Source of the DNA: Dehalococcoidia bacterium
GTDB lineage: Bacteria > Chloroflexota > Dehalococcoidia > Lucifugimonadales > UBA1123
DNA length: 64,000 bases
Assembly (NCBI GenBank): GCA_965207355.1
Contig: OZ242284.1
Coordinates: 40,992 to 104,991 of the forward strand
Reading direction: 5' to 3'
The notes beneath the pieces are model-generated. The model did no database searches, was not told the DNA's origin, and was given only the letters and a program-made list of their open reading frames with translations. Both the position numbers and the translations under genes were made by a program. Shown here piece by piece: positions 1 to 64,000 of this stretch (positions are counted from its first letter, which is position 1; each line of letters opens with the position of its first letter).

Positions 1-292
1 TTGGTGACTCGTCGTGCACATGACTCAATTTCATTGTATCCTTCACTATTTAACTTCAATTGAAGTTTCATGTGTGTACAGTTATCACAACCCTCAAGAT
101 TATTCAGAGCGTCAGAGTGCTGTTCTACATACTCACCCATCTTCTCTATCTGTTCGAAACCAATCTCTCTGGAGTAATATTGCATATATTCTCTCCGTGC
201 TGTACTTTGCGTTTCCCTTATACAGAAAGTGTCAAGTAAGGTATGTAATTCCATATGTAATGCCCATCCGGTAAATCCTGATTCAGACAAAT

Positions 293-796
293 TCACTCAA
301 TCTCTAACTGATCGCCGTCGAAAGCAATCGAGCGCCCGCCGTGTCTGAGGACTGCTCGCCCGAAGTGCCGCAACTCCGTCCGTAGTTCATTCAGCCTGCG
401 GTCCGATTCGGTATCAGACCTCGGCGCGCCCGACCCGCTTGACATCGCTCCCCACAGGTCGCGCTGCGGCATCCGCTTCAGCAGCTTGCCGAAGTTCGCC
501 ATGAACGCCTCGAAGGCCCGCGCGGACAGTTCCGGCATCGGAGCGTCGTCCTCCGGGTCGGCGAAGTATAGCTCGAATACAATCTCGGTCTCGCCCGACG
601 TTACGGCGTCCAGCAGCAAAACGGGCTGCGGCTGCCCTCCGAAAAGCGACTCACCTCCCTCCACGCCTCGCGCGAAGTCCCGCAGTGCCGCCTGTATCAC
701 CCTGAGCGTCGAGGACACATAGGACACGGGCAAGGAATTTGCGTCCAGCGCCAGAGTGAGCCGGTATTCTGTTCGTTTTTCGCTGTCAGCGGTCAT
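293..796 (-). CDS. hypothetical protein (167 aa), no recognisable family
   Basis: Intact ORF in track with GC-rich codon usage like its neighbours. Purine-rich GAGGGG lies a few nt upstream of the ATG at 796. No motif I can assign. Confidence 0.45.
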   Translation of the reverse strand: MTADSEKRTEYRLTLALDANSLPVSYVSSTLRVIQAALRDFARGVEGGESLFGGQPQPVLLLDAVTSGETEIVFELYFADPEDDAPMPELSARAFEAFMANFGKLLKRMPQRDLWGAMSSGSGAPRSDTESDRRLNELRTELRHFGRAVLRHGGRSIAFDGDQLEIE

Positions 797-840
797 CCGC
801 CCCTCGTTAAATGTCTTCGCCTCGTCAAATGTATGTTGAA

Positions 841-881
841 AATCCCCTCTCCCTCAGGGAGAGGGCTAGGGTGAGGGTGAA
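841..881 (+). repeat. REP-like palindromic intergenic element, family A
   Basis: 'aatcccctctccctcagggagagggctagggtgagggtgaa'. A 9-bp stem ccctctccc/gggagaggg closes a 3-nt loop. Near-identical copies lie at 11165, 12282, 20098 and 21070. Confidence 0.9.
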
Positions 882-930
882 CGACGCGATTTGGTCATTT
901 CCGCTCACACACCGTTACTGCAGGCCGGCA

Positions 931-2793
931 TTATCTCAGCACCCTCACGTCCCCGACTCGCCGCGTGACCCGCACGTGGTCAAGATGGTCCATCAGCGCG
1001 AGCGCGTACTTGCGACTCGTTCCCAGAAGATCGCGCACGTCCGCCACTGTGATTTCCCCGTTCCGGTTGAGGTACTCCGATATCCTATCAACCATCTCAC
1101 CGTAGGCCGAAGCGGAAAAGACCACGCTCTCGCTCACTTTTACAACCTGCCCCCTCTCGTCCAGCAGGTTCACCACTTCCGGGTCTATCACGATGTCTGT
1201 GGGCGGCGAGAACGGATCGGAATCAAGTTGGCCCAGGTAGTCGTCAACCATCTCGCGCTGCGCGTCCCCAATGCTGGGTGTATGGTCCGGCAGGCGCGCC
1301 GTCGAGCCATCCTCGACCGTAACGCCGCTCTCGTTCAGAATCCTCAGAACGTCGTTGAACACCTGTGGGGACAGTTTCAGACGGGAGCGAAGCTCCTCCT
1401 TGGGTGGACCGGCGCGCAGCGGATACTGGTCGTGATAGTCTCCCAGCGCGGAGCGCGTCCGTTTGGTGAGCGAGCTCCAGCCCTGAGCCGTGTAGAACCT
1501 GGTCGCGCGGTTGATGCCGCCGCTGCCAAGCGCGATAACCCCGCCGTCCGAGACCATCCGCTCAAGCTCCGCCCTCGCCGTATCCGCGTTCATGTTCGCT
1601 CGGTTGACCATTGCCCCGAACTCCGCCGGCTCCAGGCCCTCGATAGTCTTCAGCAGCACCTCCCGGTCGTCCCCGCGCTCCATGATCTCCAGACGCTCGA
1701 TGGTCGGCCTGTGACGCCTGCGAGGGCGTGGAGCGTGCGTGTCCACTATGTTGCCGCCGCCCAGCGTGGTCATATTCGAGCGGATGACGAAGTAGTCCCC
1801 CTTGGCCACGGCTATCGGATTGTCCAGCTTGAGCTGCGCCCATGCGCTGTCGCCGGGGATTACGCTGTCCTCCTCGAACAGCCGCAGCCGCGCAACCGAC
1901 TCGCTCGACCCGGTATGCACAGTCACGAACATATTGTGCCTGAGCGGGTTCGGAGCGTCCGACAGCACGCGCAGGCGAACGTCGAATGCGGTCGTGGGAC
2001 GCAGCCAGCGGGGAAGCGTCAGCACCTCGCCGCGCGAAATCTCGTCGTGTGATACACCTATCAGGTTGGCGGCCACACGTGTGCCGGGCTCCGCGCGGTC
2101 CACCTTGCTCTTGTGTGTCTGGATACCGCGAATGCGGGTGCTCTGTCCCGAAACGGTCAGTTCCACGTCCTGGCCGATATCCAAGTATCCGTCTATCAGC
2201 GTGCCGGTCACCACCGTGCCGAAGCCCGTTATCGTGAAGGATCGGTCTATCGGCAGACGGGGCCGACCGAGGTCGCGCTTGGCCGGGATGTCGCTCAGCA
2301 TCGCTTCGATGGCCGCAACGAGCTCCGGCAGACCCTCGCCCGTCTGCGCCGACACGGGAATGATGGACGCGCCCTCCAGCACAGTGCCTCCAAGCGTGTC
2401 CTCCACGTCGGCGGTCACCAGCTCTATCCACTCCTCGTCAACCAGGTCGCGCTTGGTGAGCGCGACCAGCCCCCTGGGTATCTGGAGAAGGTCCAGGATG
2501 GCGAGGTGTTCGCGCGTCTGCGGCATCACCGACTCGTCCGCCGCCACCACCAGCATCGCCAGGTCAATTCCGCCCACACCGGCCAGCATATTGTTCACGA
2601 ACCGCTCATGCCCGGGGACGTCCACGATGCTAATCTCGTTGCCGCTCGGCAGTTCCAGCCAGGCGAACCCCAGGTCTATCGTCAGCCCGCGCTCCTTCTC
2701 CTCCGCCAGGCGGTCCGGGTCTATCCCCGTCAGCGCCTGGACGAGAGTGGACTTGCCGTGGTCAACGTGGCCTGCCGTGCCAACAACGAACAT
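931..2793 (-). CDS. selB: selenocysteine-specific translation elongation factor SelB
   Basis: 620 aa. GTPase motifs [17 protein letters not shown] and TKRD, followed by a long winged-helix-type C-terminal half ending '...[12 protein letters not shown]', typical of SelB. Confidence 0.88.
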
Positions 2794-2922
2794 GAGCTAT
2801 ACCTTCTCAGGATGGTTGGTACGGTCTAGGATAACACAGTGGTCGCGCGCGATTACGGCCTTCGGTTATAGGTATTTTTTCACACCCTGGTTGTCCAATA
2901 ATCCAGTCGTCAAGACCCCTTC

Positions 2923-3017
2923 CGTCGTTCCCGCGAAAGCATGTCCTCGTGAAAACGGGGAGAGACCTTTGCGCGACAATCGTCATGCCCGCGAAAGCGG
3001 GCATCCAGGGGCGGGGG
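2923..3017. repeat. REP-like elements, family C (two adjacent copies)
   Basis: 'gtcgttcccgcgaaagc...' and 'cgtcatgcccgcgaaagcgggcatccaggggcggggg', with an 8-bp stem atgcccgc/gcgggcat. Related copy at 4723-4782. Confidence 0.8.
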
Positions 3018-3075
3018 TGGGGTGTGTCCAGCTTGGGATTGCCGACTCCCCGCACCCACTCGGACTACCATATCC

Positions 3076-3107
3076 GAGTTTCGCGAAGTCTCCGAAGGCG
3101 GGAACCC
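3076..3107 (+). repeat. direct repeat copy 1 (family C-related)
   Basis: 'gagtttcgcgaagtctccgaaggcgggaaccc', repeated almost exactly at 3188-3220. Confidence 0.85.
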
Positions 3108-3187
3108 AGAATGGGGTGGATGGTGTGAGCAGCTATGAATTTCATGGATTCACACACCCATCCAGCCCTTCAAATCGAAGTGAAAGC

Positions 3188-3220
3188 GAGTTTCGCGAAG
3201 GTCTCCGAAGGCGGGAACCC
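3188..3220 (+). repeat. direct repeat copy 2 (family C-related)
   Basis: 'gagtttcgcgaaggtctccgaaggcgggaaccc', one inserted g relative to 3076-3107. Confidence 0.85.
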
Positions 3221-3374
3221 CGAAGAGGCCCGCCGCTCGGTAATCCTGCTTCGGACCGAGACTTTCTGAAGTTCTCAGTTCAGCGAGCTTCTTGATGAAC
3301 TGAGTGATGCCCTGATAGGGTATCGTATCTATGATGCTTGGCAGCGCAAGTTGGGAGCACAAAGGAGTGGGGCG

Positions 3375-3575
3375 ATGACAACCGTTTCCGAACTACAGCA
3401 GGCTATACTGGAACTGTCCGAGGACGACTACTCCGAGCTGCGCCGCTGGCTGCTCGATCAGGAGTGGGAACGATGGGAGAGGGAATTCGACGAGGACGTA
3501 AGGGCCGGCAAGCTAGATGATTTGGCATCCCAGGCATTGGAAGCCAAGGCAAGAGGCAACCTGAAGGATCTATAA
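3375..3575 (+). CDS. putative antitoxin of a RelE/ParE-type type II TA pair
   Basis: 66 aa counted from 'MTTVSELQQAILELSEDDY...', with AAGGAG 6-7 nt upstream of the ATG at 3375. Acidic protein with an 'EWERWEREFDEDVRAGKLDDLASQAL' pattern. Its stop abuts the toxin start. Confidence 0.6.
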   Translation: MTTVSELQQAILELSEDDYSELRRWLLDQEWERWEREFDEDVRAGKLDDLASQALEAKARGNLKDL

Positions 3576-3830
3576 TTGCACAGGGCAGACCCGCATTTCT
3601 GGCGGCGATTCGAGGAGTTGCCTCCCACAGTGCAACGGATAGCTCGTCGAAACTTCGATCTATTAAAAGGGAATCCTAGGCATCCGTCTTTGAGATTCCG
3701 AAATGTTGGACGCTACTGGTCTGCGCGAGTGGGTGCTGCCCATAGAGCGGTCGCATTCAAATATGGCGACGACTTCATCTGGTTCTGGGTCGGCGACCAC
3801 GACGAGTATCTGAGGGTTATTCGTGGGTAG
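3576..3830 (+). CDS. RelE/ParE-family toxin
   Basis: 84 aa. 'F..LKGNPRHPSLRFRNVGRYWSARVGAAHRAVAF..GDDFIWFWVGDHDEY' matches the usual RelE/ParE/HigB-like signature. TTG start immediately after the antitoxin TAA. Confidence 0.7.
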   Translation: MHRADPHFWRRFEELPPTVQRIARRNFDLLKGNPRHPSLRFRNVGRYWSARVGAAHRAVAFKYGDDFIWFWVGDHDEYLRVIRG

Positions 3831-3990
3831 TACACGCTCCACAGTTTCTTCATCGAGGAACTCAAAGAAGAAACTGACTACCCCTACGAGGAACCTTGAT
3901 CACTGGATACCAAAAACTGACAACTAACAACTTCATAGTCCCTCGCAATTGTATTAGAATGAGTTCAACTCCAACACGCGGGCGCGGGGA

Positions 3991-4695
3991 ATGTCGTCTA
4001 TCAGGGACCTATACGACCTTCAGCTTCTCGACTGGGACATCCAGAATCGCGAGGTGGAGTTGGCCGACATCCGCGCGAAATTGGCCGACGACTCCATGAG
4101 GCTGAACGCTAGGCGTCAACTCGATGCGCTCGAAAACAAGATGGCTGGGCTCGCCAGGCCCAGGAGACAGACCGAGAACACCGTCGAGGACATCGAGCGG
4201 AGGATAGCGGATATCGAAAGCCGGCTATACGACGGATCGGTCACCAATCCCCGGGAACTGGAGGCATACCAGGAAGAGCGAACAAACCTGACGCAGAATC
4301 GCGGCGAGGCTGAGGACAGGCTGCTCGAGATTATGATCGAGAGCGACGACACGCAGGCCCTTCTGGACAAGGCAAGGGAACTGTTCGAGCGCATAGACGA
4401 CGAGCGTACCCGAGAGGTAGCGAGTCTCCGGTCTCGACATGCCGAGGTCTCCTCCGAACTTCCCGACTTCATCGAACGCAGGGGGGAATTGGTGTCGGAG
4501 CACGCCCCGATGACCCTTGCCATCTACGAACAGGTGAGGCAGCTCAGGGGCGGACAGGGCGCGGCCCTCGTTGACAGGCGCGGCCTGTGCCAGGGGTGCA
4601 GGCTAGTCATACCCACCACCGAACTCCAGAAAGTGCGCGCCGGAGACCAGATAGTCCAGTGTGGAAGCTGCTCCCGAATCCTGATCCTCGAATGA
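3991..4695 (+). CDS. zinc-ribbon/coiled-coil protein (COG1579 / DUF164-like)
   Basis: 234 aa. Long coiled coil, then a C4 ribbon 'CQGCRLVIP...QCGSCSRIL'. Confidence 0.7.
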   Translation: MSSIRDLYDLQLLDWDIQNREVELADIRAKLADDSMRLNARRQLDALENKMAGLARPRRQTENTVEDIERRIADIESRLYDGSVTNPRELEAYQEERTNLTQNRGEAEDRLLEIMIESDDTQALLDKARELFERIDDERTREVASLRSRHAEVSSELPDFIERRGELVSEHAPMTLAIYEQVRQLRGGQGAALVDRRGLCQGCRLVIPTTELQKVRAGDQIVQCGSCSRILILE

Positions 4696-4722
4696 AACCA
4701 CAGAAATCAACCACTCACGAAC

Positions 4723-4782
4723 CGTCATTCCCGCGCTCCCTACTCGTCATTCCCGCGAAGGCGGGAATCCAGGGGCTGGGGG
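4723..4782 (+). repeat. REP-like element, family C (half copy plus full copy)
   Basis: 'cgtcattcccgcgctccctactcgtcattcccgcgaaggcgggaatccaggggctggggg', with stem ttcccgc/gcgggaa. Confidence 0.85.
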
Positions 4783-4848
4783 CAGTCTGAACATATCAAA
4801 ACCAACTGGACGGAGTGCTAATAACAACTAATAACTAAAGACTAAGAC

Positions 4849-6207
4849 ATGAGAGCGCTGGGATACTACAGAACTGACGCCCCTACCGTAGGCGAAGAAA
4901 ACGGCAAGTCGCAGCAGGAATTCGAGTCCGAGTTCCAGGACTACTGCTACGTCAACCTCCACCAGCCGGTGGAGATCTTTGGCGACCTGTCGCAATCCGA
5001 TGATGGCAAGTACCCTGAGTACGAAAGACTAGTCGGCTACATAAGAGATTCCGGCTCGGAGTTTTTGGTCACCGTGCCGGACGCCACACACCTGGGTGGC
5101 GATCTGGAAGCGGTGGCGCGTGCCTTCCTGTCCCTGGAGAACATGGGAAGCAAGGTCTCCTGCCAGGACGACGATATGCCCGACCCGCTCCAGAACGCTC
5201 TGGTTACCCTCGGCGCGCCGGGTGCGTCCAGAGAGCGCAGCGAGAAAATCCGAATGTCCATGCAGAACAGGGCGCTCAGGGGGAAGGGGTTGGGCAGGCC
5301 GCCCTACGGCTACCGCAATGGCGAGGACGGTACACTTGAGATCGTTAAAGACGAGTCCCCCGTCGTGGAGCTCATCTTCCGGCTGTACACCAGGGACAGG
5401 ATGGGCATGAGACTCATCGTCCAGCACCTGAACGAGCGCGGGATAACCACGCGCAGGGGTGGAAACTGGAACGTCGTCAGCATAAGGGACATCCTGAAGA
5501 ACACGGTATATATCGGCACCTACACGCGCTTCGGGCTGCGACTGCCCGGAAGCCACGAGGCGATCATCCCGCGCGACGTGTTCCGCGAGGCCCAGGACAT
5601 CGTGAGAGAGCGGCGTCCGCTTGGCAGGGTGTCGCGCCCGGAGCCGTACCTCCTGTCCGGCATCGCCTTCTGCGAGTCCTGCGGCAACAAGATGATGGGT
5701 GTGACCCGCCGGCAGCTATGGCGCAACAAGGACGGTAATCGCAGCCGTGCCACATATCGCTACTACCAGTGCCAGTCCCGCAATAACCAGAGCGTCTGCG
5801 GGTATCACACCTGGCGCGAGGCCGACCTGGAGGGCGCGGTACTCGCCCAGATTCCGCTCGCTATCGAGATGAGGGCGCTCCGCAAGCTCGCTTATCGGAA
5901 CGGGGGAGACAAGTCCGAACAGGCCCTGAAGAAGATATGGGAAGAGAGGGTCAGGAACGCCGAGCGCAGGTTCTCCCAGACCCTTCGCAAGACTGCCTCC
6001 GGCGCGCTCAAGACCGACCAGCTCGAACGCGCTCTCGCCGAACTGGACAAGGCCAGGACGCTGGCCGAGAAGTCCGACCAGCCCGTGGACGTGAGCGATA
6101 TGCTGGAGAAGTGGGGCGAACGCGACTTCGATGAGAAGCGCGACTTCCTGCTGACACACGTCGCCCGCGTCGAAGTCAGCGACCACATGGCCCGCATCGT
6201 AGCGTGA
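4849..6207 (+). CDS. large serine recombinase homolog, apparently catalytically inactive
   Basis: 452 aa. Resolvase-like N-terminus, recombinase domain ('GRPPYGYR', 'VVELIFRLY', 'IVQHLNERGITTRRGGNWN..SIRDILKN..YIG'), zinc ribbon ('CESCGNKM...YYQCQ') and a C-terminal coiled coil. The N-terminus reads 'MRALGYYRTD', with Asp where the nucleophilic Ser normally sits. Confidence 0.8.
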   Translation: MRALGYYRTDAPTVGEENGKSQQEFESEFQDYCYVNLHQPVEIFGDLSQSDDGKYPEYERLVGYIRDSGSEFLVTVPDATHLGGDLEAVARAFLSLENMGSKVSCQDDDMPDPLQNALVTLGAPGASRERSEKIRMSMQNRALRGKGLGRPPYGYRNGEDGTLEIVKDESPVVELIFRLYTRDRMGMRLIVQHLNERGITTRRGGNWNVVSIRDILKNTVYIGTYTRFGLRLPGSHEAIIPRDVFREAQDIVRERRPLGRVSRPEPYLLSGIAFCESCGNKMMGVTRRQLWRNKDGNRSRATYRYYQCQSRNNQSVCGYHTWREADLEGAVLAQIPLAIEMRALRKLAYRNGGDKSEQALKKIWEERVRNAERRFSQTLRKTASGALKTDQLERALAELDKARTLAEKSDQPVDVSDMLEKWGERDFDEKRDFLLTHVARVEVSDHMARIVA

Positions 6208-6220
6208 GTGGAGAACTCCA

Positions 6221-7309
6221 TTGGCGTTAGCCCTTATACCACGCGCATACGAGTCCCTGCTCAGGCCGCTGCTGTTCACCCTGCCGCCCGAAAAGGCTCA
6301 GAAGGTCGCGGACCGCGCCCTCAAGATGTGGCCGCTCTGGAAAGCGGCTGCACAGGTCGGCAGCTTCACGTCGCCCAGGATCGAGACCAGGGTCGGCGGA
6401 CTCGCGCTCAAGAATCCTGTGGGCCTCGCTGCCGGATACGACAAGAACTGCGAGCTGCTTCCCGGCCTCGCCGCGCTTGGGTTCGGATATGTGACATGCG
6501 GCACGGTAACGCTGGAGCCGCGTCCGGGAAACCCGGGAACTCGCCTTCTGAGAGACGAGTCGCGCCATGCCCTGATCAACGCGCTCGGATTTCCGGGCCT
6601 CGGACTCGATGCTGCTGCTGAGAGAATATCGGCGGACAGGCCACTGGTCGGCAATACCCCTGTCGTGGTCAGCGTGTCCGGCGCCGACATCGAGGACATA
6701 GCCACGTGCCACAGGACGATGGAGCCGCTCGCCGACGCCATTGAGGTCAATATAAGCTCGCCCAACACCGCCAACCTGAGAGTGTTCCACTATCCCGACG
6801 TCCTTGGCGAACTGCTGGACGAGCTCAACGAGTCCAGGACGAGGCCGCTCTTCGTAAAACTGCCGCCTTTCCCGTCACATGAGGACGACCCAAAGCGCCA
6901 CGACCTCGCTTTATCACTCGCGGATGTGTGCGCTTCCAAATATGTGGACGCGCTTACGGTAGCCAACACCCAGCCCGTGCAGGACGAACGGCTCGGAGTC
7001 GGTACGGGAGGCTTGAGTGGCAGGCCCGTCTTCGGACAAATGTTGCGAATGGTCCGCCAAGTACGGGATAGAGTGGGCAATTACACGGCTATCAATGCGT
7101 CGGGTGGAATATTCAACGCCTGGGACGCATGGCAGGCCTTGTTGGCGGGAGCGGACAGTGTCCAGGTAATGACTGGCTTCGTTTACAGGGGCCCCGGAAT
7201 CCCTCGAGACATCAGCGTGGGACTGGATAGGATGGCCGCGCTGCAAGGGCTGGACTCGGTCCGATCAGTCGGTCGCAGGGCTAGCGCAGGACCGGCGGCC
7301 AATGCCTGA
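6221..7309 (+). CDS. pyrD: dihydroorotate dehydrogenase (quinone-type, class 2)
   Basis: 362 aa. 'NPVGLAAGYDKN', 'GTVTLEPRPGNPGTRL', 'NALGFPG', 'NISSPNT', 'GGLSGRP'. Confidence 0.85.
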   Translation: MALALIPRAYESLLRPLLFTLPPEKAQKVADRALKMWPLWKAAAQVGSFTSPRIETRVGGLALKNPVGLAAGYDKNCELLPGLAALGFGYVTCGTVTLEPRPGNPGTRLLRDESRHALINALGFPGLGLDAAAERISADRPLVGNTPVVVSVSGADIEDIATCHRTMEPLADAIEVNISSPNTANLRVFHYPDVLGELLDELNESRTRPLFVKLPPFPSHEDDPKRHDLALSLADVCASKYVDALTVANTQPVQDERLGVGTGGLSGRPVFGQMLRMVRQVRDRVGNYTAINASGGIFNAWDAWQALLAGADSVQVMTGFVYRGPGIPRDISVGLDRMAALQGLDSVRSVGRRASAGPAANA

Positions 7310-8051
7310 ATACAAGGCCCTTATTCTCGACTTGGACGGCACTCTGATCGGGCCCGACGAACTCATATCCCCGAGGGTGGCGAACGCCGTCCGCGAGGTC
7401 GCGGCGAAGATAGGCGTCTCGATAGCGACTGGCAGAGAGACCGGGGACGTCCTGAAGTATGGGCGTGAACTCGGCCTCACCTGGCCCCAGATCTCCGACA
7501 ACGGCGCGCAGATAATTGACCCCACAAGCGGCGACAGCCTATGGAGCGCGCTGCTGGGCGAAGAACTGTCACGCAGAGCCATGCAGCCCATCATCGAGAG
7601 CGGCTGCGAGTTCTTCGCCACCCACGCAGGCGGCACCATAACCGACCTGGCAAAGCTGGACACATGGGAGCTTACACGTGTATCGGCGCTCGACCTGGAT
7701 GAGGCAGACGCGGACGCAATGCTCGAAAGCATGTCCGACGAAAGTGGCCTGGACATGGTCAAAGTCTGGCTGCCCTACAACCGCCTGTGGGCGGTGGACT
7801 TCACCCGCAGCGGTATCAACAAGGGCAGTGCGCTGCACGTTCTGTGCAATATGTCAGGAATCACGCCATCGCACACCATCGCCGTAGGCGACAGCTTCAA
7901 CGACCTGCCCCTCATGGAAACCGCCGGCCTCGGCATTGCCATGGGCAACGCTCCCAGCGAGGTGCGGAACGCCGCGAAACATGTGGTCCCGCCCGTAGAA
8001 GAGGACGGCCTGGCCCACGCCATAGAGCTGCATATCCTCCCGCTGCTCTAG
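7302..8051 (+). CDS. HAD-IIB (Cof-type) phosphatase
   Basis: 249 aa. 'LILDLDGTL' motif I and 'GDSFNDLPLMETAGLGIAMGNA' motif IV. Confidence 0.8.
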   Translation: MPEYKALILDLDGTLIGPDELISPRVANAVREVAAKIGVSIATGRETGDVLKYGRELGLTWPQISDNGAQIIDPTSGDSLWSALLGEELSRRAMQPIIESGCEFFATHAGGTITDLAKLDTWELTRVSALDLDEADADAMLESMSDESGLDMVKVWLPYNRLWAVDFTRSGINKGSALHVLCNMSGITPSHTIAVGDSFNDLPLMETAGLGIAMGNAPSEVRNAAKHVVPPVEEDGLAHAIELHILPLL

Positions 8052-8197
8052 CTCTGGGGAAGGCGATTCTATACTGCGCGTTGACTTCTTCGGTGGGAAC
8101 TACAGAACAGACATGGTAAACTCAATGGTGACACGTATCACTATTTCATTAGTGTCAAAGGATCAGTACAAAGTCCGGCTAGCTGAAAGGACGCCTT

Positions 8198-8395
8198 ATG
8201 GAAGTAACCTTGGATGGGTCCATCATTGCGGTCATTGGTGTAGGGATCGCTTTGGCTGGACTAATGTGGAATCTTCATCGAGATACCAAGAGTCGCATCG
8301 TAAACTTGGAAGATCGTATGCAGGCTGTTGAAACAGGCCTTGCTCGCCTGGAAGGGTACATAGCCGGAGTAAGTCGCCCGCAGACCCCAGACTAA
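8198..8395 (+). CDS. small membrane/coiled-coil protein (65 aa), hypothetical
   Basis: One predicted TM helix 'IIAVIGVGIALAGLMW'. A strong terminator follows directly at 8421-8456. Confidence 0.4.
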   Translation: MEVTLDGSIIAVIGVGIALAGLMWNLHRDTKSRIVNLEDRMQAVETGLARLEGYIAGVSRPQTPD

Positions 8396-8420
8396 CGTGG
8401 GCGATAACCTTGGTACTTAG

Positions 8421-8456
8421 AATCTCCTGTACCATTTCGGTACAGGAGATTTTATT
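8421..8456 (+). terminator. rho-independent terminator between convergent genes
   Basis: Perfect 13-bp stem aatctcctgtacc/ggtacaggagatt, loop 'atttc', then 'tttattt'. Confidence 0.8.
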
Positions 8457-8466
8457 TCACGGAAGC

Positions 8467-9951
8467 CTAAAGGATGACACTAAGCGGATTCTCCAGCAGC
8501 CGCTTTATCTCGTTGATGAAGAATGCACCCTCCGCGCCATCCACTATGCGGTGGTCGGCGGACAGGGTGGCGGTCATCATCTGCCGGACGATTATGCTGT
8601 CGTCCGCCACCACCGCGCGCTTCTGCACTGCGCCCACGGCCAGAACTGCGGTCTGGGGCGGCTGGATTATCGCCACGAAACTGGTCACGTTCATCATGCC
8701 CATGTTGGACACCGCGAACGTCCCGCCCGAGTACTCCTCCGGTCGCAGGATGCCCTGGTTCGCGCGCGCGGCTAGGTGCTTGGTGGCCTGAGCTATTTCT
8801 GCCAGGGACATCTCGCCCGCTCCAACGACGGCGGGCATTATCAGGCCCTCCTCCAGCGCCATCGCGATGCCGACGTTGATGTCGTCGTTCATCCTGATGC
8901 TGCCGTCCTCGTAGTAGGCGTTGAACTTGGGGAACTTCTTCAGAGCGAGGACGCTGGCCGCGATTATCAGGTCGTTGACCGTGGCGCGGACTCCTCGGTC
9001 CGCTAGAGCGTCGTTTATCTGCCCTCTGAGCGCCATGGCTTCGGTCATGTCCACGTCCGTATTGACATAGAAGTGGGGCTTTTCATCCTTGGAGCGGATC
9101 GTCACCCGCGCTATCTGCTGCCTCATGCGGGACAGCGGAATCAGGTCGGAATCAGGTTCGGGTTCAACTACCTCTTCTTCCTCTTCGACCTCCGCTGCCA
9201 CGGGGGCTTCTTCTACTTCAGGTTCGGCAGGCGCCTCGACCTCAGGCTCCGGCTCTATCTCCGGCTCTGCTTCTACGACCTCGGCAACGACCGCAGCTTC
9301 CTCCACCACCACGGGTTCAGGCTCCACCACGACCGGGGCTTCGACTTCAGGCTCGACGGGAGCGGCGGCGCCCGACGCGACAAACTGGGCTATGTCCTCT
9401 TTGACGATTCGTCCGCCTGGCCCGGTGCCATCCACGTCGGCGAGGTCTATTCCGGCTTCGGACGCCATCTGGCGCGCGATTGGCGTGGCGAAGATGCGCC
9501 TGTCGGAGGCCGGTTCGCCGGGCGTTTCCAACGGTTCGTCGCCAACACTGTCAACTGGCGGCGCCGGAGCGGGCGGTACGGACGACGCTCCGAGAGGAAT
9601 CGCGTCGTGAGCCTCTTCATCTTCGTCAGGCGCTTGGGAGACTGGCTCGGCTTCTACGACCACGGGCTCGGGCTCCGGTTCAGGCGCGGGGGCCGTGGCG
9701 GTAACTTCGGCCTCTTCACCGACCAGGGCGATTGGCTGACCGACGGGCACTGTGGCGCCCTCTTCGACGAGTATCGTCTGCAATACGCCGGAGGCGTAGG
9801 ACTCGAATTCCACCACCGCCTTGTCGGTCTCTATCTCGGCAACGGGCTCTCCCAACTCGACGTTGGAGCCTTCGGCCTTCAGCCACCGTACGACGGTGCC
9901 TTCCTGCATATCGTAGCCCATCTGGGGCATGGTGAGTTCAGTAGCAGCCAA
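8467..9951 (-). CDS. dihydrolipoamide acyltransferase (E2) of a 2-oxoacid dehydrogenase complex
   Basis: 494 aa. Lipoyl domain 'EIETDKAVVEFES', E3-binding segment 'IFATPIARQMASEAGIDL', catalytic 'LSADHRIVDGAEGA', and long Pro/Glu/Val/Ala linkers. Confidence 0.9.
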   Translation of the reverse strand: MAATELTMPQMGYDMQEGTVVRWLKAEGSNVELGEPVAEIETDKAVVEFESYASGVLQTILVEEGATVPVGQPIALVGEEAEVTATAPAPEPEPEPVVVEAEPVSQAPDEDEEAHDAIPLGASSVPPAPAPPVDSVGDEPLETPGEPASDRRIFATPIARQMASEAGIDLADVDGTGPGGRIVKEDIAQFVASGAAAPVEPEVEAPVVVEPEPVVVEEAAVVAEVVEAEPEIEPEPEVEAPAEPEVEEAPVAAEVEEEEEVVEPEPDSDLIPLSRMRQQIARVTIRSKDEKPHFYVNTDVDMTEAMALRGQINDALADRGVRATVNDLIIAASVLALKKFPKFNAYYEDGSIRMNDDINVGIAMALEEGLIMPAVVGAGEMSLAEIAQATKHLAARANQGILRPEEYSGGTFAVSNMGMMNVTSFVAIIQPPQTAVLAVGAVQKRAVVADDSIIVRQMMTATLSADHRIVDGAEGAFFINEIKRLLENPLSVIL

Positions 9952-10058
9952 GGAACTACCCCTCTCTATAATAGGTAATACGGCTCTCCATGAGACGGTA
10001 GAGCCGCTTTGATTTACGATAACTGTTCAACCGGGTTCAGTTAAATGAGCCGCAAGTT

Positions 10059-11036
10059 CTATATTCCGAAAGTGCGGCTTATTTCGCTCACGACCCTGTC
10101 GGCGTCGGGAATAGTCGCGGCTTCGAGTTGGCCCGAGTAGGGCGCCGGCACGTCTATGCCGCCCACGCGCACAACTGGGCCGTCGAGATAGTCGAACGCC
10201 TCTTCGTGAATCGCGCTGGCGACCTCGCCCGCGAATCCGCCCGTCTGCCATGCCTCTTCCACCACTACGGCGCGGTTTGTCTTCCTGACCGATTCGGCTA
10301 TGGTTTCGATGTCCAGCGGCCTGAGTGTTCTCAGATCAATTACCTCGGCCTGCCTGCCGCGTTCGGCGAGCTTGTCGGCGGCCTGCATAGCGATATGCGC
10401 CATGCGAGAGTAGCCGATGATCGTGACGTCCGAACCCTCGCGTCTCACCTTGGCCTTGCCGAAAGGCACCTCGTAGTATTCCTCTGGTACTTCCCCTCTG
10501 TAACCGTATATGAGCGCGTGCTCAGCGTAGATAATCGGGTTGTCGTCCTTGAGGGAGCTTCGTATCAGACCGAGGGCGTCATACGGAGTGGACGGCACCG
10601 CGACCTTGAGTCCGGGGACGGAGGCGTACCAGCCTTCGAAGCTCTGCGAGTGCGTTGCGGCGAGCTGCGCGCCGCCTCCTGTGACCGTCCTTATCAGCAT
10701 CGGCACCTTGAGCTGGCCGTTGGACATATATCGCAACTTTGCCGCGTGGTTGATTATCTGGTCCATCGCCAGCAGAGAGAAGTTGATGGTCATGATCTCG
10801 ACGACGGGCCTCATTCCCACCAGGGACGACCCGATAGCGGCGCCCACGAAACCGGACTCGGAAATGGGCGTGTCCCGGATGCGTTCGGGGCCGTAGCGTT
10901 CCAGAAATCCGCGCGTCACGGCATACGCGCCGTCGTATGCGCCGATGTCCTCGCCCATCATGAACACGTCTTCGTCCCTGTCCAGGGCCTCACGCAGTCC
11001 GTGGGCAATGGCCTCTCTGATTATCATTTCAGGCAT
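10059..11036 (-). CDS. 2-oxoacid dehydrogenase E1 component, beta subunit
   Basis: Start taken at the internal 'MPEMIIREAI...' (cat at 11034-11036), giving about 325 aa, the usual size. The longer ORF to 11144 runs into a repeat element. Confidence 0.88.
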   Translation of the reverse strand: MPEMIIREAIAHGLREALDRDEDVFMMGEDIGAYDGAYAVTRGFLERYGPERIRDTPISESGFVGAAIGSSLVGMRPVVEIMTINFSLLAMDQIINHAAKLRYMSNGQLKVPMLIRTVTGGGAQLAATHSQSFEGWYASVPGLKVAVPSTPYDALGLIRSSLKDDNPIIYAEHALIYGYRGEVPEEYYEVPFGKAKVRREGSDVTIIGYSRMAHIAMQAADKLAERGRQAEVIDLRTLRPLDIETIAESVRKTNRAVVVEEAWQTGGFAGEVASAIHEEAFDYLDGPVVRVGGIDVPAPYSGQLEAATIPDADRVVSEISRTFGI

Positions 11037-11143
11037 AAGCCGCTCCGAGTCCTGGTAGTCCGACAACTTAGTTGTGATGGATATTCCTATTCCGATTTGT
11101 CCCCTCTCCCTTGGGCTCACAGGGATAGGCAAACATCCAGTCA

Positions 11144-11206
11144 CCTACGAAATCCGATCAATAGATCCCCTCTCCCTCAGGGAGAGGGCTAGGGTGAGGG
11201 TGAAAA
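11144..11206 (+). repeat. REP-like element, family A (extended form)
   Basis: 'cctacgaaatccgatcaatagatcccctctccctcagggagagggctagggtgagggtgaaaa', inside the E1alpha/E1beta intercistronic gap. Confidence 0.9.
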
Positions 11207-11246
11207 CACACTGTCCCACAGAGGGTTGATGTCTATTAGATAGCTT

Positions 11247-12221
11247 CTAGGCATACACATTCTTATAGAGATCGTCGAGTTCCGGGAACGGACTCTCGCG
11301 GGCGAACCTGACCACCTCGTCCATCTCGTCCGCGACCTGGGAGTCTATCTCCTCCAGTTCCCCGGCTGTGATGAGTCCCTCTCCGATAGCGAGCGTCTTG
11401 AAGCGGTCAATCGGGTCGTTGATTCTCCACTCCTCCACCTCGTCCATTTCCCTGTAATTCACCGGGTCGGCCATGGAGTGTCCGCGATACCGGTACGTCA
11501 TGGCCTCCAGGAACACGGGGCCGTTGCCGGACCGTACTCGATCAATTGCGTAGGAGGTTGCCTCGCGCACCGCTATGAGGTCCATTCCGTCAACCTGTGT
11601 CGCGGGAATCTTGTAGTACTCGGCGGAGTTGTAGATGTCCCGCCCGGCGGCGTGTGTCATGTCCACGTGCGAGCCCATGCCGTACAGGTTATTTTCCAGC
11701 ATGAAAACGACGGGCAGCTTCCATAGGGAAGCGAGGTTGAGCGACTCGTGGAACTCTCCTTCGTTTACCGCGCCGTCGCCGAAGAAGACCATGACCACGC
11801 CGTTCTGCTTCTTCATCTTGATGCCCAGGGCCATGCCCACGCCAATCGGCATCTGTCCTCCGACGATAGCGTGGCCGCCCATGAAGTGGAGATTCGCGTC
11901 GAACAGGTGCATCGAGCCGCCCTTGCCGCCGCTGGAGCCCGTTGCCCTTCCGCAGAGCTCCGCCATGCAGGCTTTGGGGTCCATGCCGCGAGCGAGCGCA
12001 TGTCCATGGTCGCGGTAATGAGTGATGACGTAGTCCTGCGGCTCCAATAGGCTGATAGCCCCGACCGCCACGGCCTCTTCTCCTATGTACAGATGGAGAA
12101 AGCCACGGATAAGACCCTGCATATAGAGCCTGCCGCTGGCCTCTTCGAACCGTCGGATGAGAAGCATCTTCCGGTAGAAGTCGGCCACCTGCGCCTTGTC
12201 TATATTTATAGCTACTTTCAT
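11247..12221 (-). CDS. 2-oxoacid (pyruvate/acetoin-type) dehydrogenase E1 component, alpha subunit
   Basis: 324 aa. ThDP-binding 'GDGAVNEGEFHESLNLASLWKLPVVFMLENN' and 'YRYRGHSMADP'. Confidence 0.9.
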   Translation of the reverse strand: MKVAINIDKAQVADFYRKMLLIRRFEEASGRLYMQGLIRGFLHLYIGEEAVAVGAISLLEPQDYVITHYRDHGHALARGMDPKACMAELCGRATGSSGGKGGSMHLFDANLHFMGGHAIVGGQMPIGVGMALGIKMKKQNGVVMVFFGDGAVNEGEFHESLNLASLWKLPVVFMLENNLYGMGSHVDMTHAAGRDIYNSAEYYKIPATQVDGMDLIAVREATSYAIDRVRSGNGPVFLEAMTYRYRGHSMADPVNYREMDEVEEWRINDPIDRFKTLAIGEGLITAGELEEIDSQVADEMDEVVRFARESPFPELDDLYKNVYA

Positions 12222-12264
12222 AGACTTCCTCAGTCAGTTGGCTTTTACCGTCACTTATATATTG

Positions 12265-12321
12265 AAAATCCCCTCTTCTTTATCCCCTCTCCCTCTGGGA
12301 GAGGGCTAGGGTGAGGGTGAA
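12265..12321 (+). repeat. REP-like element, family A (half copy plus full copy)
   Basis: 'aaaatcccctcttctttatcccctctccctctgggagagggctagggtgagggtgaa', between the E3 and E1alpha cistrons. Confidence 0.9.
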
Positions 12322-12358
12322 CTGCAATCCACTCCTTCCAAGCGAGTAAGTCCCATTG

Positions 12359-13741
12359 TCAGATATGTATCGCCTCGCCCTCCGCGGCGAGAGCGGCCTC
12401 CTTGACCGTCTCGGAGATTGTCGGATGCGGATGTACCAGCCAGCCAAGCTCGGTCGTGGTCGCCTCGAGCAACTTCGTCATTCCGAGTTCGCCGAGCAGT
12501 TCCGTAACTTCGGCCCCTATCATGTGCGCGCCCAGAATCTCCCCGATTTCCTCGTCAACCACCAGCTTCACCATGCCCTCGGACTCGTTCATCGCAAGCG
12601 CCTTGCCACTGGCGGCCATGGGAAAGCGGCCCACCTTGACCGGATAGCCCTGCTCCCTCGCCTGGGCCTCGGTCAGGCCGAAGCTCGCCACCTGTGGTCG
12701 GCAGTATATGGCCCTGGGTATCTGGACATAGTCCAGCGGCTGTGGGTCGAGGCCGGCAATGCACTCGACAGCCGTTACGCCCTGTGCGGACGCAACGTGC
12801 GCCAGCAGCATCTTTCCGGTAACGTCGCCTATCGCGTAGATGTTTGGGACGTTTGTGCGCATGGAATCGTCAACTGGTATGAATCCGCGTTCGGTACGGA
12901 CGCCCGCGGCTTCCAGGCCGATGCCCGCGGTGTTGCCCTGCACTCCCACCGCCACCAGTACCTTGTCACACTCTTCTACCATGTTCTCCGTGTCGGTCGA
13001 GATCGACACCCGGGCTGAACTGCCGTTCACCGAGATACCCTCCACCTGAGCCCCGGTAACGCTCTTGATGCCCTGCCGTCTGAATGAACGTTCGAGTTGA
13101 TCGCTTATCTCTTCGTCCTCGTTGGGAATGAGGCGCGGCATTAGCTCGACCATAGTGACATCCGCGCCGTAGGAACTCCATACATATGCGAATTCGCAGC
13201 CGGTAGCGCCGCCACCGACTATCACAACCCGGCCTGGGACCTCTCGGAGTTCAAGCGCCTCGCGGCTGGTGATGACGGTCTCGTGGTCTATCGGCAGACC
13301 CGGAATGTCTCTCTGGCTCGCGCCGGTGGCTACTATGATGTGATTCGCCGACACCAAGCTGCCGTCTTCGGTGATGCGGACGGTGTTCGCGTCCTGAAGG
13401 ACTCCCGTCCCCTGGATGTGGTCCACCTTATTCTTGCGCAGCAGCGATCCGACTCCACGGGTCAGCCGACCGACGACCGTGCGACTGCGGTCAATCGCCT
13501 TCCCGAAGTCCGGGTTCACGTCGCCGACGCCGATGCCGTACTCGTCGGCGTGTCGGATGATGCTGAGCACCTCGGCATTTCGGAGAAGGGCCTTGGATGG
13601 GATACATCCCCAGTTGAGGCAGATACCGCCAAGAGTGTCCCTCTCGACGACCGCCGTCCTCATACCCAACTGTCCGGCGCGAATTGCGGCTACATATCCC
13701 CCCGGACCTGAGCCGAGAACCAATACATCATATTCAGGCAA
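12359..13741 (-). CDS. lpdA: dihydrolipoyl dehydrogenase (E3)
   Basis: 460 aa. 'GSGPGGYVAAIRAGQLG', redox disulfide 'CLNWGCIPSK', C-terminal 'HPHPTISE'. Confidence 0.92.
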   Translation of the reverse strand: MPEYDVLVLGSGPGGYVAAIRAGQLGMRTAVVERDTLGGICLNWGCIPSKALLRNAEVLSIIRHADEYGIGVGDVNPDFGKAIDRSRTVVGRLTRGVGSLLRKNKVDHIQGTGVLQDANTVRITEDGSLVSANHIIVATGASQRDIPGLPIDHETVITSREALELREVPGRVVIVGGGATGCEFAYVWSSYGADVTMVELMPRLIPNEDEEISDQLERSFRRQGIKSVTGAQVEGISVNGSSARVSISTDTENMVEECDKVLVAVGVQGNTAGIGLEAAGVRTERGFIPVDDSMRTNVPNIYAIGDVTGKMLLAHVASAQGVTAVECIAGLDPQPLDYVQIPRAIYCRPQVASFGLTEAQAREQGYPVKVGRFPMAASGKALAMNESEGMVKLVVDEEIGEILGAHMIGAEVTELLGELGMTKLLEATTTELGWLVHPHPTISETVKEAALAAEGEAIHI

Positions 13742-14228
13742 CGACGAACCTCTTGAATAGTCTTATCATGGTCGTCCAAACGACCCAAACCATTCTACAC
13801 CAAACCGACGAGCCATAAAAGTTTGAGAAACGCCGCCGCGCCGGATCCGCCCTGGCAGCTGTTGCGCGCAAGCGCAGAAATCCCTTCCCCTTCAGATTCG
13901 TCGGTTCGGGCGAGATCATAAATTGTTCTTTATAATTTACTGGTGGGGTTACAAGTGAGTTTCCAAGTGGGACAGGATGCGAGTCACGTGGAAAGTGACC
14001 TGTTATCACCTGTTGTTAGCTACGGACCGAAAAATTTTCTTCGGCGGATTCATTTTTGATAATCTCTTGTTTATGCACCGAATGCCCGGAGCGGCGTTTT
14101 CCACGCGCCCATTATAGCGGACGGAATATATGTTCGTCTAGGGAGAGCGGAAGTCGGAATATACAAGAGAGGGAGCCCAGGCGCAGAGCTTCAGATCCGA
14201 TTGCCCTGAGGGTGTCTCAGTGGGATTT

Positions 14229-14645
14229 CTACCAGTCCGACGACACCTCATAGAACAGAAGGCGCTTCCGCCCGAAGTCGTAGTCCATTCGCATACGATT
14301 CAGTATGTTCACTCCCAATAGAGATTCCAAATCATCCGTCTCCTCGGATGGCTTCCCAACCGAGAGGATTATTCTGAACCTGTAGATTCTGTCGGCTCCC
14401 CGAAAAGATATATCGGCTGGTTCATCGTAGTAGATTTGTTCTCCGCCAACGCCGCTCATCCTGATCGGATTCTCCAGTTCGTCAAATGGAAAGTTGATGG
14501 TTTCGCTATCATCGGGACCTAGCGTGGTAACATCGGCTCCGGTGTCAACCAGAAAATCAACATACTCGCCGACGCCAAAACGGGGCAGATATACATACCC
14601 CCGCAGATAGGCGTGACCGTCCGACTTGAAAAATCCGTATATCAC
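14229..14645 (-). CDS. retropepsin-like (clan AA) aspartic protease
   Basis: 138 aa. Catalytic 'FLVDTGADVTTL' and 'LLGVNILNRMRMDYDF' near the C-terminus. GTG start overlaps the res stop (GTGA at 14642-14645). Confidence 0.7.
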   Translation of the reverse strand: MIYGFFKSDGHAYLRGYVYLPRFGVGEYVDFLVDTGADVTTLGPDDSETINFPFDELENPIRMSGVGGEQIYYDEPADISFRGADRIYRFRIILSVGKPSEETDDLESLLGVNILNRMRMDYDFGRKRLLFYEVSSDW

Positions 14646-17575
14646 AGGGGCCTCCGGTTGAACGGTGTCCGTATAACCTTGCGGCCCGGCGCCCGTATAA
14701 ATCTTCTGGCTACGTCGGATCGGTCTATTCCCAACTCATCCAGCTTGGCGAGGAGTTCCTTGGTAGACTCCGCGACAATCGCTTCCCCGCTGTCCGGCAT
14801 CGCAATCCACCTGTCCGGGTATTTCTCCACCAGGTCGTGATACTGATCCTCAATGAGCTTATGAAGCTCCTCAGCTCTGATGAATCCTTCGATCAGGACA
14901 GACTCGCCGCCCATCTTCTCAAGCCATTCAGGCATCTGTCTCCGTATTTCGTTATCTGACTTTTCCGCAACCATCATCTCCCTCCATCGCGCGGAAGGCA
15001 GACTGAACGCTTGAACGATGTCCGCGAACCTATGGGCGGGGATGTCTGAGTAATCTATCTGCGCCACTTTCACAAACCGCCAGGGTATCCCTGTGAGCGT
15101 GGATGCGTTGGCGCACCAGATATTGGCCGCCCTGTCTTTGTTGGCTACGTTGGTATCCTCCATGCCTTTGGTCTCAATAAGGTAATGTTGACGGTCGGGG
15201 CCAACCGCCACGAAGTCCGGGTAGTAATGGCGGATGTTACCAGTATTGGCGATGTACTGAATCTTGAAACCCAGGCGCAGGGGAATCTTGGCGAATCTGA
15301 CAATATCGGGGGCAGATTCCAGGAAACGAGCGAACCCGGCCTCGAACTCGTTATCCGCCGCGACCAGGTTGAACACGGTCTTGGACGCCAGGCAGGTAGG
15401 GCGCGACCACGGGAAAGGCTCGGTGTCGGATAGCCGGAACGGGGCAGACAGAAGAACGGGTTCCAGTTCCTGGCGCAGCAGCGGGCGTATAGCGCGAGCG
15501 AAGCCCTGCACGGTGAGAAAGCCGATGCCCGGCCTGGCCAGAATCGGGGCAAGCGAGTTGTCTTCGAGGTCAACCGGCTGTCCGAAAGCCCGACGCGCGA
15601 AGAATTCCCGCAGCTTATCCACGATGATGTCGAAATGACCGGGCAGATTCGTTTCCCTGCTGATTCGGGTGGCGTAGTAGCTGATTACTTCGCCGCAGGT
15701 GTTGGGACTCGGCAATTGATAAGTGCGCGCAAGCAACTCTTCGTCCGTGAGCGCGTCCAATCCCAGGTACTCGAACGATGTATCATCCCACGCTTCCAGG
15801 CTGAACGGCAGATTATCCACCTGAACAGTATCTATATTCAGTTTGGATATTTCCTCGCGTGTGTCGCTCCTGCGTTCATAGGCAGGCGATATGTTTGGAA
15901 TAGCGATGTCCATGTCTATCTTGTCCGTGTCGGGATAGATGGATACGATGACTATCGGCTTCTGGTCAATCTTCTCTGTCGGCAGCGCGACGTCCTCTAT
16001 CTTCTCTAGGTCCGCCACGAACTCCATGAACTTCTCGGTTCCGATGATGTCCACTCGTTCACGATAGCCGCTCTCCACGCCCGCTTCACCCGGGAACATA
16101 AGCCGCAATCCGCGTCCAATCGCCTGCTCCGGCAGTATATTGGCTTTGGAACTATAGGGACGCAGCCCCAATACGACCGTGACGTTGCGAACGTCCCACC
16201 CTTCCCTCAGCATCATGACGCTGATTACGGCGTTGATAGCGCTATCGTCGGAATCTATGTCTTTGACTATCTCACGAGCCTTTTGCAGATCCCCAACCCT
16301 GGTCTTGGATGTGCTGAACTCGCCGTTGTTGTTGGTATGGATAACCTGCAACTTGCCATCGCCGAAATACGCTGGGTAGGTCTGTCGCAGATACTCGCCC
16401 ACGTTGTCCGCGTCTCTGGAACGCTCGAGCATGGCGAAAAGCACGGGCCTCTTGTTCAGAGGTTTTAGCTGGTCTCGATATTCCTGCCAGCGATTCACGG
16501 CCGCGGTTATGTATGCTCCGTAGTGGACGGATGCGTCAGCCGACTCCACTTCCCCGGCCCCGCTTATCTCTCCTCGAATAGGCTGCTTCACTATCCCGTC
16601 CTCTATGGCCGCCCTGAGCGGATAGTCGTATATAGTCCATGGAAACAAGGTCCCGTCGTTGAAGCGCGGCGTGGCGGAAAAGTCCAGCTGCGCCATGAAG
16701 CGCTTACCGCCCAGACGCTCGCGCAATCCCCGAATTGTCTGGTTCCAGGCCGAATCCTCGTCGTGAGTATGGTGCGCCTCGTCGTTGATTACCATTAGCG
16801 GCGCTCGTCTCCGCACTATCCTGTCATCGAAATCGTCGCGCTCGTCAGGCATATCACTGGCTGTCGGCCCCAGCAGGTCGGCTATTGGCACGGGTGGGCC
16901 GCTTGCGCGTCTTCCGCTTCTCCGGGGAGCGTCGTACAACTGCTGTACGTTGGTCAGATACACTGCGCCATGCGAAGAGAGATCAGCGCGGTCCCCACGC
17001 ATGAAGAACCGGACATCGCCCCACTCATCGCTGTACTCGGGCGGGATGATTGGTAGGTGGCGGAACAACGACCCGCCCGCGAAGTCCCCCTGGAGCCGCT
17101 CGAATACTATGACGTTCGGCGCTATTATCAGAAAACTGGTCGCGTACTCATCGCAATCCGGTTCGTTCACCGCGTTGAGATAACTCCACGCCACGCACAG
17201 CGCCATTACCATCGTCTTGCCGCTGCCCGTTGCCATCTTGACACCGTAGCGCGCGAAGTCGCCATACTGAAGCAGCCGGACATCGGGATTGGGCAGGAAC
17301 GCTTCAAGCAGCGTCCTGTTATCCCGCCGCTTCATAACCTCATAGACGTAAATCAGCGACTCGACCGCCTCGCGCTGCGCATCGTAGAACGCGAATGGTT
17401 TGCCCTCAACCTCGTGGTCGGTATCGAACCACCACTCCAGCAGTCGCTTTGTCGTGTCGGTCGCGCTAGGATAACCCGCGTCGCGCCACTCGCGGACGGC
17501 GGACGCTACCGCCGGGGCGCAAGTGGCCGCTAGGTTGTCGGCGGCGAGAGACTCAGTCAGCAGTTGCCGAGTCAT
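14642..17575 (-). CDS. res: Type III restriction endonuclease, Res subunit, with extra C-terminal domain
   Basis: 977 aa. SF2 helicase motifs 'ATGSGKT', 'INDEAHH', 'MLREGWDVRNV', 'QAIGRGLR'. PD-(D/E)xK nuclease 'YYPDFVAV...YLIETKG'. About 120 further residues follow the nuclease. Confidence 0.9.
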   Translation of the reverse strand: MTRQLLTESLAADNLAATCAPAVASAVREWRDAGYPSATDTTKRLLEWWFDTDHEVEGKPFAFYDAQREAVESLIYVYEVMKRRDNRTLLEAFLPNPDVRLLQYGDFARYGVKMATGSGKTMVMALCVAWSYLNAVNEPDCDEYATSFLIIAPNVIVFERLQGDFAGGSLFRHLPIIPPEYSDEWGDVRFFMRGDRADLSSHGAVYLTNVQQLYDAPRRSGRRASGPPVPIADLLGPTASDMPDERDDFDDRIVRRRAPLMVINDEAHHTHDEDSAWNQTIRGLRERLGGKRFMAQLDFSATPRFNDGTLFPWTIYDYPLRAAIEDGIVKQPIRGEISGAGEVESADASVHYGAYITAAVNRWQEYRDQLKPLNKRPVLFAMLERSRDADNVGEYLRQTYPAYFGDGKLQVIHTNNNGEFSTSKTRVGDLQKAREIVKDIDSDDSAINAVISVMMLREGWDVRNVTVVLGLRPYSSKANILPEQAIGRGLRLMFPGEAGVESGYRERVDIIGTEKFMEFVADLEKIEDVALPTEKIDQKPIVIVSIYPDTDKIDMDIAIPNISPAYERRSDTREEISKLNIDTVQVDNLPFSLEAWDDTSFEYLGLDALTDEELLARTYQLPSPNTCGEVISYYATRISRETNLPGHFDIIVDKLREFFARRAFGQPVDLEDNSLAPILARPGIGFLTVQGFARAIRPLLRQELEPVLLSAPFRLSDTEPFPWSRPTCLASKTVFNLVAADNEFEAGFARFLESAPDIVRFAKIPLRLGFKIQYIANTGNIRHYYPDFVAVGPDRQHYLIETKGMEDTNVANKDRAANIWCANASTLTGIPWRFVKVAQIDYSDIPAHRFADIVQAFSLPSARWREMMVAEKSDNEIRRQMPEWLEKMGGESVLIEGFIRAEELHKLIEDQYHDLVEKYPDRWIAMPDSGEAIVAESTKELLAKLDELGIDRSDVARRFIRAPGRKVIRTPFNRRPL

Positions 17576-19539
17576 GTCTTCACCTCCAGTCGGCGCGTGG
17601 TGTCGTTGCCTAATATGTCTATCACCTTCACCACGATGGTATGACCGTCGCCGCTGTCATACTCGTGCCGGGCGTTCAAACGAAGCTGAGACTCCTGCCG
17701 TGTCCGGTAGCTCTGCCACTGGTTGTTAAACGTATCCTCGTGGTAGTCCCAGTCCACCGCCCAGTAGTCAATCCACTGAGACCAGTGCGTGACCTTCTCA
17801 CGAACCTCGCTCGGAACGTCGCCCAGAGGCATCGTGAAGTCTTCCAGAGTCAGCGAAACCTCCCGACGCTTGACCTTCGTCTCCACCGCTAGCGCCGCAA
17901 GCTCGAAGAAGCGAATATCGCCCGCGTCAACCGCTTTCCTGTCCATCACCTCGCGCGGTATTCGCAGAAGGCGAACGCCGACGCCCGCTGTGTCCGCTAT
18001 CCGACGCGCCTCAGTGTCCACCTCCAGCCCGTAGTCCCAACTCAGAATATCCACGCCGCGCGATGTTGGCGCCTCTTTGCCGTTTCCGGCGACACTTGAA
18101 AATTCATCAACGACGTTCTGGATGTCGCCCAGCGCCACCGGTGAATCCACCGCGCCTACGTGAACCAGCCGTCCCGATTTCGCCCCATGCAGCCACTGGT
18201 AGCCGCTCACCGGATTAGCGCGATACATCTGAAGGATGAACTCGCGGTAGGGACGCTCCAAGTCCTCGGACTGCCAAGCCTGCCTCTCGTAACGGCCCAT
18301 GTTCTGAACATGGAATGGTTTGACATCGGGAATATCCAGTAGACGTTTGCGGGAAGTGGATATTGCGAACCGGCCCATGTCGGCAGCAATCCAGCGCCGC
18401 CCCAACTTTTCTGCGACCGCGGCAGTCGTGCCGGACCCGATGAAACAGTCCAGCACCAGATCATCTTTGTTGGATGAGGCTTTCATGATGCGTTCGATTA
18501 AGGCTTCTGGCTTTTGGGTAGGGTAGGTGAGGCGCTCAACAGATGTATTCCCGACTCTATGGACATCGGTCCATAGAGTCTGAGCCTTCTGACCAGGGTT
18601 ATCATCGAGGTAAGTTATTCGACCCCGCATTTTGGCGTTGCCATTACGCGCTAATTCAATTCTACCCTCAGCCAACATCCTCTCAAGGGTGCCTCTGTCA
18701 TAAGCCCATGAACGGGACTGGCTAGGCCTTACTCCTCGCCATTCAAATTGCCGATTGGGAGTTGCACCTGGCGCAGTTAGATCGTCAGTTTTGTAATATC
18801 GCCCTTCCTTGTCTTTGCGATATTCTTTCAATTCAGTCGAAGATAATGTGTGATAGACCTGGTTCCAAACTGCGGACGGGGATTTAACATAGAATAGAAT
18901 GTAATCGACTATTTGCCCGAACTTCTTAGTGACAGCATTGTTGGAACTTTGACGTTTCCATACGATCTCATTTCTGAAGTTCTCGTATCCGAAAATATCG
19001 TCCATCACTGCTTTGGTGTAATGGCTGGTTCTCCAGTCGCAATGAACATAAATGGACCCTGACTCCGAGAGCAGTTCGTGCAGCAGAGTTAGCGTCTCGT
19101 ACATCCACTTGAGATATGTGTCCAGCCCACCTCCCCAAGTATCCCGATAGGCTATCTGCTCTATCAGGTTGGGCTGGTACTCTAGAGTCAGGTTAGAATT
19201 TCGGTTTCTGCCCCTCCCTGTAATATGGTCTGTCTTTGCTGGATGTACTTGAGCTTGGTATTCGAAATTTGCGCCAGTGGCGAATGGTGGATCAATATAG
19301 ATGAGGTTAACCTTACCTGCGAATTTGTCCAGCAGGGACGGGAGCACATACTTCTTGTCGCCCCAGATGAGGCGGTTGCGCCACTCGGAGTCTCCCCGGT
19401 GGGGTGCGGTCAGGGCCATCTGGCGTTCTTGCGCTGACTGGTTGACCGTCTCCACCGTCTGGAACGGCAACGACACACGCGGCGGCCCAACGATCTGCCC
19501 GTTGTCGTCGTACTTGCCTTCCCATATCAATTCCGGCAT
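17572..19539 (-). CDS. mod: Type III DNA methyltransferase, Mod subunit (beta-class N6A/N4C)
   Basis: 655 aa. Motif IV 'LIYIDPPF' precedes motif I 'CFIGSGTTAAVAEKLGRRWIAADM'. The stop overlaps the res start (ATGA at 17572-17575). Confidence 0.9.
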   Translation of the reverse strand: MPELIWEGKYDDNGQIVGPPRVSLPFQTVETVNQSAQERQMALTAPHRGDSEWRNRLIWGDKKYVLPSLLDKFAGKVNLIYIDPPFATGANFEYQAQVHPAKTDHITGRGRNRNSNLTLEYQPNLIEQIAYRDTWGGGLDTYLKWMYETLTLLHELLSESGSIYVHCDWRTSHYTKAVMDDIFGYENFRNEIVWKRQSSNNAVTKKFGQIVDYILFYVKSPSAVWNQVYHTLSSTELKEYRKDKEGRYYKTDDLTAPGATPNRQFEWRGVRPSQSRSWAYDRGTLERMLAEGRIELARNGNAKMRGRITYLDDNPGQKAQTLWTDVHRVGNTSVERLTYPTQKPEALIERIMKASSNKDDLVLDCFIGSGTTAAVAEKLGRRWIAADMGRFAISTSRKRLLDIPDVKPFHVQNMGRYERQAWQSEDLERPYREFILQMYRANPVSGYQWLHGAKSGRLVHVGAVDSPVALGDIQNVVDEFSSVAGNGKEAPTSRGVDILSWDYGLEVDTEARRIADTAGVGVRLLRIPREVMDRKAVDAGDIRFFELAALAVETKVKRREVSLTLEDFTMPLGDVPSEVREKVTHWSQWIDYWAVDWDYHEDTFNNQWQSYRTRQESQLRLNARHEYDSGDGHTIVVKVIDILGNDTTRRLEVKT

Positions 19540-19828
19540 CGGACCTCTCCCTCAAATCTGTCCACGATTAGTTATAACGCACGATTCGCATTTTACACCA
19601 CCCCGATATTTCATACATAGGCGGAGCTAAAGCTGTATTACATGTTTGGCGTGGAGCGATGCAGTGATGCTTGATCCCCTCCCTTCCTCAACACATTCGT
19701 TCTGTGCTACAATTCCACCATCAAAACAAGCCGAACAGACCGAACAGACATAAATTAAAACTTATGGCAAAGGCTCATGGGGCCAAAGAAAAATTTTCCC
19801 CAAAGCTAACGCAGGCGAATCTCTGGTG

Positions 19829-19857
19829 CCTAACAGGTGTTCTAATCACCTGTTAGG
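19829..19857. promoter_or_regulatory. perfect 11-bp inverted repeat (possible operator) upstream of mod
   Basis: 'cctaacaggtg-ttctaat-cacctgttagg'. Further CACCTGTT/CGCCTGT words follow up to 19900. Confidence 0.4.
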
Positions 19858-20074
19858 CGCCTGTCGGTCACCAGTTAAGCCACCTGTTGCCGCCTGTGGC
19901 TTTATAAACGAAAGTATATAACCGAGCGAATCCGTCCAATAGAATGGCCGACTTCGCAAAACCCTGACAGTTCACGAATTTCACATATGAAGGCTCACAA
20001 AGATAGACAAATATGCGATCATCTCAACAGATCCCCTCTCCCTCAGGGCTTACAAGGGTTGGTAAATGTTCAAT

Positions 20075-20154
20075 CAGCTACGAACTCCAGTCAATAGATC
20101 CCCTCTCCCTCAGGGAGAGGGCTAGGGTGAGGGTGAAAACCTACCCCTCTCAGC
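20075..20154 (+). repeat. REP-like element, family A (extended ~80-nt form)
   Basis: 'cagctacgaactccagtcaatagatcccctctccctcagggagagggctagggtgagggtgaaaacctacccctctcagc'. A truncated half copy lies at 20031-20049. Confidence 0.9.
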
Positions 20155-20172
20155 TATATTTAGGAGAAGACA

Positions 20173-21033
20173 ATGACAACACGAACTCCCACGATTGACT
20201 CTCAGGTACACGCCTACGAGCGCGACAGCGCCGAACGCCCCTGGCAGGGCCACCTAACCGGACCGGAGGAGGTAACCGGAGACGACATGGTCGCCGCGAT
20301 GGACGCCGTCGGCGTGGATGGCGCGCTGCTCGTCTCCCCCTACTCCATGTATCGCTTCGACGCCAGCTACGCCCTGGAGGTTTACGCGAAGCACGCCGGC
20401 AAATTCGGCCTGATAAGGCCGTTCGACCCCGAGTCCGACACGATAGAGGACGACATGGCCGAGTGGACCGGAACGCCCGGCGTGGTCGGTGCGCGCATCA
20501 TGCTCAGCTACGGCACTTACACGGCAGACCATCCCGGCCTGAACCGCATACTCGCCGCCGGCGGTCAAGCCGGTGTACCGATAAACGTCATGAGTTCGGG
20601 CCACCTCCCGCTGCTGCGCGAACTCGCCCTGCGGAATTCCGGCACCCGGATAGTCATAGACCACCTCGGAATACCCCAGCCCTTTGAGCCGCCCGTGCCT
20701 CCGGACCCGTTCGCCGACCTGGACAGCGTTGTGGCAATGGCGGAACTGGATAACGTGGTCATCAAGATATCTGGGGCCTGCACGCTGTCGCATGAGCCGT
20801 TCCCGTACCCCGACATCTGGGAGCCCCTGGGCAAGATATTCGAGGCGTTCGGCCTGGAGCGGTGTATGTGGGGCACGGACTGGACGAGGGCGATCAACAT
20901 GCTGAACTACGAACAGGGCGTCGAGTCCTTCCGCGTCACGGATAGCCTCAGCGATTCGGAGCGCGCGACGCTGATGGGCGGAGCCTTATCGAACATCTAC
21001 AACTGGTCCCCGGACGTTGGCTCACAAGGGTAG
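20173..21033 (+). CDS. amidohydrolase-2 family metal-dependent hydrolase
   Basis: 286 aa. 'IDSQVHAY' N-terminal His motif, 'IDHLG', 'WGTDW'. Confidence 0.78.
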   Translation: MTTRTPTIDSQVHAYERDSAERPWQGHLTGPEEVTGDDMVAAMDAVGVDGALLVSPYSMYRFDASYALEVYAKHAGKFGLIRPFDPESDTIEDDMAEWTGTPGVVGARIMLSYGTYTADHPGLNRILAAGGQAGVPINVMSSGHLPLLRELALRNSGTRIVIDHLGIPQPFEPPVPPDPFADLDSVVAMAELDNVVIKISGACTLSHEPFPYPDIWEPLGKIFEAFGLERCMWGTDWTRAINMLNYEQGVESFRVTDSLSDSERATLMGGALSNIYNWSPDVGSQG

Positions 21034-21046
21034 GTGAATTTGCAGC

Positions 21047-21127
21047 CAGCTACGAACTCCGGACGATAGATCCCCTCTCCCTCTGGGAGAGGGCTAGGGT
21101 GAGGGTGAAATACCTCCCTCTCTCAGC
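21047..21127 (+). repeat. REP-like element, family A (extended ~80-nt form)
   Basis: 'cagctacgaactccggacgatagatcccctctccctctgggagagggctagggtgagggtgaaatacctccctctctcagc', a direct repeat of 20075-20154. Confidence 0.9.
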
Positions 21128-21175
21128 CTGAGATTGGCGGGGTATATTCACCCCGGGCACAGCGTAAAGCGACAG

Positions 21176-24091
21176 TCAGGCCAGCGCGTCTGCCAGAACC
21201 TCGACGAGATGGCGCGCGTGCTTGTCCGTGCCTTGCGCAATCTGCTGCCGGCACGAGACGCCCTCGGCGACCACAGTGAAGTCGCCTTCCTGGTTTCGTA
21301 TCGTGGGGAAGAGCGACATCTCACCTATCTGCATCGAAATGTCGTAGTGCTCGGTCTCGTAACCGAAGCTGCCCGCCATTCCGCAGCAGCCGGAGTTGAT
21401 TTCGACCGTCTCGCAGCCCTCAATGGACCGCAGGGCGCTCAGCGCCTGCCCAGTCCCGACTCGCGCCTTCTGGTGGCAGTGGCCGTGGAAGAGAATCTTG
21501 CTCGGCAGCCTGGATCCGTCCAGATCGAGTTCCGCGCCTTGTTCCAGCGCGTGGGCGACGAACTGCTCGACCAGCATCGTGTTCTCGGCTATCTTCTCAG
21601 CTCTGTCCGAGTCGTCGGGAACCAGGTCCGCGTACTCGTCGGCGAAGCTGAGGATGCAGCTCGGTTCGAGTCCGACCAGCTTGGCGCCCGATTCCACATA
21701 TTCATATATGGAGCCGATGTTGTAGCGGGCGTTCTCCTTTGCCTTGTCCAGCATACCCTTCGACATCATAGGTCGGCCGCAGCAGCGGACTTTTGGAAGG
21801 ACGACCTGGTATCCGAGCGCTTCCATGACCTTGACCGCGGCCCTGCCGAGTTCCGGGTGGTTGTAGTTGGTGAAGGTGTCTGGGAACAAAACCACCTGTC
21901 CGAGCCGGTTGGCGGAGTCGGGCGAACCACCTCGCGTCCTGAACCACTGCACGAAAGTCTGGCTGGCGAACGGCGGCAGTTCGCGCCTGCTGTCAATTCC
22001 AACCTGGGTCTCCAGCAAACGCCGTGCCATGGGCAGCTTGTTGGCCCAGTTGGAGAAGGGCGCGAAGAAAGCCCCGAACTTGCTAAACGCGGCTATGTTG
22101 CCGAAGAACTGGTTGCGCAGGGGCAGACCGTTCGTCTTGTGATACTGGTTCAGGAACTCGTACTTGAGCTTCGCCATGTCCACGTTAGACGGGCACTCGG
22201 CGGCGCATCCCTTGCATTCCAGGCACAGATCAAGCACGTCGTACAGCCGCTTGTCTGTGAGCGAGTCCGCGGGAAGCGCCCCTGAGAGTGCGGCCCTGAG
22301 CGCGTTGGCCCTGCCCCGCGTAGAGTGTTCCTCCTCGCGTGTCGCCATGAAGGACGGGCACATCGTGCCGCCGAGCGTCTTGCGACACGCTCCCTGACCG
22401 TTGCACATCTCTATGCCGTGCGCGAAACTTCCCTCCGAACCGAAGCCGAAGCCGGTGTTTAGCTGAATCGGATTGTACTCAGGGCCGATCCGCAGATTCT
22501 CAGTCATCGGCTGGGAGTCAACAATCTTGCCCGGGTTCATTATTCCGTTCGGATCGAACGTCCGCTTGACGTCCCGGAACGCCTCGTAGAGCTGGTCGCC
22601 GAACATCTTACGATTGAACCAACTGCGGACGAGGCCGTCGCCGTGTTCGCCGCTCATAGAGCCACCGTACTCCATCACGAGGTCGCCGACTTCCTCAGCT
22701 ATCGAGACCATGCGGTCCACATCCTCCTGGCTCTTCGGGTTAATTAGTGGGCGAATGTGCAGGCAACCGACGCTGGCGTGTCCGTAGTATCCGGCTTCCG
22801 TGCCGTGCGATGTAACTATCTCATCGAATTTGCGGACGAAGTCAGGCAGGTGTTCCGGCGAGACGGCGGTGTCCTCGACGAAGGGCAGCGGCTTGGCGTC
22901 GCCGGGAACGTTCATCATGAGTCCCAGGCCTGCCTTGCGAACGTCCCATACCTTGTTCTGGTCTTCGGGGCGCAGCATTCTGAGGAATGTGTAGCCCAGA
23001 TTTCTGCCGGAGAATATCGCCCCCAGGTTGACGAGCTTGGATATGACCTCGTCCTGGCTGTCGCCGACGACCTCGATGGCCAGCAGCGCCTCCGGGTCGC
23101 CGTCTATGAAGTCGGTAATGCGCGAGTAGGCCAGATTGGACTTCGCTTGGCGGATTATCATGGAGCCGATGAGCTCGACTGCGGCGGGCTGGAAGTCGAG
23201 CGCGACCACCGTAGCTTCCATGGATTCGAGCAGATCAGCGCAGTGTAGCACGCCGAGCGCGGTGAACTTGGGCCTTGGAACCAGGTTGAGCTTGGCCTCG
23301 GTTATCGTTACCAGTGTGCCTTCGGAGCCTACGACGAAGCGCGCCATATCGAAGCCCATCCCGCCCACGAACTCGTCCAGGTTGTAGCCTGACACTCGCC
23401 GCTGTATCTTGGGATAGCGAGCAATGATCTCGTCGCGGTTGGCCTCTCCGATTTGGAACAAGCCGCGATATATATCACCTTCCAGTCCCTCCCCACGCAT
23501 CCTGGCTTCTAGCTGAGCGCCGTCCAGCCCTCCGAACCGCGTGGGCGTGCCGTCGGAGAGCACGACGTCGAGTTCGCGTACGTTATCCACGGTCTTGCCC
23601 CACATTATCGAGTGCGCCCCGCAGGAGTTGTTTCCAAGCGCGCCGCCCACGTTTCCGCGGTTCGACGTGGAAGGGTCCGGCGCGAACAGCAGGCCGGTGT
23701 CGCGAAGCTCATGGTTCAGAACATCCAGGACTATGCCGGGCTGGGTGCGTACCCAGTGCTCTTCATGGTTGACCTCGATGACGTTGTGCATATACTTGGA
23801 GAAGTCCATGACGATGGAATGACCGACAGTCTGACCGCCGAGGCTGGTGCCGCCTCCCCTGGGTAGGACGGATACGCCGTATTTGTTGGCGGTCTCCACG
23901 ACGGCTATGACGTCCTCTGGGGTGCGTGGAATGACCACTCCTATCGGCTCGATTTCATAGATGCTCGCGTCCGTCGAGTAGAGGACGCGGCTCATCTTGT
24001 CGAACCTCACCTCACCCGATACCAGCTTGTTGAGGTCCTCGACCATTTCCCTGGTATCGGATTCTTTGACCTGGGCTGTCATTCGCTTCAC
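21176..24091 (-). CDS. FAD-binding oxidase fused to Fe-S/CCG domains (YdiJ / GlcD-GlcF fusion type)
   Basis: 971 aa. PCMH FAD domain 'PRGGGTSLGGQ', 4Fe-4S 'CLECKGCAAECP', CCG motifs 'CCGRPM' and 'CCGMAGSFGYE'. Confidence 0.85.
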   Translation of the reverse strand: MKRMTAQVKESDTREMVEDLNKLVSGEVRFDKMSRVLYSTDASIYEIEPIGVVIPRTPEDVIAVVETANKYGVSVLPRGGGTSLGGQTVGHSIVMDFSKYMHNVIEVNHEEHWVRTQPGIVLDVLNHELRDTGLLFAPDPSTSNRGNVGGALGNNSCGAHSIMWGKTVDNVRELDVVLSDGTPTRFGGLDGAQLEARMRGEGLEGDIYRGLFQIGEANRDEIIARYPKIQRRVSGYNLDEFVGGMGFDMARFVVGSEGTLVTITEAKLNLVPRPKFTALGVLHCADLLESMEATVVALDFQPAAVELIGSMIIRQAKSNLAYSRITDFIDGDPEALLAIEVVGDSQDEVISKLVNLGAIFSGRNLGYTFLRMLRPEDQNKVWDVRKAGLGLMMNVPGDAKPLPFVEDTAVSPEHLPDFVRKFDEIVTSHGTEAGYYGHASVGCLHIRPLINPKSQEDVDRMVSIAEEVGDLVMEYGGSMSGEHGDGLVRSWFNRKMFGDQLYEAFRDVKRTFDPNGIMNPGKIVDSQPMTENLRIGPEYNPIQLNTGFGFGSEGSFAHGIEMCNGQGACRKTLGGTMCPSFMATREEEHSTRGRANALRAALSGALPADSLTDKRLYDVLDLCLECKGCAAECPSNVDMAKLKYEFLNQYHKTNGLPLRNQFFGNIAAFSKFGAFFAPFSNWANKLPMARRLLETQVGIDSRRELPPFASQTFVQWFRTRGGSPDSANRLGQVVLFPDTFTNYNHPELGRAAVKVMEALGYQVVLPKVRCCGRPMMSKGMLDKAKENARYNIGSIYEYVESGAKLVGLEPSCILSFADEYADLVPDDSDRAEKIAENTMLVEQFVAHALEQGAELDLDGSRLPSKILFHGHCHQKARVGTGQALSALRSIEGCETVEINSGCCGMAGSFGYETEHYDISMQIGEMSLFPTIRNQEGDFTVVAEGVSCRQQIAQGTDKHARHLVEVLADALA

Positions 24092-24216
24092 CTTGCTAAA
24101 TGGGCTGCGCTTCTGAGCGTCGCTCCATGATACACGAATCGAAACCTGAGTCGAAGAGATACGAAAACGGGGCCACCCCAGGCGACCCCATTCATTGTCG
24201 GATTGTATTGCGGGAT

Positions 24217-25089
24217 TCAGGAAATGCTGATGATCTTGTAAGTAACGTTGCCCCTGGGGGTGTCGGCGACTACTTCATGGCCGGCGGCTCTGCCGAGAAG
24301 AACTTTGCCGAGAGGGGATGCGTCCGAGATCTTGAATTCGAGCGGATTGGCTTCGGACGCGCTCACAACCGTGTATTTAAATTCCCGTTCGGAGGATATA
24401 TCCTGTACCTCGACAACCGTTCCGAGCTTGACGATTTGCGAGCGGGTTGGGTCGTTCTGATCAATGACGACCGCGTTGCCGAGCGTGGACTCAATCTCGC
24501 GTATGCGGGACTCGACTCTTCCGGCCTCTTCTCTGGCCGCCTCTAGAGGAGCGTTCTCGCGCACATCCTTGTCTGCGGCGGCTCTCTGGATCTCCAGGGC
24601 GAGGTGGCTGCGCTGGGACTTGAGATTCTCGAGTTCGTTCATCAACTGCTCGTGTCCTTCGGCGGTCAGTTCGATGAGCTTCTCTTCCTGTACGGCGGCG
24701 CGGGTCTGCCTCACTCGGGTCCTTCTGACTCGTACATGATGGGCGAGGTTGACCTGCTTGCCGTTCTTGTCTTCCGGACCGAGTCCCTTGTTACGCACAA
24801 AGGACAGGAACTTTCTCACTTCTTGCAGCCTCTCCGAGGCTTGCGGTGTCGTTCCTGTCCCTGCGACTCTGTCGGCATATTCGCCTATTACAGAAGGGGG
24901 AATGTCTTTTATTGACCGGCTAGCGCCGCACCAACTTACGAATCGCTGTAACTCCTTTGGGGTTTCGTTCGGGTTGTATCCTTTGCGCTGCCCCGCGTAC
25001 TTTATATACTCGCCAACGGTCTCGAGGATTGTTGTAGTACCTTCGGATCGCAACGAACCATACCCCCAATTCGAAAGTTCACAGTTCAA
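24217..25089 (-). CDS. GreA-family transcript cleavage factor with ~130-aa N-terminal extension
   Basis: 290 aa. C-terminal ~155 aa form a Gre coiled coil ('DKDVRENAPLEAAREE', acidic tip conserved) plus an FKBP-like domain ('ISDASPLGKVLLGRAAGHEV'). The N-terminal extension is unassigned. Confidence 0.75.
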   Translation of the reverse strand: MNCELSNWGYGSLRSEGTTTILETVGEYIKYAGQRKGYNPNETPKELQRFVSWCGASRSIKDIPPSVIGEYADRVAGTGTTPQASERLQEVRKFLSFVRNKGLGPEDKNGKQVNLAHHVRVRRTRVRQTRAAVQEEKLIELTAEGHEQLMNELENLKSQRSHLALEIQRAAADKDVRENAPLEAAREEAGRVESRIREIESTLGNAVVIDQNDPTRSQIVKLGTVVEVQDISSEREFKYTVVSASEANPLEFKISDASPLGKVLLGRAAGHEVVADTPRGNVTYKIISIS

Positions 25090-25218
25090 TGTTACGTAAA
25101 ATCAAAAGGCACTGTCAAACGGGTATGAGGAAGCGTCACATTGGAGGAAGTCGTTCGTCTTGGCCATGAACACATTGGTCGCTCCGGCGGAATCCATAGC
25201 AACGCCGGGACTTTCACT

Positions 25219-25686
25219 CTATCCAATGATAACCGACTTCATGTTTATCCCGTGTTCCTGCTTCTTCGATTCGAGTGTCAGGAACGTCTCCATCTTCTTG
25301 ACGCCTTTGATCCGACCTACGCGAGTCCTGAGAAAGTCACTCAACTGGTCGAAGGACTTTACGGTTGCCCACCCGAATATGTCGAAAGACCCAGTTGTGA
25401 CCGATACCCAGCTAACTTCGTCCATTTCGGAAAGAGCGTCAGCAACATCGTCAACTTTGTCGGCGTCCACCTGGAGACCGATAATGACCTGTGACTCATA
25501 ACCCATCTTTCGCGCATCAGGGACAGCTACTATCTTCATGTAGCCATCCTGCATCAGCCTTTTCAGCCTGCGCCTGACAGTCTCTTCGCTCACCGGAGAC
25601 GGTAGTATTGACCTGGCTATATTCGCATTGGTGGCATTCCCATCTTCCTGTAGGCGAGAAACTATCTGAACGTCGAGTCTATCCAT
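25219..25686 (-). CDS. Lrp/AsnC family transcriptional regulator
   Basis: 155 aa. HTH 'LDVQIVSRLQEDGNATNANIAR' followed by an AsnC-type ligand domain. Confidence 0.85.
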   Translation of the reverse strand: MDRLDVQIVSRLQEDGNATNANIARSILPSPVSEETVRRRLKRLMQDGYMKIVAVPDARKMGYESQVIIGLQVDADKVDDVADALSEMDEVSWVSVTTGSFDIFGWATVKSFDQLSDFLRTRVGRIKGVKKMETFLTLESKKQEHGINMKSVIIG

Positions 25687-26054
25687 TGAATTCCAACCTC
25701 TTTTGTGTGACTGTCGCTCAATATTTCTGCTTTTACATGGTTATAACAATTTTGGAAAATCCCGTCCACAGCGTTGAGGCATGGGGACTGTCCAGAGGCA
25801 CTCCGACCAACATGAGCGCAGAACCATCGGCATTGACATGATAGACTTTCGGCTGCACGCATCCATATCAGGTTCATGAATCTCAATTATACCATAAGTG
25901 TAACAGAAATATAGTAATTTTATTGCACTTCACAAATAAAGTAAAATTGTACTGCATTTCATGATTTTCGGCATACAACCAACACACCGCAGTGCAGTGG
26001 TACTATCCATACGCCAGATGCAGCAAGTACATGAACTCTGAGTAGGAGAAGGCA

Positions 26055-26342
26055 ATGATAGGAGTTATTACCCACCACTGGGCGAAGCCCGATCTGGTCG
26101 GCGAAGCGCGGACGCTTCTCGACGGCAACGGCGAAGCGCAGAGCAGGCACTCCGGATTTTTGAGCAGGCAGACTCTGATTTCCCGGTCGGACCCGACCAA
26201 GATAACGACGCTTGTCGTGTGGGAAAGCAACGAGATCTACGATGGGTGGAGGGCCAGCCCGGAGCGTGAGCGCGCAATGTCGGGAGCAGATGAATTGTGG
26301 TCGCGTCCGGCGGAATCGGAACGCTTCGATATGGTTGATTAG
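26055..26342 (+). CDS. antibiotic-biosynthesis-monooxygenase (ABM) domain protein
   Basis: 95 aa. 'FLSRQTLISRSDPTKITTLVVWESNEIYDGW' matches the ferredoxin-like ABM pattern. Confidence 0.65.
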   Translation: MIGVITHHWAKPDLVGEARTLLDGNGEAQSRHSGFLSRQTLISRSDPTKITTLVVWESNEIYDGWRASPERERAMSGADELWSRPAESERFDMVD

Positions 26343-26392
26343 GTCGAACATCGGCGCTTAGGCACATTGCAAAATCCTGGAGTAATCCGACT

Positions 26393-27955
26393 ATGACATA
26401 CGACTACATCATCGTAGGAGCGGGTTCTGCGGGGGCCGTTCTCGCGAGCCGCCTTACAGAAGATCTCGGTTGCTCGGCTCTGCTCATCGAGGCCGGACCC
26501 GACTACCCCAACCTGGACAGCACGCCTTCCGACGTAAAGTATGGCTACGGACACGGGCTTGCAGGAAGGGAGATGCTGAGAAACGCCGTTGAATCCGGCA
26601 ACCGCTGGTACTTTGTCGCCAAAGCTAACGACAGGGCGGTCCCGATGCTGGTTCCTCGGGGGAAGACTACGGGCGGCTCTTCCGCGGTCAACGCGCAGAT
26701 ATTCCTGCGCGGCGTCCCTGAAGACTACGACGACTGGGCATCTTGGGGAAATGACGAATGGAGTTTCGAAAAACTGCTGCCCTATTTTAGACGGGTGGAG
26801 ACCGACACGGACTTCTCCGACGATTTTCACGGCACGGAGGGCCCCATAATCGTCCGCAGGTACAACTCCGACGAGTTGATTCCGGACCAGCGGGCATGGT
26901 ATGAGGCGTGCAGGCAGTACGGATTCGTGGACTCTCCGGATCATAACGACCCTGATTCCACGGGCGTCGGACCTTGTCCCTTCAATAACCCCAATCGTAT
27001 CCGCTGGAGTACCAATCTTGGTTACATCAACCCCGCAAGGGACAGACCGAACCTCGAAGTCATGTCCCGGACTCTAGCTAACCGCGTGTTATTCGATGGA
27101 AAGAGGGCGGTAGGTGTGGAGGTCGAAAGAGACGGCCGGACTCAGGTCGTTGAGGGAGCAGAGATAATCCTGTCGGCGGGAGCTATCGGATCGCCGCACC
27201 TGCTGCTGCTTTCCGGCGTAGGTCAGGCCGGCCACCTGTCCGAGATGGATATTCCTGTCGTCCACGAATCGCCGGGTGTCGGGCAGAACCTGCGAGACCA
27301 CCCGCAGGTGTCGCTGCGGTGGAACACAAGGGAAGGGTACGACCAGGACATCCTCGCCCCGCGATTGCAGTTTGTCCTGAAATACACCGCCGCGGGATCG
27401 CGCCTGAGAAACGATATGCTCATCCATCCCATCTCTTACGCGGGCCGGAGGCTCTATTACACAGACGACGGAGAGGGAGATCCCGGATTCGGCATGACCG
27501 CCGCGCTCTATCTCGCGGAGTCCGCCGGTGAAATGAAGCTGAGGGCCGCCAATCCGCGCGTCCAGCCTTACCTGGACTACAACCTGCTCGCCACTGAGTT
27601 TGATTTGAGCAGGATGAGGGAGTCGGCGCGAATCTGTATTGATATAGCCTCGCAGGATGCGATGTCCGAGTACATCGGGGACCTGACGGATCCCACCGAA
27701 GCGGACCTGATTTCGGACGATGCGATGGACGAATGGATTATGAGGACAGTGACCACGAGCCACCACATATCCGGCACTTGTAAGATGGGGCCGTCGTCCG
27801 ACCCGATGGCGGTGGTGGACCAGCGCGGCAGAGCTTACGGACTGGAGAATCTGACGGTGGCGGATGCCTCGATCATGCCGGACTGCATCCGCGCAAACAC
27901 CAACGCAACGTCAATAATGATAGGGGAGCGAGTCTCCGACTTCATAAGAGAGTAG
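26393..27955 (+). CDS. GMC family oxidoreductase (choline dehydrogenase-like)
   Basis: 520 aa. 'YDYIIVGAGSAGAVLASRLTED', 'GGSSAVNAQIF', and C-terminal 'HISGTCKMG' with 'VADASIMP'. Confidence 0.9.
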   Translation: MTYDYIIVGAGSAGAVLASRLTEDLGCSALLIEAGPDYPNLDSTPSDVKYGYGHGLAGREMLRNAVESGNRWYFVAKANDRAVPMLVPRGKTTGGSSAVNAQIFLRGVPEDYDDWASWGNDEWSFEKLLPYFRRVETDTDFSDDFHGTEGPIIVRRYNSDELIPDQRAWYEACRQYGFVDSPDHNDPDSTGVGPCPFNNPNRIRWSTNLGYINPARDRPNLEVMSRTLANRVLFDGKRAVGVEVERDGRTQVVEGAEIILSAGAIGSPHLLLLSGVGQAGHLSEMDIPVVHESPGVGQNLRDHPQVSLRWNTREGYDQDILAPRLQFVLKYTAAGSRLRNDMLIHPISYAGRRLYYTDDGEGDPGFGMTAALYLAESAGEMKLRAANPRVQPYLDYNLLATEFDLSRMRESARICIDIASQDAMSEYIGDLTDPTEADLISDDAMDEWIMRTVTTSHHISGTCKMGPSSDPMAVVDQRGRAYGLENLTVADASIMPDCIRANTNATSIMIGERVSDFIRE

Positions 27956-27959
27956 AGGC

Positions 27960-28021
27960 TTGTCAGTTAACAATTATCAATTGAAATTGGAAATTGATAA
28001 CTGATTACTAACGACTGACAA
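27960..28021 (+). terminator. AT-rich nested hairpin after the GMC gene (possible terminator or repeat)
   Basis: Outer stem ttgtcagt/actgacaa and inner stem ttatcaatt/aattgataa. No clear U-tract. Confidence 0.3.
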
Positions 28022-28088
28022 ATGCGTTGACACCCGTTTAGGGTCGGCATAGAATTGGTCTCACTTAGTCAGGAAGGGGATCGAAGCC

Positions 28089-28652
28089 ATGCGGGAGATG
28101 TCCATAGACAGCATCCGTGTCAGTCTTCAGAACTACCAGAGAGTGGTTATACTTAAAGACAAAGACTCGGATCGCTACCTGCCCATCTGGATAGGAGCGA
28201 ACGAGGCTGACGCGATTGCGGTGAAACTCCAGGAGGTGAGCGTTCCTCGCCCGTTGACACACGACTTGCTGGAGTCGATAATTCAGTCGCTGGGTGCGCA
28301 GGTCAACCATATACTCGTTTCCGACCTCAGCGACGATACTTTCTATGCCAAGATAGTTCTGCAGCACGACGGTTCACAGACGGAGATAGATTCACGCCCG
28401 TCGGACGCCATAGCTCTCGCGGTCAGGACGCAGGCGCCCATATTCGCCGCTGACTCGGTTGTGGACAAGGCCGGTGTTCGGATGGACCAGGACACCGGCA
28501 AAGCGGTCATTTCGACGGAAGGGGAGGAAGACGTCAGTCGTCCTCCGACCGAAGAGGAACTCAAGAGCCTGTCGGCATTCAGCGACTTCATAGACTCGCT
28601 GGACCTCGACCTAGGCGAGGGTGGAGACAAACCGACCGGCGCGGCTCGATAA
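28089..28652 (+). CDS. bifunctional nuclease (BFN/DUF151) family protein
   Basis: 187 aa. 'VVILKDKDSDRYLPIWIGANEADAI', 'RPLTHDLL', 'IDSRPSDAIALAVR'. Confidence 0.8.
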   Translation: MREMSIDSIRVSLQNYQRVVILKDKDSDRYLPIWIGANEADAIAVKLQEVSVPRPLTHDLLESIIQSLGAQVNHILVSDLSDDTFYAKIVLQHDGSQTEIDSRPSDAIALAVRTQAPIFAADSVVDKAGVRMDQDTGKAVISTEGEEDVSRPPTEEELKSLSAFSDFIDSLDLDLGEGGDKPTGAAR

Positions 28653-28680
28653 GACATCCGCGAAGCGAGGCCCGGGGTTT

Positions 28681-29433
28681 ATGAAGCTTGCGCTGGTGCA
28701 GATGACTAGCGAAAAGGCGGCTGTCGCCGACAATGTGAAGCGGATGGAGACCTTCCTGAACAGGGCGGCGGAACTGTCGGCTGACATCATCTGTTTCCCG
28801 GAGATGAATATCACGGGCTACGTGGCTCCCAGAAAATTCCCGGATGCGGTCATCGGCTGGGACGATCCTCGCCTCTATCCTCTGTACGAGTGGTCGGAAG
28901 GGATCCCGGCTTCAATCGTCGTGGGAATCGTGGAGCGCAACTCCGACGGAATGCCGTTCGTGTCTCAGTCGGTCATTATGAGAGGGAAGGTGGTCGGGAG
29001 CTATCGCAAGATCAATATAGCGTCCGACGAGGCGATGATGTTCTCTCCCGGGGCAGAGGTACTGGTAAGCGAGCGCTGCGGGGTAAAGTTCGGGGTACTG
29101 ACCTGCGCAGACCAGGACCGCGAGGACCTATTCGCGCTATGCGCTCAGAAGGGCGCTCGCCTCGTGCTGCTGCCCTCCGCTCCGGGACTGTTCGGTGCGC
29201 AGGCGAGGCGAAACTGGCGATCTGGGTACCAGTGGTGGCGAGAGACGTGCAGGAACGGAATCGGAAGCTATGCGAAGCGTCTGGGAATATGGACGGCATC
29301 CACGTCCCAGGCAGGCAGGACTATTGACGAGGACTTTCCAGGGGGAGGGTACATATTTGACGACCATGGGCGAATGGTCGCAGAGACGGAGGGCTGGTCG
29401 GAGGGAATGATAGTTGGAGAAGTCCGAATATGA
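28681..29433 (+). CDS. carbon-nitrogen hydrolase (nitrilase superfamily)
   Basis: Start taken at 'MKLALVQM' (ATG 28681). 'FPEMNITGY' carries the catalytic Glu, 'YRKINI' the Lys, and 'VLTCADQ' the Cys. Confidence 0.78.
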   Translation: MKLALVQMTSEKAAVADNVKRMETFLNRAAELSADIICFPEMNITGYVAPRKFPDAVIGWDDPRLYPLYEWSEGIPASIVVGIVERNSDGMPFVSQSVIMRGKVVGSYRKINIASDEAMMFSPGAEVLVSERCGVKFGVLTCADQDREDLFALCAQKGARLVLLPSAPGLFGAQARRNWRSGYQWWRETCRNGIGSYAKRLGIWTASTSQAGRTIDEDFPGGGYIFDDHGRMVAETEGWSEGMIVGEVRI

Positions 29434-29441
29434 ACCGCCCG

Positions 29442-30197
29442 TCAGGAGTTCCGCGGACCCGATAGCTCCTCCAGGAATCTGACGTCGTCTTCGGAGAGCG
29501 CTCCGTCGGGGAGTCTGTCAAGAAGGTCGGGACGATTGAGAAAGGTGCGTCGAAGAGATTCCCTGCGCTGCCAGCGGGCAATTTCGGCGTGGTGGCCGGA
29601 GAGCAGAATTTCGGGCACATCCCAGTCTCGAAAGGACGCGGGGCGAGTGTATATAGGGTGCTGAAGCAGGCCGGTGGTGAAAGAGTCGTTGGCGGGTGAT
29701 TCAGCCGATCCGACGACTCCCGGCAGCAGACGTGACACCGCCTCTATGATCACCATGGCGGCGAGTTCGCCACCGCCGAGCACATAGTCGCCTATACTTA
29801 TCGAGTCCGTGGCCAGGTGGTCGGCTACGCGCTCATCAACTCCCTCGTAGCGCCCGCAGATGAGCGCCATTTCAGAGTGCGACGCCAACTCCTCGGCGAC
29901 GACCTGGGTGAATGTCCGTCCTTGCGGCGTCAGCAGTATCACAGGGGAAGAGCCTGCCAGTTCACCCGAGTCCCGAATGGTCTCCACCGCCTCGAAGAGG
30001 GGGGCCGCCTTCATCACCATGCCGGGGCCTCCCCCGTAGGGATAGTCGTCCACAGTTCGGTGCCGGTCGTGGGTATGGTCGCGGATGTCGTGAAGGTTTA
30101 CCGATAGGAGCTTGCCTTCCTTCGCGCGCGCCAGAATACCCTCGCAGAGATATGAGGCGAACATCTCGGGGAATAGTGTAAGAACGTGGAAGCGCAT
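29442..30197 (-). CDS. trmD: tRNA (guanine37-N1)-methyltransferase
   Basis: 251 aa. 'MRFHVLTLFPEMF', 'DDYPYGGGPGMVM', 'CGRYEGVDERV', 'LLSGHHAEIARW'. Confidence 0.92.
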   Translation of the reverse strand: MRFHVLTLFPEMFASYLCEGILARAKEGKLLSVNLHDIRDHTHDRHRTVDDYPYGGGPGMVMKAAPLFEAVETIRDSGELAGSSPVILLTPQGRTFTQVVAEELASHSEMALICGRYEGVDERVADHLATDSISIGDYVLGGGELAAMVIIEAVSRLLPGVVGSAESPANDSFTTGLLQHPIYTRPASFRDWDVPEILLSGHHAEIARWQRRESLRRTFLNRPDLLDRLPDGALSEDDVRFLEELSGPRNS

Positions 30198-30204
30198 TGC
30201 GGGC

Positions 30205-30723
30205 CTACGGATTGGCGTGGACGCGCCAATCTCGGATCATTGCCAGGGCGTGGGGCATGGAGGCGAGAGCGACTTCCAGCGTCTCGCGGACGCCAGTGGG
30301 ACTTCCTGGCAGATTGACTATCAGACAACCGTTACGGACGCCCACGACCCCACGGCTCAGCATGGCGAAGGGCGTGTTCTTGAGAGTCTCCATTCGCATG
30401 GCCTCAGCTATACCCGGGGCTTCGATGTCTATGACGGAGCGGGTGGCCTCGGGTGTGACGTCCCTGGGACCCAAACCAGTGCCGCCCGTGGTGACAACGA
30501 CGTCCACCTCAGCCGAGTCGCACCATTCGACCAGACGGGCCGATATGTCGGACCGCTCGTCGGGGACGATGCTCCTGTGAGCCTGTTGGAACCCGGCGGC
30601 ATCCATCATCTCTACGACGGCGTCGCCACTGGCGTCTTCGGCCCGCTCTCCAGCGGATCCGGAATCGCTCACTGTAAGGACCGCAAATCTGAAATTTGTG
30701 TCATTCATATTATACTCTTCCAA
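30205..30723 (-). CDS. MogA/MoaB-type molybdenum cofactor biosynthesis protein
   Basis: 172 aa. 'FAVLTVSD', 'VVTTGGTGLGPRDVTPEA', 'VNLPGSP'. Confidence 0.8.
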   Translation of the reverse strand: MEEYNMNDTNFRFAVLTVSDSGSAGERAEDASGDAVVEMMDAAGFQQAHRSIVPDERSDISARLVEWCDSAEVDVVVTTGGTGLGPRDVTPEATRSVIDIEAPGIAEAMRMETLKNTPFAMLSRGVVGVRNGCLIVNLPGSPTGVRETLEVALASMPHALAMIRDWRVHANP

Positions 30724-30987
30724 AAATTTGTCTAATTGGTCTCAGTACACCTTGCATCCTTAATACTATCAAAGAGAAACTTGCGATAGAGTGCCAGATT
30801 GCTATTCGGGACAGGTTGATCTCGGGCGTGGCCCGTTTTCGGCATGATATAGATTTTCGACCGAGTGGAACAGGGGTTTACTCGGAATGAGAAAGGGAAC
30901 CCGGACACTTAGAGTCTCCCACCCCTTCTGGACGAGATCGTGACGTTACACGATGTGAGGAGTAGCCGATGATGGAAGAGCTAAGAT

Positions 30988-31947
30988 ATGACTAGCCTCG
31001 CAAACGAGATTCATACACCGCCGTCCGTCGAACCCGCGCATTTGTCAGTGATGGTGCAAGAGATGCTGCAAGCGCTCTCCCCTGTCGAGGGAGGTTCGTT
31101 CATTGACTGCAATGTGGGTGAAGGTGGGCACACGGAAGCGATTCTGAGTTCGGTCCGCAGTTCGAGAGTGCTTGGAATAGACCTGGACTACGACGCGCTG
31201 GCAAGGGCTTCGGAACGACTATCGAGATGGTCCGGTCAGTTGACTCTGCACCATGGCAACTTTGCGGATCTGTACAAGATAGCCGACTCCTACCATCACC
31301 TGCCGGTGTCCGGAGTTCTGTTCGACCTGGGCTTGTCGTCGGCGCAGCTAGACATTCCAGACAGGGGATTCAGTTTCAGGCACAAGGGTGAACTGGACAT
31401 GCGTTTCGACCAGAACGCCGGTATCAGTGCCCACGAGATAGTCAACCGCTGGCCTGGGGACCGCCTGGAAAGCATCATCTATGAGCTGGGTGAAGAGCCC
31501 AGGGCCGGGCGGGTCGCAAGAAGTATCGTCAGAAACCGACCGATAGACACCACGATTGAACTTGCCAACGTGGTGATAAGGGCTCTCAACTGGCCGACGT
31601 ACAGCCGTATTCACCCGGCGACACGCACGTTCCAGGCTATAAGAATGGCGGTCAACGAGGAGAAAGAGAATCTGGAGAGCGGTCTGGAGGACGCGGTGCA
31701 GGCGCTGAAACCCGGCGGTCGTATCGTCGTTATCAGCTACCACTCGATTGAAGACAGGATGGTAAAGAACTTCATACGCCGGAGCTCGGCTTCGTGCATA
31801 TGTCCGACGTCTATACCCGAGTGCGTCTGCGACAGTATCCCGACGCTCACACCGATCAACAAGAGAGTCATCAGACCCTCGATTTCTGAAACACAAGAGA
31901 ATCCCAGGGCGCGCAGCGCCAGAATGCGCGTCGCCGAGAGGATATAA
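30988..31947 (+). CDS. rsmH: 16S rRNA (cytosine1402-N4)-methyltransferase
   Basis: 319 aa. 'HLSVMVQEML', 'GVLFDLGLSSAQLD', 'SYHSIEDRMVK', 'NPRARSARMR'. Confidence 0.9.
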   Translation: MTSLANEIHTPPSVEPAHLSVMVQEMLQALSPVEGGSFIDCNVGEGGHTEAILSSVRSSRVLGIDLDYDALARASERLSRWSGQLTLHHGNFADLYKIADSYHHLPVSGVLFDLGLSSAQLDIPDRGFSFRHKGELDMRFDQNAGISAHEIVNRWPGDRLESIIYELGEEPRAGRVARSIVRNRPIDTTIELANVVIRALNWPTYSRIHPATRTFQAIRMAVNEEKENLESGLEDAVQALKPGGRIVVISYHSIEDRMVKNFIRRSSASCICPTSIPECVCDSIPTLTPINKRVIRPSISETQENPRARSARMRVAERI

Positions 31948-33333
31948 ATGACACAATTAAAACCCGCACACAATCAGTCCGGTTCGCTGCTCGGCACGGT
32001 TTCCCGCGCTCGTCCATTTGGAGGAAGACGCCGCGACCTTGGACGAATCCGATCTCAAGCGGTCAGGACTATCGTGGCCGTTGACGTAGGCGCGACGAAG
32101 ATATTCACTATCGTCGCCGAATCCGGGGGTCCTGAACGGACGCGAGTGATCTCTCATAGCATAACGCCCTCGGACGGGGTGACGAAGGGAAGCGTTACGG
32201 ACGTTTCCCGGGCTGAGACCGCCATAAGGCGATCCGTGTCGGCAGCAGTTCGCAAGTCCGCAATGCCGATTACTCCAGAGACCCCAGCGTATGTAGGGAT
32301 TACCGGGACACATGTATCGTTCCAGGATCGGTATGACCGAATTAGCTGGGCGGCTACCAAAGGCGTCATTACGCTGGACGACCTCATCAATGTTCCAAAG
32401 AGCATTGCCGCCGCCAGCGCCAGGTCCGGCAGACATGTCCTTCATGCGTTGACTCGCACCTATACACTCGATGGGCAAAGGGGGATACATAACCCCCTCG
32501 GAATGCATACCACACGGCTAGAAGTGGAAAGTCACGTCATTTCCGCGGACCCGTTTCTCGTGAGAAGGCTTACGGATGCCGCGCGCAGGAGCGGATTGGA
32601 CGTCTCTGCGCTGGTGTTCCAGCCGGTGGCAAGCGCCGCAGCCGTTTTGACAGATGAGGAAAAGGATGAAGGGGTGGCGCTGGTGGACATCGGAGGTGGC
32701 ACAACCGACCTGATTATCTTCCAGCAGGGCGCTGTCCAATACACGTCGGTACTGCCTGTCGGCGGATTCCAATTCACAAATGATATATGTATCGCCTTCG
32801 ACGCTACTTTCGAGTCCGCAGAGGCGGCGAAACTTGAGCATGGCACGACGGACGTCCTCGGCACCAGGCCGGAGGAAGAGGTGACTCTGTCCATAGAAGG
32901 CCGTGAATGGCCGCGAACCATTCTACGGCGAGACATCGCCCAGCTTATGAAGGACCGAGCCGTAGAGCTGGTGAGATTGATCAGAATCAAGATGATGGAA
33001 AGCGGAATAGAGGACACCGACGACTTCAAGGTGGTCCTTACGGGCGGTACCGCAAAGTTGCCCGGTATGGAGAGCCTTGTCAGAGACAACCTGACCAGCG
33101 ACGTAAGGATTGGCAGTCCGAACTCGCGGTGGGAGCTGCCCAGAGACCTTGAGGAGCCGGAGTACGCTACGAGCGTGGGCCTCGTTATGTGGGCAATGAG
33201 AAATCCGGACGCTTCATTCGAGGACTTCTCGAAAGTGGGCGGCCAAACTAAAGATAGCGCAGGGGACGAAGACGGGAGCGAACAAAGTCAAACGCCGCCA
33301 AGGAGCAGGCTGGGACGCCTGCTAAGGATATAA
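31948..33333 (+). CDS. ftsA: cell division protein FtsA
   Basis: 461 aa. Actin-fold motifs 'VAVDVGATKI', 'VDIGGGTTDLIIF', 'VLTGGTAKLPG'. The ATG directly follows the rsmH TAA. The N-terminal ~40 aa are unusual, so the start is uncertain. Confidence 0.82.
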   Translation: MTQLKPAHNQSGSLLGTVSRARPFGGRRRDLGRIRSQAVRTIVAVDVGATKIFTIVAESGGPERTRVISHSITPSDGVTKGSVTDVSRAETAIRRSVSAAVRKSAMPITPETPAYVGITGTHVSFQDRYDRISWAATKGVITLDDLINVPKSIAAASARSGRHVLHALTRTYTLDGQRGIHNPLGMHTTRLEVESHVISADPFLVRRLTDAARRSGLDVSALVFQPVASAAAVLTDEEKDEGVALVDIGGGTTDLIIFQQGAVQYTSVLPVGGFQFTNDICIAFDATFESAEAAKLEHGTTDVLGTRPEEEVTLSIEGREWPRTILRRDIAQLMKDRAVELVRLIRIKMMESGIEDTDDFKVVLTGGTAKLPGMESLVRDNLTSDVRIGSPNSRWELPRDLEEPEYATSVGLVMWAMRNPDASFEDFSKVGGQTKDSAGDEDGSEQSQTPPRSRLGRLLRI

Positions 33334-33385
33334 ACGGCGAACTACATCATCCACACCAAACAGTAAACAATTAGGGGGAAATGGC

Positions 33386-34507
33386 ATGACGACATATCGG
33401 GGCGATCACGAGACAGTTGCCCACATCAAGGTAATTGGTGTGGGCGGCGGCGGTTCCAACGCGGTCTCAAGGATGTATAGAGAACGTATTCCTGGCGTCG
33501 AGTATATCGTCGTCAATACCGACTCTCAGGCGCTGATACGCAGCGACGTACCAATGAAGGTCCGAATTGGTGACCACCTGACCCAGGGCAAGGGCGTGGG
33601 CGGAGTGCCGGAACTGGGCTCCAAGTCGGCGGAGGAAAGCCGCGAGGACATTTACGAGGTTATCCGCGATTCGGACATGATATTCATCGCCGGAGGCATG
33701 GGAGGCGGTACCGGTACGGGAGCCGCTCCGGTATTGGCACAGATCGCCAAAGAGTCGGGCGCGCTTACCGTGGCGGTAGTCACCAAGCCGTTCGAGTTCG
33801 AGGGACTGCGGCGCATGAGGGTTGCGGAATCCGGCATCAAGCGGCTGAGTGAACACGTGGACACACTCCTGGTGATTCCGAACGAACGACTTCATGTCAT
33901 AAGTGATGAGGAGATCACCGCGGACAACGCATTCAAGCTGGCTGACGACGTTCTTCGGATCGGCGTACAGTCCATTGCTGAACTGGTTACTGTCGCGGGC
34001 GACATCAACGTGGACTTCGCCGACGTAAACGCGATCATGCGCGATTCTGGTCCCGCGTGGATGTCAATCGGCTGGGGCATGGGTGAGCACAGGGCCCGGA
34101 CCGCGGCCCAGCAGGCCATTTCCAACCCGCTTCTCGACGTGTCAATCGAGGGCGCGAAGGGGGTGCTGTTCAACATCACCGGTGGAAGCGACCTCAAGTT
34201 GTCCGAACTCCATGAGGCAGCAGAAGTGATCCAGCGTGTCGTTGATCCCGAGGCGAACATCATCTTCGGAATGGTCACCGACCTGAAGATGGAGAACGAG
34301 ATCAAACTGACGATCGTGGCCACAGGCTTCCCGGTTGGTGAGTCCTTCGGAGAACGGCAGGACAGCATTGACCGCATACTGGCCGAGGCGCTGGCGAACG
34401 GCGACGAACACGACCTGGACCTTCCGCCATTCCTGCGCAGGCAGGCACGGGCCGCGAGTCTTCGGGCCAGCGGCACCGGAGTCAATGGGAGTAGCAGTCT
34501 GCACTAA
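33386..34507 (+). CDS. ftsZ: cell division protein FtsZ
   Basis: 373 aa. 'IKVIGVGGGGSNAV' and the tubulin signature 'GGMGGGTGTGAAPV'. Confidence 0.95.
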   Translation: MTTYRGDHETVAHIKVIGVGGGGSNAVSRMYRERIPGVEYIVVNTDSQALIRSDVPMKVRIGDHLTQGKGVGGVPELGSKSAEESREDIYEVIRDSDMIFIAGGMGGGTGTGAAPVLAQIAKESGALTVAVVTKPFEFEGLRRMRVAESGIKRLSEHVDTLLVIPNERLHVISDEEITADNAFKLADDVLRIGVQSIAELVTVAGDINVDFADVNAIMRDSGPAWMSIGWGMGEHRARTAAQQAISNPLLDVSIEGAKGVLFNITGGSDLKLSELHEAAEVIQRVVDPEANIIFGMVTDLKMENEIKLTIVATGFPVGESFGERQDSIDRILAEALANGDEHDLDLPPFLRRQARAASLRASGTGVNGSSSLH

Positions 34508-34540
34508 GCACATTATTGCCTGTACGCAATAAATTCGGGT

Positions 34541-34580
34541 AGGGGCGTGAGGAGCATAGTCCTCGCGCCCCTCTTTTGTT
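34541..34580 (+). terminator. rho-independent terminator after ftsZ
   Basis: Stem aggggcgtgagg/cctcgcgcccct (one G-U pair), 8-nt loop, then 'cttttgtt'. Confidence 0.7.
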
Positions 34581-34596
34581 CAGTGAAACACACTTG

Positions 34597-34620
34597 ACAC
34601 ATACTATATATTGCGATATT
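34597..34620 (+). promoter_or_regulatory. NrdR-box-like AT-rich palindrome
   Basis: 'acacatactatatattgcgatatt' resembles the acaCwAtATaTwGtgt-type box. Matched by eye only. Confidence 0.3.
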
Positions 34621-34664
34621 TTATCTGGACAGCCCAATAAGTTGTGGTTTTTCAGACAAAGTAT

Positions 34665-34705
34665 AGATATTTTACTAGTCTGATTTTGAGACTAGTAAAA
34701 TATCT
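34665..34705. promoter_or_regulatory. perfect 16-bp inverted repeat immediately upstream of nrdR
   Basis: 'agatattttactagtc-tgattttga-gactagtaaaatatct', ending 11 nt before the nrdR ATG. Confidence 0.5.
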
Positions 34706-34716
34706 GGAACACGGAC

Positions 34717-35289
34717 ATGCGCTGCCCGTACTGTGAATATGCGAACTCCAAGGTGATTGACTCCCGCGACTCTGGTGACGGGATCCGTCGTCGTCGCCAG
34801 TGCCTGGAATGCGAACGCCGGTTCACGACGTATGAATATGTCCAGATGCGGACGATGATGGTGGTCAAACGGGATGGACGGCGCGAGGAGTTCCAGAGAG
34901 AGAAGCTGTTCACCAGCCTTGCGAAAGCCTGCGCGAAAAGACCTCTTCCCGTTGGGACTATAGAGAAGACTCTCGATGAGGTCGAAACAACCCTTTTCGA
35001 GTCAGGCCGCGCCGAGGTGAGGGCGAGGGCTATAGGCGAATTGGTCATGGACAAGCTGCGGGAGCTGGACCGCGTAGCATACATCAGGTTTGCGAGCGTC
35101 TATCGAGACTTCAGCGATATCGAGAGCTTCAAGCAAGAGATCGATGCGCTTCTGGATTCTGGGGAACAGAGTATCAGGGTTCACCCCGACCAGATACAGA
35201 TGCTCGACGATGACGCAGCTACGCCCACCAGGCGCAGGCGCCGCCCAAGACGGAGGCGCTCCAAACATCCACAAGCCAATCCGGCGTAA
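34717..35289 (+). CDS. nrdR: transcriptional repressor NrdR
   Basis: 190 aa. 'MRCPYCEYANSKVIDSRDSGDGIRRRRQCLECERRFTTYE' zinc ribbon plus ATP-cone, with an Arg-rich C-terminal tail. Confidence 0.92.
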   Translation: MRCPYCEYANSKVIDSRDSGDGIRRRRQCLECERRFTTYEYVQMRTMMVVKRDGRREEFQREKLFTSLAKACAKRPLPVGTIEKTLDEVETTLFESGRAEVRARAIGELVMDKLRELDRVAYIRFASVYRDFSDIESFKQEIDALLDSGEQSIRVHPDQIQMLDDDAATPTRRRRRPRRRRSKHPQANPA

Positions 35290-35430
35290 GAATTGCCAAA
35301 ATTCGGTGATTTTGATCTAATTTCCCAATGCAACGATAGAATTTTTGTGCTATTATTGAAGAGTAATTGTTGATTCCTACCTTCAACCAACGAGGAAGTC
35401 GGACTTTCTCAAGTCGAACAGGAGACAACC

Positions 35431-37938
35431 ATGTATGTGGATCAGAAAGTCAGCGGGTCGGAGCAAGTCAACCATGAGGAAGATCTGCTGAGGCAATTCG
35501 AGCAGATGTTCACCGGCTCGTCTCAGGAGATTCGGACAAAGGCTGCCAGACTCCTGATGACGCTGGATAGCAACGGAAAGAACGGAGACAGTACGACGGA
35601 CGAGGAAGCCGTACTGTCCGAGAATGCACGGGTTATCCTGGAGCAACGCTATCTGAGAAAGGACGCAGATGGAAACGCCATAGAGACTCCAGAAGAACTC
35701 TTCAGGCGGGTAGCCCACGCGGTGGCGCAGGGCGAGTCGAACGGACTGGAGTCGCTGTGGGAAAACAGGTTCTATAAACTGCTGACCTCTATGAGATTCC
35801 TGCCGAATTCCCCCACCCTGGTGAACGCAGGCACGGGGCGCGGATGCCTGTCGGCGTGCTTCGTGGTAACGCCCGATGACAACATGGAGTCCATAATGGA
35901 GGTGGCCCACGATGCCGCGATGATAGAGAAGTGGGGAGGCGGAATCGGTTTCGGGCTGTCCAAGCTGCGTCCTCGCAATGACATGATAAAGACGACTCAT
36001 GGCAACGCCTGCGGGCCTATCGCGGTTATGAAGCTCTACTCGGCAGTCGGCGCGACGCTGACGCAGGGGGCATTCAGGCTTGGCGCGCATATGGGGCAGA
36101 TCCGTGACTCGCATCCCGACATCCGCGAGTTCATACATTGCAAGGACAATGACGACACGCTCCAGAACTTCAACATATCGGTGCAGATTACCGATGAGTT
36201 TATGAGGGCCGTGGAGGCTGACGAGGAGTGGGCGCTGATCAACCCGCGTGACGAGGGCAAGGGGCCGGCGAACTCTGTGATAGAGACCATAAGGGCGCGG
36301 GAACTGTGGAACGAGATAGCGGAGTCGGCATGGAAGACCGGAGACCCAGGCGTGGTGTTCATAGACAGGGTATGGGAGACCGCTCCGAATCCGCAGATGG
36401 GCAGGATCGAGACAAGCAATCCATGTGGCGAAGAGTTTCTCGAGAACTACGGCAACTGCTGCCTCGGTTCGATCAATCTCGACATACACGTGAGGGATGG
36501 TGAATTCGACTGGGAAACGCTGGAAGACACCGTGAGGACATCGGTACGGTTCCTGGACGACGTCATCAACATCAACACTTTCCCGTTGCAGAGACTGCGA
36601 AAGGTCAACCTGGCGACGCGGCGTATCGGACTGGGTGTCATGGGCTGGGCGGACGCACTGGTCAGAATGGGACTGTCATACGACTCACAGGAAGCGCTCG
36701 ACCTGGCAGACGGACTTGGCGGCTTCGTTCAGCGAATCGCATGGGACGAGTCGGCGAAGTTGGCGGAAGACCGAGGCCCGTTCCCGGAGTATGAGCGCTC
36801 CGCTCTCAAGCAGCGCGGAATGCCGCCGGTGCGAAATTCCAGCATAGTCACGATAGCTCCCACTGGAACGATCAGCAGAATAGCGGGCTGTTCCAGCGGG
36901 ATCGAGCCTCACTTTGCGCTGGCCTGGTGGTCGAACGTTCTGTGGAAGGATCACGAAGGCACGAGTTCGCGTCTGCTCGACGCGCCCACTTCGATTACGG
37001 AGTCTCTCAAGGAGCATCTTGGCGATAATGAGAGTGTGCGTCGCGTTCTGGAGCAGATTGTGGATGCCCCGGAAGACGCGGAAAGCATCCTGAATGAACA
37101 TGGATTGAACTCGTCGGTCTATCGCACTTCTATGGCAATCAGCCCCGAGGCGCACGTGAGGATGCAGGCGGCCTGGCAGAAGCACGTCACTAACTCGGTA
37201 TCCAAGACTATCAACCTGCCAAACAGCGCTACGGTTGACGAGGTACGCGAGGCTTATGAACTGGCATGGAAGACAGACTGTAAGGCGGTCACGGTCTATC
37301 GCGATGGATCCAAGTCCATGCAGGTGCTGGAGACGGGTTCGGACGTTGAGAGCGAGGAAGAAACGAGCGAGTCCGTCATACTGGCTCCCAGGACGCGGCC
37401 TATCTCGGTCAGAGGGGTTACCGACCTGGTGAGAACCGGGCACGGCAATATGTACGTCAACATAACGTTCGACGAGGATGGGAAGCCGTTCGAGGTCTTC
37501 TCTACGGTGGGAAAGGCCGGTGGTTGCGATTCGGCCAATCTGGAGGCAGTGGCGCGGCTTGTATCCCTAGCGCTGAGGTCGGGAATAGACCCGGATGAGA
37601 TAATACATCACCTCCAGGGGATCACCTGCTGTCCGGCCTGGGACGGTGGTACGTTGATTCGTTCCGCGCCCGACGCAATGGCCCATGTTCTCGCCAACCA
37701 CCTGGGTGCCTCGCATGAAGCGATTGTGGGTCCTTCGGAAGAGCAGACAGCCACCGCCGTCCAGCCCGGACTGTTCCCGTCCATCGGACGAACCAACGGG
37801 CACATGGGCAGCAATAGCAATGGGAACGGGGCCATCTCGATCCCGGTAGCGTTACGGTGTCCGAAGTGTCCAGCGAGGCTCATTCCACAGGAAGGTTGTC
37901 TTAACTGCCTGGACTGCGGATACAGCAAGTGCGAGTAG
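35431..37938 (+). CDS. nrdJ: class II (adenosylcobalamin-dependent) ribonucleotide reductase
   Basis: 835 aa. 'FLPNSPTLVNAG', 'SNPCGEEFL', 'CCLGSINL', 'KTINLP', and a C-terminal zinc ribbon 'CPKCPARLIPQEGCLNCLDCG'. Confidence 0.9.
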   Translation: MYVDQKVSGSEQVNHEEDLLRQFEQMFTGSSQEIRTKAARLLMTLDSNGKNGDSTTDEEAVLSENARVILEQRYLRKDADGNAIETPEELFRRVAHAVAQGESNGLESLWENRFYKLLTSMRFLPNSPTLVNAGTGRGCLSACFVVTPDDNMESIMEVAHDAAMIEKWGGGIGFGLSKLRPRNDMIKTTHGNACGPIAVMKLYSAVGATLTQGAFRLGAHMGQIRDSHPDIREFIHCKDNDDTLQNFNISVQITDEFMRAVEADEEWALINPRDEGKGPANSVIETIRARELWNEIAESAWKTGDPGVVFIDRVWETAPNPQMGRIETSNPCGEEFLENYGNCCLGSINLDIHVRDGEFDWETLEDTVRTSVRFLDDVININTFPLQRLRKVNLATRRIGLGVMGWADALVRMGLSYDSQEALDLADGLGGFVQRIAWDESAKLAEDRGPFPEYERSALKQRGMPPVRNSSIVTIAPTGTISRIAGCSSGIEPHFALAWWSNVLWKDHEGTSSRLLDAPTSITESLKEHLGDNESVRRVLEQIVDAPEDAESILNEHGLNSSVYRTSMAISPEAHVRMQAAWQKHVTNSVSKTINLPNSATVDEVREAYELAWKTDCKAVTVYRDGSKSMQVLETGSDVESEEETSESVILAPRTRPISVRGVTDLVRTGHGNMYVNITFDEDGKPFEVFSTVGKAGGCDSANLEAVARLVSLALRSGIDPDEIIHHLQGITCCPAWDGGTLIRSAPDAMAHVLANHLGASHEAIVGPSEEQTATAVQPGLFPSIGRTNGHMGSNSNGNGAISIPVALRCPKCPARLIPQEGCLNCLDCGYSKCE

Positions 37939-37973
37939 TCCGCCAGCATCGGCGTTTATGGTGATATAATGAA

Positions 37974-38013
37974 TTGAGCCAGCCTACACCAGCAGGCTGG
38001 CTCAATCTCTTTG
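37974..38013 (+). terminator. rho-independent terminator after nrdJ
   Basis: Perfect 12-bp stem ttgagccagcct/aggctggctcaa, loop 'acaccagc', then 'tctctttg'. Confidence 0.75.
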
Positions 38014-38035
38014 ACCACATGGAGGCATTTATCCG

Positions 38036-39043
38036 ATGAGCGAACGACCACTGGTCGCCATCACGATGGGCGACGCCGCCGGAATAGGCGCGGAAGTGAC
38101 CGCGAAGGCGCTTCAGGATGAGTGGGTCTATGAAAAGTGCAGACCATTCGTCGTAGGAAGCGTGGCGGCGATGAACTCTGCGCTCGAACTCATAGGCGCA
38201 CCGGGCTCCGCTCGTATAGTCCATGACATAGGGAACGTAGATGGCAGTCATGGTTCGATAGATGTATTGGACCTCGAGAATCTGGACTTCGGACAGATCT
38301 CATACGGTGAGCTATCCCCAATTGCGGGTCGAGCCTCGGTCGAGTGGATTCTGCGGGCAGGAGAACTGGCCGCAAGCGGTCAGATCGCAGCCATCTCTAC
38401 CGCGCCCATCAACAAGGAGGCGTGCGATCTAGCGGGATTTGAGGATGTCGGCCACATGGAGATATTCCAGAGCCAGACCAAGGCTCCCAACGTCGCCACT
38501 ATGTTGATGGCAGGCACTCTGCGAGTCGTACACTTGACGACACACCGCTCTCTGCGTGTAGCCTGCGACTACGTTACCAGAGACAACGTGCTGAGCAAGA
38601 TCGCTCTGACTGACGAATGCTTCCGGGCGTGGGGATTCGACAGTCCCCGAATAGGGGTGGCTGCACTCAACCCGCACGCATCAGACGGCGGCCTTCTCGG
38701 AGACGAGGAAGCGAAGCAGATTGCTCCCGCTGTGTCCGAAGCCTTTGAAGCGGGCATAGACGCCACCGGCCCAGTCCCTGCGGACACTGTGTTCAATCAG
38801 GCTATTGACGGTAAGTTCGACGCGGTAATCGCGATGTACCACGATCAGGGGCACATCCCTATCAAGGTGCATGACTGGGCGAAGAGCGTCAGCGTCAATC
38901 TCGGTCTGCCTTTCATAAGGACATCGGTGGATCATGGCACCGCATTCGACATTGCGGGCAAGGGAATTGCCGATGCCGAGAGTATGCTGGAGTCCATCAG
39001 GACGGCGGTCTCCCTCGCAAGTGACTCCGTACTTCCCCGATGA
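38036..39043 (+). CDS. pdxA: 4-hydroxythreonine-4-phosphate dehydrogenase family (PdxA/PdxA2)
   Basis: 335 aa. 'ITMGDAAGIG', 'GHMEI', 'LNPHASDGG', 'MYHDQGHIPIK', 'RTSVDHGTAFDIAGKG'. Confidence 0.85.
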   Translation: MSERPLVAITMGDAAGIGAEVTAKALQDEWVYEKCRPFVVGSVAAMNSALELIGAPGSARIVHDIGNVDGSHGSIDVLDLENLDFGQISYGELSPIAGRASVEWILRAGELAASGQIAAISTAPINKEACDLAGFEDVGHMEIFQSQTKAPNVATMLMAGTLRVVHLTTHRSLRVACDYVTRDNVLSKIALTDECFRAWGFDSPRIGVAALNPHASDGGLLGDEEAKQIAPAVSEAFEAGIDATGPVPADTVFNQAIDGKFDAVIAMYHDQGHIPIKVHDWAKSVSVNLGLPFIRTSVDHGTAFDIAGKGIADAESMLESIRTAVSLASDSVLPR

Positions 39044-39774
39044 CCAGCGGCGCGGTTGACATCACAGCCGACCTGATACAGCGACTCCAGAAGGTCAGGG
39101 CACTGACCGACTCGTCCGTCCCGGGTGAAGCGGCCGCGGCCGCGGCCAGGCTCCAGGAGATACTTCTCAAATACAATCTGGAGATGGAGGACATCGAAGA
39201 TGACTCGCCCGTATCGGACGACAAGTACGTCAAGGAGGAACTCGAACTCGGTGTAACGTCCGGGAATATGATCAATTGGCGCAGGATTCTGTTGAGTGGA
39301 ATTGCGCGCTCCCTCATGTGCGCCGCTTTCGGCTACCAGGGTACTCGGCAGATGGTCATAGTAGGGCAGATGCATAATATAGAAATGTCCAGGCACTTCT
39401 ACGACTACCTTTCTTCGGAGATTGATCGTCTGGCCGACGTGACGTGGGAGAAGGCGCAATATAAGTCGCGAGAGCACGCGCGCAGTTGGAAGAGTTCGTT
39501 CTACAACGGCGCGGTGGATATTGTCGTTCAGCGACTAGAAGAAAAGTATCAGCAGGTGTCGAAACAAGACAGTCATACGCAGGCATTGGTTCTGAAGAAC
39601 GAGCGGGACCTGGATGATGCCGTGGGAAACTTGGTTGGCAGAGTCAGAAAGAATACCGTCCGACAGAGGTATAGCAAGGCAGGGTACAGCCGAGGGGTGC
39701 GAGCAGGAAAGAGGATGAACCTGGACCGGCCGGTTGACGGGGACGGGGGATCAAATCGCCTACGTGGTTCGTAA
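39040..39774 (+). CDS. DUF2786-like protein (244 aa)
   Basis: The N-terminal 'LIQRLQKVRALTDSSVPGEAAAAAARLQEILLKYNLEMEDI' pattern is typical of DUF2786. The ATG overlaps the pdxA stop (ATGA at 39040-39043). Confidence 0.6.
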   Translation: MTSGAVDITADLIQRLQKVRALTDSSVPGEAAAAAARLQEILLKYNLEMEDIEDDSPVSDDKYVKEELELGVTSGNMINWRRILLSGIARSLMCAAFGYQGTRQMVIVGQMHNIEMSRHFYDYLSSEIDRLADVTWEKAQYKSREHARSWKSSFYNGAVDIVVQRLEEKYQQVSKQDSHTQALVLKNERDLDDAVGNLVGRVRKNTVRQRYSKAGYSRGVRAGKRMNLDRPVDGDGGSNRLRGS

Positions 39775-39816
39775 AGAGTTGGAGAGTCAGCTTCATCTAT
39801 TGCATATATCAGGAAC

Positions 39817-40623
39817 ATGGGAATGAAAATAGCATTTATCGGCGGCGGAGTTATGGCAGAGGCCATCATCGGCGGGATAGTGGATGCCGGGATCACGCCG
39901 GCGGGCAGCATCAGTGTCGGTGAGCCGGTCGAATCCAGACGCCAATATCTGGAAGACACATACGGGCTGACCACCCATGTGGACAATCTTGAAGCGGTGG
40001 ATGGGGCGAGCCTGACGGTTCTGGCGGTGAAGCCGCAGAGTCTGCCGCATGTTTTCCCGCAGCTTGCCGGGAAGTTGTCCGAAGACAACACGGTGCTGTC
40101 CATAGTGGCCGGAGCGAATATGACGACGCTTACGTCGGGACTGGCGCATGACACGGTGATCAGGGTCATGCCCAATACACCGGCGCAGATAGGCGCGGGG
40201 ATGACGATGTGGATCGCGTCGGATTCGGTTTCAGAGGCTGCGAAGGACGCCACGCGCAGCATCCTTCGGACGCTTGGCGAAGAGGTCTATGCCCACGACG
40301 AAGGCATGATAGACATGGCGACCGCGCTGAGCGCGAGCGGGCCTGCCTACGTGTTCCTGTTCATAGAGGCGCTGATAGACGCGGGCGTGTACCTGGGTCT
40401 TGCGCGGGACGTGTCGCGGCAACTAGCGCTTCAGACCGTTCTGGGCAGCACGCAACTCGTCAAGGACAGCGGCAAGCATCCGGCGGAACTCAAAGACATG
40501 GTCACCTCTCCTGGAGGAACGACTATCGAGGCGCTAAAGGCGTTCGAGGACGGCGGATTCAGGGCCGCTGTGTTCGGAGCGGTCAGCGCGGCATATGAAA
40601 AGTCCCGGGCACTGGGAGGATAG
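39817..40623 (+). CDS. proC: pyrroline-5-carboxylate reductase
   Basis: 268 aa. 'IAFIGGGVMAEAI', 'MPNTPAQIGAG', 'SPGGTTIEAL'. Confidence 0.9.
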   Translation: MGMKIAFIGGGVMAEAIIGGIVDAGITPAGSISVGEPVESRRQYLEDTYGLTTHVDNLEAVDGASLTVLAVKPQSLPHVFPQLAGKLSEDNTVLSIVAGANMTTLTSGLAHDTVIRVMPNTPAQIGAGMTMWIASDSVSEAAKDATRSILRTLGEEVYAHDEGMIDMATALSASGPAYVFLFIEALIDAGVYLGLARDVSRQLALQTVLGSTQLVKDSGKHPAELKDMVTSPGGTTIEALKAFEDGGFRAAVFGAVSAAYEKSRALGG

Positions 40624-40624
40624 G

Positions 40625-40891
40625 TTGACCAATTACCTAGTACAGTTCATCAACATTCTGGTCAACATTCTTCTGATTGCGATAGTGGCCAGGGCGTTGA
40701 TGTCGTGGTTTCCTCCACCGAGTCAAGATAGTCCGTTCTTTGTAATTCGGCAGATGATTAACCAGATCACGGACCCGATCATAGAGCCCATCCGACGGAT
40801 CATGCCCAGCATGGGGATGCTAGACCTGTCACCGATGGTCGCCATGATCCTGCTCATCATAATCAGAGCTATCCTGTTGAGGGTACTCTAG
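40625..40891 (+). CDS. YggT family membrane protein
   Basis: Likely TTG start at 40625, just after the proC stop. 'ILLIAIVARALMSWFPP' and 'DLSPMVAMILL' are typical of YggT. Confidence 0.7.
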   Translation: MTNYLVQFINILVNILLIAIVARALMSWFPPPSQDSPFFVIRQMINQITDPIIEPIRRIMPSMGMLDLSPMVAMILLIIIRAILLRVL

Positions 40892-41148
40892 GCGCCTCTG
40901 ATAAGCCTAATGGCATCCTCTCGGTCCATTCCCGCGATTCGGACTACCTTACTGCGAGACGCGTGTCCACGGACGATGCCTACATCGGACTTGGCAACTC
41001 CAAGTTTGGCGGCGAGCAGCTTAACCACGGCGTCGTTCGCCCTGCCCTTATCAGGCGGGGCGGTTACTCGGACTCTGACAGTTCCGTCGCCGCCGATTTC
41101 GACGGAACTGCGACTGGCCCTGGGCTGAACACGGATGTCGAGTTCCAT
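40888..41148 (-). CDS. DUF167 (YggU) family protein
   Basis: 86 aa. 'VQPRASRSSV...VRVTAPPDKGRANDAVVKLLAKLGV...V.IVRGHASRSKVVRI'. Confidence 0.75.
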   Translation of the reverse strand: MELDIRVQPRASRSSVEIGGDGTVRVRVTAPPDKGRANDAVVKLLAAKLGVAKSDVGIVRGHASRSKVVRIAGMDREDAIRLIRGA

Positions 41149-41149
41149 G

Positions 41150-41908
41150 CTAGGCGTGAGCCAACGCGCCTCCGTCTATGAAGATGGTCTGGCCGGTCAC
41201 GAAGTCGCAGGCGTCGGAGGACAGATAGACGACCAGCGCGGCCAAGTCGTTGGGGTGCCCCTTGCGGCGAGACGGCAGGTAGCGGACGAGAAGCTCTCTC
41301 TGGTCTTCTTCGGACGGCTCTTCGGGCGTTACCCAGCCTGCGCCGACTCCGTTTACGCGGATGCCCTGCCTTCCCCATTCGAGGGCGAGCGAGGATGTCA
41401 TCTGGTGTATCGCGCCCTGGGCTGCGCATACGGCGACCGAGTTCCACAGGCCGCGCTGGGACAGGCCTGAACCGATGTTTACGATGTGTCCGCTTCCCTG
41501 ATCCAGCATATGGGAGCCCACGGCCTGGCAGGTAAGGAACATGGACTTGAACGTGAAGTCCATGTATTTGTCCCACTCGTCTTCTGAGACATTCTCGAAA
41601 CGCTTGCCGAATTCGGCGCGGGCGTTATTGACGAGTATATCCACTCCGCCCAGACTTTCGACAGTGGCAGTAACCATGTCCTGGACGGATGATGAGTCGG
41701 TGAGGTCGGTGGGGATTGCGACGGCATTGCGTCCGTGGCTCTCGACCGCAGCTGCGGCCTCGTTCATGTCCGAGGACTCGGAACCGGCGACGGCGACGTC
41801 AGCGCCCGCCTCGGCCAGCGCGGCGGCCAGGTAGAGTGTCCAGCCCCTGCTGTCCGCGGTTATGATGGCTTTCTTTCCGGTCAGGTCCCATTCGCTTGGT
41901 ATTGGCAT
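41150..41908 (-). CDS. SDR family oxidoreductase
   Basis: 252 aa. Rossmann N-terminus, 'NNARAEFG', 'YCAAQGA'-type Y..K region, 'IRVNGVGAGW'. Confidence 0.82.
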   Translation of the reverse strand: MPIPSEWDLTGKKAIITADSRGWTLYLAAALAEAGADVAVAGSESSDMNEAAAAVESHGRNAVAIPTDLTDSSSVQDMVTATVESLGGVDILVNNARAEFGKRFENVSEDEWDKYMDFTFKSMFLTCQAVGSHMLDQGSGHIVNIGSGLSQRGLWNSVAVCAAQGAIHQMTSSLALEWGRQGIRVNGVGAGWVTPEEPSEEDQRELLVRYLPSRRKGHPNDLAALVVYLSSDACDFVTGQTIFIDGGALAHA

Positions 41909-42016
41909 TGGTTTCCTCGGTGTGAGTTCTTAGTTATCAGTGATCGGTTGTCAGTATTCAATTGGACGAGGGGGACCACAAGGGACGCCCCTCCTAATGA
42001 CTGGATATTGAATTCT

Positions 42017-42829
42017 CTATACAGTCAGGGGGATTTCGGGGGCGTGACCGGTTGGGGCATAGCCTCCTGCCAGGCCGCCGCCGTCTATGGCAAACGCTTC
42101 TCCGTTCATGTAGTCGGACGCGGATGAAGCGAGGAATACAGCGACCGCTCCGATTTCGTGAGGGTGCCCAACCCTGCCTATGGGTATAAACTCGCCCCTG
42201 GGCAGCGTGAGCCTGGACTCGTCGGTGCCTTCGGTGGGGATGAATCCCGGGACTATGCAGGTACTCGTTATCCCGTAGCGGCTGAGGCTCGTGGCGAGCG
42301 TTCGCGTTAGCTGGACGATGCCGCCCTTGCCGACGCAGTACATATAGTTGTCGCGCCCTCCTCTGTATCCAAAGCCCGATGACAGGTTGATGATCTTCCC
42401 GCTGCCGCGCTCCACCATGTGCCTGGCGATGGCGCGGGAGCAGTAGAACGCGCTGGACATATTGGTGTCTATGCCGAGATGCCAGTCCTCGTCTGAGATT
42501 TCCCAGATGGGTGTCGCGCCTTGGCCCCTGACGATTCCGGCGTTGTTGAACAGCACGTCCACCTTGCCGAGTTCGGATATGGCAGACTCCATGAGCGCGT
42601 TGACCTGTGCGGAGTCGGTGACGTCGGTGGAGATCGCGACGCCCTTGCGTCCGAGATCGCACACCATGTCGGCGACTTCCTGTATGGGGCCGATTCTGCG
42701 GGAGGCGATTACGAGGTCGGCGCCAGCTCGCGCCATGGCGAGGGTCATCTCCCTTCCGAGTCCGGTGCCGCCGCCTGTGATTACTACGCTCTTACCTTCG
42801 AGGCTGAGCTTTTCTTCTAGCATGTTCAT
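42017..42829 (-). CDS. SDR family oxidoreductase
   Basis: 270 aa. 'VVITGGGTGLGREM', 'NNAGI', 'YCVGKGG'. Confidence 0.85.
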   Translation of the reverse strand: MNMLEEKLSLEGKSVVITGGGTGLGREMTLAMARAGADLVIASRRIGPIQEVADMVCDLGRKGVAISTDVTDSAQVNALMESAISELGKVDVLFNNAGIVRGQGATPIWEISDEDWHLGIDTNMSSAFYCSRAIARHMVERGSGKIINLSSGFGYRGGRDNYMYCVGKGGIVQLTRTLATSLSRYGITSTCIVPGFIPTEGTDESRLTLPRGEFIPIGRVGHPHEIGAVAVFLASSASDYMNGEAFAIDGGGLAGGYAPTGHAPEIPLTV

Positions 42830-42872
42830 TCTCCGGTTTTTGTATGAATCAGGATTTGCGGGATGTTGGGGA

Positions 42873-43649
42873 TTATACTTGGGATGTTACTTCACCTGCC
42901 ACCACCGTTACTCTCTCGCCGTCAGGCTGGAGAAGGGTGAGGTTTCCCTGGTCGTCAACGGACTCGGCGAGTCCAGTGAGGACCTGATCGCGCCAGCGGA
43001 GTTCGACCCGCTTTCCGAGTGTCTCAAGGGTAGCGGCCCAGTCTTCGGTTAGTGATTCGCCGGACCTGACGCGAGCGTACCAGGTGTCGATGTTCTTGAG
43101 GACGGAGTGGAGCGCTTCGGAGCGGTCGAACTCGCGTCCGGCCTCGGAGCGGAGGCTCGTGGCGGTGTCGGCTATCTCGGGATGCTCGGACACGTCGAGG
43201 TTCACGTTTACTCCTATTCCAACCAGCGCGTGGGAGAGGCTGTCGCCCTCGAACTCGGTCTCGATGAGAATGCCGGACAGTTTCCTCCCGCCTATCCTGA
43301 CGTCGTTGGGCCACTTAACGGCCGGCTTGAGTCTTGGGATCTGGGCAACGGTGTCGAATACTGCGAGGGCGGCTGCCATGTTCATATAGGGGAGTTGGTC
43401 GGGTTCGGGCCGGAGAAGAACGGTGAAGTAGAGGTTGAGGCCGGGTGGGGATACCCACACCCGGTTGAAGCGTCCCCGGCCCTTGTTCTGTTCCTCTGCG
43501 ATGACGACCGCACCCTCGCGCTCGCCGTCATGGGCAAGGTCCCTCGCCGTGTCCATGGTAGAGCCGAGTACCCGGTGGTAGTGAATTCTGTGGCCAACGA
43601 CGGAGTTGGATAGGGCCGTCTGAATTCGTGCAACGTTGATAGAGTGCAT
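42873..43649 (-). CDS. birA: biotin--[acetyl-CoA-carboxylase] ligase
   Basis: Start taken at 'MHSINV' (cat at 43647-43649), just downstream of the preceding stop. 'GRGRFNRVWVSPPG' and 'KWPNDV'. Confidence 0.85.
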   Translation of the reverse strand: MHSINVARIQTALSNSVVGHRIHYHRVLGSTMDTARDLAHDGEREGAVVIAEEQNKGRGRFNRVWVSPPGLNLYFTVLLRPEPDQLPYMNMAAALAVFDTVAQIPRLKPAVKWPNDVRIGGRKLSGILIETEFEGDSLSHALVGIGVNVNLDVSEHPEIADTATSLRSEAGREFDRSEALHSVLKNIDTWYARVRSGESLTEDWAATLETLGKRVELRWRDQVLTGLAESVDDQGNLTLLQPDGERVTVVAGEVTSQV

Positions 43650-43654
43650 AGCCT

Positions 43655-44041
43655 TCAGTCCGCCTCCGGGATTAGTTCGACGAGCTTGCTGCCGCGCACC
43701 CACGTCTCGACATCCAGGCCCTGACCCTGCCGGAAAGCGGACTGGGCGCTTAGACGGGTGAACACGTCGCGCCGCTCAGCCTCGCCAGTGATCGGACGGG
43801 CGCGGACGGGAATGTCGGTCTTCACGTCGTCCTTGAGGTGCAGGGTGACTTGAGGGTTGGCGTAGAGGTTGGCATACCAACTGCGCGGGCCGGGAGAGGC
43901 GGCGAGATAGAGTTGGCCGTCCATGAGGTGGCACCATATCTCGATGCGGCGCGGGTCGCCGGTCCTGCGTCCTATGGTCGTGATGTCAACGACCATATCG
44001 ATGCTGAGGGCGTCTCGGATGTTCTGGTCCAAGTTCTGCAT
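43655..44041 (-). CDS. deazaflavin (F420)-dependent nitroreductase-like / PNPOx-fold protein
   Basis: 128 aa. 'TTIGRRTGDPRRIEIW', 'YLAASPGPRSWYANLYANPQVTL'. Confidence 0.65.
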   Translation of the reverse strand: MQNLDQNIRDALSIDMVVDITTIGRRTGDPRRIEIWCHLMDGQLYLAASPGPRSWYANLYANPQVTLHLKDDVKTDIPVRARPITGEAERRDVFTRLSAQSAFRQGQGLDVETWVRGSKLVELIPEAD

Positions 44042-44470
44042 TGGGATGTCTCCTATATATCCTACTTTATGTATTCTGGAATTCTGCTGGAGGCTGCGCA
44101 GGCGGGCTGCAGGTTGTCTGCAGGCTGTCGTGGTAGGGATGTGTTACCAGCATTCCACCTGCAAATACCTGTATTTCCCAGTTCAGAGAGTTTTTAGGGT
44201 TGCTTAGAGATTCGTTCATAAATTCTGCCATATGGCGCGTACTAATGTTCTTTGCGTGTGGATGGATTGTAGCACAGTAGTCGTGGGGTTTGATATAGCA
44301 AGCCTGAGAATCCGATTGACCGCCAAATTTAGGGGTGATATTATTATGTGAAAGTATGCACTAATCGGCGCGGCAGACTGTGCGCCGATCGGTTTGCTTC
44401 CAAGGGCGTGGCTGTGTAGAGATGCCGCGCCCTCTGTCCGAAATCGGATAACATCCGTCGCGAGGGGGAA

Positions 44471-44938
44471 ATGTTGAAAAAGCTTGCTGCCCTGACACTC
44501 ATGGCATGTGCAATCTTTACGGTGATAGTGGCCTGCGGTCAACCGGTACCTACGGAGCCATCGAAAGTAACCATTCATCGCGCGTCGCCCCCTATTCCGC
44601 CTCCGGCCCCTACGGTCGCGCCTGATCAGAATGGTGAGGGTACCGAAGCGCTTGTGGGGACGCCGTTCACCGTCAGAATGATTGATAACGGCGGAGCGGG
44701 CCCATTCGCCTACGAACCGGTTGACCTGACCTTCAGTGTTGGGGAAATAGTGAACTTCACCTTCATAGGCGAGGACGCCTTTCACACTTTTACGGTTCCG
44801 GACCTCGATATAGACGTAGAAGTGGAAGCTGGCGAAACTACCGGGTTGGACTTCAAGTTCGAGGTCGCCGGGATCTACGAGCTTACTTGCATCCCGCACG
44901 AGGCGCTCGGCATGGTCGGGACGATTACTGTCAAGTAA
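44471..44938 (+). CDS. cupredoxin (plastocyanin/azurin-like) lipoprotein
   Basis: 155 aa. Lipobox 'VIVAC', then type-1 Cu ligands '...HTF...' and 'CIPHEALGM'. Confidence 0.72.
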   Translation: MLKKLAALTLMACAIFTVIVACGQPVPTEPSKVTIHRASPPIPPPAPTVAPDQNGEGTEALVGTPFTVRMIDNGGAGPFAYEPVDLTFSVGEIVNFTFIGEDAFHTFTVPDLDIDVEVEAGETTGLDFKFEVAGIYELTCIPHEALGMVGTITVK

Positions 44939-45002
44939 TACTGTAGAAAGGCGTCGTAACGGGGTTTTGTCGGACCTGGAGATCTGGCCGAGCGAACCCT
45001 TT

Positions 45003-45824
45003 ATGCTTGAGTCTATGAATAACTTGACCACTTTGAGCGTATTGCTGTCTCCCAGGGTTGTCCTCATAGCAGCCGTGGCCGCTGCTGTCTTGCTGCTGTC
45101 AGCATGTTCGGGGGAAGGAGAGCCGGTTGAACCAACGCCTCCGCCTCCGCCGACTGCACTCCCGCCGAGCCCCGTTCCAACTCCGCAACCCGCAACCCCA
45201 GTGCCGGTTCCCGAACCCACCGCAGCGCCCGCATCGGCTCCGCAAGCGGTTCAGGCTCCGCAGGAATCTCCGGGCGGCGTGAGGGTATCAGTCTTAGAGG
45301 GTTCGGTTGCCCGGTACAGCGTAACCGAACAACTTGCTCGCCTGAGCTCGCCGATTGACGCCGTGGGAGAGACGGGCGACGTCCAGGGCGCGATAGTGTT
45401 CGACGCGGACGGCAACGTTGACCCCGACCAGTCCGTCATAACCGTCGCAGTCGGGGGTCTGACAAGCGACGAAGACCGCCGCGACAGGTACGTCCGAAAC
45501 AACACTCTGAGTACGTCTGAGTTTCCCAGCGCCGAGCTGGTGGTGACCGGTGTCGAGGGTCTGGACTGGCCCTTCCCTGACTCCGGTGAGACCACGTTCC
45601 GACTCTCGGGCGATATGACGATCAGGGAGGTCACCGGCCCGGTGACCTGGGATGTCGAAGCCCAGTCCACGAGCGGAGCGGTGACGGGACAGGCGAGGAC
45701 AGTCATCACATTCGACCAGTTCGACCTGTCCAAGCCGTCGCTCGCGTTCATCGTGAGCGTCGAGGACGAGATACGGCTCGAACTCGACATCATCGCCACT
45801 ATTGAGCCTGCGTCGCCTCAGTAA
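45003..45824 (+). CDS. YceI-like periplasmic/lipid-binding protein with Pro-rich linker
   Basis: Signal/lipobox 'LLLSAC', a PTPPPPP linker, then a YceI-like domain ('SVARYSVTEQL', 'LTSDEDRRDRYVRNNTL.TSEFPSAELV'). Start uncertain: 44967 TTG, 45003 or 45015 ATG. Confidence 0.65.
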   Translation: MLESMNNLTTLSVLLSPRVVLIAAVAAAVLLLSACSGEGEPVEPTPPPPPTALPPSPVPTPQPATPVPVPEPTAAPASAPQAVQAPQESPGGVRVSVLEGSVARYSVTEQLARLSSPIDAVGETGDVQGAIVFDADGNVDPDQSVITVAVGGLTSDEDRRDRYVRNNTLSTSEFPSAELVVTGVEGLDWPFPDSGETTFRLSGDMTIREVTGPVTWDVEAQSTSGAVTGQARTVITFDQFDLSKPSLAFIVSVEDEIRLELDIIATIEPASPQ

Positions 45825-46032
45825 ACCTCGCTGACCGCATATCGGCCCATGAAATCGCGGCATTCGCGCGATAGTGAACGCATTCTGCGTTGACGCTCCG
45901 AATTTGGCGATTCTATACTGATCATCTACTACTCGGACTCGGTTTGCGCCGCGCGATGCTGGTCAACTTGGTTGGTAGAGGGAATCACCCTCAAGGGCTG
46001 AGAGTGGTAGGCATTGAAGTTGGATTGGGGGA

Positions 46033-46115
46033 GTCACCCCCATCCTAACCTTCCCCCATCGAGGGGGAAGGAACTCTTGCCTACTCTTGTGAGCCCATCA
46101 AGGGAGAGGGGATTT
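46033..46115 (-). repeat. divergent family-A-like REP elements
   Basis: 'gtcacccccatcctaaccttcccccatcgagggggaaggaac' plus a half copy 'agcccatcaagggagaggggatttt'. Confidence 0.6.
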
Positions 46116-46201
46116 TCGCGTCCACAGATGGGAGCCGGCTAAGTTGATGCAGATTTCGGCGCGCACGGGTACGGGAATACCGAATTCAGGGGATTTGTGC
46201 C

Positions 46202-47353
46202 ATGCAGCTATCATGTCTGCAAGAGAACCTTAACCGTGGCTTGTCGGTCGTTCAGCGCGCCGTCGCGACCAGGACAACGCTTCCGATAACCCAGAACGTG
46301 CTCATCGCGACCGACAACTCGCGTCTAAAGCTGGCTGCGACCAACCTGGACATCGCTATCAGCACATGGATTGGCGCCCAGGTCGAGGAAGAGGGCACGA
46401 TAACGATACCGGCCAGGATGCTGAGCGAGTTCGTGAACTCCCTGCCCCCCGAGCGTATTGACATCAATTCCGATGAGCAGGCTGCCGGATTGGATATCAA
46501 GTGCGCACGCTTCCAGGCCCATATCAACGGCCAGGACGCCGACGACTTTCCGGCTATCCCCAGCGTAACAGAAGGCGTAATCGGGCGCGTGACTCCGGAC
46601 GTGCTTCGCGACGCTATCAACAGGGTTGCATTCGCCGCGGCGACCGAGGACTCGCGTCCCGTGCTGACCGGCATAAAAGTCGAGATCTCGGGAGATACGT
46701 TCACCTTCGCGGCGGCGGACGGATTCAGGTTGGCGGTCTATGAAGGGAAGCTGGCAGAGCCGATTGCGGACGCCGAAAGCCTGGAATTCATCATACCGGC
46801 GCGCGCGCTGCTTGAGGTCAATCGTCTCATAGGCGGCCAGTCAGATCCCGTTGAGTTCACCGTAACCCAGCAGAAGAGCCAGGCGATGTTCAAGATGGAT
46901 AGCGTCGAGCTTGTGTCCCAGCTAATCCAGGGAACATTCCCCAACTACAAGCAGCTAGTGCCTGAGAACTATGAGACCAGGGTGGTTGCAAACCAGGGGG
47001 CCTTCCTCCAGGCGACGAGAACCGCCTCGATCTTCGCCAGAGACGGGTCAGGCATAGTGCGGATCAATGTTACGCCGGACGAGGATGACGAGTCGGTCGG
47101 CAAGATACTCGTGTCATCACGAGCGGAGGAGCTCGGTGACAACGTAGGTGAGGTGGATGCCCACGTAGAGGGGGATGAGGCGAAGATCGCCTTCAACAGC
47201 AAGTATCTAACGGACGTGCTGGATGTCCTGGGAGACGGCGAAGTCGCTATGGAGACTACCACTCCATCGAGCCCGGGCGTAATCAGGCCCGCAGCCGACT
47301 CCGAAGCCTACAAGTACACGCACGTCGTAATGCCGATGTTTGTGCAGTGGTAG
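46202..47353 (+). CDS. dnaN: DNA polymerase III beta sliding clamp
   Basis: 383 aa. N-terminal 'L..L..GL..V.RAV..RTTLPI..NVLI', three-domain length, 'PNYKQLVP'. Confidence 0.9.
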   Translation: MQLSCLQENLNRGLSVVQRAVATRTTLPITQNVLIATDNSRLKLAATNLDIAISTWIGAQVEEEGTITIPARMLSEFVNSLPPERIDINSDEQAAGLDIKCARFQAHINGQDADDFPAIPSVTEGVIGRVTPDVLRDAINRVAFAAATEDSRPVLTGIKVEISGDTFTFAAADGFRLAVYEGKLAEPIADAESLEFIIPARALLEVNRLIGGQSDPVEFTVTQQKSQAMFKMDSVELVSQLIQGTFPNYKQLVPENYETRVVANQGAFLQATRTASIFARDGSGIVRINVTPDEDDESVGKILVSSRAEELGDNVGEVDAHVEGDEAKIAFNSKYLTDVLDVLGDGEVAMETTTPSSPGVIRPAADSEAYKYTHVVMPMFVQW

Positions 47354-47399
47354 CCGAATCCGGGAATTTCTCGCGGGAACGGGCCAGGGAGGGGTCAAG

Positions 47400-48533
47400 A
47401 TGTCAACCAAAGTGGCTTTCGTCGGTACGGGAGACGTCTTCCTCAAGTATTACCTGCCCGAAGCGATAGAGCAGGACATCATTGACATAACCGCGATTTG
47501 CGACATCGAGCTGGACAGGGCCGAGAAGGTGGCGGAGTTCGTCGGCGGGATCGAGGTCTACGGCAGCTATACCGAGATGCTGGAACGCAGCGACGCCCAA
47601 CTTGTGGTCATCGTCACTCCTCCAACGACTCACTACCAACTCGCGCTGGAAGGCCTGGAAGCGGGGAAGCACGTCTATGTCGAGAAGCCGTTCTGTCGCC
47701 ATCTGGAGCAGGCGGACCACCTGATAGCGACTGCCGAGGCCAACGCGGTCCAACTGATGGCGGCCCCGACGGTCATGCTGGACCCGCCCAACATGATGAT
47801 GCGCGAGATGATAGCGGAGGGCGCTATTGGGAGCGTCGCTTTCGCCACCGCGCCCGCGTTTCAAATGGGTGGGGCGATATCCGGTTACTTCGACAGGTTT
47901 TCCAAGCAGTTGGAGTTCTCAGGGATCGAGGTTCTCACGCGCCCGGATGAGAAAACGGACGCATCCTGGTACTACCAGAAGGGCGGCGGACCAGTCTATG
48001 ACCTCGCCGTGTACTCGATAACCCAGATGACCGGACTTCTTGGGCCGGTGGAGCGCGTGGTCGCGCTCTCCGGCACAGTGGACCCCACCCGCACGCTGAT
48101 GCAGGGCACCGAGGAATTCCGGCAGATAGAGGTGACCGAGGACGACAACACCTCCATTCTGCTCGACTTTGGAGAATCCAGGTTCGTGTACGTGAACGCG
48201 GCCTGGCATGGCGTGGCGAGCAGGGCGCAGGGGATGGAGATAATCGGCTCGCGCGGCACGCTGACCGTGTCCGGAGGCGGCGACCTGGTGACCCGCACAC
48301 GCGAAGCGACCGTCCACCTGTACAGCAACAGCGCCAAAGAGTGGCAGGACTACCCGGTTGAGGATGAACTGTGGTGGATTCCCACCGGGCTTACCCACCT
48401 CGCAAGGTGCATCTCAGAGGGACGACAGCCGGATATCAGCATAGAACATGCGCGTCATGTTGTCGAAGTGATGGAGAAGGCTTACGTCGCGGCCCGGAGC
48501 GGCGAGGCTCAGGAAATTACAACGACGTTCTAG
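47400..48533 (+). CDS. Gfo/Idh/MocA family oxidoreductase
   Basis: Start at 'MSTKVAFVGTGDV' (ATG 47400). 'HVYVEKP'. Confidence 0.85.
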   Translation: MSTKVAFVGTGDVFLKYYLPEAIEQDIIDITAICDIELDRAEKVAEFVGGIEVYGSYTEMLERSDAQLVVIVTPPTTHYQLALEGLEAGKHVYVEKPFCRHLEQADHLIATAEANAVQLMAAPTVMLDPPNMMMREMIAEGAIGSVAFATAPAFQMGGAISGYFDRFSKQLEFSGIEVLTRPDEKTDASWYYQKGGGPVYDLAVYSITQMTGLLGPVERVVALSGTVDPTRTLMQGTEEFRQIEVTEDDNTSILLDFGESRFVYVNAAWHGVASRAQGMEIIGSRGTLTVSGGGDLVTRTREATVHLYSNSAKEWQDYPVEDELWWIPTGLTHLARCISEGRQPDISIEHARHVVEVMEKAYVAARSGEAQEITTTF

Positions 48534-48540
48534 CGCGCAT

Positions 48541-48626
48541 TTACCCTCACCCTGGCCCTCTCTCCCATCAAGGGCCGAGGGGGTAGGTTTGCCCTCACCC
48601 CTAACCCTCTCCAGGGGGAGAGGGAA
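48541..48626 (-). repeat. two tandem divergent family-A REP copies (inverted orientation)
   Basis: 'ttaccctcaccctggccctctctcccatcaagggccgaggggg' and 'tgccctcacccctaaccctctccagggggagagggaac'. Confidence 0.75.
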
Positions 48627-48664
48627 CAAAGGAAGCCCCTTGCCGGTATGAACCGACGAAGCGG

Positions 48665-49081
48665 TTACGCGTACTCGAACACCTCGATGGGGTTGCCCTC
48701 TGGGTCCACGATCATCGAGACCCTCATGCTATGGCCAGGAGTCAGTCCAGGACGAACCTCGCTAGGATGACCTACCAGGGCACCCGGGAATCCTGCCGCC
48801 TCCAGTTCCTTGCCCGTCTTCTCAATGCTGTCGAGCCACAGACAGAAGTGAGTGATACCGGAGCGCTTGTTCCTGTCGGGATCATCCGGGTACTCGTCGG
48901 GGTCCTCCCACTCGAACAGCTCCAGCACCATGGCGTCGGTGCCAAAGTATGCCTTGTTGAACATCCTGGGCATCCGGTACTCCTCGCTGATGAACGGCAT
49001 TCCCAAGCCCTCACCGTAGAATTTCTTCGCAAGTTCCAGGTCCTTGACCCACAGCATGACATGGTTGAATCCAGTGAACAT
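48665..49081 (-). CDS. VOC (glyoxalase/bleomycin-resistance/dioxygenase) family protein
   Basis: 138 aa. 'FNHVMLWVKDLE.AKKFY', 'ITHFCLWLD', 'DPEGNPIE'. Confidence 0.8.
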   Translation of the reverse strand: MFTGFNHVMLWVKDLELAKKFYGEGLGMPFISEEYRMPRMFNKAYFGTDAMVLELFEWEDPDEYPDDPDRNKRSGITHFCLWLDSIEKTGKELEAAGFPGALVGHPSEVRPGLTPGHSMRVSMIVDPEGNPIEVFEYA

Positions 49082-49200
49082 GAGACTACCTCGACCTTCA
49101 TGGTTTCCGGCTCAGACTGGGCCGATTCTATTAGACTGCCACCGTAATGACAATTATCAATTTACGTTTGGCAGTTGTGAATCACAGAAGTATCTCATCC

Positions 49201-49344
49201 GGGGTCTTGTCACTATTAAGCGTCATAGAGTAGTCCGTTCGTTGTGACCCTTCGACAAGCTCCCATCAACGGGCTCAGGACGAACCATGAACGGACGGCC
49301 TCTCGACAGGCTCAGGGTGAGCGAGACATCGAAAACGAAAGACC
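49201..49344 (+). repeat. REP/MITE-like element, family D, uninterrupted copy
   Basis: About 144 nt starting 'ggggtcttgtcactattaagcgtcatagagtagtccgttcgttgtgacccttcgacaagctc...'. Aligns along its length with the reverse complement of 56401-56544. Confidence 0.85.
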
Positions 49345-49352
49345 TTGGTATC

Positions 49353-51368
49353 TCATCGGGCGGGGACGATGAACTCCGGCCTGTGCCATACGGGCAGCAT
49401 CGAAGACCGCGCGCTCCAACTCTCGATGCGGTCGGGGTTCACGACGACCCCTTTGGGCTGCTGCGCAATCCCGTTGAACAACTGCCAGTAGTACATCCAG
49501 TCCGCGACGTCCAGGTGCCAGGACTCGCGCAGGCCCCTGTCCCGCTCGGAGGTTATCTTTAGCTGCATCTTCGCCAGGAACTCAGACTCGAATCCGCAAC
49601 CCCAGCCCGGACGGGTCAGGCTCGTGTCGTGCGGGGGAAAGGGCCAGTCCAACGGGGTGTTCGCGGTCTCCACGATGCAGTTGATTACCAGCGGCCAGAA
49701 CTGCTCGCGCATCGTCATTCGACCGCTGACGATTGGAAACATCTGCTCCCTCAGCAGCGTTACGCCGACACCGATCTCCTCCCATGCGTCCGCCACCGCG
49801 TTGGCCTGGTCGAGGCACAGGTCGCCCGTTTCGCAGGGGTTCTTGACGATCTTGATCTCGAATCTGGTCCCGTCCTCACCCCTGGGATAGCCCGCGATGT
49901 CCAGCAGTTCCTCGGACGTGACCCTGTCCAGAGGTATGCGCCAGGGCCACTCTCGCCCGGGAGCGGGACTCCAAACGTCGTGAGTCGGGCAGTCGGCGCA
50001 GCCGTGTTTCACCAGTATGGCGTCAATTTCGGATTTCACCACCTTCCTGTCTGGGTCCCACCCCGGATACAGCGGGCCGATGTACTCGATGTACAGAGGC
50101 GTTCCCAGTCCGGCCTGGATCTCCTCAACCACATGGTCCCGGTCTATCGCCATTGAGAGCGCCCAGCGCACCAGGCGCGCCTGCTCCATGTCGCTCATGC
50201 CATCCGGGTTGTCTGTGTCCGTATATTGGGACTTGTCTCCCCAGGGATTGCCGATCCAGGCGTAGTCCCGCTCGTATGCAGGCGAATTCCAGGGCTCCAG
50301 CGGCTCTCCTGTTCTTCCGTGAAACTCCTCCCACAGATTGCCGACGAACACCACCGACACGGTCACCGTGTCATTTGGACGCATGGTTGGGATGAACTCC
50401 AAGCCCTTCAGCCTTGCGTTTGGAACGTCGGACAAGTCTATCTCAGCCGCGTCCGCCAGGTCTGACGCCAGCATCGCCACTCGTGTCTCCGAGGCGGGGG
50501 TTTGCACCACCCTGAACACTTCGATGTTGGCTGTCTTCAGCCAGTTCTCGGGAACGGCCTCCACCACGCCCGACTCGCCCGGCGTCCACTGTCTCTGGAC
50601 GAAGGGCCCCGTGCCCACAGATATATCCTGGATTCTGTCGGGCCCCAGCAGGTCGAATGCCCGCTTGCTCTCCACGGCTGGAACGGCGCGATGTATCCCC
50701 ATCTCGGTAAGCGGAAGACCGAAGAACACGGGCTTTGCCAGCGGTATCTCAAGCGAGTATTCGCCCGTTGTATTCGCTTCCTCGAAGAATGCAGCGAACT
50801 GGTTGGCGTCCCCCGCCGAACTTCTGGAATTCAGCGCCAGATTGTGCCTGTTCAGCATCCATACAACGTCATCCGCAGTCAGTTCGCCGTAGTCCATGTT
50901 CGGTGTAACCGGGGGCGTGTTGAACGGTATCCCTTCCCTGATTCGTATGCTGACGGTCGAGCCGTCGGGGGAGATTTCCCACGCGCTCGCCAGCATGGGG
51001 GCCATCGGGTCCACGTTCTGCTGCATGAACAGGTAGTCGCCGATGCCGAACTCTCCCCGAATCGAGGTTCTATACGGCCCGGTTGCGGGGTCGCCAATAA
51101 CGGGCCCGACTTCCCTGACTGCCATGATAACGGCGGCCACCTCCCGGACTGGCGGCTCCGTACCAGCGGGGCCATATCCGGCGGAAGCGGGCGTCGGCAC
51201 GGGCGCGACAGTCGGCGTCGGCGGAGCGCTGGGAGTTGGTGGAGCGGGTGTCGGCATCGGAGCCGGCTCTTGCCCGCAGGCCAGGGACGCGACCGCAATG
51301 AAGATGCACGCCCATAGACAAACAATCCTCAGTGTCGGCAAGGGAAAATCGCGTCCTTCTTTCGCCAT
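49353..51368 (-). CDS. ABC transporter substrate-binding lipoprotein (family 5, peptide/nickel type)
   Basis: 671 aa. Lipobox 'VASLAC', a PT-rich linker, and a large SBP_5-like body. Assignment by overall pattern only. Confidence 0.7.
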   Translation of the reverse strand: MAKEGRDFPLPTLRIVCLWACIFIAVASLACGQEPAPMPTPAPPTPSAPPTPTVAPVPTPASAGYGPAGTEPPVREVAAVIMAVREVGPVIGDPATGPYRTSIRGEFGIGDYLFMQQNVDPMAPMLASAWEISPDGSTVSIRIREGIPFNTPPVTPNMDYGELTADDVVWMLNRHNLALNSRSSAGDANQFAAFFEEANTTGEYSLEIPLAKPVFFGLPLTEMGIHRAVPAVESKRAFDLLGPDRIQDISVGTGPFVQRQWTPGESGVVEAVPENWLKTANIEVFRVVQTPASETRVAMLASDLADAAEIDLSDVPNARLKGLEFIPTMRPNDTVTVSVVFVGNLWEEFHGRTGEPLEPWNSPAYERDYAWIGNPWGDKSQYTDTDNPDGMSDMEQARLVRWALSMAIDRDHVVEEIQAGLGTPLYIEYIGPLYPGWDPDRKVVKSEIDAILVKHGCADCPTHDVWSPAPGREWPWRIPLDRVTSEELLDIAGYPRGEDGTRFEIKIVKNPCETGDLCLDQANAVADAWEEIGVGVTLLREQMFPIVSGRMTMREQFWPLVINCIVETANTPLDWPFPPHDTSLTRPGWGCGFESEFLAKMQLKITSERDRGLRESWHLDVADWMYYWQLFNGIAQQPKGVVVNPDRIESWSARSSMLPVWHRPEFIVPAR

Positions 51369-51372
51369 GCAC

Positions 51373-52755
51373 CTACCTTGACCAGCTTATCACCTTGCCC
51401 AGGAACTGGACTTGGTTCACCTTGATCCCGGATGTTGTCACCTCGCTCCACTCGTTTGTCGAGAGGTCAAGTATATCCATCCTTACGCCCGATGCGTCCG
51501 CGACCAGGCCCGCTATGCCGCTCTCGTCCGGCGCCCAGTCGAGCGCGACGAGCCGGCCGTCCACGGGGTAGCGCGTGGAATCCTTCACGGACACGGCACT
51601 CGATCCTTCTGGTATCTCGAACAGGTGTAGCTCGCTGTTTCCATGTTCATCGCCGCCCCCGGACACCGCAAGCGTCGAGCCTGACGGGGACAGGGACATT
51701 ACGCCGGGTATCGGCCCCCACTCCGCCGCCAGTCCCGTGTCCGACACCTCGTCCGCTCTCAACAGCATTTCCGGTTTGTCAGCTTCCAGGCGTCTGATGT
51801 AGAACGTGCCCAGTGTCCGGTTGCGCTTGTTCTCCTCGCCGGTCTCGATCTCGAAGTAGTACACGGCGTCGCTCGTGGGCGCCCACTCTGCCAGAACAGG
51901 CCTGGATGAGATAACACGCGGCTTGCCGGACTTGACGTTGATTACGACCGCCTTGTCCCACGAGACCAGCAGTTTCTCGCCGTCTCTCGACCAGCTAATG
52001 TTGTTCGGGGTAGATAACCGCCTCGGCCCTTGAAGGGTTCCGTCCGCCTGCCAGAAGTCGTATGGTCCGTGGCGATCAACGGAACCGCCGTTCACCGCGT
52101 CTATTATCTCCACCGAACTTACCTTCATTCCCACCTCGCACCATGCCACATTCATCGCGGCCAGCAGCTTGCCGTCCGGCGACCACGCGGGCCACTGGTA
52201 CATCGGGTGCCATTCAGTGCCGGTATCCAGGACCGAAATCTCCTCCCCATCCAGGCTGCCAACCTTGATAGAAACACCGTCTCCTGTCGTGTATGCGAAG
52301 CGGGTTCCATCGGGAGACCATACCACCCCAGGCGTTGGCGCAGCTGTGCCGAGGTCCCGTCCGTCATAGCGCACACCAATTGTGACCAGCGTCTCCTCCC
52401 TATTCGCGGTGGCGGTATCCAGCACGAGGATAGCGCGGTCTTCTTTTTTCCGAATATCCGGCGTCGCCATACGCCCGTCCGGAGATTGGGCCGCTTCCGG
52501 AGACGACTGGACCATGACGGCTGCCGATGTCGCAGTGGGAGTGACCGTCGGAGGTGTCGGAGTCGGTGTGTCTGGAATGGGTTGAACAGCGTCCGGCGTG
52601 GGCGGTTCCCGTGTCGTGGCGATGGACGAAAGCGTGGCGACGCTGGTTGGGGTGGGGAGCGGGATGGGAGGCGCATCCGTGGAGCACGCGATGGCCAGGA
52701 CTGCCAGTGAAAGCGCAGTCCATACTGCTATCATTGTCAGGATATTACCTGCCAT
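51373..52755 (-). CDS. PD40/TolB-like beta-propeller lipoprotein
   Basis: 460 aa. Lipobox 'LAIAC', a PT-rich linker, and repeated 'WSPDG' blades. Confidence 0.7.
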   Translation of the reverse strand: MAGNILTMIAVWTALSLAVLAIACSTDAPPIPLPTPTSVATLSSIATTREPPTPDAVQPIPDTPTPTPPTVTPTATSAAVMVQSSPEAAQSPDGRMATPDIRKKEDRAILVLDTATANREETLVTIGVRYDGRDLGTAAPTPGVVWSPDGTRFAYTTGDGVSIKVGSLDGEEISVLDTGTEWHPMYQWPAWSPDGKLLAAMNVAWCEVGMKVSSVEIIDAVNGGSVDRHGPYDFWQADGTLQGPRRLSTPNNISWSRDGEKLLVSWDKAVVINVKSGKPRVISSRPVLAEWAPTSDAVYYFEIETGEENKRNRTLGTFYIRRLEADKPEMLLRADEVSDTGLAAEWGPIPGVMSLSPSGSTLAVSGGGDEHGNSELHLFEIPEGSSAVSVKDSTRYPVDGRLVALDWAPDESGIAGLVADASGVRMDILDLSTNEWSEVTTSGIKVNQVQFLGKVISWSR

Positions 52756-52765
52756 CTTCGGAAAC

Positions 52766-53512
52766 CTAGATCGTTCTGATGCTGCCCCGAACGTAGTCCG
52801 CGTCGTCCGACGCCAGGAACGCGATGACCGCCGCCACCCCGTCTGGCGACGACAGCCCGGCCATTATGTCGTCGTACCTCTCGCGATCTCCGGTGTTGGC
52901 TAGCTGCTCCTCGGTCGCGCCGATCTTCAGAGGAGTATCCAGGTTTCCGGGCAGCACGTCGTTTACCCTGATGCCGTGCCTGGACAGGTGCGCATCCAGT
53001 GTCATAGCAAGGCCGTGAGTACCGCCCTTGCTGGCTCCGTATGCAACCGATGAACTTCCGCCCGTAACCCCGGCGCCCGATGACGTCAGGATGATCACGC
53101 CGCTCCGCTCGGGAATCATGTATCTGGCCACGTGCTTGACGACGATATACGATCCCTTGAGATTGACCTCGATCACGGGGTCCCAGATGGAGTCGTCAAC
53201 ATCGGTGACCTCCAGCCCGGACCCCTTAAGAATCCCGGCCAGATGCGCCAGCACGTCAATTCCGCCATCCATCCAGTCGGCGGCCTCATCAACGCTTTGG
53301 CTGACTTCCTGCTCCTCGGTCACATCCACGTGCCAGTAGCGCGCGTCGCCCCCGGAATCTCGAATCGTCCTGAGTGTGGATTCGGCGTCGGCGTCGTTGA
53401 TGTCGAACAGCGCGATGCGGCCTCCCTCCGATGCGATCCGCATCGCGGTGGCGCGGCCTATGCCGGTTGACGCTCCGGTGACCAGCGCCCGTTTCCCGTT
53501 AAGGCTTCCCAT
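52766..53512 (-). CDS. SDR family oxidoreductase
   Basis: 248 aa. 'ALVTGASTGIGRA' and 'YGASKGG'. Confidence 0.87.
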   Translation of the reverse strand: MGSLNGKRALVTGASTGIGRATAMRIASEGGRIALFDINDADAESTLRTIRDSGGDARYWHVDVTEEQEVSQSVDEAADWMDGGIDVLAHLAGILKGSGLEVTDVDDSIWDPVIEVNLKGSYIVVKHVARYMIPERSGVIILTSSGAGVTGGSSSVAYGASKGGTHGLAMTLDAHLSRHGIRVNDVLPGNLDTPLKIGATEEQLANTGDRERYDDIMAGLSSPDGVAAVIAFLASDDADYVRGSIRTI

Positions 53513-54395
53513 GATTCTCTCCTGTCTGATTGTCCCACTCGATCCCCGCTATGGAGGCGTACTTTCGATACTCTACCGCGGCGTCGGCATACCGCTCCGG
53601 CGGCAGGTGCTCTATCAGCACATGACCATCGGGACACACCCGCTGCATACCCTGGAGGAAGACCACGTGGTCCAGCATACCCGAACCGATCTCCGCCTCC
53701 TCGAACCGCACCATGAGCTGGTCCACGACCGTGAAGTCCTTGGCGTGCGCGCCCAGCGTGTACTCTCCGGTCAGGTCGAAGAACTCTGTGAGAAGGCGTG
53801 TCGTGTCATAGGCTTCTTCCAGGCTGCCGACGAAGTTCACCGGGTCTTGGTTGAAGCCCAGCGCGGGCGATCCTACGGCTTCGATGAAGTCCCGCACGCG
53901 CCGCGGCGAGTAGAGCGGGGAAACCGCGCCGCCCTCCACCGCGACCATCACTCCCTCGTCTTCCGCTGCCCGGCAGAACTCCCGCGCGGAGTCCACCAGC
54001 CTGTCGAGTACCTCGTCGCTCCGGTTGTCCGGATGTGGGAGCCACGGCCCGTTTGGATTCAGGCTCCCGGGTCGCAAGTACGTATTGGGTGAGCCAAGCT
54101 GGGCGGTCAGTCCACACATCCGCCTTGCGAATTCGATGGTGGCCTCCCGCTCGCTGCGGTCCGGGCTCACCAGTCCGCCGCCGTAGGCTCCGTTGGTCTG
54201 GCCTACCAAGACTCCGGCTTCCTCGAACATCGCCTTCAGCCGGATGGCGGCTGGGGACCCCATCAAGAGCGGGTCCTGGACGACGATATTCAGAGCTCCG
54301 AATCCTTCGTCCGCGACCTCCCTCAGTAGTTCCGGGGTAATGTTTCGCCAATCTCCGGGGATTCGCCCCGCGGCCCCTAGCAGCATATTCTTCAC
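53499..54395 (-). CDS. sugar phosphate isomerase/epimerase (xylose-isomerase-like TIM barrel)
   Basis: 298 aa. Pattern-level resemblance only ('VAVEGG', 'HAKDF', 'IEHLP'). Confidence 0.6.
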   Translation of the reverse strand: MKNMLLGAAGRIPGDWRNITPELLREVADEGFGALNIVVQDPLLMGSPAAIRLKAMFEEAGVLVGQTNGAYGGGLVSPDRSEREATIEFARRMCGLTAQLGSPNTYLRPGSLNPNGPWLPHPDNRSDEVLDRLVDSAREFCRAAEDEGVMVAVEGGAVSPLYSPRRVRDFIEAVGSPALGFNQDPVNFVGSLEEAYDTTRLLTEFFDLTGEYTLGAHAKDFTVVDQLMVRFEEAEIGSGMLDHVVFLQGMQRVCPDGHVLIEHLPPERYADAAVEYRKYASIAGIEWDNQTGENHGKP

Positions 54396-54592
54396 CTCCG
54401 GCTACGTATGCAAGGATGGGTTGATCATCCGGCTTTGGTGGGCTGTCCTTGAAGATAACAGGTTGGTGTTGACTGCGAAAGAGACCGGCGACTTTGGCGT
54501 TGGGTTGGCCTTCCCACTTTAGGTACAATAGATAGCCGTTGTAAAAATCAGACCCTATTCCAAGAAGATATTTCGAACATACAGGGATTGAA

Positions 54593-55933
54593 ATGGCAGG
54601 AGACCGAGACAACAAGATGATACTGGGCGCCTTCTTGCAGGCGGCCAACTGCTCCAACTATGCCGCGTCCTGGCGGCACCCGGCGTCCGATCCGGGATTC
54701 TTGACCGCTGAGTATTACCAGGAAATCGCCAGGACACTAGAGCAGGGCAAGTTCCACTTCGGGTTCATAGACGACCGGCTGGCGATGCCCAGCCGGTATA
54801 ACGACTCAGTAGAAGACACGATCCGGCACGGCATCAGGGCCGTCAAACTCGACCTGATTCCCGTCGTCATGGCAATGACGCTGGCTACGAGATACCTGGG
54901 TGTCAGCGCCACGTACTCGACCACATATCACGCTCCCTTCCATATAGCCCGGCTCTTCTCCACGCTCGACCACTTTTCGGGCGGGCGCGCCGCCTGGAAC
55001 GTGGTCACGTCTCTGAACGACTCGGAGGCGCAGAACTTCGGCACGGACGCTCACGAGGGACACGACTCTCGCTACGACCGCGCCGACGAGGTGCTCGAAA
55101 TCATCACGGGCCTGTGGGATAGTTGGGAAGATGATGCGCTTGTGCTGGACAAGAAGGCCGGCACTTTCGCCGATCCTGACAAGGTACGGAGACTAAACTA
55201 CGAGGGCGAGTGGTTGAGTTCCAGGGGGCCACTGACAGTGCCTCGTCCGCCCCAGGGTTACCCTGTCATCATGCAGGCGGGACAGAGTGTCCGTGGTCGT
55301 GAGTTCGCTGCACGCTGGGCCGAGACGGTGTTCGCCATATTTCGTTCCATGGACGCCGGTAGGGAGATCTGCAACGATCTCAAGACGCGCGCCGAGCGAC
55401 ACGGTAGGAGCGCCGACGACATGAAGGTTGTTACCGCCGCATACGCCGTGGTTGGCGAAACCGAGTCAATGGCGAGGGACAAGCTCGCATACATTGAGAG
55501 CATTGCGCATCCCAGCGACACGCCGGTGCTGCTGTCCGAGCTTCTCAACTACGACTTCGGCCAGCATTCCTCAGACGAGCTTCTCGAGGACAAGCATCTC
55601 GATGCGATATCGGGTTCGCGCGGGCTGGCGGAGCGAATGATGGCGTCGGGCATAGAGTATCCCACGTTCGGGGACTTCCTGGACCAGAGCAGGCGTGGGA
55701 CGATCTGGGAACTGCCCGTATTCGTGGGCAGCCCGACCCAGATTGCGGACGAGATGGAGGAGTGGTTCAGAAGCGGGGCCTGCGACGGCTTCATGGTCGC
55801 TGCGCCATACCTGCCGGGAGCCTACCAGGACTTCGTCAGAATGATCGTCCCGGAACTACAGCGTAGAGGCGTCTTCCACAAGGACTACAAGGCCGACACG
55901 CTGCGCGGAAATCTGGGACTGCGTCGTCCCTGA
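54593..55933 (+). CDS. LLM-class flavin-dependent monooxygenase (NtaA/DszA-like)
   Basis: 446 aa. 'ILGAFL...NYAASWRHP', 'GRAAWNVVTS', 'GSPTQIADEMEEW'. Confidence 0.85.
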   Translation: MAGDRDNKMILGAFLQAANCSNYAASWRHPASDPGFLTAEYYQEIARTLEQGKFHFGFIDDRLAMPSRYNDSVEDTIRHGIRAVKLDLIPVVMAMTLATRYLGVSATYSTTYHAPFHIARLFSTLDHFSGGRAAWNVVTSLNDSEAQNFGTDAHEGHDSRYDRADEVLEIITGLWDSWEDDALVLDKKAGTFADPDKVRRLNYEGEWLSSRGPLTVPRPPQGYPVIMQAGQSVRGREFAARWAETVFAIFRSMDAGREICNDLKTRAERHGRSADDMKVVTAAYAVVGETESMARDKLAYIESIAHPSDTPVLLSELLNYDFGQHSSDELLEDKHLDAISGSRGLAERMMASGIEYPTFGDFLDQSRRGTIWELPVFVGSPTQIADEMEEWFRSGACDGFMVAAPYLPGAYQDFVRMIVPELQRRGVFHKDYKADTLRGNLGLRRP

Positions 55934-55951
55934 ACCGCGGCCGGGAGCCGA

Positions 55952-56374
55952 TCAGCCGGAAACGTTGCTCTTCCTCGCCTGTTCGACTGACTTTTCGATC
56001 AACTTGCGCAGGATGTTCATGTCAACGTCGGCGAGCTTGTTGATGTACAGGCACGACGCTCCCTTGCGGTGCTTGCCGAGCGCACCGAGCAGCGAATCGT
56101 ACTCCTTGAAGCCGTCCATGATATACAGCGACAGGCTTTGCTTTCTGGGTGAAAAGCCGGCAAGGAAGATGTCTCCCTCCCTGCCTGATTCGTATTTGTA
56201 GTGGTAGTCCCCGAACCCGATGATGCTCGGTCCCCACATCTCGGGTTCTTCCCCGGTAATCTCTTTCATTACCTGCAACAGGGTGAAGCCGTCCTCGCGT
56301 CGTCGCTTGTTTTCGACCGATTCGATGAAGTCCTCCACGCTCGCGCCCGTCTTCTGTGTCTTGTTTTCAGTCAA
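55952..56374 (-). CDS. DUF1801 (YdhG-like) domain protein
   Basis: 140 aa. 'VEDFIESVENKRRREDGFTLLQVM', 'MWGPSIIGFGDYHYKYESGREGD'. Confidence 0.72.
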   Translation of the reverse strand: MTENKTQKTGASVEDFIESVENKRRREDGFTLLQVMKEITGEEPEMWGPSIIGFGDYHYKYESGREGDIFLAGFSPRKQSLSLYIMDGFKEYDSLLGALGKHRKGASCLYINKLADVDMNILRKLIEKSVEQARKSNVSG

Positions 56375-56400
56375 GTCTCACAAACTCCCTGTCTAACAAG

Positions 56401-56544
56401 GTCTTTTCGTTTTCACCTCGTCTTCGATCTCTCGTTCATCCTGAGCTTGTCGAAGGAAGCCTGTCGGGCCGTCCGTTCATGGTTCGCCCTGAGCTTGTCG
56501 AAGGGTCACCACGAACGGACCTAATCTAGTGACGCTTAATAGTG
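56401..56544 (-). repeat. REP/MITE-like element, family D, copy interrupted by an IS110-family element
   Basis: The reverse complement reads 'cactattaagcgtcactagattaggtccgttcgtggtgacccttcgacaagctcagggcgaaccatgaacggacgg...'. The missing 5' piece 'gggtcttgt' lies at 57714-57706. Confidence 0.85.
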
Positions 56545-56564
56545 AAAAGCAACTGTCTTAAGTG

Positions 56565-57512
<948 letters not shown>

Positions 57513-57705
57513 CTATGTCTCCTGTCAAACATTGGCCCTGCCTTGCAAGATACGGGCTTGGGTAGCCCAGGCAACTGTTCGGGCTCCTGTTTACAATGGG
57601 CGCGGCGACCCTCGCTTTTCAACGGTCTCCTAGACCTAAGACCCTACGGTCTGCCACGCCAAGATGTATCTTGTACAAGTGATCGCCTCATGTCAAAATC
57701 AAGAT
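57513..57705 (-). ncRNA. candidate IS110-type bridge (guide) RNA in the left-end non-coding region
   Basis: Position matches the known bridge-RNA location. It contains 8-mers identical to the target flank (agggtctt) and to the IS right end (acagttgc). See findings. Confidence 0.4.
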
Positions 57706-57876
57706 ACAAGACCCTGCCTGTCTAAGCCTACCCTGGCGTACTTTATTGTCACTGTGTACATTGTCGTACTCAGTAGGTACTTTATCCAGCATTACGAACG
57801 CCCATATTCTGCCCATACGGGAACGAAATGGTATATCCTGTAACGCGTCACAGAACAGTTCACGGAGGACGAACAC

Positions 57877-58665
57877 ATGAAGCCAAATGTACTCAGACAG
57901 AAACTGGAATCTGGCGAGCCCACCGTCAGCACGCATATACACGCCACCTGGCCGTCCGTAGTGGAGGCAGTAGGTCACACCGGCATATACGACTACGTGG
58001 AATTCGTGGCCGAGTACGGTCCGTCGGACCTGCACGACCTCGACAACCTCGCCCGCGCAGCCGAGCTCTTCGACATGGGCATGATGATCAAGGTGGACCA
58101 GAGTCACCAGGCGTACCTCGCCCAGCGCGCGGTCGGGTCCGGCTTCGGAAGCGTGCTCTTTACCGACGCCCGCTCCGCTGCCGACGTTCGAGAGCAGATC
58201 CTGACCATTAAGCCCGACACCCCCGACGACAATGGAATGTACGGTGTCGCCACGCGCAGGCATACCTATATGGGCTACGGCGGATCCGCCGAGTACGTGA
58301 AGGCACTGCAGGAGACCGTCGCCGCCGTGATGATCGAGAAGAAGGGCGCGGTGGACGAACTCGACGAGATACTCGAGATCCCCGGGTTGGACATGGTCCA
58401 GTGGGGCGGCTCCGACTTCTCGGTGAGCATCGGCAAGCCTGGCCAGCGCAATCACCCGGACGTAGTAGCTGCGCACGACAAGGTCTTCAAGTCTTCCGTC
58501 GCGGCGGGCGTGGCGGCGAGAGCCGAGATACAGTCCGCCGACGAAGCGAAGAAGTATCTCGATATGGGCGTTCGCCACTTCTCCATCGGCACCGACATCA
58601 CCATCCTGCACGGCTGGTGGAAGTCGAACGGTGAAGACCTCTGGAAAGCGATCAATGGCGAGTAG
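57877..58665 (+). CDS. HpcH/HpaI family aldolase
   Basis: 262 aa. 'VEAVGHTGIYDYVEFVAEYG', 'MIKVDQ', 'IEKKGAVDELDEILEIPGLDMVQWGGSDFS'. Confidence 0.82.
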   Translation: MKPNVLRQKLESGEPTVSTHIHATWPSVVEAVGHTGIYDYVEFVAEYGPSDLHDLDNLARAAELFDMGMMIKVDQSHQAYLAQRAVGSGFGSVLFTDARSAADVREQILTIKPDTPDDNGMYGVATRRHTYMGYGGSAEYVKALQETVAAVMIEKKGAVDELDEILEIPGLDMVQWGGSDFSVSIGKPGQRNHPDVVAAHDKVFKSSVAAGVAARAEIQSADEAKKYLDMGVRHFSIGTDITILHGWWKSNGEDLWKAINGE

Positions 58666-58765
58666 TTTACAGTGGTCGGTCATCAGTAATCAGTTGGCGT
58701 ACTTCCGATCCGGCACTGAAAACTGAGAACTAACGGTTGTTTACTCCGAATAATAGGAGGCTGTC

Positions 58766-59125
58766 ATGGCGGAACTTGACCTTGCTTACAGGGTGCGGAG
58801 CTACAGCACCGGGACACTGGGACGCGCGATTTCCAACGCCCGCAATCACCACTGGGTAGCGGACGATTCCGGCGGCGAGGAGCTTGGGGCAGGGGAGTTC
58901 TTCCTGTCCGGCATATCGGCTTGCGCGGTCAATATGATCGAGCGTATCGCCAGTGAGGAGGAGACGCCGCTGGACTGGATGGACGTAAGCGTGGAAGCCT
59001 ACCGCGACCCGGACGCCGAGCCGGGCGAAGTCACTCTCTACGAGGACGTGCGAGTACACTTCCAGATGTGGGGCGTGTCTGACGACGACGGCCAGCGACT
59101 GGTGGACATCTGGAAACAGCGTTGA
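58766..59125 (+). CDS. OsmC/Ohr family protein
   Basis: 119 aa. 'GAGEFFLSGISACAVNMIERIA' carries the OsmC-type Cys region. Confidence 0.7.
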   Translation: MAELDLAYRVRSYSTGTLGRAISNARNHHWVADDSGGEELGAGEFFLSGISACAVNMIERIASEEETPLDWMDVSVEAYRDPDAEPGEVTLYEDVRVHFQMWGVSDDDGQRLVDIWKQR

Positions 59126-59212
59126 CCGCTCTATGGCACGGTTGCGGTCGCAACCCCAAATTCGAGCGTTAGCGCTGAGTTCAGTTCCGCTCCCCACGGA
59201 CGTTAGCCAGCG

Positions 59213-59473
59213 GTGTCCCAGTCAAACGGAGATAAGAGGTTCACAGGTGGGGGAGTGCGGATTCTCGGACTCCCTATCCAGTTCGTCATCGTAGTGGTCG
59301 TCAGTCTCGCTCTGACGATCTACCTTGCGGGATGGGCTGCCAGCAACAACATCGAGGCCAGGAATTTCCGGACCGCGAGTATGAACGGCATCCCGACCTA
59401 CCAGTCGGCGGATGCGGATACCGAAGCCGAAACATGGGAGCGGGCAGCCTTGCTGATCTGCCCGCTTCACTAG
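59213..59473 (+). CDS. small hypothetical membrane protein (86 aa)
   Basis: Single TM 'FVIVVVVSLALTIYLAGWAA'. No other support. Confidence 0.3.
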   Translation: MSQSNGDKRFTGGGVRILGLPIQFVIVVVVSLALTIYLAGWAASNNIEARNFRTASMNGIPTYQSADADTEAETWERAALLICPLH

Positions 59474-59524
59474 CCGCCCACAGACCTCTCCATTACCGGG
59501 CAAACACCCCCACAGGAACACCAC

Positions 59525-60892
59525 TTGACCACAGCAAAGCCCCCCTCTTCGTTCAGGACTCCCCAGCGTCAGCAGGTCTTCTACTGGCACTACGCCTGGG
59601 TAATCGTCACTATCATCGCTGTCATGCAGATGGTGGGATCGTCGGTGCGCATGGCGTTCGGTGTCTTCATAGATCCGCTGAGCACGGAATTTGGCTGGAG
59701 CCAAGGGGCCATCACGATGGCCTACGCTCTCTCCAGTGTCGTCACTGCCGTCGCCTCACCGATGGCCGGTTCGCTGGGCGACCGGATAGGCGCGCGCAAG
59801 GCAATGATGATCGGCTGCACGCTGTTCATCGTCGGAGTAATGCTGACCGGCGTCATCAACCAAGTGTGGCAGCTCTACGTCACGTTTGGGTTGATGCTTG
59901 GTGTGGCGCAGGCCATATTCCTGGTGCCGCTGATTCCATCCGCCATGACATGGTTCCGCAGACACCTGGGGCTCGGCATGGGCATCCTGATGGCGGCCTG
60001 GGGACTCGGGCCCGCGCTCGCCACTCCATTGCTTGGCTACATGATAGAGGCCTTTGGATGGAAGGACACCTTCTGGATAACGGCGGTCGTATCCGCCTTC
60101 ATCATGGCGGGTCTGATTGCGGTCTATAAGAACAAGCCCTCGGACCACGGCGTTGACCCCTATGGTTTCGTACCCGGCGACCCGGACATCGGCAGCAAGA
60201 GGCCGCCTGCCGAAAGGGTGAAGCAGTTCACAGGGTATATGCGGCGCACCGCCGCCTACTGGAATCTAAGTTCCATACACTTCCTCGGCTGTGTCGGACA
60301 CGCGATTATCCTGATATACATCATCCCGATTGCCGTCAACGAGGGGATTTCACTGGTCGTCGCCGCAAGCCTGGTTACGGCGATGTCCGCGGTCAGCATA
60401 ATCACGCGGCTCGCGACCCCGGTCATGTGCGACAAGTATGGTCCCAAGATGGTCATGACGGTCGCCTATCTCATCCAGGGACTCACCGTCATCATGCTCT
60501 TCTGGACGCACGACGTGTGGCTGTTCTTCGCCTTCGCCGCCGCCTTCGGAATCGGCTACGGAGGCGAGGCCGGCGGATTCCCCATACTCAACCGCAGGTA
60601 CTACGGATTCGCGCCGGTCGGCTCCGCGCACGGCTTTCAGATGCTCGGAGCGGGGCTGGGCATGGCGCTGGGAGGCTGGATAGGCGGTGTAATCTTCGAC
60701 ATGATGGGCAACTACGATTGGGCGCTGATAATCTCGGTCGTGGCCAGCGTCGCGGGCGCGGTCAGCATCCTCCTTCTTGAGCCCACGAACAGGCTGCTAA
60801 TCCCGGACTGGGAGAAGGAACCTGTGGCTGAGGAGGAATCGCAGCCGTCGGCGGGGCAGGTGGGGGCACCGACGTCGGCGGGCGCGGATTAG
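59525..60892 (+). CDS. MFS transporter
   Basis: 455 aa with about 12 hydrophobic segments and 'GSLGDRIGARKAMMIG' (MFS motif A-like). TTG start uncertain. Confidence 0.85.
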   Translation: MTTAKPPSSFRTPQRQQVFYWHYAWVIVTIIAVMQMVGSSVRMAFGVFIDPLSTEFGWSQGAITMAYALSSVVTAVASPMAGSLGDRIGARKAMMIGCTLFIVGVMLTGVINQVWQLYVTFGLMLGVAQAIFLVPLIPSAMTWFRRHLGLGMGILMAAWGLGPALATPLLGYMIEAFGWKDTFWITAVVSAFIMAGLIAVYKNKPSDHGVDPYGFVPGDPDIGSKRPPAERVKQFTGYMRRTAAYWNLSSIHFLGCVGHAIILIYIIPIAVNEGISLVVAASLVTAMSAVSIITRLATPVMCDKYGPKMVMTVAYLIQGLTVIMLFWTHDVWLFFAFAAAFGIGYGGEAGGFPILNRRYYGFAPVGSAHGFQMLGAGLGMALGGWIGGVIFDMMGNYDWALIISVVASVAGAVSILLLEPTNRLLIPDWEKEPVAEEESQPSAGQVGAPTSAGAD

Positions 60893-60954
60893 CGAATTTT
60901 GTTGTCGCTTTATTACAGGGCGCTTACTTGAGGCTTGCCCGCCTGTGGTTGATA

Positions 60955-61374
60955 TCAGGCTGCTTCCCACGGGTTGATGATGTCTATATCCAAACCGGCG
61001 AAATCCCTGACGTTGCGAGTTACCAAGGTCAGGTCGCGCACAACAGCAGTCCCTGCAATCAGAGCGTCAGGTATGTGCAGCGTTTGGCCATTCTCTCGCC
61101 CCCTTGCCCGCAGTGAAGCGGCTATCTCAGAGCAACGACGATCAACAGTAGCAATACGGTCATGATAGTCTTCCAAGAATCTGGATACGGCGTTTCTTAA
61201 TCTTGCTCGGCGTCGGCCTTCGCTGAGTATCGCTATACCATATTCCAGTTCGTGTATGACCACCACAGATACCCATAGGTCATCTTGTGTCGCCAAGAAC
61301 CCTGCTACCGCAGGATGAGGTCGGGGCCGCGTGTACTCGGACACGACATTCGTATCTAGCAGGAAGCCGCTCAT
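60955..61374 (-). CDS. vapC: type II toxin VapC (PIN domain)
   Basis: 139 aa. 'FLLDTNVVSE', 'DALIAGTAVVRDLTLVTRNVRDF'. Overlaps the antitoxin stop by 4 nt. Confidence 0.87.
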   Translation of the reverse strand: MSGFLLDTNVVSEYTRPRPHPAVAGFLATQDDLWVSVVVIHELEYGIAILSEGRRRARLRNAVSRFLEDYHDRIATVDRRCSEIAASLRARGRENGQTLHIPDALIAGTAVVRDLTLVTRNVRDFAGLDIDIINPWEAA

Positions 61375-61688
61375 TCTTCCTCGTCGAATATCACGTCGCT
61401 GAAGGCGATGAAACGACCACTCTCATCGTACTCGGGTTCTTTCTCGCCAATCCCTCTGGGCATATTTTCGAGTAGCCACTGGCCCATCGGTTTCCTGGGT
61501 GGGTTCTTCTCGTACCAAAGTTCGGCTGGCACGACTACGAAAGTATTTTGCTCCTTGATGTGAGGATCGTCTGTCTGTCGGGCGTTGATGAACTGGGGGC
61601 CGGCCACTTCGGAAAGGAGCAGTATCTGTGCGAGGTGGGCCTTCGCCTCTCGCAGGGTCCATTCCCCCTTGGAGTTGGAACATTCCAT
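61371..61688 (-). CDS. Phd/YefM-type antitoxin (VapB partner)
   Basis: Start taken at 'MECSNSKGEWTLREAKAHLAQIL..' (ATG 61688, AGGGGG upstream). 'W.L.EAKA.L..I' is the usual Phd signature. Acidic C-terminus. Confidence 0.68.
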   Translation of the reverse strand: MECSNSKGEWTLREAKAHLAQILLLSEVAGPQFINARQTDDPHIKEQNTFVVVPAELWYEKNPPRKPMGQWLLENMPRGIGEKEPEYDESGRFIAFSDVIFDEEE

Positions 61689-61843
61689 TTTTGCCCCCTG
61701 CAAACTAAGATGTGTCAGCCTATTGTAGCCAATGCCGCTAGGTGTACCAACTCTCATGATGAGAAGTGTCCCGACAAATGTCCACGCTCAGAGTGGACCT
61801 CGACATTGTGCTCGGCGGCTGAGTGGGTGCGACAAAACCAACC

Positions 61844-63445
61844 TTAGGCGAGCTTGTCAATGATATCCTCTTTGAGTCTCTGGTAAGTCGGCATTCCCGG
61901 CTTGATGAGGGGTGCTAGGATGTCTCTCATGAATACGTCGGCATTCTCACCTGGGTGTTGAATGGCAAGTAGGCTTTTCAAGCCGTTAAAGGTTTCGCCG
62001 GAAGCAGACTTAACGTCATCAGGCGGATTTCCCCTTGAAATGCTGGACTCAATTGCATTATCTCTTACTCTCAGAGCCTCTTCTCTTAACTCAGGCTTGC
62101 CTTCTTTGAGCGTAAGAGACTCAATCACGTCGTCGGCGAGCAAATACGATTCTAAGTTGCGCTCGCTCAACACTATGTCCCCTCTATTGGACCAATCTGC
62201 TATTTGTTTGACCGATTTATCATCGCGGTCCGCCAGCGCGACTATTCTTGATGAAGGCAGTACGGCCTGCAAAAGATCTTGCAGACCTGCTCTCGTTCTT
62301 TGGACTTCACTCGATGCACCTCCAGCCACGAAGATAATGCCGGGTTCTTGAGTGCTCAGTATGGTACTGTAAACATTAGCATCGAAATTCTTGCGTCTAC
62401 TGCCCACGGACGACCCTTCGCAAACTACTATTACTCGCGGGGCAATGAACTCCGACATGTCATCAAGTGTCATTGACAGCATTTTTTCCCAAGAGACCTT
62501 GTCCAAGACTGTCGGTCTCAGCACACTTGGACGGTCAAGGCTCACATCTTCAAAGTTGATTATGCAAACAGAACCTGGTTTCTGCCCTTCGATGTTCTGG
62601 GCTGCCCTAATCACTCCTAGGGCATGAGTCGTCGTCCATAGCTGAGAATTGTTAGGGACGACTTCCACTAGTTCTTTCAGGAGAATACCTTGTACGCCTG
62701 TATGGAGATGTGCCTCAATTTCATCGATGCAGTATATCGAATTCGTGAAGTGTAACTTTTTTAGATGGATGTCCAGCAATAAGTCAAATGCTGCTTTCTC
62801 GCCACCAGAGAGATTCTTGTATTGAAATGACTTGCTACTTCCCTTATCAAATAAGAAAGTCGACCCTTCGGAAGATGAGTCAAATGGATTTGAGACATTA
62901 TTCAATACCAGATCCCCAAATACTCCTCTCATTGAAGCCTGAATCTCGCCAATCAATTCCTCTCGTAGTGTTTTGACATTTTTCTTGTCATTCCGTTCGT
63001 CATAGAGAGAGGCGGCTGTCTGGTACACTATTCGCTGGTAATTTTGGGACACGCTTTTGTCATCGTCGATCAGCCTCCTGTTACGCAATTCTTCTGCGAC
63101 ATCGTTTGGTCTCCGGATGTTGGATATAGAGAAGTCGGATTCATTTCGATACGCGGTGCGGATATATAGGGAATTGGATCCAATCACCTCATTTCCGTGT
63201 AGAGTTAAGTTAACGACCTGGTCTCCTTGAAACGGTGAGTCCTTATCCTTCCGATAATAGGAATCGTCCTTCCAAGAACTCGTTGTCTTATAGCGATGCC
63301 AATGGATGAATGCATCGAATAGAGAGGATTTCCCACATCCATTTGGACCGACAACAACAACTAACTTTGCCGTCTCTGGTATACCTTCAATTGCTAATTC
63401 TGTGAATCGCTTGAAGTTCTTGAGATAAATCGAATTGACTCTCAT
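61844..63445 (-). CDS. ABC-type ATPase fused to a Toprim/DUF4435-like domain (OLD / PARIS-like)
   Basis: 533 aa. Walker A 'GPNGCGKSS', signature 'LSGGEKAAF', Walker B 'IYCIDEIEAHLH'. C-terminal 'VIVVCEGSS..D' and 'VALADRDD'. Visibly lower GC than its neighbours. Confidence 0.78.
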   Translation of the reverse strand: MRVNSIYLKNFKRFTELAIEGIPETAKLVVVVGPNGCGKSSLFDAFIHWHRYKTTSSWKDDSYYRKDKDSPFQGDQVVNLTLHGNEVIGSNSLYIRTAYRNESDFSISNIRRPNDVAEELRNRRLIDDDKSVSQNYQRIVYQTAASLYDERNDKKNVKTLREELIGEIQASMRGVFGDLVLNNVSNPFDSSSEGSTFLFDKGSSKSFQYKNLSGGEKAAFDLLLDIHLKKLHFTNSIYCIDEIEAHLHTGVQGILLKELVEVVPNNSQLWTTTHALGVIRAAQNIEGQKPGSVCIINFEDVSLDRPSVLRPTVLDKVSWEKMLSMTLDDMSEFIAPRVIVVCEGSSVGSRRKNFDANVYSTILSTQEPGIIFVAGGASSEVQRTRAGLQDLLQAVLPSSRIVALADRDDKSVKQIADWSNRGDIVLSERNLESYLLADDVIESLTLKEGKPELREEALRVRDNAIESSISRGNPPDDVKSASGETFNGLKSLLAIQHPGENADVFMRDILAPLIKPGMPTYQRLKEDIIDKLA

Positions 63446-63614
63446 TCAGGAATTCCCTTTTTGATGATGTAGTCCGGCCGGTATTAGGTTCCCAAGAGCG
63501 AAAAGTCGTGCAAACATACACAAAGAGATGTCATCGCAACGGGTAGAGGGGTATCTTGAAAACCAATTTCGCCCATGATTATAGCATAAATGTTCTCTCA
63601 TGCAAAGATAGACC

Positions 63615-63646
63615 AAAAGCGGCGTCCCTAGTGGAACGCCGCCCTT
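63615..63646 (-). terminator. rho-independent terminator after the NHL gene
   Basis: On the minus strand, 'gcggcgt-tccactaggg-acgccgc' followed by 'ttttgg'. It separates the ATPase gene into its own transcription unit. Confidence 0.6.
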
Positions 63647-63674
63647 TGTTCAGCTAGATTGTATTTTGGAGATG

Positions 63675-64000
63675 CTAGACTGTCGCCAGAGTGGGTGCGC
63701 GGAGCGGTGCTGACATCTGGCTTTCGTCGAGGGGGATGGCCTCGTTGAGATAGACCTGGACTCGGTAGGAGCGGTAGTCGGGGACGTACATTCGGCCCTC
63801 GTCATCTACTCTCACGGACTTGGGGGCGCGGAGCAGCTTTGCCTCCTCCATGTTTGCCATGTCGCGCAGGCGGTTGGGGTAGGCGTTGGTCAGCATGTAG
63901 TCGCGCGCGACCCTGGACAGGGTCGCGTCGCCCAGGAACTTCTGCACGTACTCGCCCTTCTCGTTGAAGAGTTGCACCCTGTCGTTGCCGGTGTCGGCGA
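63675..64000 (-). CDS. NHL-repeat protein, C-terminal part (gene runs off the window)
   Basis: My translation upstream of the listed ORF reads 'ADTGNDRVQLFNEKGEYVQKF', a classic NHL blade, so the frame stays open to the window edge. Confidence 0.65.
   Translation of the reverse strand, partial: ADTGNDRVQLFNEKGEYVQKFLGDATLSRVARDYMLTNAYPNRLRDMANMEEAKLLRAPKSVRVDDEGRMYVPDYRSYRVQVYLNEAIPLDESQMSAPLRAPTLATV

Follow-up and report, generated by a model that had tools for sequence, protein, structure and literature searches.

A Type III mod–res cassette directly beside a DUF5678–retropepsin gene pair in a Dehalococcoidia genome

Introduction

Canonical Type III restriction-modification (R-M) systems, represented by EcoP15I and EcoP1I, are among the described systems closest to the gene array considered here. 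The likeness extends to gene order (mod precedes res, and the stop codon of one overlaps the start codon of the other), to a Mod that is a beta-class methyltransferase (MTase), and to a Res with SF2 helicase motifs and a C-terminal PD-(D/E)xK nuclease. In contrast to the canonical systems, Res of the array carries an additional 110-aa DUF5678 domain, which is there because the res stop codon has been lost, and the array continues with two more genes, for a DUF5678-type partner and a retropepsin-like aspartic protease.

An effector gene inside or beside an R-M operon is also found with PrrC, an ABC-ATPase/anticodon nuclease that lies within the EcoprrI Type I R-M locus, is kept silent by the R-M enzyme, and is almost always embedded in R-M loci. 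By analogy, a fused Res–DUF5678 protein could in principle embody the same logic. However, the effector candidate here is an aspartic protease, the DUF5678–protease pair is mostly alone whereas PrrC is mostly R-M-embedded, and regulation of the protease by Res, the counterpart of PrrC silencing, would be an analogy only. Type II toxin–antitoxin (TA) modules resemble the pair in combining a small upstream gene with a downstream enzyme through a 4-nt overlap, in strict pairing (71/71 here), in occurring in several copies per genome, in movement between genomic contexts, and in a moderate omega. In contrast, neither a DNA-binding nor an antitoxin fold is recognisable in the partner, and no TA toxin is known to us to be an aspartic protease.

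The best structural match to the protease is APRc of Rickettsia (PDB 5c9f), the soluble part of a protein embedded in the membrane; it shares the single-lobe DTG protease fold of about 100–140 aa but has no DUF5678 partner. To our knowledge, nothing has been published on how the DUF5678–protease module works. In Sulfolobales, a small retropepsin-like protein, Asp_prot (Saci_1895), is associated with CRISPR type III-D and thus lies beside an immune system (PMC3973734); it is likewise a single-lobe DTG protein of ~100–140 aa near immune genes. The PDC families of PADLOC are 'guilt-by-embedding' candidates from Payne et al., in which the embedding systems are BREX, DISARM, and Type I R-M, separate HEC candidates being drawn from Hma (bioRxiv 10.1101/2024.01.29.577857). 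One of them, PDC-M08, was defined as a candidate because such cassettes occur inside R-M, BREX or DISARM loci, and it resembles the pair as a two-gene cassette (A then B) in which a retropepsin-like protein comes after a small protein encoded upstream. At 32.8 bits, its relationship to the window pair is a distant one; the window partner domain has no PDC-M08A match, the embedding systems of that study do not include Type III, and in the window the counterpart of A is part of the Res reading frame. In the paper collection searched, this preprint and the archaeal CRISPR survey were the relevant items; the collection has no paper linking retropepsin-like proteins to anti-phage defence, no mention of PDC-M08 in any paper's main text, and no discussion of DUF5678 in this context, the sole match being an unrelated plant-pathogen paper.

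Architecture of the array

The window is a stretch of 64,000 nt from contig OZ242284.1 (assembly GCA_965207355.1) of a Dehalococcoidia bacterium. The features of the array, by window position, are as follows.

17572–19539, minus strand: mod, 655-aa ORF, Type III beta-class N6/N4 DNA methyltransferase
14642–17575, minus strand: res ORF as read in the window, 977 aa
14987–17575, minus strand: res proper (residues 1–863), SF2 helicase (ResIII) and C-terminal PD-(D/E)xK endonuclease domain
14975–14986, minus strand: junction codons TGG AGG GAG ATG (W864 R865 E866 M867), from sequence reading
14642–14974, minus strand: DUF5678-type partner gene, 110 aa plus stop, read here as Res residues 868–977
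14229–14645, minus strand: retropepsin-like aspartic protease, 138 aa, catalytic D34 in DTG, GTG start
14988–19550, minus strand: mod–res cassette, by blastn DNA homology to metagenomic contig L088
14201–14985, minus strand: DUF5678–protease cassette, about 770 bp, by DNA homology of 89–93% to L087, L086, and L084

Coordinates and sequence agree on the chain of three minus-strand ORFs given in the preliminary description: mod and res share the 4-nt overlap ATGA at 17572–17575 (from the ORF coordinates), and res and the protease gene share GTGA at 14642–14645 (CCC CTG TGA against GTG ATA TAC in the sequence). The motifs listed there are also present in the translations, namely IDPPF and FIGSG in Mod, ATGSGKT, NDEAHH, QAIGRGLR, and PD...ETK in Res, and VDTGAD and SLLGVNIL in the protease. 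Mod matches PF01555 with 157.8 bits in the Pfam profile search and PADLOC MTase_III at 1.6e-112, and its DPPF precedes FxGxG with the target recognition domain (TRD) between them, the order of the beta class. Res matches PF04851 (52.8 bits) and, at residues 732–824, PF19778 (27.2 bits), both above the gathering scores; the NCBIfam Type III endonuclease model PRK15483 gives a weak match, with 18.8 bits against a cut-off of 564. Mod, Res, and the two-gene unit (mod then res) all have the characters of a Type III R-M system. A dip in GC content is seen at the Mod target-recognition region, ~18538–18957.

The ~5.8 kb insert had been taken as one block, but DNA homology divides it into two cassettes with separate histories. 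The mod–res cassette, spanning from 11 nt 5' of the mod ATG to the final sense codon of res, is 76–79% identical (blastn) to L088, an independent metagenomic contig (window 19550–18958 and 18537–14988 against L088 807–5274), the homology being broken at 18957–18538 in the variable target-recognition region of Mod (~18538–18957). L088 carries mod–res only, without the DUF5678–protease pair, and unrelated genes follow downstream. The pair, for its part, recurs as a cassette at 89–93% DNA identity in different genomic contexts (L087, L086, and L084). A promoter/terminator scan of 13700–20300 was uninformative because its counts did not exceed those of shuffled sequence, and Rfam and tRNA scans of the window gave no match, so that the window holds no integration-site tRNA.

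The junction between Res and the partner domain

A feature overlooked in the preliminary description is that the 977 aa of Res include a 110-aa C-terminal extension (residues 868–977) that is absent from Res orthologues. All 119 best orthologues listed lack the tail; they cover 65–90% of the window Res (mostly 86–88%) and are mostly about 850–860 aa long. The two closest, P0090 and P0091, stop at SLPSAR*, and the window Res proper ends in ...AFSLPSAR. At the position of the res stop the window has TGG versus TAA in L088 (TCG GTA A..), and one substitution, G to A at 14984 or 14985, would suffice to recreate the stop. The homology of the mod–res cassette stops at 14988 and that of the pair starts at 14985; that is, the cassettes abut within 2–3 nt. 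Because the two cassettes join precisely at the res stop, res runs in frame through four codons into the DUF5678 gene, giving a predicted 977-aa Res–DUF5678 chimera. The small gene nevertheless retains its own ATG (14974–14972) inside res and a GGAGG Shine-Dalgarno at 14985–14981, 6 nt 5' of the ATG, with spacing identical in the window, L087, and L086, and on account of these retained signals the window genome is probably still able to make a free DUF5678 protein. Given that orthologues lack the tail and that the cassettes abut at the lost stop, the 'three-cistron operon' is, as read from the alignments, a recent join in a single genome, and the Res fusion would have arisen lately as a side effect and not by design.

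The fusion is on record from one contig only (P0089) and hinges on one TGG where P0090 and P0091 stop, which raises the question of whether a miscalled stop base or a chimeric join has merged genes that are separate. Such a sequencing or assembly artefact is very improbable, as the cassettes meet cleanly and in frame, independent contigs match the sequence on either side up to the meeting point, the contig of the window is 3.44 Mb long, and two other independent loci have similar read-through. Moreover, with the stop restored, the genes would still be 11 nt apart in an operon-like array.

The tail matches an HMM of the partner family, built locally from homologous partner proteins, with 92 bits (E 1.4e-27), and its nearest relatives are free-standing 110-aa proteins, 76–94% identical, that start with MVAEKSDNEI. 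Pfam DUF5678 (PF18929) scores 14.5–15.6 bits on the window tail against a gathering score of 23.2, a score exceeded by 5 of 10 homologous partner proteins. An exhaustive profile search retrieved 2720 clusters, the best 150 of which are all 72–254 aa. The predicted structure of the partner (AF2 pLDDT 77) has three helices and a small beta-beta-alpha-beta domain, and its C-terminal tail is disordered. Neither a PDB profile search nor Foldseek on the AF2 model yielded a significant sequence or fold match, and assignment of the Res tail to a known antitoxin or other known fold was rejected on these searches; no DNA-binding domain was detected in the partner, DUF5678 being the only profile matched.

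The retropepsin-like protease

Identification of the 138-aa ORF as a retropepsin-like aspartic protease is borne out by PF13650 (Asp_protease_2), which scores 28.7 bits against a gathering score of 24.3, and by the fold; PF13975, at 27.5 bits, is slightly under its 28.2. Membership in the AF_0612-type family, which had been proposed as a check, was rejected, TIGR03698 giving only 16.1 bits against a cut-off of 57.35, and TIGR02281 (20.4 bits) does not reach its cut-off of 57.95 either. In 21 protease homologues, D34-T35-G36 is invariant within F31-L32-V33-D34-T35-G36, as is the C-terminal S108-L109-L110-G111. The AF2 model (pLDDT 87) is a single-lobe retropepsin fold, predicted to be of the homodimer type, for which the best Foldseek match is Rickettsia APRc 5c9f (E 2.2e-6, TM 0.67), with further matches to FIV, HIV, RSV, and Ddi1 proteases. 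In addition, the protease matches PADLOC PDC-M08B (PDLC04405), a model with no curated cut-off, at E 1.5e-8 and 32.8 bits over positions 27–121 of 127, and by this profile match the family is one already catalogued as a defence candidate. The link to PDC-M08 is less clear on the partner side: the window Res tail has no match to the PDC-M08A profile, and PDC-M08A is marginal in two partner relatives (E 0.015 and 0.04).

A strictly paired and mobile module

The protease and the DUF5678-type partner are strictly paired. In the fetched loci, all 71 DUF5678-type matches (local HMMs) have a protease directly downstream on the same strand; the partner is free-standing and about 72–170 aa long in 69 of them, and 17 additional metagenomic pairs are unfused without exception (17/17). 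A small upstream ORF sharing the C-terminal motif of the Res tail was found in 38 of the 43 closest genome loci, and membrane-type protease homologues (L044–L080) are without the partner gene. In the window, the GTG start of the protease overlaps the TGA stop of the partner, and a 4-nt overlap is usual among related loci; judged by this recurrence, the coupling belongs to the conserved DUF5678–protease pair and not to Res.

The neighbourhoods of the pair are diverse. L087 shares lpd and E1 synteny with the window, but its Type III R-M system is a different one and is oriented divergently; L081 has the pair beside a divergent Type III system, L084 beside a type IIG enzyme, and L085 and L086 beside other genes. 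Most pair loci are flanked by housekeeping genes and have no R-M neighbour. Where defence- or mobility-related families occur, they lie upstream, including N6_N4_Mtase (3), MmeI (2), ResIII (2), nSTAND3 (4), AAA_5 (3), and IstB (2), none of which appears in the top-25 downstream-neighbour family table. Between the window and L087, dS is 0.10–0.22 for the pair and 0.70 for the adjacent lpd gene, and an omega of 0.2–0.36 indicates purifying selection on the pair. Second copies of the pair are present in L008, L035, and L086, and the distribution is patchy, covering Chloroflexota, some Alphaproteobacteria, and Binatia. Carriage on plasmids or phages was rejected, as tblastn gave no matches and the sole IMG/VR match was partial and lacked the partner gene.

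Fusions of DUF5678 are not confined to the window. In L016, a complete R-M enzyme of the MmeI family (MmeI-like) runs in frame into DUF5678, followed by the protease, and in L009 a DUF2806 protein does the same. Three independent in-frame fusions (window, L016, and L009) are more than chance alone would readily account for, and a functional link may exist. Two further fusion candidates, the long upstream ORFs of L005 and L035, were rejected as GC-rich ORF run-on with low-complexity N-termini.

Is the protease a component of the restriction system?

The preliminary description, which is partly supported overall, held that the protease is co-expressed with and functionally tied to the restriction enzyme. 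Co-transcription is likely because the pair follows mod–res directly and co-directionally, with no room for a promoter of its own; membership of the protease in the Type III system is not supported. The corresponding model makes the protease a third, built-in part of that system that processes or activates Res, or a back-up abortive-infection (Abi) effector held by Res, with Res–DUF5678 as a tether in the manner of PrrC/EcoprrI. Besides the 4-nt overlaps and the co-directional genes, this model can draw on the physical fusion of Res to the protease's conserved partner domain, the comparable fusions in L016 and L009, the recurrence of R-M genes upstream but not downstream (top-25 table), and the definition of PDC-M08 from genes embedded in defence systems. 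It is unlikely all the same. The fusion is found in one genome, none of the 119 listed Res orthologues has the tail, and the L088 cassette is pair-less. The translation start signals of the small gene (Shine-Dalgarno and ATG) are retained, the res stop is one point change away, 69 of 71 pairs are unfused and mostly without an R-M neighbour, and the closest pair relatives are free-standing near different or divergent R-M systems, on the opposite strand in close relatives, or near none recognised. When the window Mod and Res were compared by tblastn with each of the 169 fetched loci, L088 was the sole match, again without the pair, and recurrence of the window Res family beside protease homologues was rejected. 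On this comparative evidence, the Type III restriction system does not normally include the protease. The proposed linkage to this mod–res does not recur, but R-M genes in general do, repeatedly and upstream, and a looser defence link thereby survives.

A separate question is whether the pair has any defence or addiction role, or consists simply of a housekeeping protease and its dedicated regulator or chaperone, their adjacency to R-M genes being coincidental in a variable region. All neighbours downstream, and most of those upstream, are genes of metabolism or transport, no plasmid or phage copies were found, and the pair is under purifying selection. Against this, the cassette is found at 89–93% identity in unrelated contexts, its dS is far below that of neighbouring lpd, several copies can occur per genome or locus, the taxonomic distribution is patchy, and R-M, STAND NTPase, McrB-like, and IS genes occur on the upstream side only (the downstream side being judged from the top-25 family table). 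A purely housekeeping role has a low probability.

Proposed origin and function of the joined locus

It is likely that two independent units have been joined, namely a canonical mod–res cassette and a self-contained DUF5678–protease module. The module would already have been beside lpd/E1 in this lineage, and the slot directly upstream of it appears to receive different R-M cassettes in different relatives. In the window genome, a mod–res cassette would have come to occupy this slot co-directionally, with the join on the res stop codon, leaving protease translation presumably still coupled to the DUF5678 stop codon and the pair dependent on the mod–res transcript. The 'three-gene Type III R-M' reading is corrected accordingly: the real unit is a strictly paired DUF5678–retropepsin module of ~770 bp with sharp cassette boundaries, widespread in Chloroflexota and with a partner family of ~2700 sequence clusters.

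As for function, the module may act like a TA or abortive-infection module, in which the DUF5678 protein, perhaps via its conserved C-terminal '...PRxMIL' tail, would keep the protease silent and a stress or infection signal would set it free. Points against this mechanism are that the partner matches known antitoxins neither in fold nor in sequence and has no detected DNA-binding domain, that most loci are housekeeping-flanked and plasmid or phage matches are nil, and that on the partner side the PDC-M08 link is marginal, or absent for the window tail. If the mechanism is true, an aspartic protease as TA/Abi effector would be a new effector class.

A more specific, and doubtful, alternative is that DUF5678 is a docking or inhibitory domain whose fusions to Res, to the MmeI-family enzyme (L016), and to DUF2806 (L009) were selected; the host enzyme would then guard a latent protease, which is released, or cuts the tail, when a phage attacks the enzyme. 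If so, the locus would parallel PrrC/EcoprrI with a protease as effector, and abortive infection coupled to R-M would gain a new class. The three natural fusions (Res, MmeI-like, and DUF2806), together with the one-sided clustering of R-M genes, offer concrete constructs on which possible binding and control of the protease by DUF5678 could be assessed.

Organization of the locus

The mod, res and protease ORFs are chained on the minus strand, as the preliminary description had it, by overlaps of ATGA (mod/res) and GTGA (res/protease, read directly from the sequence):

17572-19539, minus strand, mod, ORF of 655 aa
14642-17575, minus strand, res, ORF of 977 aa
14229-14645, minus strand, protease ORF of 138 aa

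The translations contain all the motifs quoted for them. Mod belongs to the Type III-class N6/N4 methyltransferases (PF01555, 157.8 bits; PADLOC MTase_III, 1.6e-112), and Pfam places in Res a ResIII helicase domain (52.8 bits) and, over residues 732-824, an RE_endonuc domain (27.2 bits against a gathering score of 23.4), finding no domain beyond approximately residue 824. The segment 18538-18957 of mod is without homology to the orthologous mod-res cassette of an independent metagenomic contig, L088 (76-79% identical elsewhere), and its GC falls to 0.46; a likely explanation is that the target-recognition domain has been exchanged, which, if true, would entail a different methylation and restriction specificity.

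The third ORF does encode a retropepsin-like protease, as Pfam score, invariant DTG and predicted fold agree. It exceeds the Asp_protease_2 threshold (28.7 bits versus 24.3), D34-T35-G36 and the SLLG strand do not vary across 21 homologs, and the predicted fold is a retropepsin lobe (pLDDT 87), with Rickettsia APRc (5c9f, E = 2.2e-6, TM 0.67) and the FIV, HIV and RSV proteases as best PDB matches. The AF_0612-type NCBIfam model proposed for it gives no match (16.1 bits versus 57.35).

The Res tail and its relatives

The last 110 residues of Res match DUF5678 weakly in Pfam (E = 0.014-0.033). Protease relatives were sampled in 80 genomic loci, mostly of Dehalococcoidia and other Chloroflexota, with a few from Alphaproteobacteria and Binatia. 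In 38 of the 43 closest, a small ORF lies directly 5' of the protease gene, frequently overlapping it by 4 nt, and the C-terminal part of these ORFs aligns with the Res tail without internal gaps, with the common pattern '...YPDxWVA...G..V.A.....L..VL...D..G..R......F......IL'. Five of 10 small partner proteins pass the DUF5678 threshold, and the Res tail reaches 92 bits (E = 1.4e-27) against an HMM made from such proteins. Across 169 fetched loci, the protease follows directly downstream on the same strand for 71 of 71 DUF5678-type matches, second copies in L008, L035 and L086 included, and none of 17 additional pairs on metagenome contigs is fused. An exhaustive partner-family profile search of 1.84 billion representatives returns 2720 clusters, the best 150 of which comprise 72-254 aa. 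The modeled partner has three helices and a small beta-beta-alpha-beta domain, and its tail is disordered; it matches nothing in the PDB by sequence or by fold of the predicted model. Because DUF5678 and protease are conserved as a pair across loci, the translational coupling, formerly taken as a tie between Res and protease, belongs to the pair and not to Res. P0086 (131 aa), from a JGI metagenome, results from a natural deletion: the DUF5678 protein continues into the initial and final protease residues ('...RAPGRSHTDAVQPEAPVIYGFFKYDFRRRRLLFYEVSADW'). The pair can thus decay in some genomes.

Origin of the Res fusion

The best 119 Res orthologs (50-87% identity, mostly ~850-860 aa, query coverage mostly 86-88%) lack the 110-aa tail, which among these matches only the window's own protein possesses. 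Its nearest relatives are free-standing 110-aa proteins, at most 94% identical, whose start, 'MVAEKSDNEI', corresponds to Res residue 868, and the GGAGG-to-ATG spacing of the small gene is 6 nt, as in these relatives. Where the closest orthologs end ('...FADIVQAFSLPSAR*'), the window Res runs on as 'SAR-WREM-MVAEK', with TGG at 14986-14984 versus TAA in L088. DNA homology to the L088 mod-res genes spans 19550 to 14988, ending with the last sense codon of res, and homology to the pair in the contexts of L087, L086 and L084 extends from 14985 to ~14201 (89-93% identity), so that the two cassettes meet within 2-3 nt. On these alignments, we take the fusion to be recent; it is found in one genome only. 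The locus is likely to combine a canonical Type III R-M cassette with a DUF5678/retropepsin module resembling PDC-M08, the res stop codon having recently been lost. A three-component Type III system, as originally proposed, is not upheld, given the tailless orthologs and the separate cassette formed by the pair.

Two other read-through fusions, in L016 and L009, bring the independent cases to 3 of 72 pairs. These loci are mutually syntenic, with homology resuming precisely where a 72-aa DUF5678 gene has its ATG. In L016 (3921-7004), an MmeI-family R-M enzyme complete with hel, Mtase, TRD and C domains, and in L009 (5664-7004), a DUF2806 protein, continues in frame without a stop into DUF5678, the protease being next. 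At its start, the L009 ORF still carries a short residual stretch similar to the MmeI C-terminus ('LLALNLERQG'). Such fusions may be a tolerated accident, since in this GC-rich DNA the frames 5' of the small gene frequently stay open; they may also keep alive a 'guard' model, with the upstream enzyme tethered to the protease's partner domain. The value of the locus lies in an uncharacterized protease module that is repeatedly found fused to restriction enzymes, rather than in a new kind of R-M.

Mobility and possible function of the pair

L087 shares synteny with the window on the lpd/E1 side, and its R-M genes are a different Type III system on the opposite strand (Mod 26% identical, 713-aa ResIII). 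Of the other close relatives, L081 has a divergent Type III system, L084 carries a type IIG enzyme that begins the upstream side at a distance of 235 nt, and L085 and L086 have other genes. Between the window and L087, dS is 0.10-0.22 for the pair versus 0.70 for neighboring lpd, and the pair is under purifying selection (omega 0.2-0.36). The pair is read as resident and exchangeable, with variable R-M in the slot upstream; no plasmid or phage copies were found by tblastn.

DUF5678 gene and protease gene are strictly paired, coupled and mobile, and the catalytic motif of the protease is intact (invariant DTG). Tentatively, it could act like a toxin-antitoxin or abortive-infection module, by a mechanism that we infer as follows: the DUF5678 protein would restrain a dimeric protease, possibly via its conserved C-terminal tail, until a stress or infection signal frees it. 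In the window genome the pair's own upstream region is lost, so the pair is likely transcribed with mod-res; DUF5678 could arise by two routes, as the Res chimera and from the internal start, and the protease would be made through translational coupling.

A dispersed intergenic repeat of ~110 nt, REP- or MITE-like, occurs in the window on both sides of the amidohydrolase gene and between the E1 genes (20032-20154, 21019-21127 and 11100-11207; copies 86-87% identical), with 40-nt pieces at 842-881 and 12282-12321 and a related copy in intergenic DNA of L086 (10647-10767). L084 (2949-3794) and L081 (1211-2176) each have a further retropepsin-like gene, shorter than the first (120 aa; 26.8 bits for PF13650 in L084), immediately 5' of a Uma2-family (PD-(D/E)xK-like) gene, and Uma2 genes also occur 3' of the pair in L086 and two genes past res in L088. 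These may form an additional small module with a protease in this same hotspot.

Possible link to defense

The protease matches PADLOC PDC-M08B (1.5e-8), and two partner relatives marginally match PDC-M08A. The PDC comprise 145 candidate systems, chosen because their cassettes occur within BREX, DISARM or Type I R-M loci (Payne et al., bioRxiv 10.1101/2024.01.29.577857).

Pfam families of the two closest ORFs flanking the pair on either side, 48 loci
Upstream: N6_N4_Mtase (3), MmeI/N6_Mtase (2), ResIII (2), nSTAND3 (4), AAA_5 (3), IstB (2); remainder housekeeping
Downstream: solely metabolic and transport families (top-25 family table)

The upstream R-M enrichment is real but modest, as several R-M-positive loci are closely related to each other. 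The suggested linkage of protease homologs to R-M stands in part: R-M genes occur at some upstream sides, and most upstream neighbors are housekeeping. L085 (8643-11448) has, after the pair, an ORF of 66 aa, an SMC_N/AAA_23 ATPase of 693 aa and a further ORF of 175 aa; a gene for a BrnA antitoxin is close by, and the group may be another defense-type system beside the pair. The DUF5678 partners of L017 and L029 weakly match an internal segment (~79-142) of the PADLOC MTase_II and orphan-MTase models (E = 0.003-0.01), so some methyltransferase families may hold a DUF5678-like segment.

Follow-up and report, generated by a model that had tools for sequence, protein, structure and literature searches.

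In-frame fusion of a Type III restriction gene to the first gene of a DUF5678–retropepsin-like protease cassette in a Dehalococcoidia bacterium

The window analysed here is a 64,000-nt stretch of the genome of a Dehalococcoidia bacterium (GenBank assembly GCA_965207355.1, contig OZ242284.1, positions 40,992 to 104,991), in which a Type III res gene runs without a stop codon into the gene that follows it. The resulting open reading frame (14642-17575, minus strand) encodes 977 aa, with no internal stop in the ORF list. The fusion is real, and no sequencing study other than the one behind this genome was found to contain it. The C-terminal tail of the protein is the whole first gene of a resident cassette, and we consider it likely that the junction event which fused it to res was recent and neutral. 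An earlier interpretation, that Res had acquired a partner domain of the protease encoded downstream, is supported by the analysis, with corrections.

The restriction enzyme and its natural end

The res gene is preceded on the minus strand by mod (17572-19539), encoding a Type III DNA methyltransferase of 655 aa (Pfam N6_N4_Mtase, E = 5.2e-46; PADLOC MTase_III, E = 1.6e-112), the stop codon of which lies in a 4-nt overlap with the start of res. The same gene order and 4-nt overlap are found in Type III restriction-modification (R-M) systems (i.e. EcoP15I-type Mod/Res, with Res of the NCBIfam BPTD_3080 family). Res matches PADLOC REase_III (E = 1.7e-21) and has the domain arrangement of the Type III enzymes, with a ResIII SF2 helicase domain at residues 64-304 (PF04851, 52.8 bits, E = 5.8e-14) and a C-terminal PD-(D/E)xK endonuclease domain at residues 732-824 (PF19778 RE_endonuc, 27.2 bits compared with a cut-off of 23.4). 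Res proteins of this subfamily end shortly past the nuclease domain, at about 850-860 aa, whereas the window protein has 977.

The closest homologue (P0016, 859 aa) is 85% identical to the window Res over its full length by BLASTP. The alignment finishes with R863 of the window protein opposite R859, the final residue of P0016; because P0016 is colinear up to its own last residue, R863 is taken to be the natural end of Res. The natural coding sequence (residues 1-863) occupies 14987-17575 on the minus strand, finishing at a CGA codon without a stop of its own. At locus L006 a TAA follows directly after the sequence homologous to the natural res end. That end reads ...VQAFSLPSAR, extending beyond the ...VQAF at which the sequence-only reading had placed it. 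Past R863 there are 114 aa (nt 14645-14986), comprising a 4-aa linker WREM and a complete 110-aa gene; an extra tail had been correctly recognized before, but at about 120 aa (14645-15004). Thus Res differs from its Type III family in lacking its own stop codon, and in carrying 114 additional C-terminal residues that are the product of another gene.

That the tail is an addition, as had been proposed, is borne out by comparison with other proteins. Among the best 120 of 782 Res homologues at E <= 1e-5, the other 119 are mostly 850-860 aa in length and all end opposite R863, just before the tail. They cover 59-74% of the query region 640-977 (nearly all of them 63-67%), and none has the tail. 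Nor was it found in other proteins of 537-1710 aa that share words with the tail, among 5.8 billion clusters; the fused protein is a single-member cluster. We also considered that the tail might be a normal C-terminal domain that varies within this Res subfamily; the uninterrupted reading frame would agree with this, and nothing else was found in its favor. This explanation is refuted by the homologue ends at R863 and the uniqueness of the tail, and also faces the 78-93% identity of the tail to independent 110-aa genes having their own leader and start codon. Its probability is negligible.

The tail is a partner gene of the DUF5678 family

The partner gene (14642-14974, minus strand; Res residues 868-977) starts MVAEKSDNE, and its stop codon overlaps the start of the protease gene. 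Stand-alone 110-aa orthologues (P0001-P0011), 78-93% identical to the tail, start exactly at M868. The DUF5678 core lies at about 14735-14836 (minus strand) within the gene, and the motif that had been quoted as typical of DUF5678-like proteins is present in the sequence.

When the tail itself was compared with Pfam, its match to DUF5678 (PF18929) was below threshold (15.0 bits, E = 0.022; gathering cut-off 23.2 bits), as was that of the orthologue P0001 (18.5 bits), and NCBIfam gave no match to the tail. The expected likeness to DUF5678 is established through homology of its relatives. Two paralogues in the same genome (L008 and L009) match P0001 with E = 1.8e-9 and 4.4e-9, and score 30.4 and 24.1 bits against DUF5678, i.e. 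above the cut-off. A profile of the tail family matches 1035 clusters, and 124 of 149 relatives tested match DUF5678 with E <= 0.01, the best at 5.5e-32. By transitive and profile homology the tail is assigned to the DUF5678 family. The subfamily in the window scores 15-18.8 bits against DUF5678 and has a C-terminal end that is 8 residues longer (...RTPFNRRPL); the C-terminus of the partner family is conserved through the very last residue.

An AlphaFold2 (AF2) model of the 110-aa partner, of mediocre confidence (pLDDT 65), has a long helix at residues 23-51 and a beta-beta-alpha-beta unit at 55-93, with disordered ends. A fold search of the PDB with this model gave no fold match at E <= 0.001, and family searches detected no DNA-binding family in the partner. 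The domain is also stably fused to other enzymes (a CCA-adding enzyme and a DUF362 protein), so functional DUF5678 fusions exist.

The protease

The next gene (14229-14645, minus strand) encodes a retropepsin-like aspartic protease of 138 aa with the sequence DTGA at residues 34-37. Its GTG start codon overlaps the TGA of the fused reading frame by 4 nt. The protein matches Pfam Asp_protease_2 with 28.7 bits (cut-off 24.3). Its AF2 model (pLDDT 92.7) has as best Foldseek match the Rickettsia APRc structure 5c9f (E = 2.7e-6, TM 0.61-0.71), followed by the FIV, HIV and RSV proteases, and the modelling thus indicates that the protease has the retropepsin fold. The predicted single-lobe structure and the DTGA and LLG(V/R)(N/D) motifs are common to the window protein, R. 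conorii APRc (RC1339) and the retroviral proteases (clan AA, family A2-like). Unlike these, the window protease is cytoplasmic and stand-alone, without a membrane anchor or polyprotein context, and is always paired with a DUF5678 gene.

The partner-protease cassette

It had been suggested that homologues of the tail would be found as separate small genes next to clan AA proteases, and this is so at four of five orthologous loci and at 17 of 21 Chloroflexota loci, in the latter with the protease gene directly downstream. At L002-L005 a separate 110-aa partner ORF is followed by the 138-aa protease with a 4-nt overlap, and at L008, L009, L044-L047, L011 and L013 the partner gene is likewise followed directly by a protease gene in the same orientation, with an overlap or a gap of only a few nucleotides. 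Protease-adjacent homologues occur outside the Chloroflexota too, in an ANME-1 archaeon and an Aerophobetes MAG. In a genome search with PF18929, 51 of the 301 Chloroflexota genomes sampled had a cassette pairing DUF5678 with a retropepsin-like protease; the present genome (3.44 Mb) contains seven such pairs. Such cassettes are present in Archaea as well as in Bacteria, and a genome can carry several of them; they have the small partner first, a 4-nt overlap and a DTGA protease of about 140 aa. The order is the same in the window, where, however, the partner gene no longer has a promoter and leader of its own and its product forms the C-terminal end of a large enzyme. A literature search found no publications on these cassettes.

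In L001, P0012 and one contig in run X10 the protease is deleted while the partner is intact, which fits the protease being the harmful member of the pair. The dN/dS values of the partner and protease genes are 0.2-0.6, and those of the window copy do not stand out. Like Type II toxin-antitoxin systems (Phd-Doc, RelBE, VapBC), the cassette comprises two small, overlapping, co-directional genes, with several diverged copies per genome, located at variable or insertion-prone sites, and the second gene lost and the first kept in some strains. It differs in that the putative toxin would be an aspartic protease, no example of which was found described as a toxin in the literature searched. The partner also gave no sign of the DNA-binding domain that serves autoregulation in Type II antitoxins. 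From the gene architecture, copy number and deletion patterns it is most likely that the cassette works like a toxin-antitoxin pair, in which the partner would restrain the protease dimer. The conserved, free C-terminal end of the partner may take part in this restraint.

We also compared the cassette with the PADLOC candidate defence system PDC-M08. The protease matches PDC-M08B (E = 1.5e-8), but the partner is unlike PDC-M08A; the tail, its orthologues and its paralogues gave no match to that component, and just 2 of 149 family members matched it, weakly. Membership of PDC-M08 was therefore rejected, the B component matching and the A component not. The PADLOC model PDLC04400 found nothing relevant in this genome, and literature on DUF5678, PDC-M08 or retropepsins with antitoxins or anti-phage functions yielded nothing relevant to prokaryotic modules.

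The junction

The recombination or deletion junction lies at 14986/14987, where homology to R-M genes ends (14988/14987) and homology to the module starts (14986/14985). By blastn, L006 matches the window over 14988-19550, and L001-L005 match it over 14201-14985/6. Alignment with the leaders of the relatives indicates that the 12 nt at 14975-14986 (minus strand), now translated as the linker W-R-E-M (Res 864-867), were formerly the end of the untranslated module leader, for which the aligned sequence in the relatives is GGGAGGCAGACG-ATG. The module Shine-Dalgarno (SD) sequence GGAGG (14981-14985) is kept, 6 nt before the ATG at 14972-14974. The conserved leader of the relatives extends over roughly 110 nt and carries TGTGATAAT; this is missing from the window, where GGAGG-N6-ATG is retained. 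Lost at the joint are thus the res stop codon and about 100-110 nt of module leader. The sequences would allow a possible microhomology of T or TG at the deletion end points. Since the SD sequence and ATG of the module survive, they probably still direct synthesis of the 110-aa partner as a free protein.

A false fusion could have been generated by a missing stop codon, a frameshift or a chimeric join in the assembly or consensus. The genome, with an estimated contamination of 6.4%, was assembled from a metagenome as one contig, and the fused protein forms a single-member cluster, both of which would suit such an error. However, one homology block gives way cleanly to another at the joint, with no homopolymer indel, and the joint is repeated in independent contigs. 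In Logan, three runs of sample S1 each gave a contig of 7798 nt, and one run of sample S2 gave a contig of 972 nt; all of these cover 14917-15700 without a difference. Both samples belong to the study that gave this genome (P1, with sponges as the source samples), and one of them may be its source data. In four runs from other studies the contigs break at 14985/14986 and the two parts are unjoined, with the module running on into the canonical leader and different DNA following the res homologue. We regard an artefact as very improbable.

Origin of the fusion

The R-M system adjoining the module is different in every relative; the downstream lpdA/PDH genes, by comparison, are conserved in L003, and the far flank is conserved in L001. 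This synteny, with a resident module and variable R-M genes, argues that the R-M cassette landed on the module. The earlier proposal, that the first gene of a two-gene module was fused to Res and the second kept as the next cistron, holds in that respect, but the module was not captured.

We propose that the resident cassette, encoding a 110-aa DUF5678-family protein and a translationally coupled retropepsin-like aspartic protease, bordered a variable slot, which in related genomes is occupied by different R-M systems. A Type III mod-res cassette of the same orientation would, in this lineage, have come to lie right next to the resident cassette. Illegitimate recombination or deletion at 14986/14987 would then have removed the res stop codon together with the cassette promoter and about 100 nt of leader, leaving the GGAGG and ATG of the cassette intact. 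The frames would match by chance, so that translation of Res (863 aa) could read through the 4-aa linker into the partner to give the 977-aa product. The genes for Mod, Res-partner and protease would now constitute one operon, chained by 4-nt overlaps. The fusion provides a base-pair-resolved case in which swapping of defence cassettes at a hotspot welds unrelated genes into one frame.

Is there a functional tether?

An alternative is that the fusion was selected, docking the protease via the DUF5678 partner onto the restriction enzyme. The protease might then process or degrade Res and thereby control restriction, or it might serve as an effector of abortive infection that is released upon an attack on Res. 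A number of features would suit such a tether. The C-terminus of the partner, conserved to its last residue, stays free in the fusion; its first ~14 residues are predicted to be disordered and could serve as a flexible linker; and DUF5678 accepts other heads and large fusion partners. The orthologous module adjoins R-M genes in five of six loci, and another module, at L014, overlaps a DNA methyltransferase gene. Two samples both retain the joint, indicating that the fusion is tolerated, although this is also compatible with a benefit. Against this, the tail occurs on no other listed Res homologue or large protein, and the junction cuts the module leader at an arbitrary point, resembling a deletion scar. 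The internal SD sequence and ATG are kept, and a free partner would therefore compete with the fused form. Moreover, the usual neighbours of the module in Chloroflexota are not R-M genes; among the 21 loci, the DUF5678 cassettes were associated with them only at L014. We therefore consider a selected tether unlikely; the protease may be functionally tethered to Res, but this is unsupported.

More doubtful still is a specific form of this idea, in which Res acts as the head of the DUF5678 partner with the protease docked on the restriction enzyme, and Res-977 is trimmed or the protease freed. Trimming or destruction of Res-977 by a docked protease would provide a built-in control of restriction, by analogy with the logic of ClpXP-dependent restriction alleviation of Type I enzymes. 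Alternatively, phage anti-restriction factors that damage or sequester Res may free the protease as a second-line abortive-infection effector. Either form, if true, would for the first time link a restriction enzyme to a protease of retroviral type, and a functional tether would join restriction enzymes to control by proteases or to abortive infection.

Most likely the fusion is recent and neutral or mildly tolerated, with no designed tether. It nevertheless offers a natural experiment on the cassette of DUF5678 and a retropepsin-like protease, which is uncharacterised and apparently widespread, and suggests that the partner tolerates both a 96-kDa N-terminal load and the loss of its own promoter.

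Extent of the Res tail

Three genes lie in a row on the minus strand, linked by 4-nt overlaps, and were identified using Pfam, NCBIfam and PADLOC. These are mod (17572-19539, 655 aa; N6_N4_Mtase E 5.2e-46 in Pfam, MTase_III E 1.6e-112 in PADLOC), a Res ORF of 977 aa (14642-17575; ResIII at residues 64-304, RE_endonuc at 732-824) and a clan AA aspartic protease of 138 aa (14229-14645; Asp_protease_2 28.7 bits, cut-off 24.3; PDC-M08B E 1.5e-8). Mod and Res are ordinary components of a Type III restriction-modification (R-M) system.

The sequence-only reading had proposed that Res carries a tail of about 120 aa. A search with residues 640-977 found 782 Res homologues (E <= 1e-5). The 119 others listed are mostly 850-860 aa long and cover about 64-66% of this region, so that they end where the tail begins; the alignment thus confirms the tail as an addition. 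The closest among the matches listed, P0016 (859 aa), is 85% identical overall and is colinear in BLASTP up to window R863, corresponding to R859, its own last residue. At the end of its res gene the DNA of its locus (L006) reads ...GTTCAAGCGTTCAGTCTGCCTTCTGCTCGG-TAA, where the window has ...GTTCAAGCGTTCAGTCTGCCTTCCGCGCGA-TGG AGG GAG ATG ATG GTT.... Res therefore ends naturally at ...VQAFSLPSAR, ten residues past the earlier estimate. The extension stands, but its length is 114 aa.

The tail is a neighbouring gene

With the 120-aa stretch as query 14 proteins were found, 11 of them exactly 110 aa long and 78-93% identical. All 11 start MVAEK..., corresponding to Res residue 868. At four loci with such stand-alone orthologues (L002, L003, L004 and L005) the 110-aa gene overlaps by 4 nt a following 138-aa Asp_protease_2 gene orthologous to the window protease. 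The tail is thus a 4-residue linker (WREM) plus a complete neighbouring gene, in agreement with the suggestion of a two-gene module whose first gene is fused to Res and whose second is kept as the next cistron.

The tail had also been called DUF5678-like, which holds at the level of the family but not in Pfam for the tail alone (15.0 bits, threshold 23.2). The stand-alone orthologue P0001 matches two other loci of the window's genome (E 1.8e-9 and 4.4e-9), whose products of 103 and 107 aa score 30.4 and 24.1 bits for DUF5678; at both an overlapping DTGA protease gene follows. A profile of the tail family gathered 1035 clusters (E <= 1e-3) among 1.84 billion representatives, nearly all stand-alone proteins of 75-130 aa, and 124 of 149 members tested match DUF5678 at E <= 0.01 (best 5.5e-32). 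For the partner, AF2 gave a mediocre model (pLDDT 65): residues 1-14 are disordered, residues 23-51 form a long helix and residues 55-93 a beta-beta-alpha-beta unit, and the C-terminal end is again disordered; no fold match was found in the PDB. Conservation in the family extends to the last residue in nearly every member.

The junction and the direction of the exchange

Comparison of window 12001-23000 with the fetched loci by blastn gave two abutting blocks of homology. The module (L001-L005, 89-93% nucleotide identity) spans 14201-14985/14986, while the R-M cassette of L006 (79%) matches 14988-18537 and 18958-19550. In the relatives about 110 nt upstream of the stand-alone partner are conserved (L001:7880-8000, L002:7880-8000, L003:4130-4249, L004:7880-8000 and L005:1090-1211), ending in GGGAGGCAGACG-ATG and containing TGTGATAAT, an extended -10-like element, plus a conserved 5′ UTR. 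This leader could be the promoter and operator of the module. The window retains only its last 12 nt (TGGAGGGAGATG), with GGAGG placed 6 nt before the partner ATG at 14974, and res sequence fills all upstream. The abutting blocks and the lost leader indicate that a rearrangement took away both the res stop codon and the promoter/leader of the module, fusing the frames by chance.

We note that within mod the block 18538-18957 lacks nucleotide homology to the L006 cassette but is flanked by matching sequence; Mod has 655 aa in the window and 525 aa in L006. The target-recognition region has probably been swapped here, from which a different specificity would follow.

The sequence-only reading had proposed that the module was captured here; flank comparison reverses the direction. 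L001 has the far flank of the window (amidohydrolase side, 19702-23000), and in the 4.7-kb slot between this and the module (window 14987-19702, L001:3259-7990) the Type III system is replaced by three ORFs without a Pfam family (474, 134 and 71 aa) and a different methyltransferase (N6_N4, 452 aa). L002 has an MmeI-like methyltransferase upstream of the module, and L004 another, divergent Type III system. L003 shares the downstream genes of the window (lpdA, PDH E1; 83% nucleotide identity) and has a different Type III system, oriented away from the module. The R-M slot therefore varies while the module at its edge stays constant, and the slot looks like a defence-gene hotspot; judged by these flanks, it was the R-M cassette rather than the module that came in.

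A second, independent instance of a DNA methyltransferase adjoining the cassette occurs in another Chloroflexota genome (L014:1724-2392, minus strand), where the gene of a 222-aa N6_N4 enzyme shares 7 nt with the start of a DUF5678 gene, itself followed by a DTGA protease.

Occurrence of the fusion

The joint was reproduced without differences in Logan contigs from three runs of one sponge sample (7798 nt) and in one of 972 nt from a second sample of the same study. In four runs of other studies module-relative contigs diverge at 14985, continuing into the canonical leader, and res-relative contigs diverge at 14986, continuing elsewhere; none of the contigs of these runs has the joined form. 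Searching proteins of 537-1710 aa for residues 864-977 gave no match but the window's own protein. The fused allele is real, found in this population only, and is probably a unique, recent variant arising from rearrangement at the defence hotspot. In one run of the second sample (X4) the module (14366-14917) lies in short contigs of depth 3-4 and the res-junction contig has depth 10, which suggests strain variants with a common joint but differing inside the module.

Pairing with a retropepsin-like protease

PF18929 (DUF5678) was matched in 51 of 301 sampled Chloroflexota genomes; 30 loci were fetched, and 21 held a DUF5678-like ORF by the family HMM. In 17 of these 21 a same-strand ORF of 126-193 aa with D[TS]GA follows, its start lying -34 to +10 nt from the stop codon of the partner gene, so tail homologues do occur as separate ORFs beside clan AA protease genes. 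Asp_protease_2 was matched (E <= 0.01) by 19 of the 21 proteases collected. The pair is also present in an ANME-1 archaeon (L011), in line with the earlier remark on archaea, and in an Aerophobetes MAG (L013). The window's 3.44-Mb genome has seven pairs, the six others on G000:C1 at 653 kb (L008), 1050 kb (L047), 1565 kb (L009), 2108 kb (L045), 2480 kb (L046) and 3033 kb (L044); in addition to the hits checked for a partner, the genome has about six more retropepsin-like ones.

AF2 modelled the protease with confidence (pLDDT 92.7), and the best structural match of the model is the Rickettsia retropepsin-like protease APRc (5c9f, E 2.7e-6), then the FIV, HIV and RSV proteases. The protease belongs with the APRc-type, retropepsin-like enzymes of clan AA.

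A further Asp_protease_2 gene, smaller than the first (120 aa, DTGS), lies 5 kb upstream of the L002 module, and the gene after it encodes a Uma2-family endonuclease (L002:3278-4123); in L006, too, Uma2 genes follow res.

Possible function

After joining, the operon order would be mod, res-partner fusion, protease. Translation of the free 110-aa partner beside the 977-aa fusion probably continues, because the partner's SD and ATG survive at the 6-nt spacing seen in relatives. By its hallmarks (small overlapping genes, many diverged copies, variable locations) the cassette may be a toxin-antitoxin-like pair, resembling type II toxin-antitoxin modules in architecture only. In three independent sources most of the protease gene, with its DTGA motif, is deleted and the partner is intact. 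At L001:8330-8400 a deletion between ACGGAT repeats (microhomologies) removes the DTGA motif, P0012 has a similar loss, and a contig of run X10 skips window 14328-14631. dN/dS of 0.2-0.6 points to moderate purifying selection on both genes, and the window copies are not outliers. Membership of PADLOC PDC-M08 was rejected because the A component fails to match, and no paper was found on DUF5678, nor one describing retropepsin cassettes of prokaryotes as modules of toxin-antitoxin or defence type.

In the fusion the conserved C-terminal end of the partner would stay free and its disordered N-terminus would serve as a linker, so that the fused domain could still engage the protease. It could thereby tether the protease to Res, but nothing in this analysis favours that reading. 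The fusion is valuable chiefly as a natural construct for the study of an uncharacterised protease cassette.

DUF5678 is found in other large proteins. At L020:7-1656 (minus strand) a CCA-adding enzyme/poly(A) polymerase-type protein (PolyA_pol + HD) has as its N-terminal ~50 aa a DUF5678 domain that passes the cut-off (26.9 bits), a fusion conserved in a Chloroflexota family (L020 and about 18 other genomes, frames of 549-594 aa). At L043:1378-2811 (minus strand) a 478-aa DUF362 protein has a C-terminal DUF5678-like segment (22.3 bits), another fusion to a larger enzyme.
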